A DNA stretch of 32,000 nucleotides from Thermofilum pendens Hrk 5 (GCF_000015225.1 NC_008698.1:60001-92000); one strand, 5' to 3'. Positions 1 through 32,000 are shown, counted from the first letter of the stretch. Numbers and translations are program-made. Notes: generated by a model not told the origin, from the sequence alone.

Positions 1-965
1 AAGAACGCTGCGAGGTGGCTGGGGATCCTGGCCTGGGACTCCCTGGGAACATTGCCGAGCACGGCTTCCATGTCTACGTCCCTCACAGCTTCGGGTGGAA
101 AGCCGTCGAAGGCTCTCAGCTCGAACTTCCTGGTAAAGTACCACCTCGCGACCACGCTTCTCCTAGTGTTTTTAACGAGCACAGCCGCCCTGTAGCCTCC
201 TTCAGCTTCGAACAGATTCTCGTCCACGAACGCCACGAACCTGCGTACCTCCCTTCTCTTCTCGCTCGCGGAGCTAGCCCTCCCGAACCATTCCAGGAAG
301 GATTGCAGGAAGTCGTCCAGGGAAACGTAGTTCTTGACCTGGAGCTTCTTGGGGGGCTTCTCCACGGGGCGCTCCGTGAGGAGCTCTACGAACCTTCTCA
401 AGTTCCTACCGGATGCCACCACGTAGTTCCACGGTACCTCCCACCAGTAGTCGTACCTGGAGAGCACATCCCACTCGTCGATCTTCGCTACCCTGTAGTT
501 AAGCCCGGCGTCAAAGTCTATTACAGCCTTCACGCGTATCTCCCCCCGCTCCAGCAAGCCGGCCACGGCGCTAGCCATAGATTTCCTCGAGATCAATGAC
601 CCAGGCACAACGATAAGCACGGTGTCTTTCGCTATCTCCTCACTGCCGGGAGGGTTCTTGGCAACCTCAAGGTAGCTCTTCGCGTTTTCGGGGTTGAAGC
701 TCGGGTTTAACCTTACCACTCGGTCATCGATGTAGCTACAGTTGTACTGGGAGGCAAGAACCTCGGACACAACTCCTCCCATGAATACGGTGTCCTCTCG
801 GGATACCTTTATCTCCGGGCAGGGCTTTTCGAAGCCTTCTTCGTCGAAACACCTCACCGGGTTCAGGTCATCGTCCAAGTATGCTTTAAGAACCTCGGGT
901 TCCTCTACTATCGCTATCGGTGACGGTGGCGCCTTTACGGGATCCTTGACATATATCACTTTCAT
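1..965 (-). CDS. hypothetical protein, C-terminus cut by window edge (>321 aa); fourth gene of the small-GTPase operon
   Basis: Hand translation of the minus strand from ATG 965 (MKVIYVKDPVKAPPSPIAIVEEPEVLKAYLDDDLNPVRCFDEEGFEKPCPEIKV...) stays open to position 1. It is absent from the ORF track because it has no in-window stop. The start lies 6 nt after the stop of the 277-aa gene. Composition is typical of a hyperthermophile protein. No family recognised. Confidence 0.6.
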   Translation of the reverse strand, partial: MKVIYVKDPVKAPPSPIAIVEEPEVLKAYLDDDLNPVRCFDEEGFEKPCPEIKVSREDTVFMGGVVSEVLASQYNCSYIDDRVVRLNPSFNPENAKSYLEVAKNPPGSEEIAKDTVLIVVPGSLISRKSMASAVAGLLERGEIRVKAVIDFDAGLNYRVAKIDEWDVLSRYDYWWEVPWNYVVASGRNLRRFVELLTERPVEKPPKKLQVKNYVSLDDFLQSFLEWFGRASSASEKRREVRRFVAFVDENLFEAEGGYRAAVLVKNTRRSVVARWYFTRKFELRAFDGFPPEAVRDVDMEAVLGNVPRESQARIPSHLAAF

Positions 966-971
966 TTCAGG

Positions 972-1805
972 CTACCTTTTCTGCGCCACGAAGGCTGAGA
1001 AAGGTCCCTTCGTAGAGTACCTTATCTTGGTGAAACGCGAGTCCTGCAGGTTGGTTGCCAGGGTTTCTGGGGGCTCGTAGTCCGGTATGCGCCAGGCGCG
1101 TAGGAGGCTACGCAAACCCTCCCTCTTGTTATCAGGCACTATGGCTATGAGCGTTCCTCCCTTCTTGAGGAGAGAGGACGCCATGCCCAGAATGGTTCTC
1201 CAGCCAAGGCTCATTGCGTCGAGCGTTGCGAAGACCAGGACGTCGACTGTACCGTTTAGGCTGGCTAGCCTATCCGCGTCTTCAAGCGGCACTACGTTGA
1301 GCTTTAGGTCGTACCTCCTGGAGTACTCGTCGTATATCTCCTTAAACGTGGAGTTGTACAGGAACCTCTTCTCGGTTATGATGCCCGGACTGCCGCTTAC
1401 ACGCTGGGATAGGCGTGAGAGGTAGACGGGCGCGACAGTGTTTACCTCGAAGAATGTTGCTCTCGGTGGGAGGCTTGCAATGTTGATGCTCCACTCGTAG
1501 AGGCTGTCTATTATGGAGATCTTCGTGAATAGCTCCGAGAAAAACGCGTAGAAGCGCCAGTCTCCCTCGGCGTAGGCCCTAGCGATGCTCGTTATCCCGT
1601 ACCTGAAAACTTCCTGGAACTCCTTTTCCTCTACCCCGAGGCCTCTGCTTTTCAGCCTCTCGGTAGCCGCTGTGAGCAACTGCGGTAGGTACTTTTCCAC
1701 GGGCGAGATCTCCTCCAGTTGCGGCGCTGAAGCTTTTTTGAGTTCGGAGAGGGCTTCGGGTAATAGGAGTATGGATATGTCGTGGTAGACCTCGGGGTAC
1801 GACAT
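972..1805 (-). CDS. hypothetical protein with a class I methyltransferase-like (Rossmann) C-terminal half and a degenerate glycine loop
   Basis: 277-aa ORF whose ATG overlaps the upstream stop (TGATG at 1803-1807). The C-terminal half has the strand/helix pattern of SAM methyltransferases (LKLNVVPLEDADRL, VDVLVFATLDAMS, LLKKGGTLIAIVP). The motif I position reads FFEVNTVAPVYLS instead of a GxGxG loop. Confidence 0.65.
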   Translation of the reverse strand: MSYPEVYHDISILLLPEALSELKKASAPQLEEISPVEKYLPQLLTAATERLKSRGLGVEEKEFQEVFRYGITSIARAYAEGDWRFYAFFSELFTKISIIDSLYEWSINIASLPPRATFFEVNTVAPVYLSRLSQRVSGSPGIITEKRFLYNSTFKEIYDEYSRRYDLKLNVVPLEDADRLASLNGTVDVLVFATLDAMSLGWRTILGMASSLLKKGGTLIAIVPDNKREGLRSLLRAWRIPDYEPPETLATNLQDSRFTKIRYSTKGPFSAFVAQKR

Positions 1806-2611
1806 CAGCCTATCACCAGGTCTATGACTCCTCTTCTTTGGAGCGAGAGGAGTGCCTCAACGTAGGAGAACATTATCTGGGGGTTCTCCAGGCCCAGAAT
1901 ATCGGAGACCTTTACGCTGGGTGCTTCGAGCACCCTGTTTACAAAGCCGCCGTTGTACTTCTCGAATATTATCGAGGGTCTGTACTTCCTCAGCAACATA
2001 GCCTCGGAGGGTCTAACCTTTACCGTTATGTTGGAAGCATTCGTGATGAGCCAGAAGACCTGCTTTATGTACTCGAATGGCTTCTCCTCTATGAGAACGT
2101 CGAGCAACCTTACAGCGTTAACGTAGTCCGTCGGCGAGTAAGAGTACGAGGAGTCGAGAGCCTCTGCGAGCAACTCCATCCAGGCTTTCGTAGTCTGGTA
2201 GCTCACATCCCTCCTGAAGTCCACCTCTAGGGAGGTCTCCCCCTTGTAGACCTTTATGCTACTCGAGGGGGGCTCGAAGTACCCGGTTACCCGGTAGTTA
2301 AGCCTCCTACTCTCTATGGTAAAACCGCCTATATTCCTGAGCCCCCTGAGCAGTTCGGGCTGGACTTTTACCTCGTATAGGCCCTTACCTCTAGCCTGGA
2401 GTAACGGGAAGACCCTGGTCCCCCTCTCGCCGCCGTTCCTGTCAACGTAAACTATGAACACGTGCGTCTCATGTTGAAAGGCTACCCCCGCGAGCCCGAG
2501 GGGGTTGTTCTGAGCCTCCTCGAGCAACTTGTCGTTAACCTCAACTACCTCTACCTGGCTGCAAGCGGGGCATCGAGCTCTAAACACGCGTTGTACTCCA
2601 AGCTTACTCAT
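1805..2611 (-). CDS. hypothetical protein (268 aa), single N-terminal CPAC knuckle; second gene of the small-GTPase operon
   Basis: The ATG overlaps the GTPase stop as ATGA (2608-2611). Sequence begins MSKLGVQRVFRARCPACSQVEVVEVNDK...GLAGVAFQHETHVFIVYVDRNGGERGTRVFP. No family recognised by eye. Confidence 0.7.
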   Translation of the reverse strand: MSKLGVQRVFRARCPACSQVEVVEVNDKLLEEAQNNPLGLAGVAFQHETHVFIVYVDRNGGERGTRVFPLLQARGKGLYEVKVQPELLRGLRNIGGFTIESRRLNYRVTGYFEPPSSSIKVYKGETSLEVDFRRDVSYQTTKAWMELLAEALDSSYSYSPTDYVNAVRLLDVLIEEKPFEYIKQVFWLITNASNITVKVRPSEAMLLRKYRPSIIFEKYNGGFVNRVLEAPSVKVSDILGLENPQIMFSYVEALLSLQRRGVIDLVIG

Positions 2612-3123
2612 ACTCTCACGCTCTGAACTATTGTTCTCAACAGGAAGAGGAAAGCCTCCTCCACCCTTGCACCAGTCCGGGCAGACACCTCGAAGTACTC
2701 TAGGAAGCCTTTCGATAGAGCATACTCGCGGGCCAGGTTGTAGGGAACTATTCTATACTCCTCTAGGTCCGCCTTGTTGCCAATCAGTATGCTGGGGACT
2801 TTCCCGAGTACACTCTCGGTGATTTTTCTCCACTCGTCGATCTCGAGGAAGGTCTCCTCCCTCGTTAAATCGAAGACATATACGACTCCTTTAGCCCCTT
2901 TCAGGAAGGCGGGAGCAAGGAAGCGGAACCTGTGCTCTCCTCCCAGATCCCATATTACCACGTGGAGCTCCCTTCCGTCTAGCTGTATCTTCCTGAAAAA
3001 GTGCTGGATCCCCACCGTTAGGCGTTCCTGCGGGTTGTACGAGCCCTCGACAAACTTTCTAGCAAGGCTCGTCTTACCTACACCCCCGGGACCACAAAGG
3101 GAAATTTTAACTGTTGCTATCAA
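2608..3123 (-). CDS. Ras/Rab-like small GTP-binding protein (171 aa)
   Basis: All G motifs are present: G1 GPGGVGKTS, switch I Thr in RLTVGI, G3 WDLGGE, G4 GNKADL, G5 VSAR. Apparent TTG start. No C-terminal Cys/CAAX. Confidence 0.9.
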   Translation of the reverse strand: MIATVKISLCGPGGVGKTSLARKFVEGSYNPQERLTVGIQHFFRKIQLDGRELHVVIWDLGGEHRFRFLAPAFLKGAKGVVYVFDLTREETFLEIDEWRKITESVLGKVPSILIGNKADLEEYRIVPYNLAREYALSKGFLEYFEVSARTGARVEEAFLFLLRTIVQSVRV

Positions 3124-3172
3124 CTCTCATCACACCGCTTCCAAGGCTGTAAGTAAGAGCCTAGCCTAGAAT

Positions 3173-3178
3173 AAAAAA
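3173..3178 (-). terminator. T6 run 14 nt downstream of the aminotransferase stop (archaeal oligo-T terminator candidate)
   Basis: Minus strand reads ...GGGTAAATTTTTTATTC... immediately after the stop at 3192. The same AT-rich block may also act as the TATA element for the GTPase operon about 50 nt further on. Confidence 0.4.
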
Positions 3179-3191
3179 TTTACCCTTATAT

Positions 3192-4388
3192 TCAGGACTC
3201 TATCCACTCCTTAATCCTCGCAATGCCCCTTACAATGTCGTTCTCACTCACAGCAAAGGAGAACCTTAGGTGCCCCTTCCCACCCTCCTTCGGGAAAGCT
3301 GTCCCAGGCAGAACCACTACGCCTCTCTCCTCTAGTAGCCTGTCCGCAAGCTCGCGCTCATTCTTCAGCCCTTTCTCCCGTATCACCTCAGTAAAGTCCG
3401 GGAATATGTAGAAAGCCCCCTCGGGCTTTACGACTTTTACGCCTTTTATCGAGAGAAACTCCCTGTATATGAGGTCCCTCCTCTTCCTGTACCCCTCGAG
3501 TATGGGTTTAAACCAAGACAAGCCTTCCTTCAGGGCCTTCGCAGCGGCTATCTGCTCGAAGGTTACCGGGCAGGAGTAGATATTGTTGGCGACCACTGAT
3601 AGCTTGGAGATCAGCTCTTTATTAGAGATGACGTAGCCCAGCCTCCAGCCCGTCATCCCAAAGGTCTTCGAAAAACCGTTCACGTAGTAGACGGCGTCGC
3701 GCCAACTCGACGTCTGCAAAGTAGAAAAGTGCTTTTTCTCGTAGACAAAGTGGTCGTATATCTCGTCCGACAGTACGACTATGCCACGCTTAGCCGAGAA
3801 ATCGACAAGCTCTTCCACGTCCCTTTGATCCATGGTGGTGCCCACGGGGTTCTCCGGGTAGTTTAGAACGATCATTCTAGTCTTGGGAGTTACGAGCTTC
3901 TCTACCTCTTCGAAGGTCACCTTGTAGCCGTTGCCCCTGTGGAGGCGCAGGAAGACAGGCTTGGCACCGGCGAAGCGTGCGACGGACTCATAGAGGGGGT
4001 AAGAGGGGTCAGGTATTATTACTTCGTCTCCGGGCTCCAACAGTGATATCATGGCCATAAAGATCGCTGATTTAGCTCCAACAGTAACGGCTACCTCCTC
4101 CGCCTTCACGTCCACTCCGTATTCCTCTGACACGAAGCTCGCTATAGCTTCCCGTAACTCCGGCATTCCCAGGCTTGGACCGTAGCCGTTGAACCCCTCG
4201 TCCATCGCCTTCTTAGCCTCAGATATCACGTGCGGCGGAGGCTGGAAGTCCGGTTGCCCTATACCGAAGGAGACGACGTCGACCCCTCTTCTTTTGAGCT
4301 CGAGGCTCCGCGCAAGGTAGACAAAAGCCTCCTCTGCTCCTAGCTGGGAGGCGGCTTTACTTAGGCGAAAGCTTGTTTCCCAGCCCAC
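3192..4388 (-). CDS. class I/II PLP-dependent aminotransferase (aspartate aminotransferase-like)
   Basis: 398 aa. PLP-lysine motif NGFSKTFGMTGWRLGY, LNYPENPVGT (NPxNPTG-like), and C-terminal LRFSFA. GTG start. Confidence 0.93.
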   Translation of the reverse strand: MGWETSFRLSKAASQLGAEEAFVYLARSLELKRRGVDVVSFGIGQPDFQPPPHVISEAKKAMDEGFNGYGPSLGMPELREAIASFVSEEYGVDVKAEEVAVTVGAKSAIFMAMISLLEPGDEVIIPDPSYPLYESVARFAGAKPVFLRLHRGNGYKVTFEEVEKLVTPKTRMIVLNYPENPVGTTMDQRDVEELVDFSAKRGIVVLSDEIYDHFVYEKKHFSTLQTSSWRDAVYYVNGFSKTFGMTGWRLGYVISNKELISKLSVVANNIYSCPVTFEQIAAAKALKEGLSWFKPILEGYRKRRDLIYREFLSIKGVKVVKPEGAFYIFPDFTEVIREKGLKNERELADRLLEERGVVVLPGTAFPKEGGKGHLRFSFAVSENDIVRGIARIKEWIES

Positions 4389-4495
4389 GTTATCAAAATT
4401 GATTGGTTAGTATTAATTGCTTATGCTAAGAAGCCGTACTCCGTTCGGGTTTTCCGCCGCATTTTTTTCGGTAAAAAGCTTTTTTTATCTAAAAA

Positions 4496-4503
4496 TTTAT
4501 AAA
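4496..4503 (+). promoter_or_regulatory. TATA box candidate TTTATAAA for the 4539 gene
   Basis: Lies in an AT-rich divergent intergenic region, 36 nt before the TTG at 4539. GGGGTG (4526-4531) could act as a short Shine-Dalgarno-like element. Confidence 0.45.
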
Positions 4504-4538
4504 CGACTTTTTAGACATAATTCTCGGGGTGCGTAGAC

Positions 4539-5021
4539 TTGGAGGAGCTGGTTAAAAGCGTCAAGGAAACACTCAATATGATCGATGCCGGGATTAGGGA
4601 CAAGAAGTTCCCGGAGCAGATGAGAATATACATAGAGCAGTTAGGAAGGAACCTGCGCCACTTCATAGAGGTAATAGAGGTTACAGGACGGGAGAACACT
4701 ATACAAAGCCCTATAAGCCCTAGCTCTAGGAGCGCGATGTTCAACTTGAGAAAAGCGTTCTACGCCACGCTTTCAAGAGAGATTAAGCAGAACAAGGTGG
4801 ACAAGGAGAGGAGTCTAGAGGAGTGGAGGAAAGTGGCATCTAGGATCATAGAGACCTTCGAGAAGAGGGGGTTGACCGAGGCTCCTTCAAAGATTATTCT
4901 CACCTACGAGATCAAGGAGGAGGACGGCAAGAGGTATATCGCTTTCCGGGATGCGCGTATACTCTACTTCGGGCTCGAAGGAATCTTGTCGGTCAGCCTG
5001 GTAGAGCAACCAGGTGCCTGA
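4539..5021 (+). CDS. hypothetical protein (160 aa)
   Basis: ORF with K/E-rich, protein-like composition (MEELVKSVKETLNMIDAGIRDKKFPEQMRIYIEQLGRNLRHF...). TATA box upstream. TTG start is uncertain; an ATG at 4577 is an alternative. No family recognised. Confidence 0.55.
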   Translation: MEELVKSVKETLNMIDAGIRDKKFPEQMRIYIEQLGRNLRHFIEVIEVTGRENTIQSPISPSSRSAMFNLRKAFYATLSREIKQNKVDKERSLEEWRKVASRIIETFEKRGLTEAPSKIILTYEIKEEDGKRYIAFRDARILYFGLEGILSVSLVEQPGA

Positions 5022-5332
5022 AGGGAGGCGAGGGCTTCGTCGGGGCTACCCTTAACTGCGTAAGGGCCCTGGTGCTGGGAGCGCAGGATCTCGCTGACAG
5101 CCTCTTCTCCCAGGATGCTTTCCGCGAGCCTAACCACCTCTTCGAGGCTCCCCTCTTTGCGTACTCTTCGTATTCGTCTCTTAAGGAACGGCTTTTCGTA
5201 CACGAGGAAACGCGCCATCTCCTCGAAGACCTTTCTCCCTTCGCTGTTAAGGTAACCGTTGGAGAAAAACGCATTGCTATTTAGGAGGAGCTTCCTCATC
5301 AAGGCTTTCACGTCGCGGCCTACGTTTTCCAC
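4964..5332 (-). CDS. hypothetical protein (122 aa or shorter)
   Basis: GTG-initiated ORF. The first ~85 aa look protein-like (…FFSNGYLNSEGRKVFEEMARFLVYEKPFLKRRIRRVRKEGSLEEVVRLAESILGEE…). The last ~35 aa are P/S/G-rich read-through antisense to the 4539 gene. Confidence 0.4.
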   Translation of the reverse strand: MENVGRDVKALMRKLLLNSNAFFSNGYLNSEGRKVFEEMARFLVYEKPFLKRRIRRVRKEGSLEEVVRLAESILGEEAVSEILRSQHQGPYAVKGSPDEALASLQAPGCSTRLTDKIPSSPK

Positions 5333-5353
5333 AGGTGTTAGCCGTTTTTTAGG

Positions 5354-5488
5354 CTATTTTACCCTTACTCTGTACACTTTCCCCATGGATTCCAGTATCA
5401 GGGAGGGAGGCGCCGCCTCCACGTTCTTTACGCGTATCCTCTTCCCGGCGAGCTTTCTCAAGAATTCCTCCATCGTTAGCTCTTCCAT
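5354..5488 (-). CDS. possible small protein (44 aa; 48 aa if the GTG at 5500 is used)
   Basis: Hand-found ORF below the track threshold: MEELTMEEFLRKLAGKRIRVKNVEAAPPSLILESMGKVYRVRVK. It ends 21 nt before the next co-directional gene start (5332). No family recognised, so this is speculative. Confidence 0.2.
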   Translation of the reverse strand: MEELTMEEFLRKLAGKRIRVKNVEAAPPSLILESMGKVYRVRVK

Positions 5489-5632
5489 TTTCCTGGCACC
5501 TAACCGGTTTCTTCGTTCTTCAAGCATTAGAGTTACGTAGCTTTACAAGGCGTCAAACAACCTAAGTACGCCCGTTTTACGAGTACATCTCTTCTCCGAG
5601 GGTGCAAAAGTTCTAGCATCGGTGCAAGTCAC

Positions 5633-5640
5633 TTTAATAA
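5633..5640 (+). promoter_or_regulatory. TATA box candidate TTTAATAA for glmS
   Basis: It directly abuts the ATG at 5641 and lies 25-32 nt upstream of the GTG at 5665. That spacing fits a leaderless transcript starting at the GTG. Confidence 0.5.
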
Positions 5641-5664
5641 ATGGGCGTGTTTAGAGGGAAGAAC

Positions 5665-7482
5665 GTGTGCGGTATAGTGGGCATAGTCTCCGAGGACCTG
5701 AACGTCGCTCCTCTCGTCGTAGAGTGCCTCCGCAGGCTTGAGTACAGGGGGTACGACAGCGTTGGTGTCGCTGTGCTTGATGATGGGAAGCTTTTCGTGC
5801 GTAAAGGCGCCGGAAAGATAGACAGCGTCGATAGCGCTAAGTGTTTGAAGTGCCTGCACGGTCACACTGGGGTAGGGCACACGCGGTGGGCTACGCATGG
5901 ACCGCCCACGGACGAAAACGCCCACCCCCACGTAGACTGTACGGGTAGGTTAGCCGTTGTACACAACGGCATACTGGAAAACTACAGAGAGCTTAAGAGC
6001 TGGCTACAGGAGAGGGGACACGTTTTCAGGAGCAATACCGACACCGAGGTCTTCGCGCACCTGGTAGAGGAGTACCTGAAGGAGGAGGGGGACTTCTTCA
6101 AAGCCTTTAAAAAGTCCCTGAAGGCAATAAGAGGAAGCTACGCCTTGGCGGTCGTTACGTCGCTGGAGCCCAGGAAGATTTTCTTCGCGAGAAAACACTC
6201 CCCGCTGGTAATCGGCATCGCCGATGGAAAAATGTTCGTTGCATCGGACATCCCGGCGTTCCTCGAGTACACGAATAAAGTCGTTATACTGAACGACGGG
6301 GAGCTCGGCTACGTGGAGCCTAGAGGGCTACATCTAGAGACGCTTGAAGGGGGCGTCGTCGACGTGAATAGGCGTGTCATAGTTGTACCCTGGACAGCCG
6401 AGCTCGCTAGGAAGGAGGGGTTCCCCCACTATATGTTGAAGGAGATCCACGAGCAACCGAGGGTTATAGCCGAGACCATAAGGGGCTTCGGCCCGGACTA
6501 CGAGCGCGGCGCCGAGCTTCTCTCAGACGCAGAGGTAATATACGTGGTAGCATCGGGTACGAGCTATCACGCGTCCCTCTACTTCGCCCTTTTAACCATG
6601 AAGATTGCCGGGAAGAAAGTTATCCCCCTGATATCCTCCGAGTACGCGGGCTACGTTTCCTCCGCGTCGGAACGCGACGCTCTGCTAGCCGTGTCCCAAA
6701 GTGGTGAGACCATAGATACCCTGATGGCCATGAGGGCGTTCAAGGAGAGAGGTGTCAGGACCGTTTCCCTGACAAACGTCATAGGGAGCGTTATCTCTAG
6801 GGAGAGCGACCACCAGGTATACATGAAGGCTGGCCCGGAGATAGGAGTAGCCGCAACTAAGACCTTCACGGTGCAACTAACGGCTTTGACGTGGCTTTCC
6901 GCGCTTATCGCGAGAAACGTTGGCGCCATGGATGAAAAAGATGCGGAGAGCCTCCTCGAGAGGATGAAGAAAATACCGGACCTCGCTGAAAAGGTTATTA
7001 ACGCTTATAGCGGTTGGTGCAAGGAAACCGGGACGTTTATGTCGGAAAAGAGTAGCGCCTACTACCTGAGCAGGGGACTAGGGCTACCGATTGCCCTGGA
7101 GGGGGCCCTGAAGCTCAAGGAGATAGCCTACGTCCACGCAGAAGGCTACCCCGCCGGGGAGAGCAAGCACGGGCCCATAGCCCTCGTAGAGAGGGGGTTC
7201 CCCGTGGTGTTCGTCTCTGTAGAGAGGGAGCTCGAGAAGAAGCTCCTCGGGAACGTTGAAGAAATGCGGGCGAGGGGTGCCTATACTATAGGCGTTGTAC
7301 CACAGGATTCAGAGCTCAGGGGGCACTTCGACCGGGAGGTCGTTGTACCTTCTTCCGACGAGGTCGCCGTACCCATACTGGCCACAATACCTTTGCAGTT
7401 AGTTGCCTACTACTCGGCTGTTGAGAGGGGCTTGGACCCCGACAAGCCTAGAAACCTCGCGAAAACCGTCACGGTTGAGTAG
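5665..7482 (+). CDS. glmS: glutamine--fructose-6-phosphate aminotransferase (isomerizing)
   Basis: N-terminal Ntn amidotransferase signature (M)CGIVGIV, followed by two SIS domains (SGTSYHAS, SQSGETIDT) and the C-terminal KPRNLAKTVTVE. The longest ORF starts at 5641, but the nucleophile Cys must be residue 1 after Met removal, so the GTG at 5665 is preferred. Confidence 0.95.
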   Translation: MCGIVGIVSEDLNVAPLVVECLRRLEYRGYDSVGVAVLDDGKLFVRKGAGKIDSVDSAKCLKCLHGHTGVGHTRWATHGPPTDENAHPHVDCTGRLAVVHNGILENYRELKSWLQERGHVFRSNTDTEVFAHLVEEYLKEEGDFFKAFKKSLKAIRGSYALAVVTSLEPRKIFFARKHSPLVIGIADGKMFVASDIPAFLEYTNKVVILNDGELGYVEPRGLHLETLEGGVVDVNRRVIVVPWTAELARKEGFPHYMLKEIHEQPRVIAETIRGFGPDYERGAELLSDAEVIYVVASGTSYHASLYFALLTMKIAGKKVIPLISSEYAGYVSSASERDALLAVSQSGETIDTLMAMRAFKERGVRTVSLTNVIGSVISRESDHQVYMKAGPEIGVAATKTFTVQLTALTWLSALIARNVGAMDEKDAESLLERMKKIPDLAEKVINAYSGWCKETGTFMSEKSSAYYLSRGLGLPIALEGALKLKEIAYVHAEGYPAGESKHGPIALVERGFPVVFVSVERELEKKLLGNVEEMRARGAYTIGVVPQDSELRGHFDREVVVPSSDEVAVPILATIPLQLVAYYSAVERGLDPDKPRNLAKTVTVE

Positions 7483-7484
7483 CT

Positions 7485-8657
7485 ATGATGCCCGTCCTGC
7501 TGGCTGGGGGTAACCCGAAGAGAATGCGGCCGCTCAACGAGGGCTACCACAAGTTTATGCTTAAGATATCCGGAAACCCCATATTCTTCTACCCCCTCTC
7601 CTCCCTTCTCCAAGCCGCCGGGCAGAGAGTGATCCTCGTTGTTGACAGGGAGATGCAGATTGACTGGGTCAAGGAGTTTCTGAGGGAGAAGAACTATGCC
7701 CACGTAGAAGTGAGAGTTCAGCCAGGAGAGTCTCTCGAAGACGCATTTCTCACGGCGACTAAAGACGTCTCCGACGAGTGGTTCCTTCTAGTGTTCGGGG
7801 ACGTGGTCGCGCCACCTGAAGCGCTCCGCATGCTGATGGAAACCTACGAGGAAAGCCAAAGACCCTCAGCGCTGGTAATACCGAGGGCTGAAATGTCTAC
7901 GTACGGCGTCGCCTACCTTTCCGGTATGTCCATTAAAAAGGTGTACCCGGGCGGCGACGTCGGCGATAGTAGCTTCGTCCTGGGCGGCGCCTTCGTGCTA
8001 CCAGTACAGTTCCTCGAACTCGTTGAAAACGGTTCCGGCTTTTTCGAAGCGTTGAACACCGTTGTAGACAAGATGGGTATGGACGCGGCGCTCTGGACGG
8101 GCTCTTGGGTCGCCGTCGACTACCCGTGGGACCTTATATCGGCCCTATACGAGATCCTCGGCAGCAGCTGCAAGTCGGTAATCCACCCTGGGGCGCGCGT
8201 GTCTCCCCTCGCTGTACTCGAAGGGTGCGTAATCGTCGAGGAGGGAGCTTACATCGACCACTACGCCGTAGTGAGGGGGCCCGCTTACATCGGGAGGAAC
8301 GTCCTGGTAGGCAAGGGTGCTTTCGTGAGGGAGTACACGTCCCTAGAGGAGGGAAGCACCGTTGGGGCGTTCTCCGAGGTTAAGCGGAGCGTGCTCGAAC
8401 CCTCTGCCACTGCTGGGAGCTACTCGTTGATAGTGGACAGCGTGCTTGGCCCCTATAGCGTCGCTGAGCCACGGACAACGGTGATAAGCGAGATACGCGG
8501 CGAGAAAAGGATTGCCAGGCCGCTCCCCTTGCAAGGAGTGCTCAGCAAGAAGAGGAAGCTTGGCGTATTCGTAGCGCCTCGCGGGAGGATTGCCGCCGGC
8601 TCGGTAGTAGGTCCAGGAGTACTCATCCACGGGGACGGGAGGGTCGAAGAGGTCTAA
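7485..8657 (+). CDS. bifunctional sugar-1-phosphate nucleotidylyltransferase / acetyltransferase (archaeal GlmU-like, ST0452 type)
   Basis: N-terminal nucleotidyltransferase fold (VLLAGGNPKRMRPL, FGDVV, WVAVDYPWDL). C-terminal left-handed beta-helix hexapeptide repeats (VIHPGARVSPLAVLEGCVIVEEGAYIDHYAVVRGPAYIGRNVLVGKGAFV...) ending in SKKRKLGVFVAPRGRIAAGSVV. Starts 2 nt after the glmS stop. Confidence 0.85.
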   Translation: MMPVLLAGGNPKRMRPLNEGYHKFMLKISGNPIFFYPLSSLLQAAGQRVILVVDREMQIDWVKEFLREKNYAHVEVRVQPGESLEDAFLTATKDVSDEWFLLVFGDVVAPPEALRMLMETYEESQRPSALVIPRAEMSTYGVAYLSGMSIKKVYPGGDVGDSSFVLGGAFVLPVQFLELVENGSGFFEALNTVVDKMGMDAALWTGSWVAVDYPWDLISALYEILGSSCKSVIHPGARVSPLAVLEGCVIVEEGAYIDHYAVVRGPAYIGRNVLVGKGAFVREYTSLEEGSTVGAFSEVKRSVLEPSATAGSYSLIVDSVLGPYSVAEPRTTVISEIRGEKRIARPLPLQGVLSKKRKLGVFVAPRGRIAAGSVVGPGVLIHGDGRVEEV

Positions 8658-8663
8658 AGCTGT

Positions 8664-9788
8664 ATGAGCTCCTCGGAGAGGGCTCGAGTAAGTGTAATAG
8701 TGACGGTCTACCGTCACGCGAGGCGCCTGCGGAGTCTCCTCGAAGCGCTGTGCAACCAGGAAACCTCTTTCCCCGTGGAAGTGATTGTAGTCGCGGATGA
8801 GCCGGACGAGGAAGTCTTAGGCATCCTGAGGGAAAAGGCTTGCGTTAAGAGCTTGGTCTCCGAGAATAGGAGGGGGAAGGTTAGGGCTCTTAACGAGGCG
8901 ATCTCGCTGAGCCAGGGCGACGTCCTGATTTTTCTCGACAACGACGTGACCGTACAGGACAGGAAGTTCGTTGAGAAGATCTACAAGTGGCTACAGGATT
9001 TCGACGTAGCAGAGATCAAGAAGATCGCCCGGGTAGACACATTCATCGGTAAACTCGTCTACTACGACTACATGTCATTTGGCGTTGCGAGCTACATCTT
9101 CGAGAAGAGAGTGAAGAGGTGCGCTGGCTTAAACGGTGCGGCGATGGCTTTCACGAGGAAAGCTCTCAAGGAGCTTGGCGGTTACAGAAACGTGGTTCTA
9201 GAAGACATGGATATAGGCTTTAGGAGCTTCTTCCACGGGTTCAGGTACAAGTACATCTGGGATACCGAGGTCGTGGTAGACCCTCCCTCATCTCTCAGAG
9301 AGTGGCTTAACCAGAGGCTAAGGTGGTCTGTGGGTGCTTGGACCTGGATAGATGACTACGTGTTCCACTTCTCGAAAATAGCGAGCATCGATTACGCGCT
9401 GGAGAGCTTCGCTGCGCTTTTCGCAATGTTTCCCGGAGGAATCGTCTACGCGTCTATACTACTCGCAGAGGGGCTACCGCTGTTGAAGCTTGGACTGCTC
9501 GCAGGATCCACAGTCGGCGGACTCTTCGCGCCGCTCGTACCGGTTCTCGCCATCTACGAAACTGTATCGATGTTCCTCCCGCCTCTACCATTATCCCTTG
9601 TAGCCATTGCGGTTGCTTATTCCGCCTTGGTAGTACCCATCGCGTACAGGATAGGCTACAAAGTCAAGCCGCAACACTTCGCTACGTATATCCTATTCTA
9701 CTCCACCCTCTGGTTCACGGTTATGCTGGCAGGGTTCATAAGAGTGTTCGTATTCCGAAAGAGGGACGTCACCGGGTGGCAACTCTAG
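8664..9788 (+). CDS. family 2 glycosyltransferase, membrane-embedded synthase type (DxD, ED, QxxRW motifs plus C-terminal TM helices)
   Basis: VSVIVTVYRHARRL (GT-A N-terminus), DND at residues 92-94 (8937-8945), VLEDMD, QRLRW at residues 217-221 (9312-9326). About 4-5 hydrophobic helices follow in residues ~245-365. Confidence 0.85.
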   Translation: MSSSERARVSVIVTVYRHARRLRSLLEALCNQETSFPVEVIVVADEPDEEVLGILREKACVKSLVSENRRGKVRALNEAISLSQGDVLIFLDNDVTVQDRKFVEKIYKWLQDFDVAEIKKIARVDTFIGKLVYYDYMSFGVASYIFEKRVKRCAGLNGAAMAFTRKALKELGGYRNVVLEDMDIGFRSFFHGFRYKYIWDTEVVVDPPSSLREWLNQRLRWSVGAWTWIDDYVFHFSKIASIDYALESFAALFAMFPGGIVYASILLAEGLPLLKLGLLAGSTVGGLFAPLVPVLAIYETVSMFLPPLPLSLVAIAVAYSALVVPIAYRIGYKVKPQHFATYILFYSTLWFTVMLAGFIRVFVFRKRDVTGWQL

Positions 9789-9802
9789 TAGCTCGGAGAG
9801 GG

Positions 9803-10297
9803 CTACGGTGTCTCCAGTAGAACCCTTTTCAGCAGGTTGTCCCTCTCCCTTATAACGTTCTCCGCTTCAACGACAAGGGATATGGCTTCGTTTACCTTTT
9901 CGAGGAATTCTTTAGGCTCCAGTGCTGGTGTTAAGGCGACAACTCTCTCGAAGATCCTCGAAGCCGTGGAGATGAGCTTAAGATCCTCTTCTAGCAACCG
10001 TTGCAAAGACTCATCGTCGATGCTAGCCTTACCGGGGGAAGACGCGCCGGGCTGCTTTAATAGCTGGGAAGCCTTCATCAACTCTATACGCAGATCGTCC
10101 AGCCTGAGGCCCAGAGATACGTTCTTGCGTTTAACGTTAAACTCGAGTCTCTCCACGCGTAACCTTGCCTCGTCAAGTATGAGCGAAACTTTCTTTCTTA
10201 TAAGCTGGTCATCGGCGGAGAGAGAACCCCCGCTATAGCCCCTGAACCCTGGAACCATACCGGCAATTTTTTCAACGAGCTGAGGAATACTACTCAT
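9803..10297 (-). CDS. hypothetical coiled-coil protein (164 aa)
   Basis: ATG-initiated ORF with heptad-like, K/E/L-rich sequence: a basic N-terminal half and an acidic C-terminal half. No family recognised. Confidence 0.6.
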   Translation of the reverse strand: MSSIPQLVEKIAGMVPGFRGYSGGSLSADDQLIRKKVSLILDEARLRVERLEFNVKRKNVSLGLRLDDLRIELMKASQLLKQPGASSPGKASIDDESLQRLLEEDLKLISTASRIFERVVALTPALEPKEFLEKVNEAISLVVEAENVIRERDNLLKRVLLETP

Positions 10298-10454
10298 GGA
10301 GACACCTAGACCTCGCCTGGAGAATAAAGGGTGGAGCCCGAAAATATACCTTGCGCGCGAAGAGAAGTTGAGGTCCTACCCTTACTTGCTCTCCGAGACC
10401 GCACCAAGCATGAGGCATAACAACGAGCACTTACACGCGCAGGAAAAGCAAGAG

Positions 10455-10461
10455 AAAAAAA
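10455..10461 (-). terminator. T7 run about 30 nt downstream of the zinc-ribbon gene stop
   Basis: Minus strand reads ...AAAAAATTATTTTTTTCTCTTGCTTTTCC... after the TAA at 10492-10494. Confidence 0.4.
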
Positions 10462-10491
10462 TAATTTTTTAATTTGGTTTGTTACCGTCGT

Positions 10492-10656
10492 TTACTGCTT
10501 TACGCGCCCTATGAATCTGTAGACCGTGGTTCCACAGTTGGGGCAGGTGCCCTTGTAGGCAAGCCTCCCGTTCTTAAGGGTTACCTGCTGCGGGTTCTTC
10601 ATTTCGACCTGTTTGCGGCACTTAACGCAGTAGGCAGTTATTTTCTGGTGGGACAT
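10492..10656 (-). CDS. small zinc-ribbon protein (54 aa; resembles the DUF5679 family as I recall it)
   Basis: Hand-found ORF below the track threshold: MSHQKITAYCVKCRKQVEMKNPQQVTLKNGRLAYKGTCPNCGTTVYRFIGRVKQ. It has two CxxC knuckles (CVKC, CPNC), a TATA-like GGAATATATACC about 34 nt upstream, and an oligo-T run downstream. Confidence 0.7.
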   Translation of the reverse strand: MSHQKITAYCVKCRKQVEMKNPQQVTLKNGRLAYKGTCPNCGTTVYRFIGRVKQ

Positions 10657-10667
10657 TGTTTTTCACC

Positions 10668-10681
10668 GTGTAGTGCTACAC
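10668..10681. promoter_or_regulatory. inverted repeat GTGTAG-TG-CTACAC between the TATA box and start of the zinc-ribbon gene (operator candidate)
   Basis: Perfect 6-bp arms with a 2-bp spacer, 12 nt upstream of the ATG at 10656, in the intergenic region shared with the HTH regulator gene. Confidence 0.3.
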
Positions 10682-10839
10682 ATAGGAGGTATATATTCCT
10701 TACGCTTAATTTTTTCTCTTTTTATCTTTCTGACAATGCTTTTTCCGATTAAAGTAAAAAGAGATTTTCACCACCAATTCGTAGTCGGGAGTTATTTTAC
10801 ACAGAGATTTAAGAGACGTAGAAATGTTTTTATTTGACA

Positions 10840-11190
10840 ATGTCATATAGTACTACGAGCGAGATGGCGCACCTTAAGGCTCCCTGCGAAGAGATAAGCA
10901 GAAGAGTACTCCCGGCCGTGAGGAGTATACTTGTAAGGTATCTTTACGAGCAAGAAGGCTTAACCCAGCTTCAAATAGCCAAGTTACTGGGGATCAGCCA
11001 GTCGAGCGTGAGCAGGTACCTTAACAGCCAGAGAGGTCTCTCTCAAAGAGATATACTGGAGATACCCTCTATAGACGAAAAACTCAGGGAGACTGTACAC
11101 GGCATCGTAGAGGGCAAGCTAAGAGGAGAGGAGGCTTTGTGTAGCATATGCCAGTACATCAGGATGATGAGCCGCGAAGTTTCCGGGTAA
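10840..11190 (+). CDS. helix-turn-helix transcriptional regulator (XRE-like HTH, Cys-containing; COG2522-like by recollection)
   Basis: HTH LTQLQIAKLLGISQSSVSRYLNSQRG, N-terminal PCEE and C-terminal CSIC cysteines. In-frame candidate starts are TTG 10834, ATG 10840 and ATG 10864; the choice is uncertain. Confidence 0.75.
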   Translation: MSYSTTSEMAHLKAPCEEISRRVLPAVRSILVRYLYEQEGLTQLQIAKLLGISQSSVSRYLNSQRGLSQRDILEIPSIDEKLRETVHGIVEGKLRGEEALCSICQYIRMMSREVSG

Positions 11191-12598
11191 GCTCCAAGAA
11201 CAATCGTTCAGACTCGGGCGTTTTCTCTAATTTAGACTCTACGCGCGAGGCCCCCCTTGCTCCCGGTGCGTTCGCCAGTACAATCACTTTCCCTCGCCTG
11301 CTACTCCGCGGTAAGAGTTCTGCGTCAGCCTGGTCCACGTGGATAATGTCTCTGTCCGGGTCGACGTTCTCTAGGAGAACCTTCGCTAGGATCGTTGGAT
11401 CCTCCACGTCTACGTCCGGCCCCACAAGGATTACTGTATCGACATAAGGATTCACGGCAGCGGACAGGAACAGTATTTCACCTCCAATACTTAGCAAGCG
11501 CTCTCTCCTGTGCGTCGCAACTTTGGCTATGACTGTTCTAAAAGCGTCGTGGCCGAGGAATCTTAGCTCCTGGATCTCCGGGGCCAAAGACTTCATAAGC
11601 AACACAAGGAGGCTGGCGACCAAGGAGTATACCTGCGCTACGTCGCTCCTCTCCGGGTGGATGATCGAAGAGTAGAACACGGGGCTTGGAGATAGAAGTA
11701 TCTTCTTTACGTGTACTACGGGCATTGGTGATCCCCCGTATACCTCCCCGTTTTCGTACAGCATTCTCCCCTCCGGCCTCTCGTCGCCGGGTTCCAGCTC
11801 GCCGATTATCGCTACTTCCGTTGGATACGGGATTACCAGACCCTCCTCAGTCTTCACTACGGAGATTTTGCTCTCGGAGAGGACTCCGGCTAAGAGGATT
11901 TTGTCCACCGGTGTTAGCCACGTTAGAAGCGACGCTGGGTAAAGGGCTGGAACCGTCCCGGCGAGTATTCCTACATCCAGGCTAGACCTGCTACGCGAGG
12001 ATTTCTCGATGAGGAACTGAAGGGGCGAACCCCTCGGGACGTGCAGTACCATTGTTTTCTCGTCTACCACCTGTACTCTCTGCGAGGCTATCTCCCTGTC
12101 ACCTGTGGCCCTGCTGGACGCCACGATGATGGGGTTCACTAAGACCGGGTATTCCTCCTCACGGCTGTGCTTGAGGAAGGGCATTTCGAGAAGATTTACG
12201 TCGTAGCCCTGGAGAATGCGTACGGCTCCACCAGGAGCCTCCTTGACCGTCGGGTAATAGTCGGCAATCCACGCAAGCGAAGCCAGTAGCCCGAGCTTGT
12301 CCGTTGGTTGCGCGGCTGGGGTGCTCAACAGGTGGAGCACTCGGGCCGCCCTTTCGATTATACGCTCGACCGACGGCGCGTTCAGAACTAGCGGCAACTT
12401 TCCATAGAAGAGGTTCGTCGCAAGGCTGAGGGCACCTCCTTTAACCCTGTCGTACAGCAAGGCTTTATCCGTCTCCCGGGAGAGCTGGATAGAAAGCCAG
12501 GGTATCTCGATGGAGGGTGCTAGCTCCCCGCCGATCCGCATCAGCTTATCGCTGGACTCTAAAAGCTTGAGTGTTTCCTTCAGGGACAAAGTTTCCAC
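11159..12598 (-). CDS. UbiD-family (prFMN-dependent decarboxylase-like) protein, divergent
   Basis: 479 aa, collinear with UbiD as I recall it. Matches include [27 protein letters not shown] vs [37 protein letters not shown]...ATNLFYG vs ALLFENPKGY...LCNLFGT, and the C-terminal [17 protein letters not shown]...NVDPDRD vs FVIVCDDDVNARDWNDV...RMDPARD. The active-site loop is divergent. Confidence 0.6.
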   Translation of the reverse strand: [479 protein letters not shown]

Positions 12599-12602
12599 CG
12601 CT

Positions 12603-13013
12603 CTAGTAGCTTACGCGGAACCTTTCTTCCGGTTTCTGCTCCCCTCTGGGCATGAAGAAGACCGGGTTTAGCTTTCCGTCCTCGGAGAGTTTCAGCAACA
12701 TGTCCCTAAAGGCCGTAGTGTGCCTTATGTCCAGCTCCAGTAGCTTCTTGAGTATTTCCCACACACTCCTTTGAACGTCTAAAAGCATTTCGCGCGGCAT
12801 GTGCCCAACTATGAAGGGGTCCTGGAGCCACTTATCGAAGGCTTCTATCGTCTTAACCATGTGGCTGAAGGCTGCCCTCGTCGTAAGTATAAGCTCCAGC
12901 CTGTCCGCGTTCTCGAGGTTTTTCTCGACAGCTTCAACGGTATCAAGGAAAGCCTTCTGAGCTTCTACCCAGTTAGTCAAGTTAGCGGCGAATAGTTTCA
13001 CGAACTCGCTCAT
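12603..13013 (-). CDS. hypothetical helical protein (136 aa), coupled to the UbiD-like gene
   Basis: ATG-initiated ORF whose stop lies 4 nt before the UbiD-like start. The sequence looks all-helical (MSEFVKLFAANLTNWVEAQKAFLDTVEAVEKNLENADRLELILTTRAAFSHMVKTIEAFDKWL...). No confident family. Confidence 0.6.
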   Translation of the reverse strand: MSEFVKLFAANLTNWVEAQKAFLDTVEAVEKNLENADRLELILTTRAAFSHMVKTIEAFDKWLQDPFIVGHMPREMLLDVQRSVWEILKKLLELDIRHTTAFRDMLLKLSEDGKLNPVFFMPRGEQKPEERFRVSY

Positions 13014-13056
13014 CTAAACACCGGCTATTCTAGTAGCCGCATGCTAAAAAGCTTGC

Positions 13057-14592
13057 TCATCTCTCCAATACCAGCTGTCTCGGAGGCTGGTACTGAATCC
13101 TCTCTAAGAGCATTCTCCTGCCGGCAGTCCGCCCTACAAGCACCGGCTTAGAGTCTTCGAGGATTCTTTCCACCGCTTGAAGCTTCGCCGAGCTCGAAGA
13201 GTAGACTGTAAGCAGGGGGTCTCCCTTCCTGACCTTCTCGCCCAGCTTGACGTGGATGTATACCCCGGCGCCCTTGTCTATCGGTGCCCCGGCAATCTTA
13301 CCTATGTTCGCCAGCAACGAGTTGTCGATGTAGTATACGAAGCCGTCCTCCTCCGAGTACAGTGTGTACGTCTTGTCTCCCAGCGGTATCTCTTCGGGGG
13401 TAACGTCTGGGTCTCCGCCCTGGGCCTCGATTATCTCCCGGAGCTTCTTCTCGGCCTTCCCCGTTCTCAGAGCTTCCATAGCCGTTTCGTAACCGTTCTC
13501 CACCCCCACCATTTCCAGGAGAGTGCCCGCCAGGCTCGCCGCTTTGTCGACGAGGTCCCCCGGCCGTAGCTCTCGCAACGCGATTAAAGCTTCACGAGCT
13601 TCGAGAGCTGGACCTATCGCGTGCCCAATGGGCTCCTCCGCGTACGTCGCTACTGCTTGCAGGTTCATGCCGAACATCCTGGCTATTTCGAAGAAACTTT
13701 GAGAGATTCTCTTCGCCTCTTCTAGCGTCTTCACCTTCGTACCCCTACCTGTGGGCACGTCTAAAACGACGTGCGTAGACCCTACTGCAAGCTTCTTTGC
13801 GAGGATGGACGGGATGTAGAAGGGGTCTATCCCGAGGGGGTACTCGACCCTAATTATGATGTCGTCAGCAGGGGCTAGGTTCAGGGCTCCTCCCCAGACG
13901 AGGCACGCATTCGTCTTCTCGACTATTCTCTCGATTTCATCTATCGACAGGTTGACCGGCGCCAGCACCTCCATTCTATCGGCCGTCCCGGCGGCGGAGG
14001 TTATGGCCCTCGAGGAGGTCTTAGGAATTGTGAAGCCCAGGGAAGCTATTATCGGTACTACGAGGAGGCTCGTCTTATCCCCGGGAACACCGCCAAGGCT
14101 GTGCTTGTCGAGTATAGGCTTCCTTTTAAGCCTTAACCTCTGCCCCGTCTCGACCATTGAGAGCGTAAAGGAGTATATCTCAGACGGGGTCATCCCCTGG
14201 AAATGTACCGCGGTCACGAAGGCTGCGAGCTCGAGCTCGCTCAGCTTTCCATCCACTATGTCCTTTACTACCTGGTATATCTCGTCGGATTCGAGGCTCA
14301 AGCCCTGTAGTTTCTTCCTTATTGCCTGCAGGGATGCCGGCGGACTTGTGGCCTCTACTTCGACCTCGTCTCCGTCCGATATCCCCAGCGCTTTCGCTAT
14401 GTTTACGTAGACTCCCACGTGTTCGTGGGAAAACTCTTTCGCTATGTTAGCTATCGCTACCACGGTTTTCCCGTTGAAACGTACAAGTACTCTGTCGCTA
14501 GGCCTCACGTCGAGTTTCTTCGCCACGCTCTGATCGAGCACGACTGTGTAGTGGGCAGACTCGAACGGAAGGATCCTCGTTTTGAGCTTCAT
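13057..14592 (-). CDS. deoA: AMP phosphorylase (archaeal thymidine-phosphorylase family II enzyme with N-terminal extension domain)
   Basis: Near-collinear with the Thermococcus AMP phosphorylase as I recall it: MKLKTRILPFESAHYTVVL, HSLGGVPGDKTSLLVVPI, IPKTSSRAITSAAGTADRMEVLA, ACLVWGGALNLAPADD, GHAIGPALEAREAL, IIEAQGGDP. The longest ORF begins at 14619, but the family N-terminus aligns with the ATG at 14592. Confidence 0.93.
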   Translation of the reverse strand: MKLKTRILPFESAHYTVVLDQSVAKKLDVRPSDRVLVRFNGKTVVAIANIAKEFSHEHVGVYVNIAKALGISDGDEVEVEATSPPASLQAIRKKLQGLSLESDEIYQVVKDIVDGKLSELELAAFVTAVHFQGMTPSEIYSFTLSMVETGQRLRLKRKPILDKHSLGGVPGDKTSLLVVPIIASLGFTIPKTSSRAITSAAGTADRMEVLAPVNLSIDEIERIVEKTNACLVWGGALNLAPADDIIIRVEYPLGIDPFYIPSILAKKLAVGSTHVVLDVPTGRGTKVKTLEEAKRISQSFFEIARMFGMNLQAVATYAEEPIGHAIGPALEAREALIALRELRPGDLVDKAASLAGTLLEMVGVENGYETAMEALRTGKAEKKLREIIEAQGGDPDVTPEEIPLGDKTYTLYSEEDGFVYYIDNSLLANIGKIAGAPIDKGAGVYIHVKLGEKVRKGDPLLTVYSSSSAKLQAVERILEDSKPVLVGRTAGRRMLLERIQYQPPRQLVLER

Positions 14593-14660
14593 CCAGACCA
14601 CCTCGAAGACGGGGACCATAAATGGCGCAGAACTTCTACTTTAACTTTTTCTTAAAAGAA

Positions 14661-14668
14661 TTTAAATA
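14661..14668 (+). promoter_or_regulatory. TATA box candidate TTTAAATA for aor
   Basis: 26-33 nt upstream of the ATG at 14694, which is leaderless-type spacing. Confidence 0.5.
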
Positions 14669-14693
14669 ACCCCCAGGAGTCTTATTAACATGT

Positions 14694-16538
14694 ATGGCGG
14701 CGAAGGGCTGGTGGGGAAGGGTACTGTGGGTTGACCTCTCCCGGAAGTCTACAAAGGTGCAGGAGCTGGACGGCGGAATACTGTTAAGTCACGTAGGGGG
14801 CAGGGGTCTCGCTGTGCGCCTACTGTGGGATTACACAAGCCCGGGGGTGGACCCCCTCTCCCCGGAGAACCTGCTGGTTTTCTCCGCGGGGCCGATAACA
14901 GCCCTACCTGGGCCAAGCACAGGTAAGCTCGTAGTCGCGTCGAAGAGCCCGTTAACGCACGGCTACGGCGACGGAAACTTGGGTACGAGAGCGGCCGTCA
15001 TGCTTAGATGGGCCGGATACGACGCCGTTGTGTTCAAGGGCAAGTCCCCGAAGCCCGTCTACGTTTACGTAGAGAACGAGAAGGTAGAGTTCCTCGACGC
15101 CGACGATCTATGGGGCCTTGACACCTTCTCGGCGGAAAAGAGGCTCCTGGAGCGCCACGGGAAAGACGCGGGCGTCCTGCTCATCGGGCCCTCCGGAGAG
15201 AGAATGGTCAAGATGGCTACCGTGGTCTCCCAGAGCGGTAGGAGCGGGGGTAGACCTGGTATAGGAGCTGTCATGGGTAGCAAGAACTTGAAGGCTGTCG
15301 TGTTTCGCGGCGACAAGATGCCCGAGGTCGCTGAGCAGTCGCTGTTAAGGAAGACCGCGGCGGAAGCTTACGCGTCCGCGAAGAGCAAGCCTCCCTACTC
15401 CTTCTGGATGAGGCAGGGGACGATGGCAACTATCCAGTGGTCTCAGGAAAACAGTGTTCTCCCCACGTTTAACTTTAGTGAAGGAGTATTCGACGAGAGT
15501 AGCGGGATTGACGGCTTCGCTATGGAGAGGCTGAAGGTTTCCCAGCGTGGATGCCCGAACTGTAACTCTATCTGCGGCAACGTTATCCTCGACGACGAAG
15601 GAGCGGAGTCGGAGCTGGACTACGAGAATGTAGCCATGCTGGGCTCGAACATAGGGCTGGGCGACCTGCGTAAAGTGGCGCGTCTAAATAGGCTAGCGGA
15701 TATGTGGGGCATCGATACGATCGGGCTTGGCTCAGCGCTAGGCTTCGCGATAGAGGCTTCTCAAAGGGGCTTGCTGAAGGACAGGATAGAGTGGGGAGAT
15801 TTCGACAAAATACTGGAGCTTTCCCGGGAAATATCCCTCGGAGAGGGCCCCGTAGGAAGCGTGCTATCAGAGGGCGTCGAGCATGCATCCAAGGTTCTGG
15901 GATGCGAGGAGTGCGCCGTACACGTCAAAGGGCTAAGCGTAAGCGCTTACGACTGCCACGCCGCCCCAGGAATGGCTCTATCGTACGGTGTGAGCAGTGT
16001 CGGCGCCCACCACAAGGACGCGTGGGTAATATCCTGGGAAGTTGCACATGGCAGGTTCGAGTACTCGAAGGCGAAGGCCAAGAGGGTGTACGAGCTACAG
16101 AGGATACGCGGAGGCTTCTTCGAAAACCTAGTGGCATGCCGCCTACCGTGGGTGGAGCTAGGGCTCGAGCTAGACTGGTACGTGAAGCTGTTCAACTACG
16201 CTACTGGGCTCTCCTGGACTCTCGACGACCACCTAAAGGTGGCGGACCGCACTATAACGCTTATAAGGAGCTACTGGGTGCGGGAGTACCTCGCGGAAGG
16301 CAGGCGTTGGGGTAGGCAACTGGACTACCCGCCCTTAAAGTGGTTTACGAAGCCGTATACCCGCGGACCGCTGAAAGGCGCTAGGCTTGATCCTCAGAAG
16401 TACGACGAGCTCCTCGGAAACTACTACGAGCTCGTAGGATGGGATCACCGTGGCGTTCCGCGCGCGTCGACGCTGGAGAGGCTCGGACTTTCCTACGTGA
16501 GGACAGAGCTACAGAGAATGACTGAGCTCACGAACTAA
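14694..16538 (+). CDS. aor: aldehyde:ferredoxin oxidoreductase family (tungstopterin, [4Fe-4S]) enzyme
   Basis: 614 aa. WGRVLWVDLS N-terminus, GGRGLA, DPLSPENLLVFSAGP, SKSPLTHGYGDGNLG, GIGAVMGSKNLKAVVF, and the Cys cluster region CPNCNSICG. The substrate subclass (AOR/FOR/WOR) cannot be decided by eye. Confidence 0.93.
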   Translation: MAAKGWWGRVLWVDLSRKSTKVQELDGGILLSHVGGRGLAVRLLWDYTSPGVDPLSPENLLVFSAGPITALPGPSTGKLVVASKSPLTHGYGDGNLGTRAAVMLRWAGYDAVVFKGKSPKPVYVYVENEKVEFLDADDLWGLDTFSAEKRLLERHGKDAGVLLIGPSGERMVKMATVVSQSGRSGGRPGIGAVMGSKNLKAVVFRGDKMPEVAEQSLLRKTAAEAYASAKSKPPYSFWMRQGTMATIQWSQENSVLPTFNFSEGVFDESSGIDGFAMERLKVSQRGCPNCNSICGNVILDDEGAESELDYENVAMLGSNIGLGDLRKVARLNRLADMWGIDTIGLGSALGFAIEASQRGLLKDRIEWGDFDKILELSREISLGEGPVGSVLSEGVEHASKVLGCEECAVHVKGLSVSAYDCHAAPGMALSYGVSSVGAHHKDAWVISWEVAHGRFEYSKAKAKRVYELQRIRGGFFENLVACRLPWVELGLELDWYVKLFNYATGLSWTLDDHLKVADRTITLIRSYWVREYLAEGRRWGRQLDYPPLKWFTKPYTRGPLKGARLDPQKYDELLGNYYELVGWDHRGVPRASTLERLGLSYVRTELQRMTELTN

Positions 16539-16540
16539 GC

Positions 16541-16771
16541 ATGTCTGTAAGGATAATTTTTTACGGCTTCCTCATAGACGTGGCGAAAGCCAGGGAGCTG
16601 ACAGTCGGGGTCGAGAAGCCGACAAGGCTCGAAGAAATCCTGGGAGAAGGCTTCCTCGCGAAGAGCGGAAAGGACCTTGTAGTGCTAGTCAACGACTTAC
16701 CGGCTACCCTCGATACTTACGTAAGGCCGGGAGACGTTGTGAAAATCCTCCCTCACATAGGCGGAGGGTAG
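16541..16771 (+). CDS. MoaD/ThiS-family ubiquitin-fold protein ending in Gly-Gly (76 aa)
   Basis: Starts 2 nt after the aor stop. Has a beta-grasp-like length and a C-terminal ...GDVVKILPHIGGG followed directly by the stop. Confidence 0.8.
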   Translation: MSVRIIFYGFLIDVAKARELTVGVEKPTRLEEILGEGFLAKSGKDLVVLVNDLPATLDTYVRPGDVVKILPHIGGG

Positions 16772-16802
16772 AGGCGGCCTAGCGAAAAATAGCAAAGTTT
16801 AC

Positions 16803-17237
16803 TTGTTTTTCCGGTACGAGACAGTCGTGGAGACTTGCGTGAATGCTTCCTTCCTAGGGTCCCTGCTGAAAGTCCTATACAACCGGTTAACGCTGACTAA
16901 GGGGCAGATCGCACTGGCGAGTAGGCTGCTGGCTAGCGAGGTCTTCGGGCCCGCCCCAGAAAGCAAGCTCACGGTAATCGACGCGGCAAGTAAAGCCCTA
17001 AGCTACCTAGGGTTGAGAGCAGAGGTGAGCATAGAGAAGGGAGTTCTCACTGTGAGCCTGCCTTGCCCTGCCACTGAGTGCGTCTTAAGGGAGATATGCC
17101 CCGTCCCCTACTTCGTAGCCGCATCGGTAGATCTACTTAGCGGAGTGAAGTGCTACCCGGTGCAGGGAGGCAACGGCACGGTGGTATCACTATCGGACGG
17201 TAAGTGCACCTTTAAGCTGAGGGTATATGAGGTATAG
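16803..17237 (+). CDS. hypothetical protein, possibly V4R (4-vinyl-reductase-like ligand-binding) domain
   Basis: The pattern ...LSYLGLRAEVSIEKGVLTVSLPCPATECVLREICPVPYFVAASVDLLSGVKC...SDGKCTFKLRV resembles the V4R arrangement of conserved Cys/Gly residues. The start is uncertain (TTG 16803 or the in-frame GTG near 16842). Confidence 0.45.
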   Translation: MFFRYETVVETCVNASFLGSLLKVLYNRLTLTKGQIALASRLLASEVFGPAPESKLTVIDAASKALSYLGLRAEVSIEKGVLTVSLPCPATECVLREICPVPYFVAASVDLLSGVKCYPVQGGNGTVVSLSDGKCTFKLRVYEV

Positions 17238-17649
17238 GCTTACACCTTCAATAGTTCGCGGGTGGCTCTACTGCAGAGTATGCGGTAGGTGCTGCGAGAA
17301 TACGGAGATGATACTACTCGAAGAGGATGTCGAGAGGATTTCGAGCTACACCGGCCTACGCGCCGAGGACTTCGCCGAGCGCCTTGGCGGCAGATTCAAA
17401 CTAAAGAACGTTAACGGGAAGTGCGTGTTCTTCGACGCGGAGAAGGGGTCTTGCACAATTTACCCCGTGCGCCCTATAGGTTGTAGCCTGTACCCCGTCG
17501 TGGTAGACGAGTACGAAGGGTTAACTGTAGACGAGTACTGCCCCCTCTCAAAGCTCGTGGGAAGCTACGAGAAAGAGAAGGCAGGCGCGGTTCTAAGGGC
17601 TCTTTACCCTAAACTGGGATTACAACCTCCACCTTATCGCCGTCCTTGA
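17227..17649 (+). CDS. YkgJ/UPF0153-family cysteine-cluster (CxxCxxCC) zinc/iron-chelating protein
   Basis: CRVCGRCCEN motif and downstream KCVFFD...GSCTIYPVRPIGCSLYP. Overlaps the preceding gene by 11 nt. Confidence 0.75.
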   Translation: MRYRLTPSIVRGWLYCRVCGRCCENTEMILLEEDVERISSYTGLRAEDFAERLGGRFKLKNVNGKCVFFDAEKGSCTIYPVRPIGCSLYPVVVDEYEGLTVDEYCPLSKLVGSYEKEKAGAVLRALYPKLGLQPPPYRRP

Positions 17650-18292
17650 GGCGCAGCTCGTCCCGCAACCTTACCGGGGCTATCAGCTCGAGAATCTCGT
17701 CTCCGTGCTTCGTTTTATCTATGTCCAGCGCGGCTCCGCTCACGGTTACTCCGTTCGCCATGATCATCGCCTTGTAAACGGTTACCCCGCAGGACTCTCT
17801 TCCTTCATCCAACCTGAAACCTTCAATCCTAAAGCCGACCCTCTTCTCCCTGAGAGCTCTCCTCAAGTACACGTCCTCGTCTACGAGCTTTATGTTGAGA
17901 GTGCCGGGGTAAGGCTCGTAGCCCAGTACCTCTTTAAACGCCTCGACGTACCTCGGTATGCCCATGTAGATCGCCCCTTCCCCCAAGCCTGGGACGACGT
18001 ACCCTCTAAGCGTGAGGAAGGTGGAGGAGTCGATAGTCCTTTTTAGGTCGTCGTACACCCTTCTAAGCAGGGCGCGCCCTCTCTCGGTAACCACGTAGAA
18101 AACCATCCTCCCGTGAACCCTTCTCTCAATGTAGCCCTCTTCTTCTGCTGCTTCGACGAGCTTCTTAAACCTCCACGGCGTTAGCCCCAGAGTCTTCAGG
18201 ATTTCTATCCTGCTCAGTCTTCGGGGAGCGACGAGACACCCCCTCTTCGCCATCTCGAGTAGTAGCGGGAATACCTCGTAGTCTTTCGACAT
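17609..18292 (-). CDS. rbkR: bifunctional winged-HTH regulator / CTP-dependent riboflavin kinase (RbkR type)
   Basis: The C-terminal ~125 aa align with the archaeal CTP-dependent riboflavin kinase (MJ0056 type): GYVVPGLGEGAIYMGIPRYVEAFKEVLGYEPYPGTLNIKL and ...HGDEILELIAPVRLRDELRLKDGDKVEVVI. The N-terminal ~95 aa form a winged helix (LSRIEILKTLGLTPWRFKKLVEAAEEEGYIERRV). Confidence 0.9.
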   Translation of the reverse strand: MSKDYEVFPLLLEMAKRGCLVAPRRLSRIEILKTLGLTPWRFKKLVEAAEEEGYIERRVHGRMVFYVVTERGRALLRRVYDDLKRTIDSSTFLTLRGYVVPGLGEGAIYMGIPRYVEAFKEVLGYEPYPGTLNIKLVDEDVYLRRALREKRVGFRIEGFRLDEGRESCGVTVYKAMIMANGVTVSGAALDIDKTKHGDEILELIAPVRLRDELRLKDGDKVEVVIPV

Positions 18293-18345
18293 AGCCCGAC
18301 ACAGAACACCACGCTGTCTTCGTTAATAATGTTTTAGTTCAAACG

Positions 18346-18747
18346 TTAAGGAGAGCCCGCCATGATGACTACATAGCCCCTCTTCTCGGAGTACACCTTT
18401 AATGCGAAGATTACGGCCATAACGGCGTAGGCGTAAAGCTCCACACGTGTCTCCGCGTAGTTAAACAGAGCGTTAATAAGGGCGGCGAGCCCTACAGTCG
18501 AAGGTGCAAGTGCAAAGAGGTACGCGCCTCTCCCCTGAAGGCTCGGAAGCACCCCCCGTATCACCTTTAGTAGGAGGGCACCCGTAAAGTACACCGCCGC
18601 CGCTACCGGTGGAAGTTTCAACGCTTCGCCTACTCCCAGCAACGCGGCGGTAAAGGCTACGATGTACGACGCTAGCAACACATAGATAGCCTTCTCCGCG
18701 AGACCGAGGGCAAGATCTAGGAGGTCTTCTAATTCAAGGCTCGCCAT
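18346..18747 (-). CDS. hypothetical integral membrane protein (133 aa, about 4 TM helices)
   Basis: ATG-initiated ORF with four long hydrophobic segments (AIYVLLASYIVAFTAALLGV, VAAAVYFTGALLLKVI, YLFALAPSTVGLAALINALF, LYAYAVMAVIFAL). Confidence 0.6.
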   Translation of the reverse strand: MASLELEDLLDLALGLAEKAIYVLLASYIVAFTAALLGVGEALKLPPVAAAVYFTGALLLKVIRGVLPSLQGRGAYLFALAPSTVGLAALINALFNYAETRVELYAYAVMAVIFALKVYSEKRGYVVIMAGSP

Positions 18748-18831
18748 ACCTACACTCCACTCTAACCGCCTGGCCTTTTAGACCTTAAAAAATATCTACC
18801 TTGATGTAGACGTGCTTATTACAGTGGTCGC

Positions 18832-19392
18832 ATGGCTGAATACCTCGTAAGGCTTTACCCGGTAAACATTGCCCCGGAGAGAGTCGAATGGCTTAAAGAG
18901 CAGTTGACGAGAATCTTCAACGCTGAAGTACTCGTCGACACGAAAACAGTGGGCTTTGGAACTGTGCTGAGATTCTTCGACGAAGAGCGGGATCAGGTAA
19001 ACGCAGAGTACCTCTTAGAGGAGCTGAAGAACAGGATAGGAGTTACACCGAGCCAGAGAGCGCTCGTAGTGATAGGCGCCGACGGCTATGTCGAGGGGTT
19101 AAACTTCGTTTTCGGTGTAGCAAACGATGGTTGGGGCGGAATAGTCTTCACGGAGCGGCTTAACCCCGAGTTTTACGGAGAACAGTTTTCCGAGGAGCTC
19201 TTCAGGGCCAGGCTCTTGAAAGAGGCTATCCACGAGCTCGGGCATAGCTTCGGGCTGGGACACTGTAGGCAGAATTGCGTGATGAGGTTTAGCAACTCGG
19301 TCTACGATGTCGACAGTAAACCTCCCTTCTTCTGCAAGAGATGTAGCGCGGCGATAAGCAGGTACTACCCGGGCCTCCTAAGGATTATCTAG
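18832..19392 (+). CDS. amzA: archaemetzincin (zinc metalloprotease AmzA family)
   Basis: HELGHSFGLGHCRQNCVMRFSNSVYDVDSKPPFFCKRC. This is HExxHxxG plus the four-Cys second zinc site. By my count two spacers are one residue shorter than the published consensus as I recall it. Confidence 0.88.
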   Translation: MAEYLVRLYPVNIAPERVEWLKEQLTRIFNAEVLVDTKTVGFGTVLRFFDEERDQVNAEYLLEELKNRIGVTPSQRALVVIGADGYVEGLNFVFGVANDGWGGIVFTERLNPEFYGEQFSEELFRARLLKEAIHELGHSFGLGHCRQNCVMRFSNSVYDVDSKPPFFCKRCSAAISRYYPGLLRII

Positions 19393-19397
19393 CCCTA

Positions 19398-20129
19398 CTA
19401 GATGCCGAAAAGCCTCCTGAGTATAGGCGTCGACTTTATGAAGTCGATAGGCAGCATCTCCCATATTACGCCGGGAGGCTTCCGATGCTTCCTCTCGACG
19501 GTGATCAGCCTGTACGGAGAAGCTATGTAGTCAATAGGCACGTCGTGCATGAGCATGGGTATAGGCTCTTCGAGTATCTGTAAGTCGTGAACCAGCGTGG
19601 CTACGGGGGTAGACTCAGCGACCGCGTACATTTCGCGTAGAAGTGCGTACTCGAGGTCGTGCATCCCGTCCCCCCTCCCGAGACGCGCGCCGTCCGTGTT
19701 CACGGCCACGCTACCAAGGACGACTAAGTCTATTTTGAGGCCTTCGAGTAGTGTAATTCTGTCTCCCTTGGTGACCGCTCCTTTTACTGACGAAGCGAGC
19801 CTTACATCTCCGGGCTCCAGCTCGTCTGGACGGACTATAACATAGCCTTTTAGGCCCGGAATGGAAACAACGAGCGTCTTGCCGCGCCTCAACGTTTCCT
19901 CGCGTAGAAGCCTTGTTGACGTATCAGGTGTTGAATACACTACGCGCGCGTTCCTGTATACGTCTGTCTTTATTAGGCGCTGCGTCGCACTATGAATACC
20001 CACGAAGCTCGGTATCTTGCCGTAACAAGGTCTCGGCGATATAGCCACTTCCATGCGTTCAAGCTTGCTCCAGACGCTTCTCCTAAGCTCAGCCTTCCTT
20101 TGTTGAACGCTATCCTCTACTCTGGACAT
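19398..20129 (-). CDS. 5-formyltetrahydrofolate cyclo-ligase family protein (COG0212-like)
   Basis: 243 aa. N-terminal KAELRRSVWSKLE. Central DLVVLGSVAVNTDGARLGRGDGMHDLEYALL resembles the family G-x-G-x-G-(F/Y)-(F/Y)-D loop. Followed by VATLVHDLQI...HDVPIDYIASP. Confidence 0.7.
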   Translation of the reverse strand: MSRVEDSVQQRKAELRRSVWSKLERMEVAISPRPCYGKIPSFVGIHSATQRLIKTDVYRNARVVYSTPDTSTRLLREETLRRGKTLVVSIPGLKGYVIVRPDELEPGDVRLASSVKGAVTKGDRITLLEGLKIDLVVLGSVAVNTDGARLGRGDGMHDLEYALLREMYAVAESTPVATLVHDLQILEEPIPMLMHDVPIDYIASPYRLITVERKHRKPPGVIWEMLPIDFIKSTPILRRLFGI

Positions 20130-20301
20130 CTAGGCTCAAATTATCCAGGCGTTCGGGTAAAAATTAAAGTTGCGCCGCGTACTCGTCCCCGGCAGGCTAA
20201 GCTTTGCTTGGCGAGTAGTTCTCGTGGTGAAAATTTGTCCTACAAACATCTACGAGGAGTAATTAGAACAGGATATTAACTTCCGAGGCCTATACTACGT
20301 C

Positions 20302-20550
20302 GTGACGCAGAGACCCGAGCTTAGTAAGAGCTTTTACATTACGGAGCGAGGGGACTACACATCGGTCACGAAGATCGTGAGCGTAAAGCTTCCCGTGGGG
20401 CTCATCGACGCGCTCGACGAGCTCATACAGAAAGGGTACTTCCAGAACAGGAGCGACGCGATACGCGAAGCTATCCGAAAACTCCTCACGAACTACAGGG
20501 AGCTCGACAGCCGCAAAATAAGCAGTGGCTTAATGGTAGGGTTAAGGTAA
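20302..20550 (+). CDS. ribbon-helix-helix (CopG/Arc/MetJ family) DNA-binding protein
   Basis: KIVSVKLPVGLIDALDELIQKGYFQNRSDAIREAIRKLL is a canonical RHH beta-alpha-alpha motif. GTG start. About 25 residues of N-terminal extension. Confidence 0.75.
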   Translation: MTQRPELSKSFYITERGDYTSVTKIVSVKLPVGLIDALDELIQKGYFQNRSDAIREAIRKLLTNYRELDSRKISSGLMVGLR

Positions 20551-20566
20551 ATTTTTCGTATACTTT

Positions 20567-20893
20567 TTAAGAAACCTTCGCCCCTACTTTTACTTCTTTT
20601 TCTGGTACGAGTAGTACGGGCTTACCGTCTTCCACCGCTGCCAGCAACATTCCCTGCGATACAAAACCCATTATTGTTTTAGGTTGGAGGTTTGCAAGCA
20701 CGGCAACTTCCTTTCCTACAAGCTCCTCCGGCTTGTAGTAAGGTGCTAGCCCGGCAACTATTTGCCTCTGCTCGGTGCCCAGGTCGACTTTTAGCAACAG
20801 CAACTTGTCGCTACGCTTTATTGGTTCAGCAGAGAGTATCCTCCCGATGCGGATGTCTAGCCGCTGAAACTCGCTTATTGTTATCTGCGACAT
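20567..20893 (-). CDS. tRNA-binding domain protein (Trbp111/CsaA/MetRS-C-terminal OB-fold type)
   Basis: FQRLDIRIGRILSAEPIKRSDKLLLLKVDLGTEQRQIVAGLAPYYKPEELVGKEVAVLANLQPKTIMGFVSQGMLLAA. The ATG at 20893 (MSQITISEF) is preferred over the longer ORF start at 20914. Confidence 0.88.
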   Translation of the reverse strand: MSQITISEFQRLDIRIGRILSAEPIKRSDKLLLLKVDLGTEQRQIVAGLAPYYKPEELVGKEVAVLANLQPKTIMGFVSQGMLLAAVEDGKPVLLVPEKEVKVGAKVS

Positions 20894-21044
20894 ACAGTAT
20901 CTTTCGTAACCCATAGAATATTAACGTAACGCGCATGCGACTCCTGCGGCAAGGCTTATGGGAAGGCTCCTGGCGCAGGATTTCCTAGAACGCGTACTTA
21001 ATGTTTATTTCCAGGTTTAGTTTGTAGAGTGATGGGGGTACAGA

Positions 21045-21347
21045 ATGGTTGGAAAGCAAAGCTTTGACAGGAAAGTAATCTTTACGGAGGCGGACCTAAT
21101 ACTCTTATCCCTGTTGAACGGCGAGAAGAAGATCAGCGATTTGCGGCAAGCAGCGAGCCTATCCACGACGTCTATCTACAACAATATCAACAAGCTGTTG
21201 GAGTGGGGGTTAATAGAGGACGACAGGGTTGGAAGCCCTGGAAACAGGATTATAAGGCTAACGGAGAAGGGGCTAAGAGTTGCAAGGATACTGAAGATGC
21301 TTGAAGACGAGCTTACACCTAAGGTTGTCGAGCTAAAACCGGAATAA
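21045..21347 (+). CDS. winged helix-turn-helix transcriptional regulator (ArsR/MarR-like, 100 aa)
   Basis: ILLSLLNGEKKISDLRQAASLSTTSIYNNINKLLEWGLIEDDRV...IRLTEKG. Lies 12 nt upstream of the isochorismatase-like gene. Confidence 0.7.
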   Translation: MVGKQSFDRKVIFTEADLILLSLLNGEKKISDLRQAASLSTTSIYNNINKLLEWGLIEDDRVGSPGNRIIRLTEKGLRVARILKMLEDELTPKVVELKPE

Positions 21348-21359
21348 GGGGGTGGGCAT

Positions 21360-21926
21360 ATGCCCAAGTACGCGGTGCTAGTAATAGACATGCTAGAAGA
21401 ATTCGTGAGAGGGCGTCTACGCGCGGAGAACGCCGAGAAAATAGTGAAGCCTATAAAACGACTGATAGACTTTGCCCACGAGACAGGCATACCCGTTATA
21501 CACGCAGTGGATCAGCACTACCCGGACGTAGACTTCGAGTTCAGGCTTTGGGGTGCTCACGCGGTAAGAGGAGCTGCTGAGTCGAAAATCGTCGAGGAGC
21601 TTGCACCCTCCGAGAAAGACTTCGTGGTACCGAAACGTAGGTATGACGCCTTCATGTTTACAGACCTCGACATGCTCCTCCGAGAGCTCGGGGTCACGAC
21701 GCTCATAGTCACGGGTATCCATACACACATATGCGTGCAACAGACAGTACTGGGGGCCTTCTATCGCGGGTACTCCGTCATCGTACCGCTGGAGTGCGTC
21801 GCCGCCTTTAACGATACGTGGCACAAGATAGGGCTAGACTACATGAAGAACTACGCTAATGCCACGCTTATGAACCTAGACGAACTGCTAGAGAAGCTCT
21901 CACGCGAAGTGCACACGAAGCAATAA
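21360..21926 (+). CDS. isochorismatase-family cysteine hydrolase (nicotinamidase/pyrazinamidase-like)
   Basis: AVLVIDMLEEF (Asp), VVPKRRYDAF (Lys) and LIVTGIHTHICVQQT (nucleophile Cys) form the D-K-C triad pattern. Confidence 0.85.
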   Translation: MPKYAVLVIDMLEEFVRGRLRAENAEKIVKPIKRLIDFAHETGIPVIHAVDQHYPDVDFEFRLWGAHAVRGAAESKIVEELAPSEKDFVVPKRRYDAFMFTDLDMLLRELGVTTLIVTGIHTHICVQQTVLGAFYRGYSVIVPLECVAAFNDTWHKIGLDYMKNYANATLMNLDELLEKLSREVHTKQ

Positions 21927-21928
21927 GC

Positions 21929-22816
21929 CTAGGACTGCTCCTTAGCGCTACGCGGGTCTAGCAGGGAGCTCCAAACCCTTTCGTAGTCCCTCTTCAGCCT
22001 TTCACGCGAGACGTGCGCATACACCTGCGTGGTGTTCAAGTTCGAGTGCCCCAGCAGCTCCTGTATCTCTCGAATATCCAGGCCGGCCGCCAGGCTTAGG
22101 GTCGCGAAGGAGTGCCTCAGAGTGTGAGGCGTGACTTTCTTCTCGATCCCCGCCTTCTCCTTTAGGCGCTTCAACACGCGTTCAACGGTGGTGTAGTGGA
22201 TGTGCTCGGCTGTCTCCGAGGGAAAGAGCCACTCAGAGTTAAGGCCCTTCATATAGCTCCTCAAGAGGTCGGCTACGTAGTCCGGGAAGTATACTAGCCT
22301 CTCCTTGGACCCCTTCCCTCTAACGCGGAGCGTCCTCTTTTCGAGGTCTACGTCGCTGACTCTTAGCGATACGAGCTCGCTGACGCGGAGACCCGTCGTG
22401 AAGAGTAGCAGGACTATTAGCTTGTCTCTCAGGTTCTCCGCGGCGTTCACCATTCTGAAGACTTCCTCCGCCTCGAGGTACCTTGGAAGCCTCTTTTCGC
22501 GCTTGGGCAGCTCGAAGCCGGCAATGTTGCCTCCAAGCCCCAAGAACTCCAGAAAGCGCTTCACGGCGACCGCCGCGGTGTATATGCTGTCCTTTTTCCA
22601 GCCTTTTCTCCTTAGATGCGCGAGGAAGAAGTCCACGTCGTACACCGTTACCTGCGATACGTGCCTGTCCCCCAGGAAGCGAACGAATTCTTCGAGGATG
22701 CTTTTAAAGCTCTTGATCGTTTTCTCCGAGCGGTTCCTCGCTACTAGGTGAGAAATGTAGAGATCTATTAACTCGTCGTTACTCCTTTCAGCGAAGGGAG
22801 CTTTCACACTGGACAT
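21929..22816 (-). CDS. xerA: tyrosine recombinase XerA
   Basis: 295 aa. N-terminal core-binding domain (LIDLYISHLVARNRSEKTIKSFKSILEEFVRFL). Catalytic domain with GLRVSELVSL (Arg), HTLRHSFATLSL (H-x-x-R) and LLGHSNLNTTQVYAHV (His, Tyr). Confidence 0.9.
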   Translation of the reverse strand: MSSVKAPFAERSNDELIDLYISHLVARNRSEKTIKSFKSILEEFVRFLGDRHVSQVTVYDVDFFLAHLRRKGWKKDSIYTAAVAVKRFLEFLGLGGNIAGFELPKREKRLPRYLEAEEVFRMVNAAENLRDKLIVLLLFTTGLRVSELVSLRVSDVDLEKRTLRVRGKGSKERLVYFPDYVADLLRSYMKGLNSEWLFPSETAEHIHYTTVERVLKRLKEKAGIEKKVTPHTLRHSFATLSLAAGLDIREIQELLGHSNLNTTQVYAHVSRERLKRDYERVWSSLLDPRSAKEQS

Positions 22817-22817
22817 A

Positions 22818-23285
22818 CTATATTCCTAGCTCCTCTAGCCTTCTAGCGTGCTTCTCCAGGTGGGCTGCGACGTAGATCGGCGAGCCTGTCCTCACGGCTA
22901 TCGCTATCCCGTCGCTCGGACGGGAATCCACGTTTATCTCTTCCACCTTCCCGTTCACCGTTCTTTTAAGGTAAATGGTGGCCGTGTAGACGCTGTTGTT
23001 TAGAAGGGCGTCTATCGAGACTTTCTCGACCTCTACCCCGAGAGCGTCGAGAATAGACACTATGAGGTCGTGAGTCATAGGTCTCTCGTACTTTACCCCC
23101 ATGAGAGCGCTTTGAATCGCGAGCCCCTCGTTTTCCCCTATGATTATAGGTAAAGCCTTATCCTTCCACTCAGCCGTCTCCAAGAGCAACAGGTATGCTG
23201 TTTGCTCGCCCTCAGGCTGGGGAACCTTGATAGGGTAGAGGCCCGCTATGTCGGCCTTGTAGTACTTTACTTCCTCCTCGCTCAA
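22818..23285 (-). CDS. bifunctional nuclease family protein (DUF151/BFN)
   Basis: LPIIIGENEGLAIQSAL, ERPMTHDLIVSIL and VDSRPSDGIAIAVRTGSPIYV are hallmark blocks of DUF151. The stop lies 1 nt before the xerA start. Confidence 0.85.
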   Translation of the reverse strand: MSEEEVKYYKADIAGLYPIKVPQPEGEQTAYLLLLETAEWKDKALPIIIGENEGLAIQSALMGVKYERPMTHDLIVSILDALGVEVEKVSIDALLNNSVYTATIYLKRTVNGKVEEINVDSRPSDGIAIAVRTGSPIYVAAHLEKHARRLEELGI

Positions 23286-23956
23286 ACGTTTTCACCCCGC
23301 TGGCTCTCGAAGAAGAGAGGGTTTAGCCTGACAACGACAAGGTTGCCTTTGAACGCGCTTAGCTCTTTTACTCTCTTCGCTATCTCGCTAATTATGAAGG
23401 CGGGATTCTCGCTAAGGAACTTCGCGGCTTTTTCGGGTTCCTCGGAGGAGGCCACCTTGAAGAAAACCTCCTTAACAACAGTTTCGGCGAGCAAGTTTGT
23501 AAAGCATACCTCCCCGTGCCTTACAAGGGAGCCTATCGCGTACCTTTTAGCCCACTCGTAGAGTTTACTCACCTTTGGAAGTAGCGCTTGCACCTTGTTT
23601 TCCACTTCGCTCGCAAGCTTCGACTCCTCTTCCTCCTTCAAAGCCAGCTTGACTCTCTGGCGCCACTTCCAAGCCCATACCTCAAACCACTCTGAGAGAG
23701 TTTTGTCCAGCTCCATCTCGTTGTTGAGGTACATGTCACGCAGTATCATTAAGACTGCGCCCTCGTAGCCCTCTTCGAAGATAACGTCTCTCTCAACGGC
23801 TATGTAGTTCAGGAAATCGGCGTATGCAACCTCCAGCATGTACTCTGCCTCTTGCTCGGACAAGTTGCCAAAGCTCCTGTAGAGATACACTCGCAGGAGC
23901 GCACGGTACTGCTTTTCCAGCTCGCCGCTCATCCAGTCCATTAAGCCCCACTTCAC
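23282..23956 (-). CDS. hypothetical protein (224 aa), first gene of the BFN-xerA operon
   Basis: ATG-initiated ORF overlapping the BFN start by 4 nt. Helical, W/E/K-rich (…EWFEVWAWKWRQRVKLALKEEEESK…). No family recognised. Confidence 0.6.
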   Translation of the reverse strand: MKWGLMDWMSGELEKQYRALLRVYLYRSFGNLSEQEAEYMLEVAYADFLNYIAVERDVIFEEGYEGAVLMILRDMYLNNEMELDKTLSEWFEVWAWKWRQRVKLALKEEEESKLASEVENKVQALLPKVSKLYEWAKRYAIGSLVRHGEVCFTNLLAETVVKEVFFKVASSEEPEKAAKFLSENPAFIISEIAKRVKELSAFKGNLVVVRLNPLFFESQRGENV

Positions 23957-24298
23957 GCCTAACTCTGGTTTAGAGATTACGCCGCTCGCGCCTAAAAGCT
24001 TAACGCGCGCGACATCAAAGGGCTCTCGGGCATGCGACTCACTCGTTTATGCACATGCTTTGTTCAGTACCCGTTCCCCCGCGTACACTCCGTTCTTTTT
24101 CACAACGAGCCGTTCCGCGCTCCTCGGGCCTCACGCGGAAATAGTCAAGGAAGTCTTCATGTACCTCCTAGATCCTCTCTTGTATAAGTGGAGCGCGTCA
24201 GTTGCGAGAAGACTCTTCACGAGGTTCAAGAGACCGTCGTTTCATCATCCACGAAGTTTTCTCTGCGATCGCTATTTAACTCTTCCGCTTCCCAAGGG

Positions 24299-24991
24299 TT
24301 ATAGCAGGGTGAAACGCGCGTCCGCGATCTTCACCCATTCCGACGACACGAATGTTGGGTTGAGGTCCATTTCCTTCACGTACTTAGCGATATCGGCGAA
24401 CATGCGCGACGCCTTGCTGAGAACCTCTGAGAGAGCATCTATGTTCGCCTTTGGAATCCCCCGGTAACCCTCGAGGATTTGGTAGCCTTTTATCCTCGTT
24501 ATCAGGTCGCGCGCCTCCTGAGGTGTTATCGGGGCTATGTCGAAGGCTACGTCTCGAAGTATCTCTACAAGCACTCCTCCGAGGCCGAACGCTATCACGG
24601 GCCCGAACTGCTCGTCCTTCAATCCGCCAATGATGACTTCGTGAGCGTTGGAGACCTGTTCCTGGACGATGAAGCCGTTAATCCTCGCGTTCGGGTTCTT
24701 CGCTTTCACGCTTCTCTTAATATCCTCGATAGCCTTAACAAGCTCCTCGCGCGACTTAATACCCGTCTTCACGCCCCCGTACTCCGTCTTGTGAACTATG
24801 TCCGGGGAGTCCACCTTTACTACGACGGGATAGCTCAACCCCAGAGCTTCAGGGACCTCCTCGTCGACCCCGATGAACCTGTAGCCCAGGAGCGGTAACC
24901 CGTAGTACTCGCACACAGCGAAAGCCTCTCCGAGGGACAGGTTCTTCCTGTTCTCGCTAAGCGCCTTCTCGAATATCTCCTCGACTGACAT
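24299..24991 (-). CDS. acdB: acetate--CoA ligase (ADP-forming) beta subunit (ATP-grasp domain)
   Basis: 230 aa. LSLGEAFAVCEYYGLPL, YPVVVKVDSPDIVHKTEYGGVKTGI, NGFIVQEQVSNAHEVIIGGLKDEQFGPVIAFGLGGVLVEILRDVAF, and EMDLNPTFV are typical of the archaeal ACD beta subunit. Confidence 0.88.
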   Translation of the reverse strand: MSVEEIFEKALSENRKNLSLGEAFAVCEYYGLPLLGYRFIGVDEEVPEALGLSYPVVVKVDSPDIVHKTEYGGVKTGIKSREELVKAIEDIKRSVKAKNPNARINGFIVQEQVSNAHEVIIGGLKDEQFGPVIAFGLGGVLVEILRDVAFDIAPITPQEARDLITRIKGYQILEGYRGIPKANIDALSEVLSKASRMFADIAKYVKEMDLNPTFVSSEWVKIADARFTLL

Positions 24992-24997
24992 CTGCCC

Positions 24998-26218
24998 TCA
25001 ACGCTTATAGTATAGCAGGACTTTCTTTAAAGCCTTTGCTGTATCGATTGCGTCCTCCTCGTCCATACCGGCGAGAGTCGGCAGCGTTATAACGCTTCTC
25101 GCCGCCATCTCCGCCTTGGGGGCTAACCCCTTCCTGTAACTTACGCTACCCCCGTAGAACGGGCATTTCCATGGGCACCCCTTGCCGTACCCGATCATCC
25201 TCTGGAAGAGCGGGTTCTCGTAAATGACCCTCGGGTAGGCGACGAGTGCGAGCACGTTCTCCGCTCTGAGGGCTTCGAGGACCCTGTCCCTGTCGACCCT
25301 TAGCTTCTCGAGGTTCAAAAGAACCTGGAAGATATGCCACGTATGCTTCACGTACGGCCTCACCTTCGGCAGTAATACCAGGTCCCCGTCGAGTCCTTGT
25401 AGCTCGTCGAGGTACACCTTGGCTATCCTCGCCCGGTTCTCGTTGAGCTGGTCTACTCTCTCCAGTTGCCCCAGCCCCAGGGCTCCCTGAAGCTCCGTCA
25501 TTCTGTAGTTCCACCCGAGGATAGAGTGGTAGTACTTCGCCTCCTGCCCCTGGTCTACGAACATTCTAGCATAGGCGTATACGTCGTCTCTGTTGGTCGT
25601 AACCATGCCCCCCTCTCCGGTCGTCATGTTCTTCGTCTGGTAGAAGCTGAAGGCGCCGACGTCCCCTATGCCGCCGACCTTTCTACCCCTGTACTCGCTC
25701 CCTATAGCCTGGGCGCAGTCCTCTATGACGTACAAGCCGTGCTCCCGGGCTATCTTCAGTATCTCGTCCATCTCCGCCGGGTAGCCAGCGAGGTGCACAA
25801 CGAGAATCGCCTTCGTCCTGCTAGTTATCTTGTCCACGATGGTCTCCGGGTCCAGGTTTAGGCTTTCCAGCTCTATGTCTCCAAACACGGGAATAGCGTT
25901 GTGGTGCAGTATCGCCGTCGCCGTTGCTACAAAGCTGAAGGGAGTTGTAATAACCTCGTCGCCTGGCCCTATGCCGAGGCTAGCTACCGCCGTGTGCAGG
26001 GCGGCAGTCCCGTTTATCGTTGCTACGGCATGCCTGACGCCAACGTACCTTGCGAACTCTTCTTCGAACCTTTTCACGTAGCTACCGGAAGAGTATACAA
26101 GCCTACCGGAGGACAAGGCGTCCAGCACAAGACTCTTCTCGCGCTCCGTGAAGGTCGGGTAGTACTCCTTAAACTTTTCCCGGACGGGCTTTCCGCCCTC
26201 GATAGCAGGTATTTCCAT
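24998..26218 (-). CDS. DegT/DnrJ/EryC1/StrS-family PLP-dependent sugar aminotransferase
   Basis: 406 aa. GDEVITTPFSFVATA, DVGAFSFYQTKNMTTGEGGMV (PLP-Lys), and GWNYRMTELQGALGLGQL. Confidence 0.92.
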   Translation of the reverse strand: MEIPAIEGGKPVREKFKEYYPTFTEREKSLVLDALSSGRLVYSSGSYVKRFEEEFARYVGVRHAVATINGTAALHTAVASLGIGPGDEVITTPFSFVATATAILHHNAIPVFGDIELESLNLDPETIVDKITSRTKAILVVHLAGYPAEMDEILKIAREHGLYVIEDCAQAIGSEYRGRKVGGIGDVGAFSFYQTKNMTTGEGGMVTTNRDDVYAYARMFVDQGQEAKYYHSILGWNYRMTELQGALGLGQLERVDQLNENRARIAKVYLDELQGLDGDLVLLPKVRPYVKHTWHIFQVLLNLEKLRVDRDRVLEALRAENVLALVAYPRVIYENPLFQRMIGYGKGCPWKCPFYGGSVSYRKGLAPKAEMAARSVITLPTLAGMDEEDAIDTAKALKKVLLYYKR

Positions 26219-26272
26219 GGACCTTCACAGTTGCCTGAGACTTTCTCTTATTTACCCTTTTCCATGAAAGTT

Positions 26273-27076
26273 TCACGTGAGCGAGGCTACCTTCCTTCCG
26301 GAACCGTCGAATATGTCTATCCTAACCATTCCTTTCAGCTTGCTACTCTCGAGCTTCGGTAGAAGTACTCTTTCGACCTGGAAGAAACCTGCCATGTCGC
26401 CCATGTAGACCTCTACCACTATCGGGACCTGCTCGCTACACGTAAGCTCTACGCGTTTAACGTTGAGCGCAGAGAGTGAGTGCATGTCTATCTTGCCGAG
26501 CTTGTAGGAGAGCCTAGCCCTCCCCTCCGACATGTCCAGGCCGTCTGCCAGCTTGACTATACTCGCCTCCACGGTTAGAGGTTTCGTGTTCATCTCCGTC
26601 GAGAAGATAGCCGAGAGAACCTCCTGCCTGAGGAAAACCCTTCTCCTAGTCTCCATCTCGGGGAACGTGTACCTCAACGCCCTATCCACTATGTCCTTTG
26701 CGAGAAGACTCCCCGTGGCCTCGTGGTACTCCCTGTGTATAGAGTTGCCTATGTCGTGGAGGTAGCTCGCGGCAACGAGTATGAACTTCACTTCGTCGAG
26801 GCTTCTCGCCGTGCCGTGCTTCAGGGACGAAAGCTCCACGCTACTCCTCGTGAGCATGCTCAGTATTTCCAGCGAGGTCCCGGCTACTATTCTCGCGTGG
26901 ACGGGGCCGTGGTCGTTGTAGCCGAGCCTCTGCACAGCGTTTATATTGCTCATCTCGAGGAGCGCGGCTACCTCTTCATCGCTTTCGAGGTAGTCTACTA
27001 GGCGCGCCACGAAAGCGTCGGCTTTCTTCCACTTCTCGATGATGCTTTTCGAGACTAGAGTCTTCCCTTCGCACAT
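26273..27076 (-). CDS. HD-domain metal-dependent phosphohydrolase
   Basis: HGPVHARIVAG (His) and LVAASYLHDIGNSIHREYHE (HD dyad), followed by KLADGLD. Confidence 0.8.
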   Translation of the reverse strand: MCEGKTLVSKSIIEKWKKADAFVARLVDYLESDEEVAALLEMSNINAVQRLGYNDHGPVHARIVAGTSLEILSMLTRSSVELSSLKHGTARSLDEVKFILVAASYLHDIGNSIHREYHEATGSLLAKDIVDRALRYTFPEMETRRRVFLRQEVLSAIFSTEMNTKPLTVEASIVKLADGLDMSEGRARLSYKLGKIDMHSLSALNVKRVELTCSEQVPIVVEVYMGDMAGFFQVERVLLPKLESSKLKGMVRIDIFDGSGRKVASLT

Positions 27077-27168
27077 TGCGAACCTTTTAACTGCTCACAG
27101 CGAAAGAAAAACGTTTCGTTTCAAGCTTCTACGACGCGCTGAACCCGTCTACCGCCGAGCTTTGCGGG

Positions 27169-28485
27169 CTAAAGCGTTCTCTTGTAGGCTTTGAATGCTT
27201 TGATGCCCGGGTACCTCGCCCTCCCGCCCAGGTATTCCTCTATCCTCAGCAACTCGTTGTACTTCGCGTTTCGCTCGCTCCGCGCCGGTGCACCAGTCTT
27301 TATCTGTCCGGCGTTCAAGGCCACGGCTATGTGCGATATCGTGACGTCCTCTGTTTCACCGCTCCTGTGGCTAACGATCACGGAGTAGTTGTTCTCCAGA
27401 GCCATTCTTGCCGCGCTGAGAGCCTCGGTCAACGTTCCTATCTGGTTTACCTTGAGCAGGAGAGCGTTCGCCGCTCCCGCCTCGATCCCCCTTCTAAGCC
27501 TCTCCACGTTCGTCACGAAGAGGTCGTCGCCAACCACCTGTATCTTCAGAGACCTCGTTACCTCTGCAAAGCCTTCGAAGTCCTCCTCGTACAAGGGGTC
27601 CTCTATGGAGACTATCGGATACTCTTCTACGAGGGACTCGTAGAACTCGATGAGCTTCTCCCGCGTCAGCTCGGCCCCGTCTATCGCGTAGACGCCCCTC
27701 TTCTCGTCGTAAAACTCTGATGCTGCTGCGTCTAACGCGAGAACAACGTCTCTCCCCGGCTCGTAACCCGCATTCTTCACCGCGTGGATCAGCGCGTCCA
27801 GCGCCTCGCGCGTACGACTCATTGGCGGTGCAAAGCCCCCCTCGTCCCCGACGTTGATAGCGCTGACTCCGTACTTCTCCTTGAGGTAGCCCCTCAGCGA
27901 ATGGTAGACCTCGCTACCTATAGCTAAAGCCTCCGAGAACGAACTAGCACCCACGGGAACTATCAGGAACTCCTGGATCTTTAGCTCGTTCCCGGCGTGT
28001 TTACCACCGTTTATGATGTTCATTAGGGGTACCGGGAGCGTGGACGCAAGGGCGCCGCCGAGATACTGAAACAGCGGGAGCCCGTACGTGTCCGCCGCAG
28101 CATGCGCGACTGCCAGCGAGACGGAGAGAATGGCGTTCGCCCCAAGCCTAGACTTGTTGGGTGTCCCGTCGAGGCTTATCATCTTCGAGTCTATTTCCTC
28201 CTGCTTCCTGCTATCCTCCCCCAAAATCTCCGGGGCTATGATCTTGTTCACGTTTTCGACCGCCTTGCTAACCCCTTTCCCGTGGAACCTCTTGCCGCCG
28301 TCCCGAAGCTCCAGCGCTTCATGAGTCCCTGTGGAGGCACCTGAAGGTACTATCGCGGACCCGTAGCCCCCTGCAAAGGTGCGCACTTCTGCCTCCACGG
28401 TGGGGTTTCCGCGAGAATCCAGCACCCATCTGGCCTTGACGTGCGTTATCGAAAACTCGTCTTCCATGTTGTACCGCATGGTCAT
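27169..28485 (-). CDS. eno: enolase (phosphopyruvate hydratase)
   Basis: [65 protein letters not shown], and [16 protein letters not shown]. The start could alternatively be the ATG at 28467. Confidence 0.96.
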
Positions 28486-28617
28486 CGCTTATCCCCGTGT
28501 AAGCTCGTATTTACGAGGAATCTATTAACTTTTGTTATTTATCAACGAGTTGTCATTTTACCGTGGAGGATAGAGGTAAAGCATAAATGCTCCCAAAGGT
28601 ACGCTAGACCGATAAGC

Positions 28618-29382
28618 ATGCCTCAGAACTTCGGCGTAGTTCTCTGTGGGGGAGAGGGGAAGAGGCTTAGACCTCTCACCTACTATTTTCAGAAGGCGAT
28701 GATCCCCGTAGGTACGCAGCAAAAACCGCTCCTCGAGTACATCGTTAGGCTACTAGCGTATCACGGGCTACGCAGGATAATACTGTTAGTCGGGTACAAG
28801 GGGCAACAGATAGTGAACTATTTCAACAGCGGCGAGAGGTACGGCGTTAACATCAGCTACGTGTGGGACGACCCAAACTACGGCGGGAACGGGGGCGCGC
28901 TCTTCAACGCCTACGTCAGAGGCTTCTTCGAAGGGTCAGACAACATACTAGTGTACTATGGGGACATCCTGTCCGACATTAATCTCTCGGATTTTCTATC
29001 GTTCCACGAGAGAGGACAGTACGCTGCGACCCTCGCTCTCTCGCCTAACTACAGGGTGGCGGTGGGAGTCGCGGAGCTAGACGGAGACAGAGTGGTTAAG
29101 CTGGTCGAGAAGCCCCCTCTAGGTAAGCCCGTGACTATAGGCGTTGTCGCGATACGAACGAAGGCGCTCGAGTATCTCCGGGAGCTAGTCGAGGAGAAGA
29201 GGGAGGTAGACATAATGGGAGACTTCATCAGGGTTCTACTCGAGCGTGGGCTCAAGGTTGGCGGCTACCTCACTAACTCTTTCTGGTTCGACTTAGGCAC
29301 TACGGAGGCTTACGAGAAGCTTGACCCCGTGGAGGTCGATAGGAGGTTTTCCTTCCTATTCCAATCTCGAGAATCCCCTTAA
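28618..29382 (+). CDS. sugar-phosphate nucleotidyltransferase (glucose-1-phosphate thymidylyl/uridylyltransferase-like, 254 aa)
   Basis: GVVLCGGEGKRLRPLTYYFQKAMIPV (GxGxRLxPLT...K), VYYGDIL, EKP, and FWFDLGT. The track ORF starts at 28441, but its first 59 residues are antisense to the enolase start and intergenic DNA. The ATG at 28618 lies about 30 nt after an ATAAAT element. Confidence 0.88.
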   Translation: MPQNFGVVLCGGEGKRLRPLTYYFQKAMIPVGTQQKPLLEYIVRLLAYHGLRRIILLVGYKGQQIVNYFNSGERYGVNISYVWDDPNYGGNGGALFNAYVRGFFEGSDNILVYYGDILSDINLSDFLSFHERGQYAATLALSPNYRVAVGVAELDGDRVVKLVEKPPLGKPVTIGVVAIRTKALEYLRELVEEKREVDIMGDFIRVLLERGLKVGGYLTNSFWFDLGTTEAYEKLDPVEVDRRFSFLFQSRESP

Positions 29383-30499
29383 TAGGCGTTTTCTCCCCTT
29401 TCAGTATCTTCTCTAAGAGGAACCTCGGGAAGAGAGCCGTTAGCACTGCTACGTGGTCGAAGTGTTCGTAGAGAAAGTCTACCAGCACGCGGTAGGCACG
29501 CCCTATCGAGAGTACCTGCCCTATCTCCCTCCAGGACCTCTCGTCGTAGATCCCGGGGTTCCCCAGCCAGACGCTCTCCGCCGCGAGAATCCCTAGAGCC
29601 ATCGCTGTGAATATCCCGCCCCCGTTAATGGGGTTAACCGCCCCCAAAGAGTCACCGGCGAAAAGCACTTTCCCCGTCGAAGGCTCCGAGTAGAAGCCGC
29701 TTACGGGGATCATCCTAGAGCGAGGCTCTTCGAGCTGCCTGGAGGAGTCTAGGAAGCCCCGCCTTTCCAGCTCCACGAAGCTGGTGAGAGCCTTTAAGGG
29801 GTTAGCCCCTTTCTTCACGTAGTTGAAGCGCAGACCTATGCCGACGTTCGATAAGCCGTCTCCAACCGGTATTATCCATGCGTAACCTCCTTGGGTAAAG
29901 CTGGAAGCGTACATGAAGATGGTATCTCTGGGCATGCTCGGAGTCTCCATCTTCAGGTTGACCCCCACGGCGTAGTCCTCCGGTTGCAGGCCTGCTGGGA
30001 GTCCTAGAAGTCTCCTCGTAGCTGAAGGAAAACCATCCGCGGCTATCACGTAGCTCGCCGAGAACTCTTTACCCCTCCTCGTCTTCACCAGGTAGGCGTC
30101 TCCGACGCGCCTGATTCCAACAACGTCGCTACCCGTTACGTAGTCAGACCCCTCGATCAGCTTGCTCACCATCTCCTTTCTACTCACTGTGAATCCTGGG
30201 ATTTCGAGGTTGTAAGTCTTCCCGCCGGCAAAGCTGAGTATGATTCTGCGTATAGCGTTCGTACGCCTAGCCAGCCCTATGTACTCGTAGGCTTTTCTCA
30301 CAGAGGGAAACCTGGAGATGAACTCTATCGCGGAGGGCTCTGGAAGGAACTCTCCGCAGACAGCCGGCTCTTCTGGAGCCTTCTTCCTCTCGATACCTAC
30401 AGCCTTGATCCCCAGTTCCTGTAGTCTCTTGAGAGCCGCCGCCCCGGCGGGTCCTAGCCCTATCACTACTGCCTCGTACCTTCCCTCTATAAGGCCCAC
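29300..30499 (-). CDS. geranylgeranyl reductase-family FAD-dependent oxidoreductase
   Basis: YEAVVIGLGPAGAAAL (GxGxxG dinucleotide fold), VCGEFL shortly afterwards (the GGR-family Cys-Gly-Glu/Gly motif), VIAADGFPS, and FAGDSLGAVNPINGGGI. Confidence 0.85.
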   Translation of the reverse strand: MGLIEGRYEAVVIGLGPAGAAALKRLQELGIKAVGIERKKAPEEPAVCGEFLPEPSAIEFISRFPSVRKAYEYIGLARRTNAIRRIILSFAGGKTYNLEIPGFTVSRKEMVSKLIEGSDYVTGSDVVGIRRVGDAYLVKTRRGKEFSASYVIAADGFPSATRRLLGLPAGLQPEDYAVGVNLKMETPSMPRDTIFMYASSFTQGGYAWIIPVGDGLSNVGIGLRFNYVKKGANPLKALTSFVELERRGFLDSSRQLEEPRSRMIPVSGFYSEPSTGKVLFAGDSLGAVNPINGGGIFTAMALGILAAESVWLGNPGIYDERSWREIGQVLSIGRAYRVLVDFLYEHFDHVAVLTALFPRFLLEKILKGEKTPIKGILEIGIGRKTSYRPPRGQASRKPP

Positions 30500-30517
30500 C
30501 CGCGTGCCTACACTACC

Positions 30518-30874
30518 TTAAGGGAGACAGACCTTCTCCCTACCGAGCACCCTGATAGCCGTCTGTATAACGTTGAGAGACTTCTCCAGTATCTCCTTCA
30601 GGAACTCGTAACCCTGCGGAGTAAGCGAGTAGACTTTCTTGTCACGGCTCCCCGCCTCCCTAGACGTTACAAGGCCAGCGTTTTCAAGGTTTCGGAGAAA
30701 TGGGTATATCTGCGATGGTCCAATGGGTGCTTCGATCATCTGTTCCAGCGTTCGCATAAGCTCGTAGCCATGCTTCTCGCCTTCCGCCAGCAGTATGAGA
30801 GTGTAGAGCTTAATGACTGTGTTCACCCGGATTTTTTCGCGTTTAAGCCTGACTTCCTTAGAGTTTTGAGCCAT
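30518..30874 (-). CDS. PadR-family transcriptional regulator
   Basis: ILLAEGEKHGYELMRTLEQMIEAPIGPSQIYPFLRNLENAGLVTSREAGSRDKKVYSLTPQGYEFL is the canonical PadR winged helix. Confidence 0.88.
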   Translation of the reverse strand: MAQNSKEVRLKREKIRVNTVIKLYTLILLAEGEKHGYELMRTLEQMIEAPIGPSQIYPFLRNLENAGLVTSREAGSRDKKVYSLTPQGYEFLKEILEKSLNVIQTAIRVLGREKVCLP

Positions 30875-30902
30875 GGTTAGTCCTGGAGGGTATCAAGCAT
30901 AA

Positions 30903-30914
30903 CTATATATAAAT
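30903..30914 (-). promoter_or_regulatory. TATA box candidate (minus strand ATTTATATATAG) for the padR-GGR unit, bracketed by an inverted repeat
   Basis: Lies 29-40 nt upstream of the padR ATG at 30874. Flanked by AAGCAT (30895-30900) and ATGCTT (30913-30918). Confidence 0.45.
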
Positions 30915-30941
30915 GCTTTACTACACTGCTCGATAGGCTTT

Positions 30942-31625
30942 TTACCCACGAGGATTTACTGGCAGGTATACGATGGCCAGAGAGCCAAACCCCTTGCTAA
31001 CGAGCACCTTTCCGCCCATCCTTTCAAAGAGAGAGGCTCTGGGCATGATCCTAATTGTTGGGTATAGGAGCCTCCACCCCTTGCCTTTACCCCTAGATAC
31101 TAGGAACGCGAGTAGAGGCGCGATGAACAAGACATAGGCGTAGAGGAAGGGCCTAAACCACGTGGAGGGGTTGAAAATCTCCACTATAAACACGCCTATT
31201 CTAGAAGCTCTCTTCATCTCAGAGAGCCCTCTAGGTTTGTCCAAGAAGTCCCTGAAGCTGAACATCGCGGTGGAGAACTCTACGCTTTTACTGCGTAGCG
31301 GGAGGTACTCCGCGATAGCCTTCACTACGTGTAGTCTGGGATCGCTCTCTGACCCTTTACGTGCGAGGGGGTCGACGCACACTACTTCCTGGGCGTTTTC
31401 CAGCAAGGGTAGCGAGTAGTAACCGTCGCCACAGCCCACATCCAGTACCCTGCCCCTAGCGAGGTTATAGACTATGCCTCTAAGCTTTCTGTCGAGCCCC
31501 AGGCTCATCGCGAAGTTAGTCGGCGAGTAGACTCCACTCTCGAAAAGCTTGTCCAGCGTTTCCAAAACCTTGCTCCACAGCTTGCCTTCAAGTCCTCTGA
31601 AACTTTCCGACCCCATGTTTCCCAC
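30942..31625 (-). CDS. class I SAM-dependent methyltransferase, UbiE/MenG-like, with a C-terminal membrane helix
   Basis: Motif I RVLDVGCGDGYY, post-I VVCVDP, and an N-terminal YSPTNFAMSLGLDRKLRG resembling the UbiE YDxxNxxxSxGxxxxWR block. Hydrophobic helix FLYAYVLFIAPLLAFLV near the C-terminus. Confidence 0.8.
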   Translation of the reverse strand: MGNMGSESFRGLEGKLWSKVLETLDKLFESGVYSPTNFAMSLGLDRKLRGIVYNLARGRVLDVGCGDGYYSLPLLENAQEVVCVDPLARKGSESDPRLHVVKAIAEYLPLRSKSVEFSTAMFSFRDFLDKPRGLSEMKRASRIGVFIVEIFNPSTWFRPFLYAYVLFIAPLLAFLVSRGKGKGWRLLYPTIRIMPRASLFERMGGKVLVSKGFGSLAIVYLPVNPRG

Positions 31626-32000
31626 TAGTTATCGCCCTAACAACCCTTGCTACGTGTTCCCCGGCCTCCCTCGCGAATGCATTCATGCTGGCATACGCGA
31701 AGTCTACAAGCGAGCTTTCAAGCTGTCCAGAGACCTCGACGAGCATGCCGAAGTACCTGCCGGCAAGCCCCTCCACGTACTCCGCTAGGCTACCCGAGCT
31801 CCTGGAGGCTTCTCTCAGCAACAGCCTCGTGCTACCGCTGTCCACTACCCCCCTTTCCGCGTCCGAGAAGTCATCGAGAACTTGGTACAAGAGCCCGAAA
31901 AACCTGCCGTACACCCTCCCGCTCTCTACGATGTCGCGCCTCCCGATTGCTATAAGCGGCAACGTGCACGAAGCCTCAAAAACGGCCGCCGTCTTGTATT
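31588..32000 (-). CDS. polyprenyl (trans-isoprenyl) diphosphate synthase, N-terminus outside the window
   Basis: The frame is open to the right window edge: ...YKTAAVFEASCTLPLIAIG (conserved KT block) and GRFFGLLYQVLDDFSD (second aspartate-rich DDxxD motif). The TTG at 31962 used by the ORF track is an internal Leu codon. The 3' end overlaps the methyltransferase start by 38 nt. Confidence 0.8.
   Translation of the reverse strand, partial: YKTAAVFEASCTLPLIAIGRRDIVESGRVYGRFFGLLYQVLDDFSDAERGVVDSGSTRLLLREASRSSGSLAEYVEGLAGRYFGMLVEVSGQLESSLVDFAYASMNAFAREAGEHVARVVRAITSGKHGVGKFQRT

Follow-up and report, generated by a model that had tools for sequence, protein, structure and literature searches.

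Ras-like GTPases outside the eukaryotes are known mainly through MglA and MglB, and the Rup branch of the superfamily is believed to have given rise to the Ras- and Rab-type proteins of eukaryotes. To our knowledge, no Rup protein has been characterised experimentally and few credible partners for the branch have been named. Group 1 Rup GTPases lack the Gln of GTPase motif G3, and it has been proposed that a partner supplies this residue (Wuichet and Sogaard-Andersen 2014, PMC4316618). These GTPases belong to a bacterial four-gene cluster with coiled-coil, membrane/OmpA, and diguanylate cyclase or histidine kinase partners, and Thermofilum pendens itself carries a separate MglA/MglB pair, Tpen_0253 (PMC4316618). 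Here, we describe a locus of this archaeon for which the data support a conserved, translationally coupled four-gene unit led by a Ras-superfamily GTPase. The GTPase is already known; its partner set has not been described before.

The window, by which we mean the whole 32,000-nucleotide stretch of DNA that was analysed, comes from T. pendens, a heat-loving crenarchaeon, and begins with four minus-strand genes, G1 to G4, of which the GTPase gene is the first to be transcribed. Gene G1 (2608–3123, minus strand) encodes the Ras-superfamily small GTPase Tpen_0080 (171 aa) from a TTG start codon, with a GGTG located 10–13 nt 5' of it. Gene G2 (1805–2611, minus strand) encodes a 268-aa orphan protein, gene G3 (972–1805, minus strand) a 277-aa protein comprising an N-terminal domain and a divergent class I SAM-methyltransferase fold, and gene G4 (1–965, minus strand) the first 321 codons of a protein with a tentative RNase-H-like fold in three α/β modules. 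An earlier, sequence-only reading of the window had described these four genes and their junctions, and our re-reading agrees with it exactly: G1 and G2 overlap by ATGA (2608–2611), G2 and G3 by TGATG (1803–1807), and a 6-nt spacer (966–971) separates G3 from G4. Its proposal of coupled translation gains from the recurrence of the overlaps at orthologous loci, and the fourth gene, which it could describe only as encoding more than 321 aa, was completed from the T. pendens genome at 350 aa (L001:3055–4107). Because the 3' end of G4 is convergent with a gene for an NAD-binding dehydrogenase, the operon comprises these four genes only. A candidate archaeal TATA box, the A/T-rich TAAATTTTTTATT (3170–3182, minus strand), lies within the 68-nt gap past the aminotransferase stop codon; it comes from direct reading, since promoter scanning was limited to sigma-70 sites. 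All four proteins are predicted to be soluble.

The product of G1 matches Pfam Ras at 2e-38 (131.9 bits, cut-off 21.6) and NCBIfam TIGR00231 at 6e-18, and it carries the full set of G1–G5 motifs expected of the Ras superfamily (GPGGVGKT, T36, DLGG, NKAD, and SAR), in line with its first description as a complete small GTPase. By sequence, the PDB entries closest to it are those of Rab18, a Thorarchaeota Rab, and Rab1 (≈1e-30). That description needs one correction, which concerns GTPase motif G3. The motif reads DLGGE (D59–E63; 2935–2949, minus strand), with WDLGGEHRFR standing opposite WDTAGQERFR in the Rab18 alignment, and the canonical catalytic Gln (Ras Q61/Rab Q67) is therefore missing, its place being taken by a Glu in a nucleotide-binding site that is complete. 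G61, G62, and E63 are invariant in eight orthologues, as are the switch I and switch II residues. The missing Gln is compatible with membership of G1 in the Ras superfamily, on the Rup/Ras-like side, since Group 1 Rup GTPases likewise lack it. The C terminus (...RTIVQSVRV) bears no Cys prenylation motif of the kind expected of a Rab proper, C10 being the only Cys in the protein. Tpen_0080 (171 aa) has been catalogued as an unclassified Rup ("Rup Unc"; PMC4316618 supplement), and Surkont and Pereira-Leal place it among Rab-like GTPases (PMC4915359); no partners are given in these published listings of the GTPase.

The AlphaFold model of G2 (pLDDT 85.9) consists of an N-terminal zinc-knuckle α/β domain, a β-rich middle, and a helical C terminus that ends in a helix–helix–strand, winged-helix-like unit. 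Across 13 sequences with identities down to 22%, the invariant residues are C14, C17, H47, H50, Y55, D57, G60, D171, and R260. The four Cys and His residues, which are the only ones in T. pendens G2, form a putative Cys2-His2 metal site followed by a conserved hairpin, Y55-x-D57-x-x-G60 (together 2462–2572, minus strand, from the alignment), and several members of the family give sub-threshold matches to zinc-ribbon Pfam families. No strictly invariant Arg or Gln finger was seen in the alignment, R63 and R66 each being lost in one lineage. Searches with G2 recovered 11 clusters, each at 97–100% query coverage, and those with a named source are from Thermofilum. Foldseek found nothing below E 0.01 in the PDB or among viral structures; we regard its matches to PCNA, AP-3 sigma, and adenylylsulfate reductase β as noise, and likewise the RRM and Brix matches returned by sequence and profile searches of the PDB. 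For G2 we also considered a Roadblock/longin, Mss4-like, ArfGAP zinc finger, Trm112, or TBC identity and dropped each of these, as it matches none of them.

The N-terminal domain of the G3 protein (≈110 aa) has no family match, and the remainder, residues ≈110–277 (975–1478, minus strand), aligns among orthologues as a methyltransferase-like Rossmann domain. When the profile of this protein was searched against the PDB, 12 of the 14 matches at E values up to 10 were methyltransferases, led by 4htf/8joz (2.7e-5), with 1wzn at 0.015 over profile positions 110–223 and 2yqz at 0.054. Methyltransferases appeared in this search only once deep-branching orthologues had joined the alignment. The profile thus has the β1–β5 homology of a Rossmann core, and the Gly-rich motif I (hhDxGxGxG) is absent in T. 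pendens, where the segment is FEVNTVAP; most orthologues have E-h-N-x-x-A-P, and the deep-branching P0048 alone keeps a Gly-rich VDLYGGPG, over which it gives a weak RrnaAD match. No family scored above its Pfam or NCBIfam cut-off, the best values being 0.063 for Methyltransf_23 and 0.14 for RrnaAD. When 1.84 billion representatives were searched exhaustively with the profile, seven relatives came back, of full length and about the size of G3 save for one 98-aa fragment; all were G3-like only, and none formed a bridge to known methyltransferases. By profile comparison, then, the G3 protein is a divergent class I methyltransferase fold with a SAM loop that is degenerate in T. pendens. Elsewhere in the window, a Methyltransf_11 protein is also encoded.

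For G4, the best AlphaFold model has a pLDDT of 85.6 and a pTM of 0.85, with the other four models at 43–70. Some 42 of its best 50 Foldseek matches in the PDB are RNase-H-like folds (ASKHA, PIWI, RT-RNase H, and Mu transposase), none of them significant. From these non-significant matches and one confident model of five, G4 probably has an RNase-H-like fold. A search with a fused G3+G4 profile gave at least three matches and yielded both full-length G4 and its UniRef name, "NurA domain-containing protein." That label could not be reproduced: Pfam NurA did not match any of seven G4 orthologues even at E 10, the G4 profile retrieved no NurA chain from the PDB but only noise (a nanobody), and no NurA structure stands among the 50 best Foldseek matches. 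There is likewise no gene for a HerA-type ATPase near G4 in the window or at any locus examined. The G4 alignment shows no evident invariant DEDD-type catalytic set, and the Asp past the strand at 242–248 is lost in one orthologue (L011).

Taken as a set, the partners had been described in the sequence-only reading as belonging to no recognised family, one with a CPAC knuckle, one with a methyltransferase-like Rossmann half, and none an obvious Roadblock protein, and each of these statements holds. Searches of Pfam, NCBIfam, PADLOC, and PHROGs with the proteins and their orthologue alignments gave curated-family matches for the GTPase only. The knuckle is present and invariant across the G2 alignment, and the Rossmann half is borne out by the 2.7e-5 match of the G3 profile. 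Pfam Robl_LC7 matches neither G2–G4 nor their orthologues, and no MglB or LAMTOR structure occurs among the Foldseek PDB matches of G2 and G4; TBC, DENN, longin, and Roadblock signals are absent from the partners in both Pfam and Foldseek searches. Profile and structure searches pointed to a methyltransferase fold for G3 and, weakly, to an RNase-H-like fold for G4. By their folds, the partners resemble nucleic-acid or modification enzymes more than they do the classical regulators of GTPases.

We next compared the locus with its orthologues. The order G1-G2-G3-G4, whose conservation the earlier reading had asked about, is kept at ≈30 loci in the Thermofilaceae and deeper relatives (Thermofilum, Infirmifilum, and Thermofilaceae MAG and metagenome loci) over a GC range of 35–64%. 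G1 and G2 overlap in 21 of 24 distinct orthologous loci, in 14 of them by 4 nt, and G2 and G3 in 21 of 22. The wider region, from GlmS through a 160-aa ORF, the aminotransferase, and the four genes to the dehydrogenase, is also syntenic across the Thermofilaceae, so gene order within the family is weak evidence by itself. G1-G2-G3 are retained without G4 in two loci with other flanking genes (L025 and L027); G4 does not adjoin the core in two deep lineages and joins the operon in the Thermofilaceae proper. Cluster, profile, and locus searches found the G2 and G3 proteins only beside this GTPase. The reverse, a GTPase without these neighbours, had been named in advance as evidence against a dedicated module, and it occurs at L016, where a Thermofilum-clade GTPase (67% identical) has none of G2, G3, and G4 alongside and adjoins a Roadblock/LC7 gene, the only such gene near any of these loci. 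At 30 of 31 loci, G2 lies immediately 3' of the GTPase gene. The locus is fixed and single-copy; it lies among metabolic and housekeeping genes, outside any island, and the shape of the GTPase tree suggests vertical descent. The G3 and G4 proteins evolve much faster than their surroundings, at 27–51% identity to T. pendens versus 62–82% for the neighbouring aminotransferase. A distant WDLGGE GTPase with a wHTH partner was also noted (L032); hhalign finds that partner unrelated to G2.

The reading that we prefer, to which we give an even chance, is that of an operon passed on vertically and confined to the Thermofilaceae clade, in which a Rup/Rab-like GTPase switch travels with its own dedicated partners. 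The original proposal of an undescribed GTPase-switch module survives in part: the unit is conserved and its partners are undescribed, but the GTPase was already catalogued, the adjacency of G4 is not universal, and the L016 GTPase does without the partners. The partners may serve as GAP, GEF, or effectors. The GTPase and G2 would be produced in fixed proportion and form a complex. With no catalytic Gln of its own, the GTPase may depend on a partner either to hydrolyse GTP or to keep the GTP state stable, and G2 would be the likeliest candidate. The nucleotide state of this complex could then gate the recruitment or activity of the G3 and G4 proteins, whose folds suggest an RNA, DNA, or nucleoprotein substrate. 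Given a SAM loop that is Gly-rich in the deep lineage and degenerate in T. pendens, the Thermofilum G3 protein may act as a scaffold and no longer as an enzyme. A bolder version, which we consider unlikely, would make G2 the representative of a novel class of regulators or effectors of Ras-superfamily GTPases (GAP, GEF, or co-switch), built on an unseen Cys2-His2 zinc fold, within a GTPase-gated machine for modifying or processing nucleic acids that has methyltransferase-fold and RNase-H-like subunits; if true, such wiring of a Rab-like switch would be undescribed in any domain of life.

GTPases, methyltransferases, and nucleases often cooperate in ribosome biogenesis, and the same four genes might instead be an RNA-modification or ribosome/tRNA-maturation set, with the G3 protein an RNA methyltransferase activated by a Trm112-like G2, the GTPase an assembly or checkpoint factor, and G4 a processing or binding subunit. 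The top PDB match of the G3 profile is indeed the tRNA cmo5U methyltransferase CmoM (4htf/8joz, E 2.7e-5), but the match spans only the generic β4–β5 region; P0048 has its weak RrnaAD match over motif I, but most members have a degenerate SAM loop. The zinc knuckle of G2 would fit, although neither Pfam nor Foldseek gives a Trm112 match, and the single-copy, vertical setting amid housekeeping genes suits such a role, although universal processes seldom rely on factors found in one family. On balance we think this improbable, to the same degree as the bolder version above. A restriction-modification-like defence or conflict system, in which an NTPase switch controls G4 as the nuclease and the G3 protein as a modification or sensor subunit, with G2 as DNA-binding specificity factor, is more doubtful still. 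It would account for a methyltransferase fold, an RNase-H-like and NurA-labelled protein, and an NTPase in one operon, for the winged-helix-like end of G2, and for the rapid divergence of G3 and G4 (27–51% against 62–82%). Against this, PADLOC gave 0 matches for the operon proteins and PHROGs nothing meaningful, phage records and IMG/VR contigs contain none of the genes, motif I is degenerate, G4 is missing in some lineages, and G4 lacks an evident invariant DEDD-type set, with its Asp lost in L011. Neither a defence nor a mobile-element signal was seen in the operon, and the housekeeping neighbourhood and vertical inheritance of the fixed, single-copy locus, which lies amid metabolic genes and in no island, lead us to reject a defence island.

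MglA-GTP binds MreB, and a comparable polarity or cytoskeleton module would have the GTPase position an actin-fold (ASKHA-like) G4 in very thin filamentous cells. About 22 of the best 50 Foldseek matches of G4, including ranks 2–5, are ASKHA proteins (DnaK NBD, Ppx/GppA, TsaB, and FtsA), but none of these is significant (TM scores no higher than 0.18), and G4 has none of the Gly-rich phosphate-binding motifs of ASKHA ATPases. Since G4 is also not beside the core in two lineages and an MglA/MglB pair (Tpen_0253) is already encoded at another place in the T. pendens genome, we hold this to be very improbable. Least probable of all is that the genes are neighbours through inherited synteny only, with no joint function. 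The synteny of the whole region from GlmS to the dehydrogenase speaks for it, but the start/stop overlaps are kept (G1/G2 in 21/24 loci, G2/G3 in 21/22), G1-G2-G3 stay together despite altered flanks, and the G2 and G3 proteins occur only beside this GTPase.

If the operon is a dedicated GTPase switch, as we favour, it supplies a defined and testable partner set for one Rab-like archaeal GTPase, from a cultivated source and with thermostable proteins. G2 could reveal a novel route by which a GTPase without a catalytic Gln has its active site completed, and the G3 and G4 proteins would tie a Ras-type switch to methyltransferase-like and RNase-H-like proteins rather than to membranes or motility. 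Should the proteins prove not to interact, three orphan protein families confined to one archaeal family would still have been defined.

Several known systems share features with this locus. In HerA–NurA, a neighbouring NTPase drives NurA, a nuclease of RNase-H-like fold, and the UniRef name of G4, as a "NurA domain-containing" protein, would imply a similar pairing here; in T. pendens, however, the neighbouring NTPase is a small GTPase and no HerA hexamer, and G4 has no NurA match. In Trm112–methyltransferase holoenzymes, a zinc-knuckle protein works with a methyltransferase of class I, to which G2 and the G3 protein may be analogous, but G2 is 268 aa with extra domains, has Cys2-His2 rather than Cys4, and gives no Trm112 match. 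TBC GAPs provide a catalytic Gln in trans, a mechanism that would suit a GTPase lacking Gln such as G1. The eukaryotic and Asgard Rabs are the best PDB matches of G1 (≈1e-30) and G1 falls in the Rab-like class (PMC4915359), whereas it differs from them in lacking a prenylation Cys, in having Glu for Gln, and in showing no TBC/DENN/longin/Roadblock partner signal and no membrane link. As in MglA–MglB, where MglB is needed for the GTPase cycle, a small single-domain GTPase adjoins a dedicated partner in an arrangement that is often co-transcribed; unlike MglA, G1 retains the Asp of GTPase motif G3 and sits on the Rup/Ras-like side, and its operon has no Roadblock protein among G2–G4 and two extra partners with enzyme-like folds. 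In Group 1, a Rup GTPase without a catalytic Gln likewise stands with uncharacterised partners in a conserved cluster of four genes, whereas the T. pendens set is archaeal and soluble and consists of zinc-knuckle, methyltransferase-fold, and RNase-H-like proteins.

Four minus-strand open reading frames occupy window positions 3123 to 1, in the layout described by the sequence-only reading: a small GTPase of 171 residues with a TTG start (G1, Tpen_0080; 2608-3123), a 268-residue protein (G2; 1805-2611), a 277-residue protein (G3; 972-1805), and a gene that starts at 965 and runs past the window edge (G4). The junctions are exactly as first read, with an ATGA overlap at 2608-2611, a TGATG overlap at 1803-1807, and a 6-nt spacer at 966-971. 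Exact-protein look-ups in other assemblies of T. pendens recovered the complete G4, which is 350 residues long and convergent at its 3' end with an NAD-binding dehydrogenase gene. At locus L001, which is from the same genome, the two 3' ends share 4 nt (4104-4107), leaving no room for an intergenic terminator, and because G4 ends against this convergent gene, the operon comprises four genes. Upstream, an aspartate-aminotransferase-type gene lies on the same strand (3192-4388), separated from the GTPase gene by a 68-nt gap. An A/T-rich box in this gap (3170-3182) and a GGTG 10-13 nt ahead of the TTG start, both read from the sequence, suggest a promoter and a ribosome-binding site dedicated to the operon. 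None of the four proteins contains a hydrophobic segment.

The first product is a bona fide member of the Ras superfamily (Pfam Ras, 2e-38; TIGR00231, 6e-18), and a PDB sequence search places Rab18, a Thorarchaeota Rab, and Rab1 closest to it (~1e-30 each). The initial assignment of the five GTPase motifs (G1-G5) holds but overlooked one feature: the residue after DxxG, at the position of the catalytic Gln, is Glu (WDLGGEHRFR versus WDTAGQERFR in Rab18). Neither this residue, E63, nor either switch region varies among eight orthologues, and the sequence has no C-terminal Cys. Tpen_0080 itself is already known. The supplement of Wuichet and Sogaard-Andersen 2014 (PMC4316618) lists it as an unclassified "Rup", gives no neighbouring partners for it, and records a separate MglA/MglB pair (Tpen_0253) in T. 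pendens. It is also one of five non-Lokiarchaeal archaeal "Rab-like" GTPases in Surkont and Pereira-Leal 2016, where gene context is not discussed (PMC4915359).

To survey conservation of the gene order, we scanned species-representative genomes, looked up G2 homologues by exact match, searched metagenomes with GTPase-specific patterns, and ran tblastn and HMM searches on all 45 fetched loci. G2 directly follows every GTPase at least 48% identical to Tpen_0080, contig permitting, with a single exception (L016); this holds at 30 loci with GC contents from 35% to 64%. The first two genes overlap in 21 of 24 distinct loci, most commonly by 4 nt (14 loci), and G2 overlaps G3 in 21 of 22, most commonly by 1 or 4 nt; G3 and G4 overlap in none and are separated by a spacer of mostly 5-42 nt. 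Within the Thermofilaceae, the entire neighbourhood is syntenic (GlmS, a 160-residue ORF, the aminotransferase, the operon, and the dehydrogenase), so conserved order within the family is weak evidence by itself. The decisive loci are L025 and L027, in which the flanks have changed and the upstream aminotransferase is missing, yet the GTPase, G2, and G3 remain contiguous. Unrelated genes, encoding a DUF3267 membrane protein and a PAC2 protein, stand there in place of G4. The first three genes therefore make up the core, to which G4 has been added in the Thermofilaceae proper and the L011/L012 lineage. Identity to the T. pendens proteins is 62-82% for the aminotransferase, 48-75% for the GTPase, 23-72% for G2, 27-51% for G3, and 30-50% for G4, and a neighbour-joining tree of the GTPases appears vertical.

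Several of these loci have further features. The 160-residue ORF (window 4539-5021, plus strand), divergent from the aminotransferase and without a Pfam match, recurs at that place in every Thermofilaceae locus examined, with called lengths of 155-173 residues. In the deep-branching L011 (4101-4907) and L012 (5198-6004), the G2 frame is intact but offers no ATG, GTG, or TTG before codon 94, and gene callers cut it down to 175 residues. An ATA preceded by GGGGGTG overlaps the GTPase TAA stop as ATAA, a geometry like that of ATGA elsewhere, and G2 probably uses this non-canonical start by termination-reinitiation. At L026 (6313-8206), G3 runs on into G4 to give a 469-residue product (UniRef A0A7C3SLB0) followed by a frameshift; the likeliest cause is faulty sequencing or assembly and not a true fusion, because the genes are separate in the closely related L008.

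L016 is the one exception to this arrangement. On this contig (GC 66%; region 1398-3798), a GTPase 67% identical to Tpen_0080, which falls inside the Thermofilum clade of the neighbour-joining tree, has no G2, G3, or G4 beside it. Downstream is a canonical Methyltransf_11 gene in convergent orientation; upstream, three genes form a divergent unit, one of them encoding a Roadblock/LC7 protein (Pfam, 1e-8). This GTPase may be either a paralogue or an orthologue that has been rewired. Glu also replaces the catalytic Gln (WD[LI]GGE) in further small GTPases from low-GC (27-30%) metagenome contigs, each GTPase having a conserved neighbour of its own: a Cys-rich protein of 458-473 residues upstream in L036 (1378-3435) and L038 (3506-5513), and a 326-residue protein with a weak TrmB-type winged helix downstream in L032 (124-1659) and L034 (1190-2494). 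Neither neighbour is akin to G2. The L038 contig, LAZR01000366, bears what we take to be a Lokiarchaeum assembly accession.

G2, identical (100%) to a T. pendens hypothetical protein on a 1.8-Mb contig, could not be placed in any family, as anticipated. A word-indexed search of 5.8 billion proteins returned only 11 clusters, each covering 97-100% of G2, and those bearing a source name are all Thermofilum; Pfam, NCBIfam, PADLOC, and PHROGs gave no curated family match. An alignment of 13 sequences, with identities as low as 22%, bears out the CPAC knuckle: C14, P15, C17, P37, G39, H47, H50, Y55, D57, G60, D171, and R260 are invariant throughout. The T. pendens protein contains just two Cys and two His, all among these invariant residues (C14, C17, H47, and H50), making a predicted Cys2-His2 metal site very likely; several members also have sub-threshold zinc-ribbon Pfam matches. 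In a confident AlphaFold model (pLDDT 85.9, pTM 0.66), an N-terminal beta-beta-alpha-beta-beta-beta unit bearing both knuckles and a conserved hairpin, YxDxxGxERG, is followed by a second beta-rich unit and a helical region closing in a helix-helix-strand unit that, by its order of secondary structure, resembles a winged helix. No Foldseek match had an E-value under 0.19 in the PDB or under 0.013 in BFVD, and query TM scores reached 0.23 at most. At the sensitivity used, G2 showed no likeness to any solved structure, those of Roadblock, longin, Mss4, Trm112, and ArfGAP included, in line with the earlier impression that no partner is an obvious Roadblock protein. The hairpin has no strictly invariant Arg or Gln in the 13 sequences, and so provides no sequence argument for a finger mechanism.

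Early searches with G3 were uninformative. HMMER, run exhaustively with a G3 profile against 1.84 billion representatives, found seven proteins, six full-length at about the length of G3 and one a 98-residue fragment, with no bridge among them to a known methyltransferase. When the profile was extended with the deep-branching orthologues P0048, L025, and L027, 14 PDB sequences matched at E up to 10, of which 12 are class I SAM-dependent methyltransferases, including CmoM (4htf/8joz; 2.7e-5), 1wzn (0.015; motif I through beta5 covered), and 2yqz (0.054). The methyltransferase-like Rossmann half recognized at the outset is therefore correct, and the UniRef name of G3 is consistent with it. Motif I is non-canonical, EVNTVAP in T. 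pendens and E-h-N-x-x-A-P in most orthologues, and P0048 retains VDLYGGPG followed by an acidic beta2 end. This retained Gly-rich motif indicates that the family derives from an active methyltransferase; the Thermofilum proteins may have lost or altered cofactor binding. The N-terminal ~110 residues of G3 gave no match.

G4 likewise proved unplaceable by sequence: seven orthologues gave no family match at E-values up to 10, and profile searches gave no PDB match. UniRef names it a "NurA domain-containing protein," a label we could not reproduce, there being no Pfam NurA match and no NurA chain among the 50 best Foldseek PDB matches. The best AlphaFold model (pLDDT 85.6, pTM 0.85; the other four, 43-70) has three alpha/beta modules, two of which open with three-stranded meanders. 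Roughly 42 of those 50 matches, none better than E 0.01, are RNase-H-like-fold proteins, comprising ~22 ASKHA ATPases, ~18 Argonaute/PIWI proteins, a retroviral RNase H, and Mu transposase. An RNase-H-like fold of unassigned family is thus probable from the model. Invariant residues include D31, E68, E194, E198-R-P-V, R238, N266, R269, R274-W275, D287, P290-P291, D335, K340, and R343-W344. L011 lacks the Asp that follows strand 242-248, so no invariant DEDD-type set is evident.

The operon proteins had no PADLOC match, no meaningful PHROGs match, no tblastn match in 50,697 phage records, and no relatives on IMG/VR contigs. The remaining window encodes ordinary metabolism (GlmS, sugar-nucleotide enzymes, UbiD, aldehyde:ferredoxin oxidoreductase, enolase, and others). 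Together with the vertical-looking tree, these results make a mobile defence island unlikely. The window also encodes a tyrosine recombinase (21929-23285, minus strand; Phage_integrase, 4e-47), possibly of the chromosomal XerA type, with a bifunctional-nuclease-domain protein immediately after it and no other mobile-element signs seen nearby.

The operon is thus a conserved, translationally coupled unit in which a GTPase without the catalytic Gln is joined by a zinc-knuckle orphan, a methyltransferase-fold protein and, usually, a probable RNase-H-like protein. We give roughly even odds to its being a GTPase-switch module. In such a module, the GTPase and G2 would be synthesised stoichiometrically and bind one another, a partner would be needed for GTP hydrolysis or for locking the GTP state, and the nucleotide state would gate G3 and G4, with RNA, DNA, or a nucleoprotein as target. 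The specific roles, G2 as GAP, G3 as active enzyme, and G4 as nuclease, are each more tentative than the module itself. A set of genes for modifying RNA or maturing ribosomes, a reading that overlaps with the switch module, seems rather unlikely, and a restriction-modification-like conflict system is improbable. The ASKHA ATPases among the best Foldseek matches of G4 would suit an MglA/MreB-like polarity module with an ASKHA-like G4, to which we assign very little probability. Slightly less still goes to mere synteny, which the conserved Thermofilaceae neighbourhood would allow but the persistence of the core at L025 and L027 argues against.

Returning to the switch module, its description as undescribed applies to the partners and not to the catalogued GTPase. 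The searched literature contained no mention of the locus tags Tpen_0077 to Tpen_0080 and no description of the G2-G3-G4 set, and what is new here is this partner set of a GTPase known before. The defining partners of MglA/MglB and of the bacterial Group 1 Rup four-gene cluster were looked for and are absent, so the operon belongs to neither system. It shares with both the same logic of a small GTPase with dedicated neighbours, and the Group 1 Rup GTPases are likewise without the Gln of the GTPase G3 motif (PMC4316618).
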